From: Scenedesmus sp. PABB004
Lineage: Eukaryota
Direction of reading: 5' to 3'
Length of the DNA stretch: 64,000 nt
Assembly (NCBI GenBank): GCA_014905635.1
Contig: JABVCE010000005.1
Location: forward strand, 558,001 to 622,000
Within the stretch, counting starts at the first letter, position 1. Every line of letters begins with the position of its first letter. The translations under genes were made by a program, and so were the position numbers. The notes beneath the pieces were generated by a model, which did not search any database, was not told where the DNA came from, and saw only the letters and a list, made by a program, of their open reading frames with translations. Of the stretch, positions 1 through 64,000 are shown piece after piece.

Positions 1-1671
1 CGCGGCGGCGCGCGCGCGTGAGCGGCTGCGGCGGCGCGGCGGCGCGGCGGCGCGGCGTCCGCCCCGTCCGTCTCCCCGTCCCTCCCCCCGCCTCCCGCGC
101 CGCGCGCCTCGTCGAGGTGGTTCTGCATCGGCGTCCCCGACAGCAGCACGCGGCGGCGCGTGGGCAGCGCGTCGAGCGCGCGGTTGGTGAGCGTGGCGTC
201 GTTCTTGAGGCGGTGCGCCTCATCAGCGATGAGCAGGTCCACCGCCGCGCCGGGCGTGGTCAGGCGCGCCGAGTGAAGGCGGAAGGTCTCGTAGCTGCGG
301 CGCGTGTGGGAGAGTGTCCGAGCGTGCAACGGGCGTGTGATGGGAGCAGAGGGGCGTCGCGGGCGAGCTCAGGCGCTGTCAGCAGGCACGCCGGCAGTCC
401 CCGACACCCCTGCGCCCCATGCGCCCTGCCCCGCAGCCACGCCGCACCTGATGATGAGGCAGTGATACGGCGCGCGCGGCGCGGTGAAGCGCGCGATGGC
501 GTCCAGCACGTCGTCGCGGCTGCTCTCGCACAGCGCCAGCGTCCTGCGGCGGCGGCGCGCGCGGCGGCGCGCCGGCTGGGCGGCGGCCACGCCGCCGGCG
601 GCGGGCGGCGGCGGCGCGCGCGCGGCGGCACAGGCGCGGCGGGTGCGCGCGCCTGCAGCGGCCCTTGAGCCACTTGTCGCACTCGGCGTCCCAGTTGCTC
701 ACGAGGCTGGTCGGGCAGACGATGATCGCGCGCCGTGCGAGCGGCGACCCGCCGAGCGCCGCGGCGCCCTGCGTGAGCAGCGTCCACATCAGCGAGATGC
801 CCTGCAGCGTCTGCGCGGCGCGGCGGGGCGGGGCGGAGACGGCGGGGCCGGGGCCGGGGGGCGTGGGCCGGCGGCACACCGTGCCGCGCGGCCGGACGCC
901 GCCGCCGCCGCCGAGCGCGGCCGCCGCCCTGGCGAGCGCCACTGCGGCGAGCGCCGCCCTGGCGCACCTTGCCCAGGCCCATGTCGTCCGCCAAGATGCA
1001 GCCTGCCGGCAGCGGCGGCGGCGGTGATGGTGTGGCGGCACGGCGGTGAGCGTGAGCTGTCTGGCGGCGCCGGCAGCTGCTGCTGCGCGGCCGGCGCCGC
1101 CGCGCGCTGACGCCGCCGCCGCACCCTGGCCGTTGGGGAGGCGCTGGCCGGTCACGCACTCAAACATGAACGCCACGCCCTCGCGCTGGTGGGGCCTCAG
1201 CCAGCGCGTGAGCATGGGGTCCACCACCACCGGCGCGTCGCCGTCGCCGGCGGCGGCGCCGCCCCCGTCAGCGGGGTCCCACAGCACCAGCGGCTCCACG
1301 CCCGGCGGCAGCGCGAGGTCCTCGGGCGCCGGCGCCGCCGCGGGCAGCTCCGGCGGCGCGACCGGGACGCGCACGGGCGCGAAGGGCTTGGTGGTGCCCC
1401 ACGCGACAAAGTGCTTGCGCGCGAGCAGCCGCCGCCGCAGCGCCTGCGGCCCGCGAGCGGCCGCGGGAACCGGGCGTCAGCCGCGGCACGGGCGCGCGGT
1501 TGCGCGCGCGGCCGGCGTGCGCGCTGCGCCGGGCGCGCGCCGCGCCGCTCACGTCGGACTGCGCCGGCGCGCCGGGCGCGGGCGAGCGGAACGCGCGGCG
1601 CAGCGTCTGCTCGCCCGCCGCGACGCTCAGGTAGCGCGACAGCACGGGCTTGCGCGTCACGTGCAGGCTGC

Positions 1672-1708
<37 letters not shown>

Positions 1709-1933
1709 GGTGAGCGAGCTGTCGGCGCAGCGGGCTCGCCGCGGCAGCAGCGCAGCAACGACGCACTCGTCTGCCAGCAGCGCACGGACGTTGCGCTCGC
1801 GCCGCGCCTCCAGCTGCTCCTGCGTGGCATGCTCCTCCTCCTCCTGCTCGTCCAGCTCCTTGGTCCGGCGCGTGGTCTGGTGCGGCCGCACGAGCTCCTC
1901 CGGCTCCAGCGCCGCCGCCGCGGACGCCGCCAT
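1..1933 (-). CDS. RAD54: RAD54-like SNF2-family DNA translocase (multi-exon, 3' part runs off the window)
   Basis: Spliced exons give [42 protein letters not shown] (Walker A), [31 protein letters not shown] (DEAH) and [19 protein letters not shown] at 1933 ([13 protein letters not shown]). Confidence 0.9.
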
Positions 1934-2275
1934 CTGCCGCTGCCGCCGACGCTCCCCCACCCGGCGCGGCCGTGCGCGGCCCGGCCCACCGAGCGCACTG
2001 AACGCCTCTCCTGGTTGCGCTGACGGCGCCCTGGGCACGGCCGGGCTTGGCAGCTGGCCGCCGGCACTCAAATACGCGGCCGCCGCTGCCCGCTCCTCCG
2101 CGCTCGCGGCACCGTCAATGCGCGCTGGGCGTTCGTGCGCGAGGTCACAAGCGGCACCCCGCCCCCGGGCGCGACCGCCGACCGCCCGCATTCCCGCGCC
2201 GCGCCGCGCGCCGCCGCTTCGACTCGCCGCCGCAACTCGCCGCCGCAACTGCGCCTCTCTCTTCCCCGGCCGCCC

Positions 2276-5200
2276 TCAGGTGCTGGTGGTGGTGATGGGC
2301 CGGAACTGGACCTTCAGCTCGATGCGCCCCGCCTCGCCGGGGCTGCCACGCGGCTGCGAGAGCCGCCACCACCCGTCGCGCCAGCCGCGGCTGCCGCGCT
2401 GCGCCCAGTCGAGCATCGCCTTGACCGGCAGCTCCACGCTGCCCAGCAGGTCGTCGGGCTTGAGGTAGTCGCGGTCCCACACCTGTGTTCAACCAGGGAG
2501 CGTGCGGCGCCCCGCGCGCGCGCGTGGGCGGCGGGCGGCGGCGCGCGCGCGCGGCCGTGCGCAGCGGCGCGCGCTGGGGCCGGCGCGGGCTGAGCCCCGC
2601 CCGCGCCTGCACGAGCAGCGCGTCGGTGGCGGTGACGTTGAAGAACTCGTGGTGGCTGTTCCACGTGGGCCGCCGGCTGTGCGGCACGACCGCCGTGGCC
2701 TGCTGCTGCCCCGCGGCCTGCGCACGCGCGCGGGCGGCGCCGGCGCGGCCGGCGGCGGCGCGGGCTCAGCGGGGCCCTCGCCGCCGCGCCGGCGGCCTTC
2801 CCCGGGCTGCTGTGCCCAGGCTGTCCCGGGCTGCCGCCGCGCCTTGAGTGTGACGTAGGGGTCGGAGCTGCCGCCGCTCCAGTCGCCCGGCCCGAGGTCC
2901 GCCGCCTGCCGCACGTCCACGAACAGCATCCCCTGCCGGGCGGCGCGGCGCGGCCTGAGCGCGGCGCGGGGCGCGGCAGCGCGCGGGCGCCCGCCTCCCG
3001 CGGCGGCAGCCGCCGCCGCGCCTGCACGCGATGGGCGCGGTGCTCGCGGCGGGCAGGTCGCGGAAGGGGCGGAAGGTGAGCGCGAGGCGCAGGCTGCCCG
3101 TGTCGTCCGCCTCGATTACGCCTAGCTCAAACGCCCACTCGCTGCCGCTCAGCCTGCGCGGCGCGGCGGGACGGTCAGCGGCGGTCAGCGGCGGTCGGCG
3201 GTGGTCGGCGGCGGTCGGAGGGGCAGGCGGCGCGGGCGGGCGGCGCGGCGCACCTGAGCTCCACCTCCTGCCGCTTGAACGGGTGCGCGCAGACGTCGCG
3301 CAGCGGCACCGCCGCGCGGCCGATGGGCTTGGCGCTGCGCAGCTGCGCGCGGGCGGCGGCGTGCGCAGCGCGGCGGCGCGCTGAGCTGGGAAGCCGGCGC
3401 CGCCGCCGTCCCTGCCGCCGCCACGCAGCGCCAGCCACGCACCAGGTTGGCGGCGCCCTTCAGCACGTTGACGCGCAGCAGCTCCTGGGGCCAGGCGGGC
3501 GGCAGCCAGCGGCGGGCGCGCGGCTCAGCTTCGTCCCGCCCCGCGTGGACTCGGCTCGGCCTGGCTCAGCTCGGCCCGGCCCGCTGGAGCTCCTGAGCTC
3601 ATCTGGGCTGGGCTCACCTTGACGTTGAGCATGTCCACGTCGCTCATGACCACGCGCAGCAGCTGGCTCTCCGGCTCCTGCACGAGCAGCTCCAGCGACT
3701 GCACGCGGCGCGCGGCGCGCGGCGCGCGGCGCGCGTCACACGCCGGGCCGGCCGCTCAGGGGCCCCGCGCGCCAGCTCCCACGCTGACGGCGGTGGCGGC
3801 GCCGCTCCCCGACCTGGCCGCGCCAGTTGGGGTTGCGCGTAGACTTTTTGACCGACGTGGAGACACGGTGCTGCGGCTGGGTCCACAGCTGCACCTGCAC
3901 GGCGGCGAGAGCCGGCCGCGCGTGCTGGGCCGCGCGGCGGGGCGTCGCCGGGCGGGGCGGGCGGGCCGCGAGCAGACACGCCACGCCGCGCCGCGGGGGA
4001 CGCGCCTGGGGGTCCACCGTCGACAGCATGCCGCCTTTCTTGGGCAACGCCCGCGCCGACAGTACCTCCACCTGCGACGGCGCGCGGCGGCCGCAGCGGC
4101 GGGCCCTCGGGCGCAGCCGCGGCCGCCGCCGGCAGCGGCCGCTGCGCGCGCGCCGCGCCGCGCGCGCCACGCGCCTCCAGCACGCCCACGCTGTGCAGGG
4201 CGAGGTCGTCCAGGTTGCCGGTCACGCTGCGGTCGAGCAGGGGCACCACAAACCTGGCGGCGGCGGCGCGGGCGGGGCGGCACACGCTCGCGCGTGCCGC
4301 GGCCGCGCTCGCCCCAGCGGCTGCGGCCGCCCGCGCGCCTGTTGGGCCAGACCACCAGGTTGGCGAGCGTGTCACGCAGGAAGGGGTCCAGGAAGGCGGC
4401 GACTGCGGCGGGGTGCGTTTGGGGTCCAGGGCGGGGCGGGGCGGCGGGCGGAGGGGGTTCAGGGCTCAGCGCCAGGGCTCGCGGGGGTGCAGGGCCCCTC
4501 GGGCGGCGCCCGCGCCGAGCACCGGGGCGGCTCGTGAAGCGGCCGCCCATGGCGGGGCCAAAGTCGAGCGTGAACTTGACCTGGCAACGCCGCGCCGCGC
4601 CGCGCGTGCGGGCGGTGTGTGGGGCGCCGCGCAGCGCAGCGCAGCGCGCGCGGCCGCGGCCGCGGCGCGCGGCGCGCAGCGCGCCCGACCTGGGGCGTGC
4701 GGGCAAGGCTGACCATGAGGGCGCCAAAGCCCGGCAGGTGGGGCGCGAGGCGCGTCAGCCCGATGCGCAGCGTGCCGCGAGAGGTCAAGTGCGACAGCCG
4801 CGGCACCATCCGCGTGTACGGCCTGGCGCCGGCGGATGCCGCGGATGCGGCGGCGCGCGCGGTGGGCGTGGCGGCGGCGGCAGGCGCGGCGCGCGCGCAG
4901 CCGGGCCGCGCTCACGACCGAGCTGGGCCAGGCCGCGTGCGCCGCGCACCCCGCGAGCGCGAGCTCAACGAAAAAGTGGATGTTGGGCTCGCCAACCCAG
5001 TGGTAGTCAACCTGCGCGCCGCGCGCCGGCCCGGCACGCGGAGCGAGTGAGCCCGGAGAGTCGAGCCGCGCGGGCCCCCCCGGGGGCAGGCCTGGCTGCC
5101 GCGTGCCCGCGCCCGCGCGTCCCGCACGGACCTCCAGCTCGATGCGGTCATGGCTCGCGGCGCTGTCGGCCGCGGCGGCCGCGGCGGCGCGGCCGACGGG

Positions 5201-6828
5201 CTGCGCGGCATCGCCCGCTGCGGCGCCTGGCGCGGGCGCGGGCGTCGGGGCGCGTCGGCCGCGCGCAGCGCGGGGACCGCGGGGCTGCGGCGGCCGCGCC
5301 GCGCACCCTGCATGCCGCCGCCGACCACGCGCAGGCCCTCCAGCTGCACCGGCAACTCGCCGAGGGTGAGCTTCTGCAGGGGCGCGCGCGCGCGCGCCGG
5401 CAGCTGCTGGGCCGTCGCGGCACGCCGACGCCCGCCCCGCCCTGCTCCGCCGCCCCCGCCCCCGCCCCGCGCCTGGAAGCCGAGCGCCGCGATAAAGGGA
5501 GGCTTCATGTCTAGGCGGCGGGCGGGCGCGACGCGGCGTCAGTGTGCACGCGCGGGCGGTCCGCGCGGCGCGGCACCGTGGCGGCAGCGGGCGCCCGCCC
5601 CGGGAGCGCACCCGCGAGCAGCGGCTCGATGGTGGTCTTGATGAGCTCGCAGGCGATCGGGTCGATCACGGGCCACGCCTGCGCTGGCGCGCGCGGCTGG
5701 GCGCCGCGCGCGGCCGGCTGCGCGCCCGGCCGATGGCGCGGCGCGCCACGCGGGGCTGGCCTGGGCGCCCCGCCGAGCCCCGCGCGCCTGCGCGAGCAGG
5801 GAGTTGAGCCAGTCGACGCGCTCCGTCGCGCCACCGAGCCCCGCGAGCCAGCTCGGCAGCGCGCCGAGCAGGCGGGTCAGCTCCGCGACGTCGACGGTGG
5901 GGCTGGCCAGCAGCGACGCGGCGTGCGCCTTGGCGCGCCTGCGTGCGCGGCGCGCGCGGCTGAGCGGCGCCTGGGCGAGCGCGGCGGCGGCGGCGATGCC
6001 GGCAGCTGGCCAACCCGCGCGCCCGCCAGCCACGCACCGGTTGGCACGGTACCAGGGCCCCAGCGCCGCGCGCAGCGGCGCCGCCGCCGCCACCAGCAGC
6101 CAGCAGAGCGCCAGCCACGCGGCGCGCAGCAGCCAGGCGGCGGCGGCGCCCGCCGCGCGCCGCGCCCACGCGCCCGTGGCCGCGCCGCTGCCGCGCAGCC
6201 GCGCGCCGGCTCCGGAGCCGGCGCCGGCGGGTCCGCCGGCGCGGCACGGCGGCGCGGGCTCGAGCGGGCGCGCCACCGCGGCCGGCGCGGCGCGGCGCCG
6301 CAGCTCGCCGCCCCGCCACGCCGGCTGGCCCGGCGCGCTCGCCGCGGCCTCGGCGCCGCTGCGCTGCCCGGCCGGCGCCGCCGGCGGCAGCGGCTCCATG
6401 CGCAGCACGGCGGCAGCGGCGCGCGGCGCTGCGGCGCGCGGTGCTGCGGCCGCGGCGCCGGCCGGCGCCGGCTCGGCCGCGCGCAGCGGCGCGTACAGGA
6501 CCTCGCGCGCCGGCGGCGGCACCGCCGTGGGGCCGGCGGACAGGCCCTGGCCGTACATCGAAAAGTCGTACGAGGAGAGCAGCTGCAGCGCCGCCTGCGC
6601 CTCCGCGCTCGCCGACGCGCTGCGCAGCACGAGCGGCAGCCCGCCGTCCGCGGCGCCGTCGCCTGCGGGCGGCGCCTGCGCCTGCCGCCGCGCCGCCAGG
6701 GCGTCCGCCATAGCGGCGATCTCGTCGCGGCGCGCGCCGGCCGGCGCGGCGGCGGCGGCGGCGCCAGCGGCGCCGCTCGCGTGCAGCGCGCGCGCCGCGG
6801 CGCGTGCCGCCTCCTCGCGAGGCTGCAT
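2276..6828 (-). CDS. Synaptotagmin-like / extended-synaptotagmin protein (TM + SMP + several C2 domains), multi-exon
   Basis: Hydrophobic segment WLLRAAWLALCWLLV. SMP-like ERVDWLNSLLAQ|AWPVID...LTLGELPVQLEG...W.GEPNI...FLRDTLANLVVWPN. C2 motifs GGSSDPYVTLK, RPTWN..HEFFNV and VWDRDYLKPDDLLGSVELP. Stop at 2276; start codon is the best guess. Confidence 0.82.
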
Positions 6829-7514
6829 GGCCGCGGGCGCGCGCGTGAGACGGCCCGGCCGCGTCTGGTGCGGCTGCGGGGCGCGGCGGCGACCGCGCGC
6901 GGCGCGGCGACAGCGTCGGCAGCGAGCGCGGCCGCTGGCCTCAGCACGCCCCTGCGCGCGCACTCGGAGCGCGGGTGGCGTCGGCAGTGCGCTGAGGAGT
7001 GCGGCAGCGGGCCGGCGGGGCGGCGGCGCCGCGTGCGCCGGGGCTCTGGCGACGACGAACGCGCCCGACAATCGACGACGGGCGTTCGGCGAAGCAGTCG
7101 CGGCGGTTACCGACGAGCCCGGGCAACGCTCTGCCCGGCGCTGCGCCGCGCGACACTCGCGCCGCGCGCGGCCGCGGGCACCCTCTTGCAGTGCCGCCGG
7201 CGGCGGCGCTCGCGCGCCGCCGCGGCCGTCCGAACCGAGCGGCGGGGACCGCACACACGCCAACCGCGCGCCGCCGCGCGCACGCAGCAGGACAAAAAAG
7301 GGCGGCCGCCCGGCGCCCCGCCGGCGCCCGCGCCGCCGCCCGCCCGTCGTCGCCGATCAGAGCCCCGCCCCCCGCTGCTGCTCGCTGCAGCGAAAGCAAG
7401 CCGCCCGCCCGCCGCCCCCGCGCTGCCGCCAGCTCCTGCCGCCTGCAGGCGCTGCGACGGCCGCTGCTGCCCCTGCTGCGCCGCGCCGCGTGCTGCCTGG
7501 GCCGCTGCCGGCGC

Positions 7515-8353
7515 TCAGCCGCGCAGCTGCGGGCGGGCGGCGGCGGGCGGCGGGGGTCAGGCGCGGCGGCGGCGGCCAGCGCGCGTGCGCGCGCGCGCCA
7601 ACCGCCAACAACAGCCGCGCGCGGCGCCTGCGCGGCGTCGGTCGCCGCGCCGCGGCCCGCGATCGGAGGCGCGCGCCGCCGTCGCTGCGCCCCGCGGCGC
7701 GCGCCGCGGCGGCGGCGCGCCGGGCCGGCCCGATCGCGCGCGCGCGGGCGGCGGTGGTGCGGCAGCAGCAGCAGCAGCGGCCGCTGTGCCCGTCTGGCGC
7801 CCGCGCCGCGCTGCCCGCCCCGCCGCGGCGCGCCGCCCGCCGCCCCGGACCGCCGCGGGGCCGCACCTTGCCGATGATGTGCAGCACGGTCACGAAGAGG
7901 ATGAAGCCTAGGCTCATCACGATAACCACCACCTGCGGCCGCCGGGCGCGCGCGCTGGGCCCCGCTGCGCCGCCGCGGCCGCGCGGGAGGCGCCCCGGCA
8001 CCTCCCACGGCGCCCCGGGCCGCACCGGCGGGATCTTGAGGCCCGGGCTGTCGTCGGTGTAGAAGCTCATCACGCTCTCCTTCAGCCTGCCGCCGCTGCC
8101 CGCCGCCCGGGCTGGCGGCCGGGCCGAGGGCGCAGACGGGCGTGAGCGGCGACACGGCGCGCGGAGCCGGGCCCCAGGGGCGCGCACGCCCTCGCTGGCT
8201 CGGCGAGAGCGGTGGCCATCTCCCTCCCGCTCGCCCCCGCGCCTCACCTGGCCGGCGCCGCAGCTGGCCGCCGCCCAGCGGCGCGCCCGTGGCGGTGCGC
8301 CCGCCGCGGGCCACTATGGAGCTCGCCTGCCCCGGCGCGGCGCCCTTCGCCAT
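7515..8353 (-). CDS. SEC61B: Sec61 translocon beta subunit (4 exons)
   Basis: MAKGAAPGQASS...LRRR | ...MSFYTDDSPGLKIPP | VVVIVMSLGFILFVTVLHIIGK | LRG*. The last exon follows a CTGAC branch point and CAG acceptor; stop at 7515-7517. Confidence 0.92.
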
Positions 8354-8645
8354 CTTGGCTGCTGTTTGCGGGCTCGCCGGTCGAGAGGGGCGGGCGCCTC
8401 GTGCGGAGGCGGGGGCGGGTGTGATCAGGTGCGCGCGAGAGTGCGGGCCGTCGGTTGGCGCCGTGAGAGCGGTCGCGCCGGCAGCAACGGAACAGTCGCG
8501 GAGCCCGCGGAGCCCGCCGACCGTCGCCGCTGCTCGGCCGCCGGGACCTTCGTTCGTTGCCAGGACCAGGGCGGCCGCCGGCCGCTCCGCCGCCGCGCCG
8601 CACGCCGCGCAGCACGCAGCGCACGCCGCGCGCCGCGCCAACCGA

Positions 8646-11600
8646 TCACGCGTACAGCCGATCAAACTCCTGTATCAGCGAGTTCACGTGCGCCAGCAGG
8701 TCGTCCAGCGGCGGCGCCGCCGCGCCCGCGCTGGGGCTGCCCGCGACCTTGGGCGCCGGCGGCGCGCACGTGCCGGCCGCGGCGCCCGCGCTGAAGCCGC
8801 GGCGCGCGGCGGGCGCAACGCCGGCCGCGGCCGCGTGCCGCGCGCCGTAGCCGGTGCCGGCGCCGGCGCCGCCGCTCGCGGGCCGCGGCGGCGCGCCGCC
8901 CGTGCCACCGCCGCCGCGCGCCGCGGGTCGGTGGAACGTGCTCGAACGAATCTCGACCTCGTACCCCTCCGGTGCATAGCCGGCAAACGCGCTGCTGCTG
9001 CTGCTGCTGCGCCGCGCCGGCACGCCCCCGGGTGGCGGCCGCGCGCCGCGGGGGGCCGGCGGCGCGCCCATCAGCCCCGCGCGCCGCTGCGCTGCCGCGA
9101 GCCCCGGCCCCGGCGCCGCCGCGGCGCCGCGGCGCTCGCGCGGCAGCGGCACAAACCTGCGCGGCGGGCGGCGGGGCGGCGGCGGGGCGGGGCGGGTCGA
9201 GCGCCGCTCGCGCGCGCGCGCCGCGCAGCCCGCCTCCCCTCGAGGAGTGCAGCAGCGGGCGGCAGGCGCGCACACCCACCGCTCATCGAGGCGGCTGTTG
9301 GTCTTGCTCTGCACGCCGGACCAGTCGAGCCGGCGCCCCGCAACCGCGCGCGTGCGGCGCTGCAGGAAGGGCTTCGCCCCGCCGCTGCCGCTGCCGCTGC
9401 CGCGCGCGTCGCGGTCGCTGCTGCCGGCGCTGCCGACGTCGCGCGGCGCGCCGCCGCACCGCTCCGCGCCGTCAGGCGTGGCGCAGCGCTCCTCGCCGGG
9501 CGGGCGGCCGCCCGCCGCGGCCGCGAGCCCCGAGCGCGCGAGCCGGCCCTGCCTGAGCTTGGCGAGCGCGGCGAGCTTGCCGGCGGCGCCGCCGGCCGCC
9601 GCGGCCGCCGTGTCGTGCGCGGGGCGGTCGGCGGTGTCGCTGCCGCGCCTGCCGCCGGGTGCGCCCGCGCCCTGCTGCTGCTGCTGCTGCTGCTGCTGGT
9701 CCAGCTCGCGCTGCCGCGCCAGCAGCATGGCGTAATAGGTGGTGCACGGCAGTTCGGCCTCGGGGCTCGGCGACGAGCGCTCGGCGGCGTCGGGGCTTGG
9801 CCAGCGCTCGCCGGCGGGGCTCGGCCAGCGCTCGGCGGCGGCGACGGCCTCGCCGCCCACGCCGTGCCCGAGGCAGAGCTCGCCGGGAGCCGCAGGCGCC
9901 CCGCCGCCGCTGGGAGCGCCGATGCTGCTGCGCCGGTGGAGGCGCAGCTGCTTGAGGTGCTGCACAGCGTGCGACGCACGCGCGCCGCCGCCCGCGCCGC
10001 CGGCACCGCCGCCGCTGCCCGCGCCGCCGCCGCTGCTCGCGACGGAGCCGCCCCAGCTGCGCAGGGGCGCCGGCGGCGCCGCCGCGCAGTGCTCCGCGCC
10101 GCCGTCAGGCTGAGCCCCCAGCTCGGCGGCGCCCGCAGCGTCCGTGGCCGCCGCATCCGCGGCCGCTGGCGGCGCCTCCACCTGCCACCGCTTGCTGCGC
10201 TGCTGCTGGTGCCAGGCGCGGCAGCGCTCGACCGCCGCCGCCGCGGGGCCGTCCAGCTGCGGCGTCGCCCCCGGCGTCGCCCCCGGCGCCGGCGGCCGCT
10301 CGGCGGCCTCGCCGGGGCTGCTGTCGCCGTTGCGGGCGCCCTGCAGCGCGCACGGCGGCTCAGCGTAGCGCCCAGCGTCGTAGTCGGCGGTGGCGGGCCG
10401 GCTGCTTGCCTGCAGCCTGCTGACGTCCTGCACCAGCTCCGGCAGGCCCGCCAGCTGCGTGTCCGCGCTGCTGCTCCGCCGCGAGAGCCGCGCGGCGTCC
10501 GCGAGCTCGGCCGCCGCCGCAAGCGCCGCGCGTGCCGCCTCGGCCGCCGCGCTGAGCGCCGCCGCCGCGGCCGCCTCCTGCGGCAGCGGGCTGGCCGCGC
10601 GTGGCGGCCCGCCGGCGGCGCCGCCCTCGCCGGCGAGCAGGTCGTGCATGCTCACGTCGCCCGGCGTCACCAGCGGGCCACCAGACGCCTCGGCCACGCA
10701 GCTGGCCTCCGACGAGGGCTCGGGCGGCGTGCCGGCGAGCTCCCACGCGGCCACGCGCGCGGCGGCCGACACCGCCACGCTCGCGCACGCGACGGCGAGC
10801 GCGGAGGCGCCGTCGCGGGCGGCGGCGCCGTCAGGGCTGCCCCAGGAGCTGGCCGCCAGCGCCAGGGCCACCGCGGCCAGCGTGGGCGCGTGCAGCGTGC
10901 TGCCGCACGACACGAGGTGCGGCGGGGGCGTGCCCTGCACCGCCGCCACGCCCACGCCGCCCACCGCGACGGCCGCGGCGCGCGCCAGTGCTGCGGGGTC
11001 CTCGCGCCGCTGCCAGCTGGGGCCCCCGCCGGCCCCGCGAGAGCCCGACACGCGCTGCCTGCTGCCGCGCGCAACGCGCTGCGCCGCCGGCGCGCGGTGC
11101 GCTGGCCTGGCCGGCGTGGTGTTGCCGTCTTCGGTGCCGTCCAGCAGCTGCATGGAGTGGCCCTCCACGACGACCTCGGCGCTGCCCTGGGCCGCCTCGG
11201 GCCCAAGGCAGCCGCCGCTGTCCCGCGCACCGGGCGGGCCGCCGGAGAGCCGCACGGAGGGGCGCTCGCGCTGCTCCGCCAGCAGCTGCTGCTGCAGGCG
11301 CGGCGACTCGGGCGGCGTCTCCGCCTCGCCCGGGCTGCTGCTGGCGCTCGCCGCCGCAGCAGGCCTCGCGGCGTTGCCAGCAGCACTTGGCGCCGCGCTA
11401 GCCGCGAGGCCGCCGCTGGACTCGAAGAACAGGCTGCTTCCGCCCGACGCCGCCGCGTCCACGCCCTGCCCGGGCTGCTGCGCCTGCTGCCAGCCCGGTG
11501 CGGCGGCCGCCCCGGGCGCCCACGTGGTCTCCGCGCCCAGCCGGCTGGCCGCCGCGGCGGCGCCGGGCAGCTGCGGGAGCGCCGCGTAGGACGCGGCGGG

Positions 11601-12787
11601 GCTGCCAAAGAGCACCAGGTCCTCCCCCGCGCCGTCGCCCTGCTCCGCCGCCAGCGGCAGCACCGCGCCCGCCTGCAGCATGCCCGGCGCCGAGGCGTGC
11701 ACGCCGCCGGCCGCGGGCCCGCCGCTGTCGGCGCGCGCAGCGTCGAGCGCGGGCAGCGGCTGGCTGCGCGCCTCCGGGCTGCCGCCGCCCGGGGCCAGCC
11801 GGCCGCCGAGCTGGTGAGACCGCTGCTCGCTCAGCCCGCCCCCCAGCTGGCCGTGGCTGCCGCCGCTGCTGCGGCTGTCGCGCGGGCTCGCGCCGGCGCC
11901 GGCGCTGGCGCCGCCGCCGCCGGTGCTGCTGCTGCGCCGCCGGCTGAGCAGGCCGAGCTGCTGCAGCGGCAGGTCGTCCAGCTGCTGGCCATGCGAGCCC
12001 GATGACGCGGCGGAGCCCAGCAGGCTGGACGCGCTGCGCATGCGCTGCGCCAGTGGCGATGCGCCCAGCGCCGCCGCCTGCTGCGCGCTCTGCTTGCTCA
12101 GCAGCGCCGCGCCCGGGTCGGAGAGCGCGCGCGGGCGGTCGCCGAGCGCGTCGGCGGCGCCCCCGCCGGCCGCGAGCGCCGCGAGCGCCGGCGGCGGCGG
12201 GCTGGTCGCGTCGTCCAGGGACGCGCCCACGTCCGCGTCCTCGAGCGCCGAGCCCTGGTTCACGATCTCGCTCGTGTCAGCGCCCACGATGCTGCACGCG
12301 CTCGTGCCCACGCTGCCCGCGCCGCCCCAGCGCCGTGCCGGCGGCGGCCGCGCCGGCGACGCGCCGCCCAGCGCCGACGCCTGTTGCCGCAGCGCCGCCT
12401 GGAGGCCCTGCAGCTGCGCCGAGTCGGACGACAGGCTGCTGCTCTCGGACGGCTCCGCCTCGACCTCCACCGCCCCGCCGCCGTCGGCAAAGGCGTTGCA
12501 CACCGCGGCGAGGCGGCTGCGCACGCTCGCGTCGGCGCGCCCGAGCGCCGCGCCGCTGCGCTCGCCCGTGAGGCGGCGCGCCAGGAGCGGGCTGTCGGCG
12601 CCCGACCGGCTCACCGCCGCGGCCGCCGCGTCGATCGCGCCCTCCACGGCGGCAAGCAGCTGCTGCGCCTCCGGCGCCAGCCCGCCGGCGCTCGACCGCG
12701 CCGAGCGCGGCGACGCGCCCAGCGGCTGCTCGTCAGGGGCGGCGCCGCTGGCGGCGCGGCTCGTGGCCCTGCTGCCGGCGGGCGCGC

Positions 12788-12822
<35 letters not shown>

Positions 12823-13734
12823 TGCGCGCCGCCGTGGCTGGCCGCCCTGCCGCGCGGCGGCCGCTGCGTGCCCGCCGCCCAGCCGCGCTTCTCAGGCGTC
12901 GTCGCCGCCTGTGGCTGCTGCCAGCGGAAGCTCGCGGCGTGCGGCGCCGCGCCCGCGCCGCCGCCGCGCGCCAGGCCGCCGTCCGACGCGTGCCGCGCCG
13001 CGCGGCTCAGCGGCGCGCCGGCGCCCGGCGCGTCGCTGCCGTCGGCGGCCGCGTCAAACGCGCCGGCGAGGCAGAGCGCGCCGCCGCCGGCGCCGCCCTC
13101 CACCGCCGCGGGCCCCCGCCGGCCGCCGGCCGCGTGCTGCGGCGAGAGGAAGAGCGGCAGCCGGCTCGACCGCGCCTCGCTCGCCTGCGGCTGCACGCTC
13201 TGCGGCTCCCACGCGCCGGCGCCTGGCTGCCGCGGCGGCGTCGTCGCGGCGGCGCCGCCGGCGTCCGAGCGGTGCCGCGCTGCGCGCGCCGCCGCCGCCG
13301 CCGCGTCGGCGCCGCCGCCGCCGTGCGGCGCGGTGCGCGGCCCCGCGTCGGCGCCGCGCTCCTCGCCCAGGCTGTGCCGCCGGCAGAGCGAGGGGTGCGC
13401 CGCGAGCGCCGACGCGGGCAGCCCGCGCGCCGTGGCGGCGCCGCCGCCCGCGGCGGCCATGGGCGTGGTGCAGTCGGACGTCGACGCCTTGCGCTCAAAG
13501 TAAGCCGCTGTCGCGCGCGCCAGGCTCTCGCGGCGCGGCGCCGCCGTCTGCGCGCGGCGGCGGCGGGCGGGCGTGGGCGGCGGCGCGCGAGCAGCGGACG
13601 CGGCGCGCGCGGCGGCGGGCGGGCGCGCGCGCCTGCAGGTGCTGCGCCGCCATCTCGTCCAGCTGCCGGTTCATGCGCGCCAGGTACTCCGCCATGTCCT
13701 CGGGGGCGCGCGGCGGCTCGCCGTGCGCGTCCAT
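8646..13734 (-). CDS. Large low-complexity, probably disordered protein of unknown function (~1600 aa)
   Basis: Exon 1 MDAHGEPP...AQHLQ joins the 1604-aa ORF in frame through a GC-AG intron at 13548-13632. A second in-frame intron is likely at 9157-9279. Ala/Ser/Gly/Gln-rich; C-terminus LDDLLAHVNSLIQEFDRLYA. Confidence 0.7.
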
Positions 13735-14151
13735 GATGGCTCCGCCACGCCGCGCGCCGAGCGCCGCGCCGCGCCTTGCTCCGCTCGATTCGGCGCAGCC
13801 GGCCGCGGGCGTGATGCAGCTACGCGGGGCTACACACCGGCCGCACAGGCGCTGCAGCTGGGCGGGGAGGAGGCGTGCGCCGCGGTGGCGAGTGATGGCT
13901 GGCCGGCACGCCGCGCGCCCTGCAGCTGCGCCTGCGTGCGGGCCTGGCGCGGCGCCGCTCGTGACCAGGCAGCACCGCTGCGTGCTGCGGGCCGCCCCGC
14001 CCGCGGTCTTGAGCGATCCACCGAACGCTTTCGAACGCAGCGGTGCAGGCAGGGGCGCCACGCGCCGCGCACTCGCGGGCTCCGCGGCCGGCGCTCACAC
14101 ACCCCAGCGACCGGCCACATCGCGGGCGCCGAGCCAGCCCCCACGTGCGCC

Positions 14152-16795
14152 ATGCTCCTCCAGCGGCAGCAGCGGGGCGGCGCTGCCGGTGCCGGCGCCG
14201 CCCCCGCGCGCGCGGCGCCGCGGCCGGCACGCCGCCGCTTCGCGCGCGTCGCCGTGCCCTCGACGCCATGCGACCACGCGCGCGGGCGCGCGGGCTCCGG
14301 GCTGCGCGCTGCGAGCACGGAGGTCGCTGCTGAGGCCGCGGCCCACGCGCCTGCTGCCGGGTGCGGCCTGCGACGGGGCCCCGGCGCGCGGGAGGCGCGA
14401 TCTGCCCACCGCGCACAGCAGCGCGTGCGCTGCTGGCGCGGGCCAGCGGCGGCGGCGGCGCCAGCGCCGGCCACTCGCCGCTCGCGCCTCCGACGCGCCG
14501 CACCGCCGCCGCGGCCGCCGCGCACAGCCCCGCGCAGCAGGAGCAGGGCGCGCAGCTGGACGGCTTCGCGTGGGAGCGGTGCTGGTGGCCCGTGCAGACG
14601 GCGGCGGGCGCCGACCCGAGCCGCCCGCAGGCGGTCGAGCTGCTGGGCCGGCAGCTCGTGCTCTGGCTCTCGCCCAGCGGCTGGGTGGTGCAGGACGACG
14701 CCTGCCCCCACCGGCTCGCGCCGCTGTCCGAGGGGCGGTTGGAGAGCGACGGCACGCTCGCGTGCTCGTACCACGGTGCGCCCGCGCGCGCCGGGGTGCC
14801 TTGGCAGGGCCTGCGGGCCGCGCGACCGCGCACGCCGCGCCGCGCGATCCAGGCAGACGACCCGCGCCCGTGCCGAACCACACACAGGCTGGCGGTTCAG
14901 CGCGGGCGGCGCGTGCACCGAGATACCGCAGGCGCTCGACCCCAAGGCCAAGGCGGTCGCGTGTGCGAGCTCGCGTTCCTGCGTGGTGAGCTACCCCGTG
15001 CGTGAGGCCTATGGCCTCATCTGGGCCTGGCCCAGCGCGGGCGCCGCGGCGGCGGCGGAGGCCGCCGCCGCGCCGCTGCCGGTCACGCGCGGGCTCGCCG
15101 ACGCGTGGGCGTCGGGGCGCGCCGCGGCGGGGTCGTGGTACCGCCGCGAGCTGCCCTACAGCTGGGACGTGCTCGTGGAGAACCTCACAGACCCCTGTGA
15201 GCGGGGAGCGGGGGGGGGGGGGGGGGGGACGCGCGCGCAGCGGCGCGCCCGCACGCTGCGCCGGCCGCTGCCGCGCCCCGCCACTGACTGACGCCGCCGG
15301 CGCCCCCCGCCGCACGCGCTGCGCTGCGCTGCGCTGCGCTGCGCTGCGCTGCGCTGCGCTGCGTCCGACGCCGAAGCGCACCTGCCGTTCTCGCACCACA
15401 ACCTCTCGCCCAACCTGCAGCGCGCCAAGGGCGGGGCGATGCCGTTCACGCCGATCGACCCGCCGACCGGCGACGGTGCCGACGCGGCGCGGCCGGCGTT
15501 CAGCCTCGGCCACGCGGCGCCGCTCGCGGCGTTTGAGTTCCCCTCGGGTGCGGGCACCGCGCGCGCGAGAGGCTGCCCGCCGCCCCTGCCCGCGCCGCCG
15601 CGCGCGCGCGCGCGCGCGCCCACGCGCCCCTGCCCACGCGCCGCGCGCTCGCGCGCAGCGATGAGCCCCGGCGGGCGCGTCGCGTTCTGCCCGCCGCTCA
15701 ACATAAACTACGAGTACGACTTTGGCCCGACGGCCAAGATGCAGAACGACCTCATGGCCGTGCCGGCCGGCCCCGGGCGCTCCGTGGCCTACACGTTTGG
15801 CTGGTCCAGCGTGCCCAAGGTCACCAACGCCGACCTGCTGCGCGCCGCGGTCACGAGCCCCGGCGCGCTGCCGCTGCTGCTCGTGCGCGCGCGCTTCCAG
15901 CGGCGCCCCACGTACGAGGCCCACCTCGGCATGAACAAGCTGTTCGACCAGGACTCGGTGCGGGAGAGCGGCACCTGCGGTGCCGCCGCCAGCGCTGCGC
16001 CGGCGGGGCCGCGGGCGGCGCGGCCGGGGCGCGGCGGGCGCCCCGGAGCCGCTCGCGCCTCGCGGCCGTCCGCGCCCGCGCCGCAAACCGCCGCCGCCGC
16101 GCCCGGGCACCCACGCAGGTCTTCCTGAACATGCAGGACCGCCAGCTCGCGCTGCGGGGCAAGCCGACCTGGGCCAAGTCCTACTACATGCCTGCGCCGG
16201 CCGACGGCCTCGTCGTTGCTGGTGGGGCGCGCCGCGGGGCGGGCCGGGCGGCCAGGGGCGCGGCCGCGGCGCCGCCAGCGCAGCGCAGCGCAGTGCGCAC
16301 GCCGTGCAGGCGCGGCTGAGCCGCACTCGCCGCACCCGCGCCCGCGCAGCGCGCCGGTGGGCCGAGGCGGCGCTCAAGCTGCCGCTGGCGGCGGCGGGCG
16401 GCCGCGAGGCGGCGGCGGCGATCTCGCTCTCGGCCGACGCGGCGGCGGCGCCGCGGTTGCCGCCGCGCGCCCTCAACGACCGCCTCTCCCAGCACACGGC
16501 GCACTGCAGCACCTGCCGCACCGCGCTCGAGGGCCTGCAGCGCCGCGCCGCGGCCGCGCGGGTGCTCGCGGGCGCGCTCGCGGCTGCGGCGGTCGGCGTG
16601 CTCGCCGGCGTGCTCCTGCCGGCGCTGCTGGCCGGCGGTGCCGCGGGCGCAGGCGCGGGCGCCGCGGGCGCGGCGGGCGCCGTCACGGCGGCGCTCGCGG
16701 GCGCGGCGGCGGTGGCGTTTGCGGTTGCCAGGGCCGCGGCCGCCAAGGTTGCGGAGTTTGTGTATGTCGAGTTCTCGCATGCAGAAAACCACTGA
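14152..16795 (+). CDS. Pheophorbide a oxygenase / TIC55-like Rieske non-heme iron oxygenase, plastid-targeted, multi-exon
   Basis: Rieske motif DACPHRLAPLSEGR...LACSYH|GWRF; mononuclear iron site ENLTDP|SHLPFSHH; C-terminal QHTAHCSTC, a TM helix and F.YVEFSHA; Arg/Ala-rich transit-peptide-like N-terminus. Confidence 0.88.
15316..15363. repeat. (GCGCT)9 intronic microsatellite
   Basis: Perfect pentamer repeat inside an intron of the PAO-like gene; a long G run lies at ~15209-15228. Confidence 0.95.
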
Positions 16796-16926
16796 AGCGG
16801 TCGCGCAGGAGGGAGCGCAGCGTGCGGGAGAGAGACAGAGAGAGACGGAGAAACGGAGAGAGACGGACCGCGGGCGGGCGGGCGGGCGGGCGGGCAACTC
16901 GCCGTTGACGTTGCACACGCAGCCGC

Positions 16927-18132
16927 TCACGCAGCGGCGCCGCCCGCCTGCTGCGGCGGCGGCGGCGCCAGCGCGCCCGCGTCGACCGCCGCCTCTAGCG
17001 GCAGGTCCAGGGCCCAGCCCTGCTGCTCCGCGTCGCGCTGCTGCGCAGCCACGTGGCCCAGGTAGCTGCGCACGTCCTCGTCGCTCCACTGCATGAGCTG
17101 CGCCGCGAGCTGCAGCGCCGCGTGCGGCACGCCGCCGCCGCGCCACCGCCGCCGGCCGCGACGAGCTGCTGCAGCTGCGCCAGCGGCTGCGCGACGGGCA
17201 GCAGCCGCTCCAGCCACGCGCGGCGCGCGCCGGCGTCAAAGCCCCACTGCGGCACGACGACGAGCGGCACCTCGCTGCTGTGCGCGCCCGTCACCGCGCA
17301 GCGCTCCGAGTAGCGCGCGCGGGCGCGCGCCTGCAGCCGTGCGCGGCCGTCCGCGCCGTACGCGGCCGACAGGTCGGCGCGCCGCGCCCAGCTCGCGGGC
17401 AGCGCGTCGAGGCGCAGGCCGTGCAGCGCGGGGCAGACCGCGACGAGCGCGCCCCAGGTGCCGCTGGGCGCCTGGCCGACGTGCGCGACGACGCCAAAGC
17501 ACGTCTGCGCGCGCGGCGGCGGCCGCGGCGGTCGCGGGCGGCCGTCCGCCGGCGCGGGCCTGCCTGCGCGGCGCTGGTGCCGCGCAGTGCGAGCTGCGCC
17601 GCGGGCGCCGGCGCGCGGCGCGGCGCCGCACCTGGAGCGGGAAGGCCGCGGTGGCGTCGCGGGAGACCCAGCCCAGCAGCGCGCCGTCGAGCGCCTTGAT
17701 CGCGACCGCCCGGGCGTCCGCGGGGTTGCTCGGCGTCCGCGCAAACATGACCGGCCGCCCGGGCGCGAGCGCCGCGACGGCGGCCTGGCGGTCGTCGCCG
17801 AAGCTGACGCCGCGGATGTGCAGGATTTGCCGCGGCGCGCGCGCCACGAGCGCGGCGCGGCGCTCCAGCAGCAGCGGCGCGGCGCTCGCGTCAAAGCTGG
17901 CACCGCCGGCGGCGGTCGCCGCCGTCGCCACGGCGCGCCGGCGTGGCGCAGCGCCGCCCGCCAGCGCCGCCGCTGCCGAGCGCCACTGCTGCGAGCGCGG
18001 CGCGACGCCCGCCGCCGCCGCTGCCGACGCGCAGCGGCGCTGCGGGCGCGCGGCGCAGGCCGCCACGCCGCGCCCGCCAGGCGTCGCCGCCAGACTGATG
18101 ATGCGTGCCAGCCGCGTGCCGAGGGCGCGCAT
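16927..18132 (-). CDS. HIRAN-domain protein with a degenerate HNH-like C-terminal domain; apparent 1-nt frameshift near 17140
   Basis: HIRAN: IRGVSFGDDRQAAVAALAPGRPVMFARTPSNPADARAVAIKALDGALLGWVSR. After one intron: RYSERCAVTG...WGFD...RLLPV and then, in a shifted frame, QWSDEDVRSYL...WALDL. Confidence 0.72.
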
Positions 18133-18580
18133 GGACTGCGCAGAAGCGAGGCGAGCGGGCGGGCGGCGGGCAGCGCTGGCAGCGCTGCCGCTGCTGCCGG
18201 TGCTGCGTGCGCGGCGAGGGAGGCGGTGGCAGGGAGCGCGACCTGCGGTGGAGTGCTGCGGGTCACAGCGACGGACCTCGCACGGCCGCGGGCACGCGGT
18301 TTGCAGAACCAGCCAGGTTCAACACGCGACTGCGCCGCGGCGACGGCAAACTGTCTCTGCCCTCGCCGCGGGCCGTGCCCCCCATTCGCCCTCTGCGAGT
18401 CACGAGCGTGCGAGCCATCGACCGAGCACACTTGCAGGCCGCGCCACACCGCGCAGCAGCGAATTCGCTGCTGCCGCCGCTGCTGCCCGCCGCCGCCAGC
18501 GCCGTGTGGGCGCGCCGCCAACTCCGCCAGCTCCGCCAGCAGCCGCCGCCAGCCTCCGCTGGCTGCCGCCGCCGGCGGCG

Positions 18581-20861
18581 ATGGAGCCGCCGGCGGCCAT
18601 GGAGCCGTCGGAGGCACGCCTGGCCGCCATACGGGCCGCCATCCCGGGGCTGGGCTCGCCCGACACGTGCGCGGCGAGCGCCGCCGCGATCGACCGCGCC
18701 TACCGCAAGCTCTGGTCGGACGTCCACGACCTCGGCACGGTCGGCGCGCTGCGTGCCGGCCTCGCGGCACGCAACGAGCTCTACCTGGGGAATGCGGTGT
18801 CGTCGATTCACCGCCTGCTGGCCAGCCGGCACCCCGCGCCGCGCGAGCCCGCCGCCGCGGGGCACCTGCTCGCCATCCTGTCCGCGCTGCTCACCGACGT
18901 GCCAGCAGCGTTTGCGGCGGAGGGCGTCGGCCACCTGCTGTCCGAGGCAATGGACCCGGGCGAGCTCGTCGTCCCGGCGACCAGCGAGTGCGTGCGCCCG
19001 GCGGCGCCCGCACCGCGCGCCGCGCCGCGCCTGGCCCTCCCACGCGCCGCGCCTGCCCACGCGCCGCGCCTCGCCGTGCCCCACGCGCCGCGCCCCGCCG
19101 GCAGGCTCAACGCGCTGCGCGCGCAGCCGGCGTTTGTCACGCTGGCGCTCAACACCCTGCTCGATCGCCCGACCGCGCGAGACCGGGAGCCGCACGTGAG
19201 CGTGGGCTACATCAATGACCTCATCGCAATCGACGGCGTGGACTACATGACCGCCACCGCGCTGCAGGCGCTGCCGCGCGACAAGTGCGCGCACCGCCGC
19301 ACCAGGCGCCGGGCGCCGCGCCGCGCTGGGCGCCGCGCGCCGACTCTGACGGCGCTGGCGCCGCCGGCCGCGCGCCTGCAGGCCCTTCCGCGCGGCGCTC
19401 TTTCGCGGGCTGGACAGCCCCGACCCGCGCAAGCTGTTCAAGAGCCTTCAGCTGCTGAAGCGGTGCTGCGGAGGCGGCCCGGGCATGCTGGGGGGCTTCG
19501 CCAGGCTGGAGCACGAGCTCGCGCTGCCCTGGAGCCTGGGCCAGCTGCTGGCGCTCGGCGCGGGGCCGCCGCTCGCCGCGGCCTGCAAGACAGTGGCAAG
19601 CCTCGTCAAGCGGCGCGGCGCGGAGCGCTCGCTGCTCGGGCTGCTCCACACGACGCTGCTGGACATATTTGACCTGCTCGCCTCCGATGGCGCCGGCGGC
19701 GCCGGCGGCGGCGCCGGCGGCGAGCGCGGCAGCAGCAGCGGCGGCCGCGAGCGCAGCAGCGGCAGCAGCGGTGGCGGCGGTGGCAGCCGGGGTGGCGACG
19801 CGGGCGGCGGCCCTCTGCAGCAGCAGCTGCAGGGGCCGCAGGAGCAGCAGCGACACCCGGCGAGCAGCGGCGGCACGGCAGCGGCTGCGCCGGCGGGCGC
19901 CGAGGCGGCCGAGGGCGGCTGGCCAACGGAGTTGATCGCGGCGCACGCGGCGGTGGTGCTGCAGGTCTGCCGTCAGGTGCCGGCGCTGGTGACCAGTCTT
20001 TCGCGCATGCGGCACCACGCCGCCAGCGCCGCGGCCGTCGACGTGCTGTGTGCGCTGGGGCCGGCGCCCGTCATGGCAGCGCTCGTGGGCGTCCTGGGGC
20101 ACGCCGACCCGGGCGACTTGGGCGCGCTGGAGCACCTGCTGGACGGCTTTGAGGTGCGTGGGGGGCGTGCGCGCTCGTCTGTGTTGGCGAAGCGCGGCGA
20201 GGCGCGCGCGGCTCCGCCGACGCCCCCTCGCTGCGCCGCCGCGCGCCGCGCGCAGGTCGTGGCCGCGTTCACGGCGCGCAGCCCGGCGCTCGCGGCCGCC
20301 GCGCTCGAGGCGGGCGCGCTGCGCGTGCTTCGCGGCGCGCTGGTCGAGTGGGCGGCGCTGCTGCCCGTTCAGCCCGCGAGCGGCGACGGCAGCGACGGCG
20401 AGCTTGAGCTGGACCCACTGGACCTGGAGCAGCAGCAGGACAGCGGCGGCGGGCCCCTCCGGCCCGGGCAGGCGTCTGCGGCGGAGCAGGAGGCGCAGCA
20501 GGAGTACGTTGACGCCGACGCGGCGCGCGCGGCGGCGGCGGCGCTGAGGCTGCTCGCCACGCTGCTGCGCTCGGCCGCGGCGGGCGCCGGCGGCGGCGGC
20601 GGTGCGGGCGCTGGCGGCGGCGCAGCGCAGGCGGCTGCCGCGTGGGGCGCGCCCGGCGACCTGGAGCGGGTCGTGACGGCGCTGGGCAGGCTGGAGGTCC
20701 TGCAGATGCGCGCGGCCGTCGCGCTCGCCGCCATGGCCGCAACGGGCCTCGCCGCGCGGCCGGCGGCCCTGGGCAGCAGCGCGTGTGCGCCGCCGGCAGC
20801 CGCGGCGGCGGCCGGCGGCGCCGAGCGGGCGGGCGCGGCGCTCGAGGGCCTGCGGTTGTGA
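18581..20861 (+). CDS. Hypothetical alpha-helical (ARM/HEAT-like) protein, multi-exon
   Basis: Coding-like exons (IDRAYRKLWSDVHDLG; YINDLIAIDGVDYMT; LLGLLHTTLLDIFDLL) separated by GT-AG introns. No family recognised. Confidence 0.6.
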
Positions 20862-21274
20862 CGAGCGCGCCACCGCACGAGCTTCGCGTTTACCGCCGCC
20901 CTGCCGCGAACTGCCCCCCGGTCAAGGTGCCCTGCCATCCCGCCGTCCCCGTGACCCGCCCGCAAAAGGTCAACCGCCGCCACGGCCCGCGACCCCAGGT
21001 CGCCCGGCGCGTGGCCCGCGGCCGCGGCGCCCGCCGCGGGCGGCGCCGCGCCTCGCCGCGCGCCGCCGCCCGCCGCCCGCCGCGGCCTCGCCCAGCCGCG
21101 CCGCCCCGCGGCCCGCGGGCGCGCGCCGCCGCCGCCGCCGCCGCTGCGGCGCGCGCGCCGGCGCGCGCCCGCGCCCGCGCGGGCGCATCCTGCCGCCGCT
21201 GCTGCTGCACCGGGCCGGCGCGAGGGTCTTTTGAGCCCCGCGCCGGCCCAGCTCACGCCAGCTCACACGCCAGC

Positions 21275-22513
21275 TCACACGAGCTCAATGATGGCCATCT
21301 CGGTCGCGTCGCCGCGGCGGAGGTACGGCTCGGGCTTGATGCGCGTGTAGCCGCCGGCGCGCTCGCCGTAGCGCTCCGGCGCGGCGGCAAAGAGGTTGGC
21401 CACAATCTCCTTGTCGTACACAAACGCCAGCGCCTGGGGCGGGCAGCGGCGGCAGCGAGGGCGCGCGCGCGCGTTTTAACTTGAGAGCCAAGGCGGCCGC
21501 GCCCCGGGCGTCACAGGGCGGCGAGCGCGCGGCGCGCGGCGCGGGGCGCAGCGCGCACCTGGCGGCGCGCGTGCAAGCTGCCGTCCTTGGCGAGCGTGAT
21601 CATCTTCTCCACGTAGCTGCGGATGACCTTGGCCTTCACCTGCGCGGCGCGTGCGGGCAGCGCGGGGGCGGCGCGGGCGCGTGAGCGCGGGGGCGGGGCG
21701 CGGGGAGCGCGCCGGCTGCGGCCCGGCCACGCCGCTGCTTGGCAGCCCGTCGCGCCGCTGGCTCCCCCTCCAGCTGCCGCCGCCGCTGCAGCTGCTGGCG
21801 CTCCGGCTGCCAGCGTCTCAGCTTGCCGCCGCTGCAGCTGCCGTCGCTGCCGCCGAGCTCGCGCCGTCGCAGCGGCCGCCGCGGCCGCCTCGCCCCGCGC
21901 CGGCCGCCGCGGCCGCCTCGCTCTCCAGCCTCCACGCGCCTCCCTCTGCTGTCGCTGCTCCTCCGGCTGCTGCCACCGCGGCTCCCTCGCGCGCGGGGCC
22001 CGGCGCAGGCGCCGGCGGCGGCGGCAGCAGCGGCGGCGCACCTTGGTCGTCTTGATTTGGCCGTGGCGCAGCGTCTCCGTGACCAGGCTGCGGATGAGCG
22101 CCTTGCGCTGGTCCGCTGGCCGGCCCAGGTGCTTCACGCGGTTGCCGTGGCGCATCATGGTCCACCGCGCGCCCGCGACCGGGGCGGCCACCAGCACGCC
22201 GGCGCCTGCGGGCGCGCCGCGGGCGCCGCATTCAGCGCGCGGCGCGGCGCAGGCGTCGCTGCAGGACCGTCCCCGCCACCACGCCATTGCGCCGCGCCCC
22301 CGGAGCCCTCGCTGCGGGCGCCGGCGGTCGGCATGGCCACCACTCGCGTGCTGCTGGGCGGCGCGCCCCCGCCGCACCGTCGGCGCGCTGCCCCACGGCA
22401 GTGCCGGACATGACGGTGCTGGAGCAGGGAGCCACCACCACGGGCGCCGCCGCGCGGCCAGGGCGGGCCGCCCTCGCGGCGCCCACGCCCGCGCCCGCCT
22501 TGAGCGTCAGCAT
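21275..22513 (-). CDS. PRPL17: Plastid 50S ribosomal protein L17 (4 exons)
   Basis: Transit peptide, then [42 protein letters not shown]...[26 protein letters not shown]...[13 protein letters not shown]...[14 protein letters not shown]. Confidence 0.95.
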
Positions 22514-22942
22514 GCTGCCGCCTTGCGCTCACGAACGAACGCGCTGACGACTCGCCGGACTGGGGGAGAGCGGGGGCGCGCGCGCGAGCTTTTGCTTGGC
22601 CGAGCGCCGACCGCCCGCCTCCTGCACCTCCCGGTCGCGGCGCGCGTCGCGGAGGGCCTGGCCGAGCACTCCTGTCGACTCGGACGACTGGCGCCTGCCG
22701 CGCGGTCGCCGCCGCCGTCCGCGCGCCGGCCGTGCGCGCTACCGGTCGCGCCGGAGCCCAGGGCTGCCCCCCGCGCGCCCGAGCTGACGGCGTGCGTGTG
22801 TGCTGTGTCGAAGGGGGAGGCAGGTCGGGTTGCAGGCCCCCGCGAGCGACCGGGCGGTCTCCTCGGGACCGCCGCGCGCTGGCGACGTGTGCCGCCCGGC
22901 ACCGGCTCGCTGCGCGACGCCCTCCTGGGGGCGAGCGCCCGC

Positions 22943-24443
22943 TCACGCGCCGCCGGGGCGCAGCCGGCGCACGCGCAGCACGCCGTTCTTGAACGCCGGC
23001 CCCGCCTCCATGAGCCCACGGTCGCGCGTCCTGGCTGCGGCGCGCCCGCACGCGCGCCGCGCGCGGCAGTGGCGGCGTGAGCCCGCGGCCGCGCACACGC
23101 CGCAGCGCCGCGCCGCCGCGCCACGCAACGCGCGCGGCCGCCGCACCCTTCTCGGCGCGCGCCTTCTTGCCGCGGCCCTTGGCCTTGACCATGCCCGCCG
23201 CGATGGCCTCGGCAAGCGCGGCCGCCTCGCGGCGCTTGGCTTTCTTGGCCATGCCCAGGCCGATGGCCGCCGCGGTGCGCGGCGCCTTCTCGGCCGCGGC
23301 GCCGATGCGCCGCAGCTCGGCCGCGCGCCAGGCCTTGGCGGCGCGCTTGTCCAGCGCGGACGCGCCTGCGCGCGCGGCGCGGCCGGCCGGCCGGCGGGTG
23401 GCCGTGGGCGGCGGGCGCCACGGGCGGCGCGGCGACAGCGGGGCGGCGCGGCGGCAGCGGGGCGCCGCGCGCGGGCGGGTGCGGGCTGGTGTGCGTGGGC
23501 TCACCCAGCAGCTCGACCTCGCGCTGCATCGCGGCAAACTCCTCGGGGCTGAGCGGCCCGCCGCCCTCGCGCGCGGCGTCGGCCGGCGGCGGCGCGGCGT
23601 CGACGTCGTCAAAGATTTTGGACACCTGCGGCGGCGGCGCCGCCGCGCGCGCAGTGGGACGAGGTGGTGGGGGGGGGGGGGGGAGCGGCCGCCGTCGCGG
23701 GCCGCGCCCGCTGGCCGCAGCCACGCCGCGGGTGCTGCAGCGGGGCGCGCACACCTTGGACGACATAAACTGCTTGCGCAGCTTCGCCTCGAGCCGCCGC
23801 TGCTGCTCCGCCGCCGCCGCGGCCTCCGGCGCGCGGCGCAGTTGCTGCTGCGCCGCCGGCGCCGCGGCGCCGCCGGGCGGGCGCGTGCCGTGCCCGCGCG
23901 CCAGGCCCTTGCGCTTGGACAGGAACGCGTCCAGCCTGCTGGCCGGCTGCTGCTGCTGCCGCTGGCTGTGCTGCTGCGGGGAAGCCGGGCCGGCGGCCGC
24001 GTGGCTCGCCCGCCGCGCTGCGCGGCAGGCGGGCGGCGGGCGGGCGTCAGCGGGCCGCCGCCGGCAGCCGCCGGCTGAGCCGGCGCCCAGCCCACGCGCG
24101 CCCCACCTGCCACGCCCTCGTCCTCGGGGTCGGAGGAGGCGTCGGGGTCGGTGGATTCGCTGGCCGCGTCGCTCGACGGCTCGCCGCTGCTGCTGGGCTG
24201 CGCCGGCGCCGCCTTTGCGCGCTTGGCCTGGGGCTCGTCGTAGTCGTCAAACATGGCCATGAAGCGCTCGCCTGCGAGCGGCCGGGCGGCGTCGAGCGCG
24301 CGCCCCAGCGCGCCGGGCCTCCGCCAGCGGCCGCAGGCGGCGACGGCCGCCGCCGTCGCACCGTGAGCTGCCAGGGCCGCTGGCAGCGCCTCCGGTGCGC
24401 CTGCCTCCGCCTGCTTGGGCTGTCTGGGCGCCTTGCGCTTCAT
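22943..24443 (-). CDS. Faf1/DUF4602 (C1orf131)-like 40S ribosome biogenesis factor, multi-exon
   Basis: Lys-rich N-terminus and acidic tract; REVELL|GASALDKR...RRIGAAAEKAPR...IGLGMAKKAKRRE; C-terminal DRGL...FKNGVLRV. Confidence 0.6.
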
Positions 24444-24638
24444 GGCGCCGCCGCCCGGCCGTGCCGCGTGATGCGCTGCTCGTGCGCCGATTGCAGCGGG
24501 CACGTGCGGCGTGTGCGGCTGTGCCAAGTCACATGTGGCGGCCGGGTGCTTATGCAGCGCCGCGGCAGCTGCGCGCAGCTGGACACCACTCGCGCGGCGC
24601 GACTGAACCGCGCCGGCGCCAGACCGCACTGAACCCTG

Positions 24639-25611
<973 letters not shown>

Positions 25612-25844
25612 TCAGCAACGGCGGCGTCGCGACGGCCGCGGTGCAGCGGCGCGCCGCGCCGCCGCCCGCTCCCGCTGCCTCCCGCGCGGTTGCTTGGCCG
25701 GAGGACAGGCCGCGCGACATCGGGAGACTGGCGCCTGCGCCCGCCGCCCACCGCAGGAGAGCAGCGGAGCAGCGCCATCCCCTGAGCGCGCCGCCGCCGG
25801 CGATGCTACGGCCCTGAGGCCCGCGGCATAAGAGGGAGCGCGTC

Positions 25845-27829
25845 ATGGTGGACGCGCCCACGCTGCTGGCGGGTCCGGGGCCGTTCGTGTCTGGCACCAC
25901 GGGCCGCCTGCTGCGCGTCGGCGAGCTGCGTGCGTCCCTGGCGCGGCGGCGGGGCCGGCCCGCGCGGCCGCGCGCGCCCAGCGCCCGCGGCTCACCGCCG
26001 TCCCCGCCCCCGCAGCGTCGCAAGCGTTGCCGGCCCGCGTGCGGGACACGGCGCCGACCAAGAAGCGCAAGCTGGTGCGGCGCCGGCCGCCGCGCCGCGC
26101 TGCCTGCCCCGCGGCGGCCGCGGCGCCTGCGGCGGCGGCGGCAGCAGCACAACCTCACCGCCGCCGCCGCCGCCTGCGCGCCGCCGCCACCGCCGCAGCC
26201 GCCGGGGCGGGCTGGTTCGGAGGAGCCGAGCGAGCTGCTGAGCCCGGCCGGCCCCGCGAGCAGCGCGGGCAAGAGCAAGGGCGGCCCGCCCGGCGGCGGC
26301 GTGACGCTGCTGGACATGATCTCCGCCGGCGTGCTGCGCCCGGGGCGCGACAACGCGGCCGTGACGTACAAGGGCATCACGCACGCGGGCAGCGTGCAGG
26401 CCAACGGCACCATCCTGTTCAGGGGTGCGCCGCGAGCGCGCGGCGGCCGGCAGGCGCGCGCCGCAGCGGCGGCAGCCGGCCCACGCGCGTGCCGCCGCAG
26501 GCACCGAGTTCACCACGCCCAGCGCGTTTTCGGTGTACGTCAAACGCCTCGTCACGCCGCTGAAGCAGGGCGACGACGGCTGGCACAGCGTGTGCGTCGA
26601 CGGCGTGATGCTGCACCAGCTGCGCGCGCGCTACCACGCGCGCGGCGCGGGCGCGGCGCCGCCGCGGCAGCAGCAGCTGGCGCGGCCGCAGGGGGCGGCG
26701 GGGCAGCGGCAGCAGAGCCCGGGCACGCTGCCGCCGCTGCCGCGGCCCAGGCCGCAGGGCTCGACGGGCGCGCAGTCGCGGCCGAAGGCCAAGTCCCCGC
26801 TGCAGGCGCAGCACGGACGACTGCCGCAGCAGCGGCCGCCCGGCCAGTCGCCGCTCAAGCTGCACCTACCGCAGCGCCCCGGCGCGCCGCAGCAGCGGCC
26901 GTCGGGCCCGCAGCAGCCGCGGCCGCCGGGCGCGCCGGCGCAGCAGCAGCAGCAGCAGCAGCAGCCGAGCCCAGGCGGGGAGCAGCCAAGCAAGAAGCTC
27001 AAGCTCTCGGTCGGCAAGGCAGCCATGCCGCAGCTGAAAGAGGCGGCGGCAGCGGCCAGGGCAAAGGCCGAGCTGCGCAGCAAGGTGCGCAGGGGGCGCG
27101 TGCAGGGAGCGCGTGGCGGCCGCACCGCCGAGCGCGCGCCGGCCGCGTCGCCCATGCCGCCGGCGCCGCCCCCGCTCGCCGCAGGCCAAGGCGGCGCTGG
27201 CGGCGGCCGCGAGCCCCACGCCCTCATCGTCGGGGGCCGGCGGCGCGGCGCGCACCGCGTCGGGGGCCGGCGGGGCGGCACGCACCGCGTCCGGCCCGGG
27301 GCCCGCGCGGCAGCGGCCGCCAGGCGTGCCGCGCCCGCGGCCGCGGCCCACCACGCCCGGCGCGCCGCGCCCGGCGGGCGCCGCACCGCGGCCGCCGGGC
27401 GCGTCGCCCCGCCCGCCGGGCGCCGCGCCCCGCCCGCCAGGCTCCGCGGCGCGCCCGTCCGGGCCCATGTCGCTGCGCCTGCCGGCTCCGCGCCCGCCGG
27501 CGCCCGTGGCGGCGCCGGCAGCAGCTGCGCCCGCGGCGCCGCCCGGCGCCGCCGCCCCGACCGCGCCGCCCGGCGCCGCTGCCCCGGCCGCGCCGCCGGC
27601 GCCCGCGCCGCCGCCCACGGCCACGCCCGAGGCGCACTGGGTCGTGTGCGGGCGCTGCGAGGTGCGGCGGCGCGTGCCGGACGCGGCGTGGCCGGGTCTC
27701 TCGGCGGCGAAGCGCGCCGAGTTCATGTGCGAGGACGCGCATTGGGACCTGGAGGCGGCGGAGCCCTTCACCGCGGGCTGCCTCTCGGACGCGTGGGTCG
27801 ACGGCGGCGCCGAGGCCGGCGGCGGCTGA
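25845..27829 (+). CDS. RAMA-domain + CW-type zinc-finger protein, multi-exon
   Basis: RAMA-like VTLLDMISAGVLRPG...VTYKG...G.I.F|GTEFTTPSAFSVYVKR...DDGWHSV...LHQLRARY; C-terminal HWVVCGRCEVRRRV...EFMCEDAHW...C; Pro/Gln linker. Confidence 0.72.
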
Positions 27830-28097
27830 GCGGCTGCCCCGGGCGGCTGCCGCGCGCGGCGAGCCGCCGGCCGGGCGGTCATGACCGCAACGCGCTGATC
27901 AGCGCGTTGCTGCGCAGCTGCGTTGCAAGCAGTTGCCGACACACGTGTGCACACTCCACTCGGCGTCCCTCGGCGCGCCGCCCGGCTCCGCAGCTCTCTC
28001 TCTCGCTCGCGCCGCCAGCCGCGCGCGCGCCGGTCCCAACCGCAGCCGTCACGGGACGCCCGTGACCGCGCGCCGCGCGCCGCGCGCCGCGCGCGCC

Positions 28098-30028
28098 CTA
28101 CAACCGCCAGTCCTTGTGCTGCTCCAGCTCCGCGTCGTCCTCAAACCACGTGCTCGTCTTGTAGCCGCGGCGCAGGAAGGCCATCGTGCTGCCCGCCTCC
28201 TCGGTGTTGAGCCCCATCGCCGCCATGAGCTCCTCCTTGACGTCGCCCAGGTTGTAGCGCACCGCGTCCTCTGCGATGCACGCGTAGTCGCCGCTGTCCT
28301 GCTTCAGCAGCACCTGCGCGGCGCGCGGCACACACACGCGCCGAGTCGCGGCCCGGCACGCGGCGCGGCGCAGCGGCGGGCGCCCGCCCGCGCCGCCGCC
28401 GCCCGCGCCGCCGGCAGCCCGCAGCGCGGCGCGCACCTGCCAGGGGCCCGGGTACTCCCTGAAGAGCGCGCCCGAGTAGTTGATGATGAACGGCGCCGCC
28501 GCGACGCTCTTGCTGTAGTCGCGCGCGCGCAGGAAAAACGCGGCGCGCACGCGCGACAGGAACCTGTAGTGCACGTCCTTGGGCGGGTAGCCCAGCAGGC
28601 CGAGGTCGCCGCGCAGCGTGTCGAGCTCGAGGTTCCACGTCACCACCGGCTTGCCCGCCGCGACCTGCGGCGGCGCGTGCGGCGCGCCGTCGGGCGGCGC
28701 GGCGCCGCGCTGCCAGCCGCGCTGCCGGCCGCGCTGCCGGCTGCGCGGGCCTGGCCGGCGCGCCGCAAGGCTGCGAGGTGCGCAGGGGGCCGCACCGTGA
28801 GCGTGTACTCCTCCAGCGCCGGCAGCTCCACGCCCGTGACGTTGGCCACGATGAACACGTCGGCAGCAGCGCCTGCGCGCGCGTGCAGCGGCGGCGCGCG
28901 GTGGCGACGCGGGGCTCGGCTGCGGCCGCACTGCGCCGCGCACACGCCGCACACACGCCGCGCCGCGCGCGCGCCTGCGGCTGCCGGGTCGGGCGCGCCG
29001 CCGGCGAAGAGGGACTGGAGGCCTGAGAGCAGGTCGGCGGGCTTGGCCTCCTTCAGGTGCCCGAGGCTCACGCCGGGCATCAGGTCCAGCGTGGACTTGA
29101 ACCTGCGGGCCGGTCGGACGGCCGGGCGGGGGCGGGGGTCGAGCCGGCCGCGCCGCGGCGGCCAGCCGGTGCGGCGTGCTGCTGCTTGCGCCGCGGCGGC
29201 CTGCCGGCGCGCCCGGGTGCGGCGCCCTGATGGCGCGGCGCCCTGATGGCGCGGCGCGGCGCCGCGCTCACATCTTGAACGACCGCGCATACTCGCCCAG
29301 GTCGGGCGCGACGATGTGCACCTTCTTGCCCGTGGCCGCGATCTGGCGGGCGCCAGGCCGCGCGGGCGCGACGAGCGGCGGCGCGCCGGCGTCGGCGGCG
29401 GGCGCGGGCGCACGCGGCGCGCGCGGCGCACGCGCGCCAGCGCCGGCGCCGGCGCCAGCGCCGGCGGCCCAGCCGCGCAGCCTTGTGGCGCACCAGCTTG
29501 CCGGCGAGCAGGGCGTACTGGATGTTGCTGTCGATGAAGAGGTCGCTGCTGCCCTTGTACGCTGCGCGGCTCGCGGCCGGCGGCGGCGCGTGGGCGCGCG
29601 CGTGGCGGGGGGCGCGTGCGGCGCGCGCGTGGCGGGGGGCGCGGAGGGAGAGGGCGGCGGGGGCGCGGGAGGGGGAGAGGCAGGGGGCGGCGGCGCGCAC
29701 CGTCGATGTTGGTCGGCACGGCGGGGAACTCGACCTCCATCAGCGCCACGCCGTCCGCGATCGCCGCGAGCACCGCGCGGCTCGCGTCCTGCACCAGCTC
29801 CGAGTAGGACGCGGGGCGGTAGGTCATGCGCCCCGCGCCGCGCGCCGGCGGCGCGGCCGGCGCGCCGCCCTCCGCCGCGCCGGCCGCCGCCGCAGCCGCG
29901 CGCGCCGCGCGCCGCGCCGCCGCGCCGTGGCCGCCGGGCCGCGCCGGCGCGGGCGCGAACGCGCGGCCTCGGGCTGCTGGGTCTGCGGCTCGCCGCGCCC
30001 CCGCGGGCGCGCCGCAGGCGAGGCGCAT
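28098..30028 (-). CDS. LPA3: LPA3 (low PSII accumulation 3; DUF1995), plastid-targeted, multi-exon
   Basis: [13 protein letters not shown]...[85 protein letters not shown]...WR. Confidence 0.93.
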
Positions 30029-30450
30029 TGGGGTCCTGTGGTGATGGGCGGGCCGCTGCTGCCGCGGGCAGCGTCTGTGGCGACCGGCGGGCGCGGAGCG
30101 AGCGGGGCGCAGCGAGGCGTGCACGCGAGACTGGGCGCCGGATTGCGGGGCTGCCGCGATTGCGCGGGGGAGGAGCAGCTGTGGGGCCGCGGTGCAGGCG
30201 CAGCGGGCCCGCGGTCCAGCACCGCGCCCGCTCGCATGCCGTGGTCGCGTCCGAGCACGCCCGCGCGCTCACACGCGCCCCGCCAGCCTCACACCCCCCC
30301 TGCGCTCACCGGCCCCGCAGCGAGTACGCCCACCGATCGCAGCAGATGGCTCGCGCGCCCGCCTGAGGCTACCGCAGTCGTTACCCACCGCGCCACGCGG
30401 AGCACGGGCCGGTCCGGCGCCGGTCCTGCACGCGCTCGGCGTCCAGCAGC

Positions 30451-32031
30451 ATGCTCGCGCCCGCCACGGCGCTCGGGACGGGCTGTGGCGCTGCTCGGCA
30501 CGCGGCCCGGGCCTGCCCGCGACCGGGAGCCGCGCTGGCGCGGCCCGGCGCCCCGCGCTGCCTGCGCCCGGCGCCCGCCAGCGCCGCGCACGCCCCGCGA
30601 GGCGCACCCGCCCGCGCCGGCGCGCTGGGCGGCCGCCCGGGGGCGGACCGCCGCCCGAGGCACGGCGTGGTGGCGGCGGCAGGTGCGGGCACGGCCCCGC
30701 GGCGGCGCGGCGCCCGCGCGCAACCGCCGCTGCTGCTGACGCCGCGCGGCCGCGTGGCTGTCGCCGCCCGCAGCCGACGACGCCGAGCCGGGGCCCTTCC
30801 CCTTTGACGAGGCCGACTACCACCGGTGCGCACGGGCGGGGGCGCGGGCGCGGGGCGCCGGGCGCGGGGCTTGGGCGGGCGCTGCTGCCGCGCAGCAGAG
30901 AGAGGGAGCCTGCGCCGCCGCGCGCGCCGCAGCCTGGAATTTGTGAAGGAGCCCTACGGCCCCGTGGCCATCGACTCGGCCAACTCGCAGTGGCGAGGTG
31001 CGCGCCACTGCCACTGCGCCCGCGCCGCGCGGGGCGGCGCGCCGGCCGGCGCGTCGTGTGGGCGACGCCCCTCCACGCGCCCGCCGCCGCCGCCGCCGCC
31101 GCGCGCGCCTCCGCCAGGCGTGCTGCTGTTCCAGGTCGCGGGGCAGCCGGGCCCGGCGCACGAGGACACGCGCGTGATGGAGATCTTTATCAGCGGCGAC
31201 GCCTGCATCTCCATCTACACGCACCTCTGCCCCAGCGACAACACGCGCCCCATGGCGCTCGACATCCTCTGGCAGGCGCGCGCGGCGGGGCCGCGCCGCC
31301 CGCGCGCGGCCGCGGGCGGCGCGCCGCGAAACCGTGCCGCCCCTCGCGCCGCCGCCGCGCGCCGCTCACGCCGCCGCGCGCCGCTCACGCCGCCGCGCGC
31401 TCGCGCGCGCGCGCGCCGCAGATGTGGCAGCGCGGGCGCACGATCAGCCGGCGCGACTGGACGCTGCTGCGCGTCGCGGTCGTCGCGTGCGTGAACGACG
31501 TCTACTACGGCCGCCTCTTCTTCGGCGACCCCGAGACCGGCGCGGTGCACTGGGACTGCGACGTGCGGCCGAGCGACGCGACCTTTCTCGCGCTCAAGGC
31601 CAAGGCCCCGATGTACGTCAAGCGCACCGTGTGGGACGCGTGCTCCGCGCCGCTGCGCAACAGCAGCACCTGGGCGACCGTCAACTACGTCGAGGGGCAG
31701 CGCGAGGCCGCGAGGCGCGCGGGCGCGCTCGAGAAGCGCAGGCGCGGCGCGGCGCGGCGCGCGGGGCGTGTGGGCGCGCGCGGCGCGGCGCTGGGCGCGC
31801 GCGGGCGCACGCAGCAGCCGACGCCGCCGCCGCCGCCTGGGCCGCCCGCCGCGCCCGCGCAGCGCGTCGGCCGCGGCCGGGCCGGCGCCCGACACGCTGC
31901 CGGCGATCCGGCTGCTGATGCGTGAGATGGAGGTCGCGGTGCGGGAGGAGGACTACGCCGCCGCGGCGCGCCTGCGCGACCACCCCTGGATGCGGCTGGC
32001 CGAGGACATCAACATGCACCGGTGCGCCCGC

Positions 32032-32062
<31 letters not shown>

Positions 32063-32461
32063 GTCGCCGCCGCCGCCGCCGCCGTCGCCGCCGCCGCGCG
32101 GGCGCAGGCGCGTGCGCGCCGCCGCGCCCCCGCCGCCGCGCCCCCGCCCACGCACGCGCCGCCCTGCCCGCCCCTCTGTCCCCGCCGCCTCGCGCCTGCC
32201 CGCCCGCCCGCCGGCAGGTCCATCGGCTACTACGACCAGGCGCACAAGCTCATGGGCGACCTGCGGCGCCTCATCGACGCGCACGAGAGCGCGGTGGGGC
32301 GCGACTACGAGGCCCGGCTCACCGCGCAGCACGCGGCGCGCGAGCGGCTCGACCAGCTGCTGCGCCACCAGGGCCCCGCCGGCGCGGGCGGCGCGCCGCA
32401 GCCGCCGGCGGCGGGCGAGGGCTGGGAGGTGCAGCAGAACGAGAGCAGCAAGCGCGACTGA
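30451..32461 (+). CDS. Bifunctional nuclease (DUF151) with UVR domain, transit-peptide-like N-terminus, multi-exon
   Basis: RPMALDIL; LLRVAVV...DVYYGRLFFG...DVRPSDA..LALKAKAPMYVKRTV (DUF151); LMREMEVAVREEDYAAAARLRD (UVR). Confidence 0.85.
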
Positions 32462-33111
32462 GCGCGGCGCGGCGCGGCGCGCGCGCCGCGCGGGAGCACG
32501 CACGCAGCAGCGGCGGGCGGCGCTGCGGCGCGCGCGCGCGTCGCTGCGCGCGGGCCGGCTCGCACGCTGCGCCGCGCCGGCCCGCGGCCGGCCCGCGCCC
32601 TCCGCGCGCTGGGCGGCCCTGGGCGGCACACGGCTTGGCGCACGCACTTTACTTGGCTGTGACTGCGTGGGTGTGTGTGTGGGCGTGCCGGCGGCGGCGC
32701 GTTGACCGGTTGGCGTATTACTCGCGTGCGTTGCGTGCTGGCGGCTGTGCCCCTAGACCCCTCAGGCCCCTCGTCCTGCAGCCGGCTCAGAACGCTCACC
32801 GCGCCCCCACTCGCGGGGCCGCGATTGCCCGGGGCGCCTCCGCCGGTTTTTGCTGCTGTACATTAGAGCCTCTCACCGCTAGAGCCTCTCCAGCCGGCGC
32901 ACCCTCGCCCTCTGTACAGTGTGTGTGCATTGACAATTGATGCTAGCAGCGCTGCGCGCGGCGTCGGCGCCCCCGGGCGCCGGGGTTTTGGAAGGAGAAG
33001 CTGCGTTCCGTGGCAACGCCTTTGTGTGAGTACGCTGCCGCGCGCGTCCCGCGCGTCTCGCGCGGCGCAGGGTGTAACTTCGAGCCGTCCCTGCTGCTGG
33101 AGCGGGCGAGC

Positions 33112-34759
33112 ATGCTGCGCCGGCTGCTGCTGCTGCTCGTGGCGGCGGCGGCGCTCGCCGCCAAAGCCGAAGCTGCAGCGGCGCCGGGGCCGTGCGCCGC
33201 CTGCCGCGCGGTCGGCGGGCTGTGGCTGGCCACGCCCAGCGCCGTGCGACCGCTGTGCAGGACGTCCGTGCAGCACGGGGGTGCGGCGCTGGCCGCCGCG
33301 CGCAGCAGCAGCAGCAGGCGTCACCGGGTGACGTTGCCGGGCAGCGCGCGAACGCCCGCCTCCCCCACCGCGCAGGCCGTGCGCGCGTCGTGGACGTCTA
33401 CTTCCCCGACGACGTGGCGGTCGGCGGCAACGTGACGTGAGCGCGCGCGGCGGCACGCGGGCGGCGGCACGCGCCGCGCCGCACGAGCGCGCCCGCCGGG
33501 CCGCGGGGGCCCGTCGCAAAACGAACAAGAACCCTCGCAGCAGCGAAACACTGACGTTTCCACCGCCACCGCCGCCGCTGCAGGTACGAGGCGTACGTCT
33601 ACCTGCACGGCGTGCACGCCGCCGAGTGGTTCGTCGCCGACAGCCCCGCGTGGGCGGCGCTGCGGCGCGCGTGGCCCCTGCCGCTCGCGGGCGCGGCGCA
33701 GGTCGCCGACCTCGGCGTGCTCGCGCCGGGTGCGCCCATCACGGCGGCGCCGCCGCCGGGCCGCGGGGCCGACGGCTGCGGCGGCGGCGGCAAGGCCGGC
33801 GGCGGCAACGGCGTGAAGCAGGCCCGCACCGTGCTCATCGTGCCGCAGGCGGCCGGCACGGTGGAGCGGGGCCAGGTGCGCGCGCGCCCGGGGCGGCCGG
33901 CGCGGGCGCGGCGCGCGCGGTGCGCGGCGCGCGGCGGGGCGCGGGGCGCGCGCCCACGGGCCGGCGGCGCGCGCCGCGCCGCAGATGTGGACCACGGGCT
34001 GGTGGCCGTGCGTCGCCTCGGTCGGGCTGTGCGCTGACGCGGGCGTCGACGACGTGAGGTTCATTGCCACGCTGCTGTCCAGCCTCGCCGCCGGGCGGCT
34101 GCTGCCGGGGCTGCCGCTGGGGGCCGCCAAGGCGCACCTGGTCGGCTACTCGAACGGCGGCATGCTCGCGCAGACGCTGCTGTGCGCCCGGCCGGACGTC
34201 GTGGGCGCGCTCGCGAGCGTCACCCTGCTCGCGTCGACGCTGGGCCGGGAGTTTGCGGCGGGGCGGTGCGCGCGGCCGCTGCCGCGCAGCCTGCCCCTGC
34301 TCTGGGTGCACGGCACCGCCGACGCGACGCTGCCGTACGGCCCTGGGCAGAGCGAGGGCGTCGCCGTGCTCGGCGCGGGTGAGCAGCGCGCGCCCGCGCG
34401 GGCGCGGACCCCCCGCGCGCGCGCGCGCCGCTGCCCCGCGCGCCCGGCGCGCCGCCGACGGCCGGCCCCGCGCCCGCCGCCGCCGCCGCCCCGCGGCAGA
34501 GGCGGCCGTGCGGCTCTGGGCGGCGCGCATGGGCTGCGGCCCCGCCGCCGCGGCCGCGCCCGCGGCGGTGCACAGCGACGCCGCCGTCGGCGTCGAGTGC
34601 CGGAGCTTCTGCGCCGCCGCCGCGCGGCCGCCGGTCGTGCTCTGCACGGTCGCGGGCGGCAGCCACCTGCTGCTCGCGCGCCCGCTGCCGCGCGGCTGGG
34701 CGGCGGGGCTCGCGCGCTGGGCGGGCGGCGGTTTTGCGGGCGCGCCGACGCTTTTTTGA
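33112..34759 (+). CDS. Secreted alpha/beta-hydrolase, LpqC / PHB-depolymerase-like esterase, multi-exon
   Basis: Signal peptide MLRRLLLLLVAAAALAAKAEA; YLHG; DDVRFIATLL; nucleophile GYSNGGMLA; HGTADATLP (Asp); GGSH (His). Confidence 0.8.
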
Positions 34760-35153
34760 TTTGAGGCCGGCGGGGGGGCCATGCGGCCGCGCCGGGCGAT
34801 GGTCAAGGCCGGGGGCCGCGCGGCAGGAACGCGCGCGCGCCGCCGAGGGTGCTTTCTGGCGGCGCGCGGCGTGGCCGCAGCGTGCGGCTTTGAGGTGTGG
34901 CCGCCGGGCGCACGCAACAGTTGTCTCGCAGGCTGGGTTCAGCGCCCTGCCAGCTTGGCCTCCCGACTCCCGGCGTGGGGCGCGCGGCCACGGTGCGCCC
35001 CGCGATCGCAACTGCTGCCGATTGCAACACCGGCCGCCTGCGGGGCGCACTGGCGCGCGATGGGGCAGGGGGCCTGTTTGGCGGCGCGGCCGCTGCTCGC
35101 TGCGCCGCGCCGCGGCCGCGGCCGCCGCCCGGCTGACGCGTGCGCTGCCCCCT

Positions 35154-35269
35154 TGTACACCCGCCCGCCCGCCCGCCGAACAGATCGCGGCAGGTTTGTA
35201 GTGCTGCCAGACCCACGACGGCAGCACTACAACACCTGGCGCGATCTGTTCGGCGGCGAGCGCGCCGCG
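35154..35269 (+). repeat. ~116-bp direct repeat, copy 1 (contains hairpin H1)
   Basis: TGTACACCCGCCC...GTAGTGCTGCCAGACCCACGACGGCAGCACTAC...GCGAGCGCGCCGCG is nearly identical to 35899-36014. Confidence 0.95.
35173..35256 (+). ncRNA. Pre-miRNA-like hairpin H1
   Basis: ~36-bp stem CCGCCGAACAGATCGCGGCAGGTTTGTAGTGCTGCC / GGCAGCACTACAACACCTGGCGCGATCTGTTCGGCGG with one mismatch, one bulge and an 11-nt loop. Confidence 0.55.
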
Positions 35270-35898
35270 GGTGCGCGACTCCGCTGGGCGCGGCGGCTGC
35301 CCGCCGCGCGCGGGGCGTGCCGCACGGCGCCGCCGCGGCCTGAGCGCGCTGCGCGTGCGGCGCGGGGCTCGCTCGGCCGGGGGGTGGGGGTGGCTGAACG
35401 AAGACCTCGCCCAGATGGCCAAGCCGCCAGCACGTTGCACGCCCCGGGCGCGCCAGGCCTGCGGGGGCGCGGCGCGCGGCGCGCGGCGGCGTGCGGGCTG
35501 CGCCACTGGCGCTCCGCGGCCAGCTCCCGCCCGCTCACCTTGGCCGGCGCGCCGCGCCGCCGCCCTGGCTGGCCGGCCTGGGCCCCGCGCGGGCGCGCGG
35601 GAGCCCCGCGGCGCGCGCTGCTGCAGCCGCGCGGGGCTCCAGCCGCTGCGCGGCGCGCGGCGGCCGAGCCCCGGCCCGCGCGGCGTCGGAGCGCGCTCCT
35701 GCGCTGTGCTGAACTCCACACGGCAGTTCCATGAGACGCCGGACACAGCGCGTTGATGGCCTCGTGTGCGCGCGCGCGCGCCGACGCCGCGCGCTGCCGC
35801 CAGCATCGGGCGCGCTGCTCACCTTGTGTGCTGCGCGCGCTGACCCCGCCCGCGACGCAGGGGCGCGAGGCTGATGCTGTCAGGCATGTACACCGGCA

Positions 35899-36014
35899 TG
35901 TACACCCGCCCGCCCGCCCGCCCGAACAGGTCGCGCCAGGTTTGTAGTGCTGCCAGACCCACGACGGCAGCACTACAAACCTGGCGCGATCTGTTCGGCG
36001 GCGAGCGCGCCGCG
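35899..36014 (+). repeat. ~116-bp direct repeat, copy 2 (contains hairpin H2)
   Basis: Near-identical to 35154-35269; preceded by a short GGCATGTACACC duplication. Confidence 0.95.
35922..35998 (+). ncRNA. Pre-miRNA-like hairpin H2
   Basis: 33-bp stem CCGAACAGGTCGCGCCAGGTTTGTAGTGCTGCC / GGCAGCACTACAAACCTGGCGCGATCTGTTCGG, perfect except one G:U. Confidence 0.6.
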
Positions 36015-36067
36015 TGTGCTGACCGTGCTCGCGGCCGCGACGCCGACGGGCACCCCGACGGCGACCC

Positions 36068-36158
36068 CCGGGCGGCGAGCGCGCCCGCTCGCTCCACCAG
36101 ACACAGGCCGCAGCGGCCCGTGTGTCTGGTGGAGCGAGCCGGCGCGCTCGTCGCCCGG
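36068..36158 (+). ncRNA. Pre-miRNA-like hairpin H3
   Basis: CCGGGCGGCGAGCGCGCCCGCTCGCTCCACCAGACACA / TGTGTCTGGTGGAGCGAGCCGGCGCGCTCGTCGCCCGG; ~38 bp with one G:U and one mismatch. Confidence 0.58.
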
Positions 36159-36189
36159 CAGCGCCGGCATTTTGACCTCAAAAGGCCTG

Positions 36190-36307
36190 GTGCTCGCGGC
36201 CAAGGGGGGCCGTTGCTCAGCTCGCTGCGCTTGCGCTTGGTGCTCCCGGCTTGAGCACCAAGCCAAACGGCAGCAAGTTCAGCGAGGCCCTCCTTGGCCG
36301 CGAGCAC
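36190..36307 (+). ncRNA. Pre-miRNA-like hairpin H4
   Basis: Basal stem GTGCTCGCGGCCAAGGGGGGCC / GGCCCTCCTTGGCCGCGAGCAC, imperfect middle, apical GCTTGGTGCTC / GAGCACCAAGC. Confidence 0.6.
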
Positions 36308-36308
36308 A

Positions 36309-36404
36309 CGCTCGCTGCCTTCCCGCTTGCTCTTTGCGCCTGATGAACGCGAGCCAAACCGGCGTTCATCAGCTCACAAAGATCAAGCCGGAAGGCAGCG
36401 AGTG
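36309..36404 (+). ncRNA. Pre-miRNA-like hairpin H5
   Basis: CGCTCGCTGCCTTCCCGCTTGCTCTTTGCGCCTGATGAACGC / GCGTTCATCAGCTCACAAAGATCAAGCCGGAAGGCAGCGAGTG; ~42-bp imperfect stem starting 1 nt after H4. Confidence 0.6.
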
Positions 36405-37338
36405 GACGGCTGGGAGGGCGCGCCCGAGGCGGTCGACGCCTACTTGGAGCTGTCGCCGCCGAGGGTGCGGTGCGGCCGCGAGCGCGTGCGCCGCGCGGCG
36501 TGGCGGCGCGGCGCTGCGGGCCGCGCGCCCTGCTCAGCGTCCCGACCTGCTCGGCGCCGCGCGCCGCGTGACGCGCACACCGCGCCGCCCCTCCCGCCGG
36601 CGCTCTCAGGTGCTCGCGAACACCGCGCCGCCTCGCCGCCGGCCTCTAAGGCGGCGCCGGCGCGGGGTCGGCGCGGTGAGCCAGAGCGCCGTCGCCTCAG
36701 CACGGCCTTGATGCTGACCGGCCTGACCCGCGCGGGCGCCGTTTTGAGGCTGGCGGCAGAGTCCTGGACGCGCCCGCGCCGGGCGTGGTCGAGGCCGAGG
36801 GTGTGGCGCCGCCGCGCGCGCTCTGCGCGTGCTGGCAGCGGCGCGCGGCTGCAGGCTCGCGCCGCCGCCGCTGCCGCAGCCTCAGCGCGCGATTGGGGCA
36901 TTGTGGAGGCGGGCCGGCGTCAAGAACGGCGCGTGCTGACGGTGCCGGCGCGTCGCCTGCGCGCGGCGGCAGCGACCGGCCGGTCGCCGCGCGCGGCACG
37001 TAACTCCCCCGCTCGCGTCGCTGCCGCCCGCGTCGCCCCACCACACGCGTGGGTCGCGGAGGGTTGCGGGCTGCAGCTTACAGCCCAGGAACGCCGGAAA
37101 GCGCTGGTCGACCTCCAAAGGAAGGCCAGCCCTAGCGCTCGCGATCGGCGCCCGACGCCGGCGCCGTAGCAGAGGTACGCGCGGCGCGGTGGCCTGGGCC
37201 GACAGCGGCGCCCGGGGCGCCCGCCGCGCCCGCCGCCGCTGCTGCTGCTGCTGCTGCTGCCGCCGGCCGCCCACGTGCCCCCGCGTGCTCACGGCCGCTC
37301 ACCGCCCGCCCCACGCCCGGCTGCGCGGCCAGGCTGAC

Positions 37339-37830
37339 ATGTCGGACGAGGCGGGCGCGTTCGGCGTGGCAGCCGCGGCGGCGACCGCGCTGGACGACGA
37401 CGCGCAGCCGGCGCTGCTCGCGGGCGACAACACCACGAGCGTGCTCGAATCGCCCTTCGCCTCGGCCGCGCTGGACGTGCCGGATGAGGAGCTGCAGCCC
37501 GCCGCTGCTGGCGGCGCCGCGCCCCGCCAGCAGCAGGCGCGGCGCGGGCCGCCGTGCGCGAGCGGCGGCAGCGCTGCCAGCGGGGGCAGCGCCGCCAGCG
37601 GGGGCAGCGCCGCGAGCGGCGGCAGCACGACCAGCGCAGCCGGCCCGCGCTCGGCGAGCGGCGGCCTGCGCGCGCTGCTGGACGAGCTGGGAGGCGCGGC
37701 GAGCATGCTTGAGAGCCCGTTCCTGAGCGCGTGCGTCGTGGACACGCGCAACACGCGCGGCCTCAGCCTGACCAGCTCGGAGGAGCTCGCCGCGGCGGCC
37801 GCCGCCGCCACCATCGGCAGCAAGGCGTGA
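37339..37830 (+). CDS. Small orphan protein (163 aa) with two LESPF motifs; probable 5'-UTR intron 37175-37332
   Basis: MSDEAGAFG...SVLESPFASAAL...(SGGSAA)n...SMLESPFLSACV...GSKA*; codon pattern matches the real exons; upstream AG|GTACGC donor and CAG acceptor. Confidence 0.6.
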   Translation: MSDEAGAFGVAAAAATALDDDAQPALLAGDNTTSVLESPFASAALDVPDEELQPAAAGGAAPRQQQARRGPPCASGGSAASGGSAASGGSAASGGSTTSAAGPRSASGGLRALLDELGGAASMLESPFLSACVVDTRNTRGLSLTSSEELAAAAAAATIGSKA

Positions 37831-37894
37831 ACCCGGGCCGGGGCGGAGGGGGCGCTGCGCGCGTGCGGCGCGCGTGGGGAGGGGGTACGGGCAA

Positions 37895-38000
37895 CGGGGG
37901 GGGGGGGGGGGCGACGGCGCACACGCACTACACACACCACACCACGCACACCCACCCACACCCATCCACCCACCCACCCACCCACCCACAACACACACAC
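37895..38000. repeat. Poly-G run plus CA/CACC simple-sequence repeat
   Basis: A G homopolymer followed by (CACAC/CACC)n between the convergent orphan and decarboxylase genes. Confidence 0.85.
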
Positions 38001-38275
38001 AAATCTCGGGTTTGGGGCATGCGAGGGGGTTTTACGGTGGGAATCCGCCCGCGTTGCCGGGCACTGCGCGCGAGTGCGTGCGTGCCGTGTTGCTTCTATT
38101 TCCTGCGCGCGTTCGTGCAGAGGCTGCCGTCGGGGCACAGGGCCGGGCGCGAGCAGGCGCCGCGCGGGAGGCGCGGCGGGACTGGCCGCGCGCGGGCAGG
38201 CGTGGGTGCCGCCCCGGGTGCGCCGGTGTTTGATGTCTGAACGATCGGTGCCGAACGTAACGGCGGCGCACAGTG

Positions 38276-40717
38276 TCACTCCCCCGCCTGCGACGCGAGC
38301 ACGTCCGCCACCGCCGCCGCCACTGCCGCCCAGCCCTGCTCCACGTGCTCCAGCTGCGTGTGCGCGCAGCCGACGGCAAAGCGCAGCGTGAAGCGGCCGC
38401 CGAGGTCGGTGCCGACGAGGAAGACGGACCCTGCGCCAGGGTTCGGGCGGCGCCAGGGTTTGGGCGGCGCGCGAGGCATGCCGTCAGTGAGTGTGGCGTC
38501 GCCAGCGGCGGCGGCGGCGGCGCGCAGCGGAACGGGGCCGCCAGCGCGTGGGCCGCCGTGCGGCGAGGCGTGCGCGCGTGCAGCTGCAGCCGCAGCTGGC
38601 GCGCACCGTCGGCGTTGATGCGTTCCAGCAGCGCCCTGTTGGCCGCGTCGCCGGCGCCCGCGAGGCGGAAGCACGTCAGCCCGAACCGCGGCGGCGCGGC
38701 GAGCTCAAGGCGCGCGTCGGCCGCGACGCGCTGCGCAAACCACTCCCCGAGCGCGATGTGGTGCCGCAGCAGCGCCTGCAGCTTGGCCTGGCGCCGCGCG
38801 GCGCGGCGGCGCGGCGCGGCGCGTGCGGGGCCGTGCGGGCGGGGGCAGGGGCGCGCTCGGCGGGCGCGCGCAGCCGCCGGCGGCCCGCCCGCGCGCCGCG
38901 CGCGGCGGGCGAGGCGGCGCCTGTGCGCACGCGTCCCCCAGCCGGCCGCGCATCCGCCGTGCCACAACCGCGCCGCCGCACCTGGCCGTACATGCGCAGG
39001 ACAAACCAGAGCTTCAGCGAGCGGAAGCGCCGCCCGAGCGGGATCTGCCAGCACTTGAAGTCGTGCACGTTGCCGACACCCACCAGGTAGGCCGGCGTCA
39101 GCGACAGCGCGGCGAGCAGGTGCGTCGTGTCGGACAGCCACATCGCCGCGCAGTCAAAGCCGGTCACCAGCCACCTGCGCGCGCGGGTGGGAGGCGGCGG
39201 GCAGCGTCGGCGCGCGGCGCGCCCGCCGGCCCCCGCCGCGCGGGCGCGGCGGCGCCGGCGGCGCGGCAGCGGCGGCGCGCGGGGCGGGCGCACTGACTTG
39301 TGCACGCTGAAGCTGTAGCTGTCGGCCTGGTCCAGGCCCTCGAACCAGTGCCGCTGCTCCGGCAGGATCGACGCGCTGCCCGCCCACGCGGCGTCGACGT
39401 GCAGCCACACGCCGTGCCTGGCGGCGGCGCGGCGCCGCGGGCGCGCGCGCGCGTGTGGGCGAGCGCCGCCGGCGGCCGCGCCGCCGGACGCCGCGCGCGC
39501 GCGCGCGCGCGCCGCACCTGGCGCACACGCGCCCCAGCTCGCCCACGGGGTCGACCGCGCAGCTCGAGGTCGTGCCGATGGTGCCGCAGGCGTAAAAGGG
39601 CAGCAGCCCGTCCGCGACGTCGCGCTCGATCGCCGCGTCGAGCGCGTCCGCCTGCACCGCGTGCGCGTGCTCGCCGCTCGTCGGCAGCTTGCGCACGTGC
39701 GCCACGCCCGCGACCATGGCGGCCTTCTGGTAGCACGAGTGCGCCTGCGCGGGCAGCACGGCGCGGCGCGTGGAACGCGGCGCGGCGCGGCGCGCGAGGT
39801 GCGTGCCGCGGCGGCGCACGCCCGCCGCCGGCGCCGCGCGGCGGGCTCGCCGGGCGGCCGGCCGCCGACCAGCACCTGGTCGCTGCCGTAGCAGACCAGC
39901 CGCAGCGCGTCCTCGGCCGGCCGGCCCTGCATCGTGCGCGCGCGCGCCGCGAGCATCGCGACCAGCACCGCCTCGCTGCTCGTGCTCTGGATGACCCCGC
40001 CGCTCGCCGGCCGCGGCGGCGCGTCGCTGTTGCCGCCGCCGCTGTCGCCGCGCGCCGTCGGCGACAGAAACTTCTCCGGGAGGCCGCAGAGCTTGGCCAG
40101 CCAGTCCATCATGACCTGCGGCCCGGCGCGGCGCGGCGTCGCGCTTGCCGGCTGGCTGCCGCCACGCGGGCCGCGGTGCGCCCGCCGCCGCCGCTGCGTT
40201 CTGCTGCCGCCGCCGCGCGGCGCACCATCTCCAGCTCCGTGCTCGCGGGGCTGCTCTGCCAGCTGAAGCCGATCATGTTTAACGCCCCGCACAGCATGTC
40301 GGCGATCTGGCTCGGCGCGCTCGTGTTGCCGCCAAACCAGGCGAAGAAGCGCGGGCTCTGCCAGTGCGTCACGCCGGGCATGATCTTGGACAGGAAGTCG
40401 GCCTTGACCGCGGCAAAGGGCTCGGCCTGCTCCGGCGCCGACGGCGGGAGCAGCGCGCGCAGGTAGCCCGGCGCGACGTCCGGCAGCACTTTGGCGCTGC
40501 GCGCGGCCGCCATGTAGTCGCAGACCATGTCCACCGTCTCGTAGCCGAGGCGGCGAAACTCCTCCACCGACACGGGGTGCGCAAAGTCGGCGAGCGCCGC
40601 GTGTGCGGCGGCGGCGGCGCCGGGCGCGTGCGACCCCATGGCGGCTGCGGTGGCGGCGCCGGGCGCGTGCGACCCCACGGCGGCTGCGGCGGCGGCGCCG
40701 GGCGCGTGCGACCCCAT
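38276..40717 (-). CDS. Aromatic L-amino-acid (tyrosine/DOPA) decarboxylase, PLP-dependent group II, multi-exon
   Basis: EEFRRLGYETVDMVCDY; IMPGVTHWQSPRFFAWF; SWQSSPASTELE; GGVIQSTSSEAVLVAMLAAR; GTIGTTSSCAVDP; WLHVDAAWAG; DSYSFSVHK|W (PLP Lys); WQIPLGRRFRSLKLWFVLRMYG. Confidence 0.95.
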
Positions 40718-40733
40718 GGCGGCTGCGGCGGCG
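40607..40733. repeat. 39-bp tandem repeat x3 encoding the decarboxylase N-terminus
   Basis: Period-39 unit encoding (M/V)GSHAPGAA(A/T)AAA; ATG/GTG/ATG at 40717, 40678 and 40639. Confidence 0.92.
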
Positions 40734-41029
40734 CAATGGCGGCGAGGGCGCGACGGGATTGTGCGACGAATGGGCAATGCTGGTTGCCCCACTTTTCCGC
40801 CGCCGCTTGTGCCCTGCACCGCGCCGGCGCTGCTGTCGCGGGCGGCGGCGGCGGCGCAGGCCAGCAGAGATCCGCGGTCCCGGCATCATCGGTTGACGAC
40901 GGCGATCGTGCCCGGGCCTTTCGCTCGCCCGGGCGCGATCGCGCCTCGCTCGGCCCTCCGCTAGCGCGGATCAATCGACTGGAGCCGGCGCCGCTCGCGA
41001 CACGCGCCAGGCAGTCCCGAGCGCTCGCC

Positions 41030-43623
41030 ATGCTGGCGGATCGGCGCGCCGGCGCTCCGGCGCGCCGCAGCGCGACCGGGATGCCGGCGCGAGTTGCGGG
41101 CGCCCCCCGCGCGCCACCCGGGCCCGTGGCCGTCCCAAGGCCGCGCCGGCGAGTGGCCGGCAGCGCTCCGACACCGGGGCGCCCGGCTGCGGCTGCAGCG
41201 GGGCTGGCGCCGGCGGTCGGGGCGGAGCGGCAGCAGCAGCCGCTGCCGGCGGCGCCGCTGGCGCCGCCGCGCGACGGCGCGACCTACACGCCCGCGCCCG
41301 ACGCCGAGGGCCGCGCGCGCCAGCTGACGGCGCACATCGGGCGGCGGCGGCACTGGAGCCAGCTGCAGCTGCTCTGGCTCGACGCGCGCGGCCTGTCGCC
41401 GCTGCACACGACCGCGGCGCTCACGCGCCTCGCGGCGCTCGTGGAGGCGCAGGGCGTCGCGGCGGCGGACCGGCCGGAGCTGTTCAAGTTCTCCAGCGCG
41501 CTCGTGGCCGACGCCGCGGCGGCGCTGGCGCCGGGCGGCGGCGGCGCCGAGGAGCCGGGCGGCGGCGGCGACGCGCGCGCGGAGCGCCTGGACGCCCGCG
41601 GCGCGCGCAGTGCCTGCGCGCGTACGCGCGGCTGCAGGCCGCCGCGCCGCACAGCAGCCGCAGCGGCGACGCCGCGGCGGCCGCGCTCGCGGCCGCGCTC
41701 GCGGGCGGGCTGGCGGCGGGGCTGGCGCCGTCGGAGCTGTCGCAGGCGGCGTGGGCGGGCGCGGCGCTGCGGCGGCGCGGGCGGCGCCTGCCGCCCGGCT
41801 GGTGGGCCGCGCTGGAGGCCCGCGCCGCGGCGCTGCTGCCGGCGCTGGCGCCGGCGGAGGTCGCGTGCTGCGCGTGGGCGGCGGCGTCCGCGGGCCACGC
41901 GCCGCCGCCCGCGCACGTCGCGGCGCTGCTCGGCCACGCGCGCGCGCGGCTGGCGGCGTACGGCGCCGCGGAGCTGCTGCAGCTGCTGCTCGCCGTCGGC
42001 ACGTGGCGCGCGGCGCCGCCGGCGCCCTGGCTGGCCGCCGCGGCGGCGCGCCTGGAGCGCCTCGCGGGCGGCATGTCGCCGCAGGACGTGAGCAACGCGC
42101 TGCTCGCGCTCGCGCGCCTCGGCGCGGCGCCGCCGGCGCCGCTCGCGGCCGCGCTGCTGGGCCGGCTGCGCGCGCTGCTGCCGCGCTGCGGCGCGCGCGT
42201 GCTCGTCACGGTGCCGTACGCGCTCGCGCGGCTGCGCGTCGACCCTGGGCCCGAGTGGTGGGCGCATTTCCTGCCCTACGCCCTCGTCGCGCTGCAGCCC
42301 GCGGGCGCGGCCGACCTCGCCATCCTGGCCTGGTCGCTTGCGCGCCTCGGCGTGCACCCCGGGCCCGCGTGGCTCGCGGAGCTGCTGTCCGCGACGAGCG
42401 GGCACCGCCTGCGCGGCTTTGCGGCGCAGGAGCTCGCGATGCTGGCGTGGGCGCTCGGGCGCTGGCGCGCGGCGCCGGGCGCGTGGTGGTGGGAGGGGTT
42501 TGAGGCCGCGTCGGAGGAGCGTCTTGACGACCTCACCGCCGCCGAGCTGGCGGCGCTGCTGCGCGGCGTGGGCGGGCTGGCCTATGCCGAGGGCGCGGCG
42601 CCCGACGCCGCGGCCGGCCCGGGCGGGCGCTGGACCGCCGCGCTGCTGCTGGCGGCGCGGCGCGCCCTCGTGGGCGCGCCGGCGGACTGCCTCGCGGGCG
42701 TGCTGTCGGGCCTCGGCCGCCTGGGCGTGCGCCCGAGCGCGGCCTGGCTGGCGGACTTTGAGGCGGCCGCCGCCGCGGCGCTGCCCGGCGCGAGCGTCGC
42801 GCACGCGGCGGCCCTGCTGTGGGGCTTTTCCGCGATGCGGGTGCAGCCCAGCCGCGCGCTGCTCGCCGCGCTGCACGACCGCGTCGGCGGCGCGCTCGAG
42901 TCGGCGGCGGCGGCGCGACGCGGTGGCGGCGAGGCGCGCGGCGGCGGCGGCGCGGCGGACGCCGCCGCGGCCGACCCCGCCGGCGCCGCCGCGGCCGCCG
43001 AGTACGGCGTCGCGTGGCGGCCGTGCCCGGCGGCGCCCGCCGACGCGCGCGCGCGGCCCACGCCGGCCGCCGCGGCGCAGCTGCTGTGGGCGGCGGCGGA
43101 GCTGCCGGAGGCGCCCGGCGCGCCGTGGTGGGCAGATGACCTGCTGCTCGCGGCGGCGCCGGGCCTGCCGGGCGCCGACGCGGCCACGCTCGTGTCGCTG
43201 CTGTCGGTGCTGGGCCGGCTGCGCCACGCGCCCGGCGACGCGCGCTGGCTGGACGCCTGGTGGGCCGCGTTCGCGCCGCGGCTGCGCGCCGCGGCGCGCG
43301 CGGGCGACGCGCAGGCGGTGTCGCTGGTCGCCGCCGCGCTGTGGGCGCTGAGCCGCATGGGCGCGGCGCCCTCGGGCGGCGCCTGGCTGCGGCAGGCCAT
43401 GGACGCGACGCAGCCGCTGCTGGCGGCCGCGTCGCCCAGGCAGTTGCACGGCCTGCTGCGCCAGCTCGTCGCGCTGCGTGTGTGGCCGGGCGACGCGTGG
43501 GCGGCCGACGCGGCGGCCGCGCTGCACGCTGCGCGGGCGCGGCTGGCGCCGGCGCAGTCGGCCGAGGTCGCCGCGCTCGCCGAGGCCGCCGCCTTCCTGG
43601 CCGCGCTGGGGCACGCGGCATGA
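41030..43623 (+). CDS. Octotricopeptide-repeat (OPR)-like organellar RNA-binding protein; apparent 1-nt frameshift near 41605
   Basis: Repeated helical units such as MSPQDVSNALLALARLG..PP, FAAQELAMLAWALGRWR..PG.WW and LWGFSAMRVQPS; transit-peptide-like N-terminus; LSPLHTTAALTRLA. Confidence 0.78.
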
Positions 43624-43949
43624 GAGGGGTGACGGGGCAGGCGTGTGCGCGCCGGGTATTGTTCCTGCGGCCGCGGCGTGCGCCTGCCACCGTGCGCGTC
43701 GTGCAGCGTGCTGTGTCTCGAGTCGGTCTCGTGCGCTTCGCAGGTGCTGTGCATCTCTTGTGTGCGCGCGTGTGGCGCAGCAGCGCTCGCCGGCAGCGTG
43801 CAGCCTCACACGGCCGGCGGGCGCCGCACCTCGCCTTGGTGAACCTTGAACCTCCGGACGTCATGCCCCGACCGCCGCGGACGCCCGCTGGCGCCGCCGC
43901 CGCCGCCGCCAGTTGCAGCGCCTCCCGCTCGGCCGACAGGAGCGGCGCG

Positions 43950-44300
43950 ATGTGGGGCGGCCTCGATTGGGGCGGGGTCTCGCAGCTCGCCGCCGCGGCG
44001 GGCTCCACGCTTGGCGCGGCGCTGGACAAGGCGAAGCAGGAATGGGACGAGCTGGACAAGACGCTCGCGGACGGCGGCGGCGGCGGCCCCAGGAGCAGCT
44101 CCCAGGGCGGGGGGCGGGCGAGCGAAGACGATGGCGGCGGCGTCTTCATCGACGGCGGCGTCTTCATCGCCAGCGGTGCGTGGGCGTGGCGCCTGGGGGT
44201 TTGCTCGTCGCCCGGGCCGCGGCTCACGGCCTCCGCCCCGCCCGCAGGGCACGGCGACGAGCAGCAGCGCGAGCAACCGCCGCCTGCGGCGCACAGCAGC

Positions 44301-44332
<32 letters not shown>

Positions 44333-47300
44333 CGTGCCGCCTGAGCAGCCACCTGACGAGCAACAGGCCGCGGCTGCGCCGCCGCCGGCGGCGCCTGCTA
44401 GCAGCGGCGAGGCGGCCGCGGAGCAGCAGGAGCAGCAGCAACCGTCGCCCAGCCCCGAGCCGGGTTCGGGCAAGAAGAAAAAGGTGCTGGTCAAGAAGCT
44501 CGTGCGCAAGGCATCCGCGGGCACGGCAGCGGCGGCAGCTGCCGGCGACGCGGCGGCGGACGCGGCGCAGAGCGCAGCGCACGAACGCGCCGAGCAGCTG
44601 CGCGGCGGTGCCGGCGCGCCCGCCTGCGCCGCCGAACCCGAAGCGGAGGCCGGGGGCAAGCCGGCGCCGGCGCGCAAGCCGCGCCCGCCCAAGGCGAGCC
44701 TCGGGGTGGTGAGGCTGGGGCAGCAGCAGCCGCCCGGTGAGGCGCAGCGACAGCCCGAGCCGTTGGAGGTCGAGCAGCAGCAGCCGCTGGAGGACGAGCA
44801 GCAGCAGCCGCTGGCGCTGCAGGAGCAGCCACAGGCACCGGTGCAGCCACAGGTGCTGGAGCAGCAACAGCAGCAGGCGCTGCTGGAGGAGCAGCAGCAG
44901 GCGTCGCTGGAGGAGCAGCAGCAGGCGCTGGAGCCTGGCGAGGCTGCTGCGCCAGCGGAGCCGGCGGAGCGCCCGCCGGATGAGAGCGGCGGCTGGGCCG
45001 AGCAGGGCGAGGATGAGCTGGGGCTGCTGCTGCAGTCGCAGGAGCAACCGGTTGCGGGGCGCCAGCAGCATGCGGAGCTGTTGCCGCCGGACCTGCTGCC
45101 TGAGCAGCCGCCGCAGCAGGGGCCGGAGCCGGAGCGGCTTGAGCGGCCGCTTGAGCCCGGTGTGCCGTCAGAGCAGGCCGAGGCGCCCCCTCTGGCTCAG
45201 CAGCCGCTGGCGCCAGCAGCAGAGCCTCAGGACCCTGCAGCCGCGTGTGCGCAGGAACAGGAGCCGGAGCAGCCGCTGGACCTGCAGCCGGAGCAGGCAC
45301 AGCCGCTGGACCTGCAGCAGGAGCAGGCGCAGCCGCTGGACCTGCAGCCGGAGCAGGCGCAGCAGGAGCAGGTGCAGACGGAGCAGGCGCAGCCCGAGCA
45401 GCAGCAGCAGCCGCCCGAGCAGGCGCAGCCGGAGCAGCAGGAGCTGCCGCCGGCGCGGTCACCGCCAGAGCAGGCGCGGCGGGCCTCGCGGCACTCGGAA
45501 CCGTCGGGCCAGCCGCAGCACCACCAGCACAGCGACCGCTTTGTAGAGCTGCTGAAGCAGCAGTGCCACGAGCTGCAGGCGCAGCTCACGGCGCGTGAGG
45601 GGCAGCTCTCGCGCCAGGCGGCGCAGCTGGGCGAGCTGCAGGCCGGCAGCGCGGCGCTCGCGGACGCCAAGGCCCAGCTCGAGGGCGTGGTCGTCGCGCT
45701 CACCGCGCGCAACGAGCAGCTGGCGCTGCGTGCGAGCAAGGTGGGATGCTGGCACAGCGCTGCTGCTGCGGCGGGCTGCGCCGCGGCGGGTGCGGCGCCG
45801 GCGCCGCGCGGCGCGCCTGCTGCTGACGGGTGCCGCCGCCCCGCCGCCAGGTGAGCGAGGAGGAGATGCAGGAGGTGCAGCGCGAGGCGGCGGAGCGCCT
45901 GGCGGCCGCGGAGCGCAAGGTGCGCGCGGCGCCCCCGCGCTGCTGCTGGCGCCGTGTGCGCGGCAGCGCTGAGGAGCCGCGCGCGCTCTGCTCCGCCGTT
46001 CCTGCAGCTGGCCGCGCTGGCCAAGGAGCGCGACGCGCTCAAGCGCTCCGCGGCGGCGTCCTCGTCCGCCGACGGCGGCGAGCTGCGGCGGCTGGAGGCG
46101 GACCTTCGCAAGAAGGAGGACCTGGTGGCGCAGGTGCGACCTCGTCGCGCGCCCGGGCGGCCGCTGCGCCCTCGGGGCAGGCAGCGGCCGGCCTTCGGTC
46201 GCGCGCGCGGCGGGCGTCAGCGCCGGCGCGGGCGGCACCCACGCTGACGCGCCGCCCGGACCGCCCGCTCGCGCCGCCAGCTCATGGAGGAGGGCCAGAA
46301 GCTCAGCAAGCGCCAGCTGGACCTGGAGGGCCTCGTCAAGAAGCTGCGCGCCCAGCTCAAGGCCGCCGAGGCGGAGCGCGACAAGCTGGGCGCCGCGCTC
46401 GGCGCCGAGCGCACCGAGGCCGAGGCGCTGCGCCGCGGCCGCGCCAAGGCGGAGCGCGACCTCGCCGCCGCGGTGGAGGCGGGGCGGCAGGAGGTGGAGG
46501 CGGCGCGGCAGCAGGGCGAGGAGCGGCTGGCCAAGGCGCGCGCGGAGCAGGTGCGGCCCTGCCGGCACGCGGCAGGGGAGGGGCGCGACCGCGCGCCCAG
46601 CTGGCACAGCCGGCCCACACGCCCGCCGCCCGCTGCTCCCCGCGCGCCCCTCCCGCGCACAGGTTGCGGCGCAGGCGAGCGCCGCGGAGGCCGCGGCCGA
46701 GGGTCTGTCCAGCGCGCTCAAGGCGTCCGAGGCGCGGTCTGCCGCACTGGCGGACACCGTGGCGGAGCTGCAGGAGGCGCTCGAGCGGCAGCGCGCCGCG
46801 GCAGACCTGCGAGAGGAGATGCTCCGCCAGGCGCGCCGGGCGGCGGGCCGCGCGGCGAGCCGGCCGGGCGAGGGCTGGCGGCGCGGCGCGCGGCGGGGCG
46901 CGGCGCGGCGCGGCGGCAGCGGCCGCCCGGCCTCACGCGCGCGCCGCCCCGCTCCGCCGCTCCGCGCGCAGGACCTCACCGACCTGGAGCGCCGCGCGCA
47001 AGCGGCCGAGCTGCGGCACCAGGAGCTCAGTGCCAAGCTGCCCGAGGCCACCGCGCCGCTGCTGCGCCAGATCTCGGCCCTGCAGACCGCCTCCAGCGCG
47101 CAGGCGCAGGCGTGGGCTGCCGCCGAGCGCGCTCTGGCCGCGCGCGTGCGCGAGGCTGAGGCGGCCGCGGCGGCGGCGGCGGAGCGGCAGCGCGACGCGG
47201 AGGAGCAGCTGGGCGCCCTGCAGGTGGGCGGGCACCGGCGCGCCGTGCTGCCGGCGGGCCGTGCTGCTGCACCGGCGGCGGCTCACGCCGTCTGCCCGCC

Positions 47301-48479
47301 GCCGCCTCGCCTGCCGCCCGCCGCCGCAGGCGCGCGTGGCCGCCGCGGAGCAGGCCGCGGCGAGCGCCAAGGCCGCCGCCGTGGACGCCGCCGGCCGCGC
47401 CAGCCGTGCGGCGCAGCGGCTTGACGTCACCGAGCAGGCGCTCGCGGACGCGCAGGCGGCGGCCGAGGAGGCGCAGGCGCTGGCGGCGCAGCAGCGGGAC
47501 GAGGCCAGGCAGCTGGAGGACGGGCTGCGCCGCAAGCTCGGCAACGAGGCGGCGGCGCGGCGCGGCGCCGAGGAGGAGCTGTCGCGCGTGCGCCAGGAGC
47601 TCGGGCAGCTGCAGGGCATGCTCGGCCCCGGCGCGCTCGGCGCGCTGGGCGGGCCGGCGCAGGCGCCCGCGCAGCAGCAGGGCGGCGGCGACGCGTGGCG
47701 CGGCGGCACGGGCCCGCCGGCGCTGGCCGCGCCGGGGCTCAAGTGGGTGCTCGTCCGCGACGGCGACGACGACGACGGCGCGCCCGGCAGCCAGCCCGGC
47801 ACGCCGCGCTCGGGCGCGCTGTCGCCCGGCGGCGGGCGGCCGCTCGTGGCGCAGGGCAGCGCGGCGAGCAGCGCCGCGGCGGCGGGGATGTTTGACGAGC
47901 TGCTGCACAGCGCCGCGAGCGACGCCGCGTCGCTGGCCGGCGGTGCCGCCGGCGCCGCGCCGCCCAGCCCCAGCGGCAGCGCGGCCGCGCTCGCGGCGCA
48001 GCAGCGCCACCTCGCCGCGCGGCTCGGCGCCGGCAGCGTCGGCGAGGCGCAGGTGCAGCGGATGCGCGCCGCGCTGCGCCAGAAGGCAGGCGAGTGCGCC
48101 GCGCTCGAGGGCCGGCTGCGCGAGCTGGAGCAGACGCGCGACAACCTCGCGGGCGAGCTCGTGCGCGCGACGCAGGACGCCGAAAAGGTGCGAGGCGGCG
48201 GGCCGCCAGCGGCGCGCACCACGCGCCGGCGCCCCGCCGCCGCGCGCCGCCGACGCCGCCCGCTCCGCGCGTCCTTCGCAGGCCGCCGACGCGGCGCGCG
48301 AGCTGCCGCGGCTGCAGGCGGAGCACGCCGAGCTGCGCGCGCGCTACGCGGCGGCGGTGGAGCTGGTCGGCGAGCGCGACGAGGCGCTGGAGGAGATGGC
48401 GGCCGACCTGGCCGACGTCAAGGGCCTCTTCAGGGCGCAGATTGAGGCGCTGCTCGCCGCGCAGCCGCCGCCGGCGTGA
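43950..48479 (+). CDS. TMF1: TMF1 / golgin candidate 5 homologue (coiled coil), multi-exon
   Basis: LMEEGQKLSKRQLDLEGLVKKLRAQ; KLPEATAPLLRQI; C-terminal RYAAAVELVGERDEALEEMAADLADVKGLFRAQIEAL; long Gln/Glu-rich low-complexity region. Confidence 0.88.
45270..45363 (+). repeat. 30-bp coding tandem repeat x3 (QPLDLQPEQA)
   Basis: CAGCCGCTGGACCTGCAGC(C/A)GGAGCAGGC(A/G) repeats with period 30 inside the TMF1-like gene. Confidence 0.9.
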
Positions 48480-49186
48480 TCAGAGGTGGGCCACGCGGTC
48501 CAGGCTTGACGTGCAGCGCGGCGGCGGCGGCGCAGCCCCCGCGGCGGTGGGGCGGAGGCGGGCAGCATCAGCAGCGGCGGCACCGTCGCCGCGGTGACAT
48601 GCGTCTCATCCGGGCCCGCGCGCGTTGGTTGAGGCTATGGAGTGATTTCCTGTGTCGTCGAACCGTCGGCGGGGCTGCCGCAGCTGCCAGCAGTCCGTGG
48701 GACCTGGGCGCAGCTGGCGAACGTCGGGTCATCGCCCTCGCTGCGCTCAGCCCCGCCGCCCGCGCCGCTCCGCCCATATAGCCGCCTGCCCGGACCGCTC
48801 TCCCACAGCACCCGAACGGCCCTCCACGATTCTGCAGCAGCGAGCTGCCCGCGTTCGCCCGCCACCGCCCACCACCGCAGCCAGCGCCCGTGAGCGCGCA
48901 GCTCCCCGTCAGACCACCACCCCTCATCTCCAGACCAGGTGGGCCGCGCTTGCCGCGAGCGCTGCGCGCCTGCGCTCGCGCGGTCAGCGCGATGATGGCT
49001 GCGGTCAGCTGCGGCCGCCCCCAGCGGCGCCCGCGCCCGCCGTGCCGCGGCAGCGCCGTGCGCGGCATGCGGGCAGCGACTCGGGCTGCGCCCCGGCGCG
49101 CCGCGCCAGCTGGATCGCGCCGGCCGGCTCAGCTGCCGCCGGCTCGCCTTGACGCCGCCGCTCCGCCGCCGCCCGCAGCCGCCGCG

Positions 49187-50729
49187 ATGAAGGCCCCCGC
49201 TCTCGCCGCGCTGCTGCTTCTCGCCGGCGTCGCGTCAGGTGCGCACCTGGGCGGGCGCGCACACCCACACACCTTGGCGTCGCCGCCGCCCGCCCGCTGC
49301 TGCGTTCGCGCGCGTGACCGCGCCCCTGACCGCGCCCGCCCCGCCGCCGCGCCGCAGCCGCCGCGGCGCGCGAGCTGAAGGGCAGGAACTCTCCCTACTG
49401 GGCCCAGGTCTGGGGCGTGGGCGCCTGCCCCGGCGTGGTCGGCTTTGGCCCGTCGCGCGCGTTTGCGCTGCCGTCGCACGGGCTGGTGGCCGGGTCGGTG
49501 CAGTTCCTCAACCGCGGGCCCAACCCCTTCTACCTGAGCGGCGCCGGCTTTCATGTCGGCGCGCGCGGCGGCCTCCCGCCGCTCAAGGGCGCGCTGCGCT
49601 GCCCCGCCCAGGTGCGCGCCGCGCGCCGCGGCGCGCGCCGCGACCGCACCCTCCCGCGCTCACCCGCGCTCACCCGCCCAACCCGCACCGCCGCGCGCAG
49701 GTCATCCCCCCCGGCGGCGCGCTGAGCTGCGGCTTTGTCGCGCCCACGCCCGCGCCGCTCGCGTACAACACGCTGCAGCCCTACTTCACGCCCACCAACG
49801 CGCCCTCGGCCTGCCTCTGCGCCGCGCCGCTGCCCGTCGCGCCGCTCCTCGCGCCGGCGGCGCGCGTCGGCGGCGGCGGGCCGGCGACCTCGCTCGCGGC
49901 GTCGAGCGCTGTCGCGCGCGCCGGCCCCGCGACGGGGCTCTCGGACGCGCTCGCGCAGGCGTTTGGCGGCGCGCCCGGCTTTGCGCAGGCGCTGACCAAG
50001 GCGCAGACGCTGTCCGGCGGCGACGCGGCCGGCTTTGCCAACGCCGTCGCCGAGGCGTGCTTCGGCCCCGCCCGGGCCGAGGCGGTGACGACCGCGAGCG
50101 CGCTTGGCGCGGGCCGCGCCGCCGCCAACGCCAAGGGCCTCGCGCGCTCGTGGGGCGGCCCCGCGCTCTCCACCGCGTCGGCGACCGCGGCGGCGGCGCT
50201 CGGCGCGGCGGCCGCCAACTCGCACGCGGCCGCGTCGGCGGCCGGCGGCGCCGCGAGCGCCGCCAACAAGGCGGCCGCGGCCGGCAAGTTTGGCGCCGCC
50301 GCGACCGGCTCCGCCTCGGCGGCGGCGCTCGGCGGCCCCGCGCTCGCGCAGAGCGGGTCGGCGGCGACCGCCGGCTGCGGCCCCGCGAGCGCGAGCAACA
50401 CCGCGGGCGCGCTCTCCAACACCGCCGCGCTCGCCGCCGGCTCCGCGCTCGCCACGACGGGCTGCGGCCCCGCGGCGGCGCGCTCCTCGAGCGGCGCGGT
50501 CGTCACTGGCGGCGCGGGCCCGGCGCTGGCGACCGACAGCGCCAAGGCGGCCGGCAGCACGGCCGACGCGCGGTCGGCGGCGTCCGCGGTCAACGGCGGC
50601 GTCGGGCCCGCCGTCGCCGAGTCCAACGCCGTCGCGGCGGGCAAGTGGGAGAGCGCGGCGAGCAGCTCGGCCAACGCCGTCGCCGCCAACGGCCCCGCCA
50701 TCGCGCGCTCGAGCGCGGTCAGCGGCTGA
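49187..50729 (+). CDS. Secreted Ala/Gly/Ser-rich repeat protein of unknown function (3 exons)
   Basis: Signal peptide MKAPALAALLLLAGVAS; small Cys-containing N-terminal domain; about 19 imperfect ~15-aa repeats, many starting GPA/GAA; stop at 50729. Confidence 0.75.
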
Positions 50730-51334
50730 GCTGCCGGGCTGGCCGGCTAGCTACAGCTGCAGCCGCGGGTGTGTGCGCTGTGTGTGTGTCGATAGCTTGC
50801 CGCGTGTAGAGCCTGTGCACAGCAGCCCTGCATAAAGTCGCCGGCCCGGCCCGCCCGGTGCAGCGGGGGCTCGGGCGCGCCGCAGCGGCCGCCGCCCGCG
50901 CGGCGCGCGGCGTCCTGTGACGCGCGTGCCGCGGGGCTACCTCACCTGGGCTGCCGGGCGCGCGCTGAGACCTGAGACCTGGTTGTGATACCCATTGACC
51001 CGGGCCCCGGACGCCGCCTGCACAAGGCGGCGCGCGGCCCCTCCCTTTGACGCGCCGGTGCTGCGCAAGCGCCGCCACCCCCCACTCTGACTTGCCAAGC
51101 CCTGCGCGCCACACGAGCGCGCGTGCCGTCATCATAAGACCCCACTGCGCGGGACCTCGGGTAACTCTGACCCTCTGCTCTGTGGCCTTCGCGGCCAATC
51201 GACCGATCGAGCGCGGTCGCAGCGCGGCCAGCAATTACCTCCCAACCTGCAGCTGTGGCAGCATGCGCCACGTCAATGGTGCCAAGCCCCCAGCCCAACC
51301 TCGGCTCCGACTGCGCGCGCGCGCGCGCCCCGCC

Positions 51335-52421
51335 TCACGCCGCCTTGGGCTTGATGTCGTGCTCGGACGCCTCCTCGGGGTTGTCCTGCCAGAACCGCCA
51401 GTTGAGGGCGTTGGCGTACGCGACGAACGCGACATAGGGAAGCATCAGCTGCCCCGCGGTGGCGTTCACCGCCCAGAACTGCTCGGGCGGGCGGCGCCGG
51501 CGGCGGGCCCGGGGCGGGGCTGGCGCGGGGGCGCGGGCGGGGCGGGCGGGCGGCCGGCGGCTGTGGCGCCCTGCGGCGCCGGCGCCGCCGCCCCACCTCG
51601 CGCGTCGTGTACAGGGCCGCGGCAAAGAGCGCTGCGGGCCGCGACAGCGCGCGCCGGCGGCGGGGGCGGTGGGCGGGGCGCCGCCGTGTCGCGCGCGCCG
51701 GCAGCGCGGGGCCCGGCGGGCCGGCGAGCGCGGCCGCACCTGCGTTGTCCACCTGGGCCACGCCTGGGCGCTTGAGCATGAAAAACAGGGGCTGCGGCGG
51801 CGCGGCGGTGGTTGGGCGGCGGCCAGCTGCTGGGACGCCGCGCGGCGTGCACGCTGGCTGCAGCCCCGGCGAGCCAGCGCCAGCGGGGACCGCAGCGCGC
51901 GCCTGCCAGGCGAGGTTGAGCGCGAGCTGCCCGCCGTACGCCTTGATCGCGCGCGAGCCCCACCCGGCGTCGCGGCCAACCAGGTACGACGCGACGCCCA
52001 TGACGGCGTACAGCACGGCCCACTGGCGGGCTCGCAGGGCGGCGGCGGGGCTCGGGGCGCGGCGGCGGGCGCGCGAGCGCGCCGAGGCAGCGCGCCGCGC
52101 GGCCGCCGGCGGCCCGCACCGTCTGGCCGAACACGGGCGCCGGCGGCGCCCAACGCGGCTTGGAGAGCTTGGGGATGTACCAGCCGAAGACCTTGTTTGT
52201 TTGGATGGGGCAGGGGGGTGGCGGCGGGCTCGCGCGGCGGGCGGACAGCGGCGCTGCGGCCGCGCGCGCTGCGCCGGCCGCGCGCGCGCCAAGCGCGCGC
52301 TCACGGCGGGCAGGCTCGCGAGCCCCACGATCTGGCCGAGGCCCAGCGGCACGGCGACGCTCAGCAGCAGGGGGCCGTTCCTCAGCGCGCCGCCGAGCAG
52401 CGCGCCGAGCGCGGGCGCCAT
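51335..52421 (-). CDS. TSPO: TspO/MBR translocator protein, multi-exon
   Basis: WYIPKLSKPRWAPPAPVFG.T|WAVLYAVMGVASYLV; QLALNLAWQ|PLFF; AGQLMLPYVAFVAYANALN. Confidence 0.93.
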
Positions 52422-52835
52422 CGCGGCGGCGGCAGCGGCGCGGTGCGCAGCGGCGTGGTGCGCAGCGGCGTGGTGAGACGGTGGGGCTGCGGGCGGGAGC
52501 GTGGAACTGGAGCCGCCGGGAGCGCACGAGCGGCTGGGCACCGCAGCACGGCCGGCGCGCGCTGTGACTCACAACCTCGGCGGCGCCGGCCGCGGCGATG
52601 CCTGGCCCGCCAGTCGCTCGCCGCTGTCCACACACGCCGGTGCCGGCCCACGCGCGCCGCCGCCGCCGCTGCCGAGCGACGCGCGCAACCGCCGCTTGCG
52701 GGCGATCGCCGCCACCGCACTCGCGCACCTGCAAGCCGCCCAGCGCCGCAGATCGCAGCCGCGAGAATCCCAGCTCGCGCCGCCGCCGGCCTGCGTCGTC
52801 GCCGCGCGGGTGGCTGCCGGCGGCCGGCAGCAGCG

Positions 52836-54947
52836 ATGAGCGCCGCCGCCGCAGCGGCGCGCGGCGCCAGGGCGGGCCCCGGCGGGCTGGCTGCCAGGCC
52901 CTGCCCGCCACGGGCGGCCTTGGCGCACGCACGGCCGGCCGGCAGCATCGCCAGCGCAGCGGCGGGGCCGCGGGGCGGCCGGGCGCAACCGCCGCTGCTC
53001 GCAGCCGCGCCGCCGCGCCGGCGGCGGCCGGGCGTCGCGGCGCGCGCCGCGGCCGCCGCCGGGGACGCATCCCCGGCGTCCTCAGGTGGGGGCATGCGCG
53101 GCCGCGCCGCGCCGCGGGGCCGCGAAAGGCCGTGCGCCCACCGCGCGCCGCGGCCGCCGCTGCGGGCGCAGGCGACGCCGCGTGGTTCACGCGCGTGGTG
53201 CTGCCGCTGGCGCTGGTGCTGCTGGTGTGCAACATGGACCGCATCTGCCTCAGCGTCGCCATCCTGCCGATGGCGCAGGAGTTTGGCTGGTCCGCGAGCA
53301 AGCAGGCGCGCGGGCCGCCGCCGGCGCCGCGCCAGCGCTCCGCGGCGGTCGCGGCGGCCGCGGCGGCGGCGCGGCGCCTGCGTGTGCGAAAGCCTCGCGC
53401 CGCGCCACGCAGGGGCTCATCCAGAGCGCCTTCCTGTGGGGCTACACCGCCACGCAGCTGCTCGGCGGGCACCTGGCCGACCGCTACGGCGGCCGCGCCG
53501 TCATCGCGGCGGGCGTGCTCTGGTTCAGCATCGCCAGCCTGCTGCTGCCCGCCGCGCTCTCGCCGGGCATGGCGGCCGCGGGGCTCACGCTGCCCGCGGT
53601 GCTGCTCGCGCGGATGTGCGTGGTGCGTGCCGCGCGCTCGTGTTGCCGCCGCCGTCTGGGCAGCGCGCGCACGGGCGGCGCGGGGCCCGCCGCTCTCTCG
53701 CCGCTGCCGCGCGCCGACGCCGCGCCTGCCGCGCCGGCGCTGCCGCGCCGGCGCAGGGCCTGGGCGAGGGCGTGGCGCTGCCCAGCATGAGCAGCATGGT
53801 CTCCCGCCACGTGCCGCCGCCCGCCAAGGCGCGCGCGCTGGGCATGGCTTTCTCCGGCTTCCACTCGGGTGCGCGCGCGGCGCGGCGCAGCGCGGCGGGC
53901 GCGCCCGCGGAGGCGCCCGGCCACGGCCAGCGACGCCGGCGCCGCTCAACGCGCCGCCGCCGTCGCCGGCGCGGCAGGCAACCTGGTGGGCCTCGCGGTC
54001 TCGCCGCTCATCCTCGTGGCATTTGGCTGGAAGGCCCTCTTCCTCACGTTTGGCCTGCTCGGCGGCCCCCTCGTCGCGCTGTGGCTCGCGCTCACACCGC
54101 GTGCCGACGAGGCGCCGCCCGCGCAGCCGCCCACGCCGGCGCCGTCGCAGCCGTCGCAGCCGTCGCAGCCGGCGGGGGCGCCGGGCGGCGCCGGCGGCGG
54201 CGGCGACGCGCCGGTGAGCATGGGGCGGCTGCTGAGCCACCCCGCGACGTGGGCGATCATCATTGTGAACGTGGTCAACCACTGGGGCTACTTCATCTAC
54301 CTGAACTGGATGCCCTCATACTTCAGCAGGGTGCGGCAGCAGCGGCGGCGGACGGGGGCGGCATGCGCGCCGCAGGCAAGAGCGCGCGCGCGTGTCTCCG
54401 AGGCCGCGCCGCGACGCGCGCGCGCCGCTGCACCGGCTGACCGCGCGCGCCGCAGGCGCTCGGCTTTGACCTGCGCGCGTCGAGCTTCCTCTCGCTCGTG
54501 CCGTGGCTGGTCATGGCCGTCGGCAGCAGCGCGGCGGGGTTCCTCGCCGACGGCCTGCTCGCGCGCGGGGTGCACGTCACGACCGTGCGCAAGGCGCTGC
54601 AGAGCGTGAGCATGCTCGTCCCCGCCGCCGCGCTGGGCGTGCTGGCCGACCCGGGCATCTCCCCCGGCGCCGCCGTCACGGCGATGACGGCGGCGCTCGG
54701 CGTGACGTCGCTCGGGCAGGCGGGGTTTGTGGCCAACATGAGCGACATCGCCCCCCGCCAGGCGGGGCAGATGTTTGGGCTCTGCAACACCTTTGGCTGC
54801 CTCTCCGGCATCGCGGGCGTGCTGAGCGTGGGGCTCATCGTCGAGGCGACCGGGTCGTTCGTGCCGGTGTTCCAGATCACCGCCGCGATGTACGTCGCCG
54901 CGGTGGCCGCCTGGAACCTGCTCTGCACCGGGGAGCGCGTGTTCTGA
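52836..54947 (+). CDS. PHT4-type anion/phosphate transporter (MFS, ACS family), plastid-targeted, multi-exon
   Basis: LLVCNMDRICLSVAILPMAQEFGW; GLIQSAFLWGYTATQLLGGHLADRYGG; GLGEGVALP; NHWGYFIYLNWMPSYF; DIAPRQAGQMFGLCNTFG. Confidence 0.92.
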
Positions 54948-55146
54948 CGCGCGTCGTGCGCGCGCAAGAGAGGGAGCGCCGAGCGGCTGATCGGACCCGC
55001 GCTGCCGCGCGTGGGGCGGCGGCGCGGCGAGCTGGGCGCGGCGCGGCGCTGGGCGGCTGCTTGGGCGCGCGGCGCGCTCGGTAAGCCTCGGCCCGGCGAG
55101 CGCACGTTGCACGCGCGGCAGGTCAGCAACAGCCACGGCGCCGCGC

Positions 55147-61408
<6,262 letters not shown>

Positions 61409-61887
61409 ACCGGCGGCGCTGCGCGGCGCCGGCCGCGGCGCAGCAGCAGCAGCGGCGCGCCGCGCCGGCGGCCGCGCCGCGCCGCCTGCGCCGGCGGCCG
61501 GCCGGGCGCGATGCCGCGCTGGGCGGTTCAGGGGCACGCCGCGGGTCCGGGGCCGGCTCGGGCGGGCACCGAGGGCGTCGGGGCGGGTGGGCAGCAGCTG
61601 GGGCTGGCCCTGATGCCGCGGCTCCCCGCGCAGTTGGCCCCCGGGCGCGGCTGCGCTCGCGCGGTGCGTATGTGTGAGTGGGGGGCACGACGAGGTGGGA
61701 CGCGGCGCGGTCGCAGGGCGCCTGAACACGCGGCAGCAGCAGCAGCGGGGTCACAAGTATGAGCCCTGGTCCCGGCGCGAGCTGATCACGGCCGCCCCGC
61801 ATTCCTGGACGCGCACAGCCCGCACGGCCGCCCGACTCGCCTGCTCGCTGCCCGTTCGCCGTCGTTCCGGAGCGCCTGCGCCGCGAG

Positions 61888-62715
61888 ATGCGGTCGATAC
61901 TCGCCGTTTTGCGGCGCGGCGCGCCCGCCTGGGCGGCCGGCGCGCGCTACAGCGTGGCGGTGGTCGTGCCGAGCCTGGGGGAGTCGATCCAGGACGGCAC
62001 CATCTGCGCCGTGCTCAAGCGCTCGGGCGAGGCGGTGAAAGAGAACGAGGTGATCGCCCAGATAGAGACGGACAAAGTCACCATCGACATCAAGGCCCCC
62101 TCCGACGGTGCGGCGGCGCGCCGGGCACGCACGCGGCGGCGGCGCCGGCGACAGCGCCGTGCGCGCGGCACCGGCGAGCGCGCGCCCGCGGCGCCGCCGC
62201 CGCCGCGCAGGCGTGCTGGTGGGCGTGGTGTGCCAGGAGCAGGACACGGTCGTGCCGGGGCAGCTCGTCGCGACGCTGGACGACTCGGCGGCGCAGGCGG
62301 GGCTCATCGGCGCGGCGCCGCCCGCGACCCCGGGCGCGGCGGCGGCGGCGGCGCAGCCCGCAGCGCCGGCGCCGCAGCAGGTCGCGGCGGCGGCGCCCGC
62401 GCAGCAGCACCGCGTGCCGGGCATCCGTTTCCCGCCGCGCGTGACGGCCGACGGCCGGCGCGTGAGCAGCCTGCCGGCGGCCGAGGCGGCCGCGCTCGTG
62501 GCGCAGTGGCGCGGCGGCGCGGCCGGCGAGGCAGCGCCCGCCGCCCCGCAGCGGCGGCGCCGGCGGCGCCGCGGCCGCCCGCGCCGGCGGCGGCGGCGCC
62601 GGCCGCGCCGAGCAAGTTTGCGAGCAGCATGACGCGGCTGGCGGAGATGCCGGCGCGGCGAGAGCTGAGCGCGCGCGAGATGGAGGCGATTGAGCTGGGC
62701 GGCGCGCCGCCGTGA
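61888..62715 (+). CDS. Mitochondrial lipoyl-domain protein with KGD4/MRPS36-like C-terminal motifs; apparent 1-nt frameshift near 62547
   Basis: Presequence MRSILAVLRRG...ARYS; lipoyl domain VPSLGESIQDGTI...QIETDKVTIDIKAPSDG|VLV...DTVVPGQLVATL; then PGIRFPPR and, in a shifted frame, RRELSAREMEAIELGGA*. Confidence 0.75.
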   Translation: MRSILAVLRRGAPAWAAGARYSVAVVVPSLGESIQDGTICAVLKRSGEAVKENEVIAQIETDKVTIDIKAPSDGAAARRARTRRRRRRQRRARGTGERAPAAPPPPRRRAGGRGVPGAGHGRAGAARRDAGRLGGAGGAHRRGAARDPGRGGGGGAARSAGAAAGRGGGARAAAPRAGHPFPAARDGRRPAREQPAGGRGGRARGAVARRRGRRGSARRPAAAAPAAPRPPAPAAAAPAAPSKFASSMTRLAEMPARRELSAREMEAIELGGAPP

Positions 62716-62909
62716 GCCAGCCTGTGCGGCGGCGGGGACGGGCTCTCTATTTCTCTGATTCTCTTCTCTTTCCAGCCCGGGCAACAGACAGGCGGCCGTG
62801 CCTCGGCAATGCGCCGCGCACGCCGCGCTCGCCGCTGCCGCAGCGCGCGCCTCTCCCTCACTCCCTCCTGCTCGCCCCCGCGCCAGCCCGCCGCGCGCGC
62901 CGCGCTCAG

Positions 62910-63941
62910 CTAGCTGGCCGCGCCCGCCGCCCAGGGCTGCTGCTCGGGGTAGAAGCTGCCGCCGTAGACGACGTGCCAGTCGGTGAGACCGACCAGCCAG
63001 TGCTGCCAGCCTGCGGGAACGCGGCCGCGGCGGCGGGCGGCGCGGTCGGACGCCGCGCTCGGCGCGCGGCGCCCGGGCCCCGCGCGGGGCACACGGCGCG
63101 CTAAAAACGCGGCGCGGCGCGCACCCGCGGGCATGTAGAGCGCGGTGCCGCTCCACTCGGCGCCCGGCAGCGGGACGCCGTCGTCCTGCAGGAGGAAGTA
63201 GTAGCCGCCCGCCGCGCGCACGTCGTCGAGCAGCTGCCGCGTCGGGCGCAGCAGCAGCCCGGGGTCGCCGCCCGGCGGCAGCGTCGTGTCGCCCGGCGGC
63301 AGCAGCAGCGTGAGCTTCGCGCCCTCGCAGATGGCGAGGTAGGTGCTGACCGGCGTGCGGGTGCCGCCCGCGCAGGCGTTGTCCTTGTCGAAATGCAGGC
63401 CGATCGAGGCGTTGCCGCGCCCAAAGATGACCTGGTCGTACGTCGGCACGTGCCCGCCCGCCGGCCACCACGCGGGGTGCTGCACCTGCTCGATCAGCGA
63501 GCACCAGTACGGCCGCCGCGCCTCCTCGGCGTCGGCGAGCGCGGCGACCGCCATGTCCCAGCTTGAAAGTTTGACGTGCACGTTCTCCACTCTCACCGAC
63601 ACGTATTTTGATGCGTAGCCGCCGTAGTTGTACAGCGCGTGCCCCAGGTTGCGCGGCTTCAGCGGCAGCACGCCCGCGTCCTTGGTGAGCAGCGGGCCGT
63701 CCAGCAGCGCGCGCGGCCCGGCGGCGGCGATGTCGGCGCCCGACAGCAGCGGCGGCGCCCACATGGCGCACCCCAGCGCCTCCACCGCCGCGGTCACGCC
63801 CTCGACCGTGGGCGCCGGCGCCGGCGCGCCCACGGCCGCGACCGCGCGGGGCACCAGGGCCGCTGCTGCTCGCCGGCGGCTGCTCGCTGCTGGCGCTGCT
63901 CCCCGCATGCGCTGCGCGCCGGCCGCGATCCTGGTCTTCAT
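62910..63941 (-). CDS. JmjC-type 2OG/Fe(II) oxygenase with a transit-peptide-like N-terminus (2 exons)
   Basis: SIGLHFDKD (HxD), YLAICEGAK, ALYMPA|GWQHWLV (distal His); in-frame 114-nt GT-AG intron at 63011-63124. Confidence 0.75.
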   Translation of the reverse strand: MKTRIAAGAQRMRGAAPAASSRRRAAAALVPRAVAAVGAPAPAPTVEGVTAAVEALGCAMWAPPLLSGADIAAAGPRALLDGPLLTKDAGVLPLKPRNLGHALYNYGGYASKYVSVRVENVHVKLSSWDMAVAALADAEEARRPYWCSLIEQVQHPAWWPAGGHVPTYDQVIFGRGNASIGLHFDKDNACAGGTRTPVSTYLAICEGAKLTLLLPPGDTTLPPGGDPGLLLRPTRQLLDDVRAAGGYYFLLQDDGVPLPGAEWSGTALYMPAGARRAAFLARRVPRAGPGRRAPSAASDRAARRRGRVPAGWQHWLVGLTDWHVVYGGSFYPEQQPWAAGAAS

Positions 63942-64000
63942 GATGCGCCTCGCCAATTCCGGCCGCGGGCGAACTGGGGCGCGGCTCGCTCGGAGGCGTG

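Follow-up and report, generated by a model that had tools for sequence, protein, structure and literature searches.

Five palindromic hairpins, possible Dicer substrates, in a non-coding gap of the Scenedesmus sp. PABB004 genome

Genes and features at the locus

The hairpin cluster lies in a 64-kb window (the whole stretch of DNA analysed, 64,000 nucleotides) of the nuclear genome of Scenedesmus sp. PABB004, inside a 2.5-kb stretch without codon periodicity that is flanked by two plus-strand genes. The published figures for this genome are 78.5% GC and 1.31% repeats; it is also reported to be small, with many gene-family contractions, and 7,092 of its proteins are annotated. The first-pass annotation had called the stretch the largest gene-free one in the window, and it is: codon periodicity is absent for ~2.5 kb (34.6-37.1 kb), further than anywhere else in the window, and the next longest such runs are 1.1-1.5 kb. 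The features are as follows (coordinates are positions in the window; 'no strand' marks features to which no strand is assigned).

33973-34764, + strand: upstream gene, 3′ part; esterase-like alpha/beta-hydrolase with a GYSNGG motif (from homology and codon phase)
35154-35274, no strand: copy 1 of a 121-nt palindromic module, containing H1 (from direct repeat and fold)
35275-35898, no strand: spacer between the H1/H2 module copies, ~84% GC, not notably structured
35899-36019, no strand: copy 2 of the 121-nt palindromic module, containing H2 (from direct repeat and fold)
36060-36165, no strand: H3, hairpin of 47 base pairs (z −12.8 on +, −12.0 on −)
36166-36189, no strand: short spacer that is a mini-hairpin with a TTTTGA/TCAAAA core (from the fold)
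36190-36307, no strand: H4, the longest and most degenerate hairpin (z −9.6 on +, −10.1 on −; DNA z −7.3)
36309-36404, no strand: H5, hairpin of 38-41 pairs that abuts H4 (z −11.1 on +, −9.4 on −)
36404-36542, no strand: weaker stem of the first-pass annotation, GC-rich multibranch pairing (z −4.3 on +, −4.0 on −)
37339-37830, + strand: probable downstream gene; ATG-initiated, low-complexity ORF of 163 codons (from translation and codon phase)

The open frames of the upstream gene end with stop codons at 34757-34759 or 34762-34764. Its ORF is matched by 29 library proteins at E ≤ 1e-10, the best of which are 48-60% identical over ORF residues 53-192; the GYSNGG motif is visible in the alignment, the Abhydrolase_1 match is weak, and the + strand is assigned from codon-phase GC and G-rich first codon positions. 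Relatives of this gene occur in metagenomes, where the best 80 of 400 confirmed are only 26-42% identical and are useless for synteny. The downstream ORF has no Pfam match and no detected homologue; its third-position GC (0.87-0.95) and purine-rich first position place it on the + strand. Word-indexed protein searches with the upstream and downstream ORFs returned no match. The cluster occupies the region from 0.4 to 1.6 kb past the upstream stop codon and from 2.2 to 0.9 kb ahead of the downstream ATG. The first hairpin begins ~400 nt past the upstream stop codon, and both neighbouring genes are on the + strand. With a single occurrence on each strand of the 64 kb, the poly(A) marker TGTAA is of no use for placing 3′ ends.

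A Pfam search with 56 ORFs (each of at least 90 aa) from the hairpin region gave no match; on this and on the absence of codon periodicity, a protein-coding origin was rejected. The tRNA search detected 0 tRNAs, so a tRNA or SINE origin of the hairpins was rejected. An assembly artefact can probably be rejected as well, given that the palindromes are short, imperfect and variously decayed. The GC profile gives 80-85% for the flanks of the cluster and lower values for the hairpin arms. Two sampled segments of the spacer at 35275-35898 fold with z values of −1.2 and +0.2, and the spacer has no protein-family match.

Folding of the hairpins and the H1/H2 module

The five hairpins that the first-pass annotation had located here are all present where it placed them, as are the arm sequences that it quoted, and their energies fall far below those of dinucleotide shuffles (0 of 200 shuffles were as good). 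For H1 to H5 in order, the MFE of the + strand RNA is −83.5, −85.1, −104.2, −96.5 and −65.6 kcal/mol; the corresponding z values are −11.9, −11.4, −12.8, −9.6 and −11.1 for the + strand RNA, −9.3, −10.0, −12.0, −10.1 and −9.4 for the − strand RNA, and −12.8, −10.3, −11.3, −7.3 and −8.1 with DNA parameters. The stems have 38-53 base pairs and loops of 3-11 nt, the MFEI values are 1.04-1.20, and each hairpin is retained in the global fold of 1361 nt. In a scan of the 64 kb with 110-nt windows (n = 2556), the eight most negative GC-corrected residuals all fall on H1-H5; the best background windows, when refolded, reach z values of only −4.3 and −4.5. Of the window's 25 longest short-range inverted repeats, only H2 (86%) and H3 (95%) have arms that are more than 80% complementary.

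Two weaker stems that had been proposed alongside the five did not hold up. The stem at 36404-36542 (z −4.3/−4.0) does not surpass the top background windows; it is unexceptional for the window and thus probably lies outside the feature. The stem at 36688-36757 (z −2.2/−1.0) is not significant.

The equal folding on both strands and as DNA marks the hairpins as DNA palindromes; the G:U pairs (6 on the + strand and 10 on the −) provide no strand signature. The arms had been described as non-repetitive and A/T-containing, and they are, with a GC below the 80-85% of the flanks. The identity between arms differs from hairpin to hairpin, from about 79% to 97%, and the units range in size from 96 to 127 nt across unrelated sequences. 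H3 has core arms (36068-36105 and 36121-36158) that are 95% complementary. The 24-nt sequence that follows it is itself a small palindrome: the fold of 36160-36195 has a z of −3.6, with 0 of 200 shuffles as good, and it appears in the global fold too. H4 has 52-53 pairs, several bulges and arms that are ~79% identical as DNA; owing to G:U pairs, its RNA fold (z −9.6) is relatively stronger than its DNA fold (z −7.3). H5 is the most A/T-rich hairpin (61% GC) and is separated from H4 by 1-3 nt, close to the spacing first reported. H3, H4 and H5 are mutually unrelated in sequence, and only H1 and H2 are clearly related among the five: the similarity between H4 and H5 has a z of 2.0 (equalled by 15 of 300 shuffles), one 15-mer is common to H1/H2 and H3, and the four hairpin sequences have neither common termini nor a family resemblance.

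What is new here is that H1 and H2 are two copies of one discrete palindromic module with borders that are sharp and symmetric about the loop. The copies are direct repeats that are 95.9% identical and 745 bp apart, with an identical loop (AGACCCACGAC at 35209-35219 in copy 1, which starts with TGTA and (CCCG)4.5). From the centre of the loop to the two borders there are 60/60 nt in copy 1 and 61/59 nt in copy 2, identity falls abruptly at both borders, and flanks of 40, 100 and 200 nt retain no similarity between the copies (z −0.4 to 1.1). A simple tandem duplication with a 745-bp period was rejected because the second copy stops exactly at the edge of the palindrome. The five differences between the copies include no compensatory pair; they give one G:U wobble, one G.G mismatch and one bulge. 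An exact 12-nt tandem duplication (35883-35906) straddles the left border of copy 2. Thus, the five hairpins stand as hairpins, but not as independent ones: H1 and H2 are copies of one 121-nt unit, so the cluster contains four distinct hairpin sequences.

Small-RNA precursor and mobile-element properties

In plants and algae, a miRNA is expected to derive from a single hairpin and to have a duplex with no more than five mismatched positions, of which no more than three are in asymmetric bulges. With 21-nt windows of the 5′ arm on the + strand, the duplex pairing rule is passed by 38/46 windows in H1, 39/47 in H2, 34/34 in H3, 44/48 in H4 and 28/37 in H5; the numbers for the − strand are similar. 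Thus, the structural half of the miRNA-precursor interpretation is upheld by extreme z values, by the MFEI and by the passage of most arm windows. No Rfam 15 family reached its gathering threshold anywhere in the window, as would fit a lineage-specific feature. The E-value mode gave 19 sub-threshold matches (15-40 bits, with thresholds of 41-100), mostly to generic miRNA-hairpin models and in several cases on both strands at one place; these (mir-m107-1, mir-4876, F6 and others) were dismissed as generic hairpin matches. When targets of the hairpin 21-mers were sought within the window, only GC-rich low-complexity matches and one match of 21/24 nt were obtained; the latter, at 52369-52392, was judged to be at chance level. 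No publication on RNAi genes or miRNAs of the Sphaeropleales turned up in our literature search.

Three results lean against a selected RNA gene: the strands are equal, the G:U pairs are unbiased, and H1/H2 is a copied module without compensatory changes. The narrow size range of the unrelated hairpins and a GC below that of their surroundings hint at constraint; this hint favours the rival interpretation in which the RNA is selected (vide infra).

Dispersed copies with target-site duplications had been proposed as the mark of MITE or foldback debris, and the evidence is divided: the H1/H2 module is discrete, but neither target-site duplications nor, in the 64 kb, dispersed copies were seen. 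By eye, no target-site duplication was seen in the 2-8 nt on either side of H1-H5 and of the composite 35154-36019. Beyond H1/H2, no hairpin has a copy elsewhere in the 64-kb window, in which H3-H5 are single-copy. Scans with the H1/H2 stem gave 0 matches in metagenome contigs, and scans with the H3, H5 and H1/H2 stems gave 0 matches each in viral contigs. Terminal inverted repeats on a short non-coding unit are present, trivially so since the whole unit is a palindrome. The H1/H2 module behaves like a MITE, though without a visible target-site duplication. With repeats at 1.31% of the genome, four different mobile families within 1.25 kb are unlikely.

Interpretation and rival explanations

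The best reading, to which we assign a probability of roughly 0.45, is that the hairpins are palindromic modules at the level of the DNA, and that any transcript of them would be open to Dicer, giving hairpin siRNAs or proto-miRNAs. On this reading the locus consists of four different DNA palindromes in five copies of ~100-125 nt each, located in an untranslated gap between plus-strand genes; their symmetry is a property of the DNA, and at least one palindrome (the 121-nt H1/H2 unit) has been copied as a self-contained unit. A transcript across the region is predicted to fold into five hairpins of 43-53 bp and the mini-hairpin; most simply, it would come from the esterase-like gene upstream, by way of a long 3′ UTR or of read-through. 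The stems would be ideal substrates for a Dicer-like RNase III, and the expected products are hairpin-derived siRNAs or proto-miRNAs. The same cleavage would sever the host transcript, by analogy with DCL3 of Chlamydomonas and mRNAs with UTR hairpins. We consider it very improbable that the locus goes further, that is, that a self-copying 121-nt module without target-site duplication and three other palindromes form an array of Dicer substrates between two tandem genes that serves both as a source of lineage-specific small RNAs and as an RNase-III-dependent cut site or insulator against read-through transcripts, with A/T-containing stems that have to be actively maintained in a compact genome of such high GC.

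The closest parallel for such Dicer substrates comes from Chlamydomonas. According to passages of Valli et al. (2016; PMC4817775), introns or UTRs harbour most of its hairpins for miRNAs and siRNAs, and mRNAs with a hairpin in the 3′ UTR are cut directly by DCL3. As far as those passages describe them, the DCL3 precursors of Chlamydomonas reinhardtii and the hairpins described here share a chlorophycean host, long near-perfect hairpins in non-coding sequence beside or within a coding transcript, lineage specificity with no Rfam family, and the potential for cleavage to destabilise the host mRNA; in contrast, the present locus has five hairpins of four unrelated sequences in 1.25 kb, in a genome of 78.5% GC. 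The same passages contain 0 occurrences of 'cluster' or 'polycistronic'.

The first-pass annotation had proposed a lineage-specific polycistronic miRNA-like cluster. As a selected (hpRNA) gene cluster, it would have one plus-strand primary transcript with H1-H5; each hairpin would give one or two precise ~21-nt duplexes that are loaded into Argonaute and act on targets in trans, and H1 and H2 would be paralogues formed by duplication of a hairpin gene. We regard this as rather unlikely. Five like-sized hairpins do fall within 1.25 kb, with stems of 38-53 pairs that suffice for two Dicer phases, MFEI values of 1.04-1.20 and duplexes that pass the pairing rule in most windows; their arms are non-repetitive, A/T-containing and lower in GC than the flanks; they occupy the only large non-coding gap of the window; and H4 folds relatively better as RNA than as DNA. 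The lack of an Rfam match is expected for algal miRNAs, which are termed not phylogenetically conserved in the title of PMC5511227. Against a selected cluster, the two strands are equally stable and the G:U pairs lack strand bias; the changes between H1 and H2 are non-compensatory, and even the loop, a part usually under the weakest constraint, does not differ between them, which makes the duplication recent and uninformative on constraint. Furthermore, the duplicated unit is exactly the palindrome, which arbitrary gene duplication would not give; H4 and H5 directly adjoin each other, lacking the single-stranded flanks that normally separate clustered pre-miRNAs; and the sole near-match elsewhere in the window (21/24 nt) is at chance level. 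Green algae are not known to have Drosha-type processing. Polycistronic miRNA clusters of animals, as described for Drosophila in part of PMC12026948, likewise contain pre-miRNA-sized hairpins within ~1 kb and paralogues such as H1/H2; unlike in those clusters, most members here bear no relation to one another, the hairpins are nearly perfect, two of them have no spacer in between, and co-transcription is hypothetical.

Doubtful to a similar degree is an origin from small palindromic mobile elements (MITE or foldback) whose inert remains accumulated at an intergenic site that tolerates insertions, with no RNA role and with the hairpin potential as a by-product of terminal inverted repeats. Hairpin siRNAs and young miRNAs are known to arise from plant MITEs and foldback elements, and the locus resembles theirs in its small non-coding palindromic units (~100-125 nt), one of which is present in two sharp-bordered copies that are 96% identical with unrelated flanks and symmetric borders. 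The palindromes score alike on either strand and with DNA parameters, the units abut or nearly so, like adjacent insertions, the range of arm identities (~79% to 97%) suggests insertions of differing age, and insertions may be what made this gap the largest one in the window. Unlike MITE or foldback loci, this one has no visible target-site duplication at the five borders, no common terminal motif and, in 64 kb, no copy except the second one 745 bp away; the genome is reported to have 1.31% repeats, and the stems scanned had no metagenome or viral-contig matches. If the palindromes instead arose in place, neither mobile nor functional, in a local hotspot of template-switch or inverted-duplication mutations during replication, each formed by a polymerase that copied the opposite strand, then unrelated, single-copy sequences without target-site duplications are what is predicted, and even the 24-nt spacer is a mini-palindrome. 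The products of template switching are usually much shorter, which counts against this origin; the copying of a 121-nt module as a unit to a site 745 bp away is left unexplained, and five 38-53-bp stems in 1.25 kb with none elsewhere in 64 kb would need an extreme hotspot, so we find it quite unlikely. New hairpins and miRNAs have been proposed to originate by template switching (PMC10710096). Such hairpins are likewise perfect or near-perfect local inverted repeats, created in one step and without target-site duplications, but they are unlike five 38-53-bp stems that lie side by side with one copied to a second site, a copying that template switching does not predict. Finally, a structural cis-element, that is, an RNase-III-type fail-safe terminator or insulator against read-through from the upstream gene into the downstream one, or a cruciform DNA site for replication or recombination, would suit the position between two tandem + strand genes, and the H1/H2 modules start with TGTA/TGTACA followed by (CCCG)4-5 that could form a G-quadruplex on the − strand; cleavage of hairpin-bearing mRNAs by DCL3 in Chlamydomonas is a precedent for cutting of the transcript. 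The absence of a comparable structure between the other gene pairs of the window argues against a general gene-end device, and we judge such an element extremely improbable.

If the hairpins are inert, the locus is ordinary palindromic debris. If small RNAs arise from it, we know of no earlier candidate for a hairpin small-RNA cluster in the Sphaeropleales, and the locus would be an example of palindromic DNA modules that seed new hairpin RNA genes in an extremely GC-rich, repeat-poor genome.

Folding of the five hairpins

Each of the five hairpins reported by the first-pass annotation (H1–H5, 35173–36404) was recovered by inverted-repeat detection, as listed here.

Hairpin arms located by inverted-repeat detection
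35173–35195 / 35234–35256, with an additional inner stem: H1
35911–35954 / 35966–36009: H2
36068–36105 / 36121–36158: H3, arms 95% complementary
36190–36211 / 36286–36307 and 36205–36245 / 36253–36293: H4
36311–36336 / 36377–36402: H5

The hairpins have stems with 38–53 pairs and loops of 3–11 nt, and the minimum-energy fold of the entire 1361-nt stretch retains all five. When each was compared with 200 dinucleotide-preserving shuffles, the RNA of the + strand gave z = −11.9, −11.4, −12.8, −9.6 and −11.1 (H1 to H5, 0 of 200 shuffles matching any of them); the corresponding values are −9.3, −10.0, −12.0, −10.1 and −9.4 for RNA of the − strand and −12.8, −10.3, −11.3, −7.3 and −8.1 with DNA parameters. 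The miRNA duplex rule allows at most five mismatched positions, of these at most three in asymmetric bulges; most 21-nt arm windows of H1–H5 pass it on either strand, and the MFEI is 1.04–1.20. In structure, H1–H5 look like plant/algal pre-miRNAs. Their stems contain 6 G:U pairs on the + strand and 10 on the − strand, that is, a strand signal is absent.

Because the window is 80% GC, background folding was measured empirically. Of 2556 overlapping 110-nt windows covering the 64 kb, the eight with the lowest GC-corrected energies are all located on H1–H5; five other high-ranking windows, including the two strongest, gave z = −4.3, −4.5, −3.3, −2.7 and −1.5 when refolded. These background windows, reaching at best z = −4.3 and −4.5, show that the two "weaker stems" of the first-pass annotation are not special: that at 36404–36542 (z = −4.3/−4.0, +/−) does not exceed them, and that at 36688–36757 (z = −2.2/−1.0) is not significant. 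A 43-nt tandem repeat (1.9 copies, 84% matches, 36572–36651) lies immediately 3′ of the hairpin cluster.

At the Rfam gathering thresholds the entire window has no match, and no tRNA genes were found. A permissive E-value returned 19 sub-threshold matches (15–40 bits, thresholds 41–100), mostly to single-hairpin miRNA models; several match one hairpin on both its strands, and shape, not homology, accounts for them.

The copied module

H1 and H2, counted as separate hairpins in the first-pass annotation, are not independent: the sequences at 35154–35274 (copy 1, containing H1) and 35899–36019 (copy 2, containing H2) form a direct repeat (95.9% identity, 122 aligned columns), a relationship absent from that account. 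The repeat unit coincides exactly with the palindrome, its ends lying 60 + 60 nt from the loop centre in copy 1 and 61 + 59 nt in copy 2. In 10-nt bins, identity is 8–10/10 inside the unit and 3–8/10 just outside, the level of unrelated GC-rich sequences; the adjoining 40, 100 or 200 nt on each side show no similarity above shuffles (z −0.4 to 1.1). The copies share the same 11-nt loop and differ in five places: a (CCCG)n indel, A/G at 35184, G/C at 35190, one additional C at 35233 and G/T at 35270. These differences add a G:U wobble to copy 2 and a G.G mismatch and a bulge to copy 1, and no compensatory pair is found among them.

The repeat stops at the palindrome edges, which a segmental or tandem duplication ending at arbitrary points would not do, and its loops are identical, which an old duplication held by stem selection alone would not preserve; we rejected both. 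Given these two properties, the most economical reading is the recent copying of a discrete 121-nt palindromic module, in one piece, to a second site at a distance of 745 bp.

Both modules open with (CCCG)4.5–5 runs (35160–35177 and 35905–35924) that on the − strand read (GGGC)n, a motif with G-quadruplex capacity; a similar run occurs at about 16865–16894, which shows that the motif also exists outside the modules. The left border of copy 2 is straddled by an exact 12-nt tandem duplication (GGCATGTACACC twice, 35883–35906), owing to which the motif TGTACACC is present three times (35154, 35887 and 35899).

H3, H4 and H5 are related neither to this module nor to one another: the H4–H5 comparison gave z = 2.0, a score reached by 15 of 300 shuffles, and the sequence common to H1/H2 and H3 is one GC-only 15-mer. 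The 64-kb window contains no further copies of H3, H4 or H5 and no third H1/H2 copy; scans of the stems in metagenome contigs (H1/H2) and viral contigs (H3, H5 and H1/H2) gave no matches. The H4 5′ arm (36204–36228) agrees at 21/24 positions with coding-like sequence on the same strand 16 kb away (52369–52393), which we judged to be chance in GC-rich sequence.

Genome context

The window consists of brief blocks of strong codon periodicity (third-position GC 0.92–1.0) separated by short gaps, a layout resembling that of a eukaryote whose introns are small. The hairpins do lie in its largest gene-free stretch (about 34.6–37.1 kb, 2.5 kb without codon periodicity; the next longest are 1.1–1.5 kb), within which none of 56 ORFs of at least 90 aa in and around it gave a Pfam match.

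Genes near the hairpin cluster
34757–34764 (end of open frames), + strand: upstream esterase-like gene (alpha/beta-hydrolase), homologues 48–60% identical
37339–37830, + strand: downstream ORF, ATG start probable, from base composition by codon phase
38279–40717, − strand: pyridoxal-dependent decarboxylase gene, about six exon blocks, introns about 65–180 nt

The cluster is located 0.4–1.6 kb 3′ of the upstream stop codon and 0.9–2.2 kb 5′ of the next start, between tandem genes. The esterase-like gene matches 29 library proteins (E ≤ 1e-10), with a GYSNGG nucleophile-elbow motif visible in the alignment; its metagenome relatives are 26–42% identical (best 80 of 400). The downstream ORF is of low complexity, with two LESPF(A/L)SA motifs and an (SGGSAA)n run, and has no Pfam family and no homologue found. 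The decarboxylase ORF retrieved one protein, a hypothetical protein of Scenedesmus sp. PABB004, whose first and last segments (residues 1–165 and 485–535) match the window with 100% identity on the − strand between 40717 and 38279 (tblastn); the window is accordingly nuclear DNA of this alga or of something almost identical. Elsewhere, 26491–27030 (+) has a weak, sub-threshold RAMA domain (26.0 bits, cut-off 35.2), and 28640–30124 (−) has DUF1995 (29.9 bits, cut-off 26), a plastid-associated domain.

TGTAA, which normally serves chlorophytes as poly(A) signal, is present a single time on each strand of the 64 kb (33073, +; 37078–37082, −), too rarely to place 3′ ends, and at 78.5% GC this genome seems to make little use of it; TGTACA is found at likely intergenic spots (32857, 32913, 35154, 35887 and 35899). 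The comparative study PMC12571836 lists the PABB004 assembly with 39.8 Mb, 78.5% GC, 7,092 genes and 1.31% repeats, the last being, together with Raphidocelis, the lowest of its order.

Interpretation of the cluster

Because the hairpins are symmetric on both strands, H1/H2 was copied as one piece and compensatory changes are lacking, we say that H1–H5 are DNA-level palindromic modules first and foremost. A polycistronic miRNA cluster under selection, as the first-pass annotation proposed, would suit hairpins of uniform size and sub-genomic GC in a cluster that is unique in the window; we consider it unlikely. Inert MITE-like debris is likewise improbable: inverted termini are present, but trivially so for a palindrome, whereas the hairpin families are unrelated, the genome has 1.31% repeats (PMC12571836) and target-site duplications, named earlier as a mark of MITE/foldback elements, were not seen by eye beside any of the five units or around 35154–36019 taken as one composite. 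A template-switch hotspot would suit single-copy palindromes without such duplications (compare PMC10710096) but leaves the copied H1/H2 module unexplained, and we regard it as doubtful; a terminator, insulator or cruciform role seems very improbable.

Our preferred reading, with a probability of about 0.45, is that the palindromic modules would act as sources of hairpin siRNAs or proto-miRNAs if transcribed. Some transcript probably crosses them, since same-strand genes lie on either side in a compact genome; an RNA spanning the cluster would carry five 43–53-bp stems, that is, textbook Dicer substrates. In the literature searched, no work dealt with Sphaeropleales miRNAs or RNAi genes, and the main texts of the comparative small-RNA-pathway studies consulted are without these taxa, which their supplements may list. 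The nearest described mechanism is that of Chlamydomonas, in which, as PMC4817775 describes, introns and UTRs hold most miRNA/siRNA hairpins and DCL3 directly cuts mRNAs bearing 3′ UTR hairpins. On present evidence, the cluster is of an already-known kind: palindromic modules able to form hairpins, or hairpin-RNA loci that are still young.
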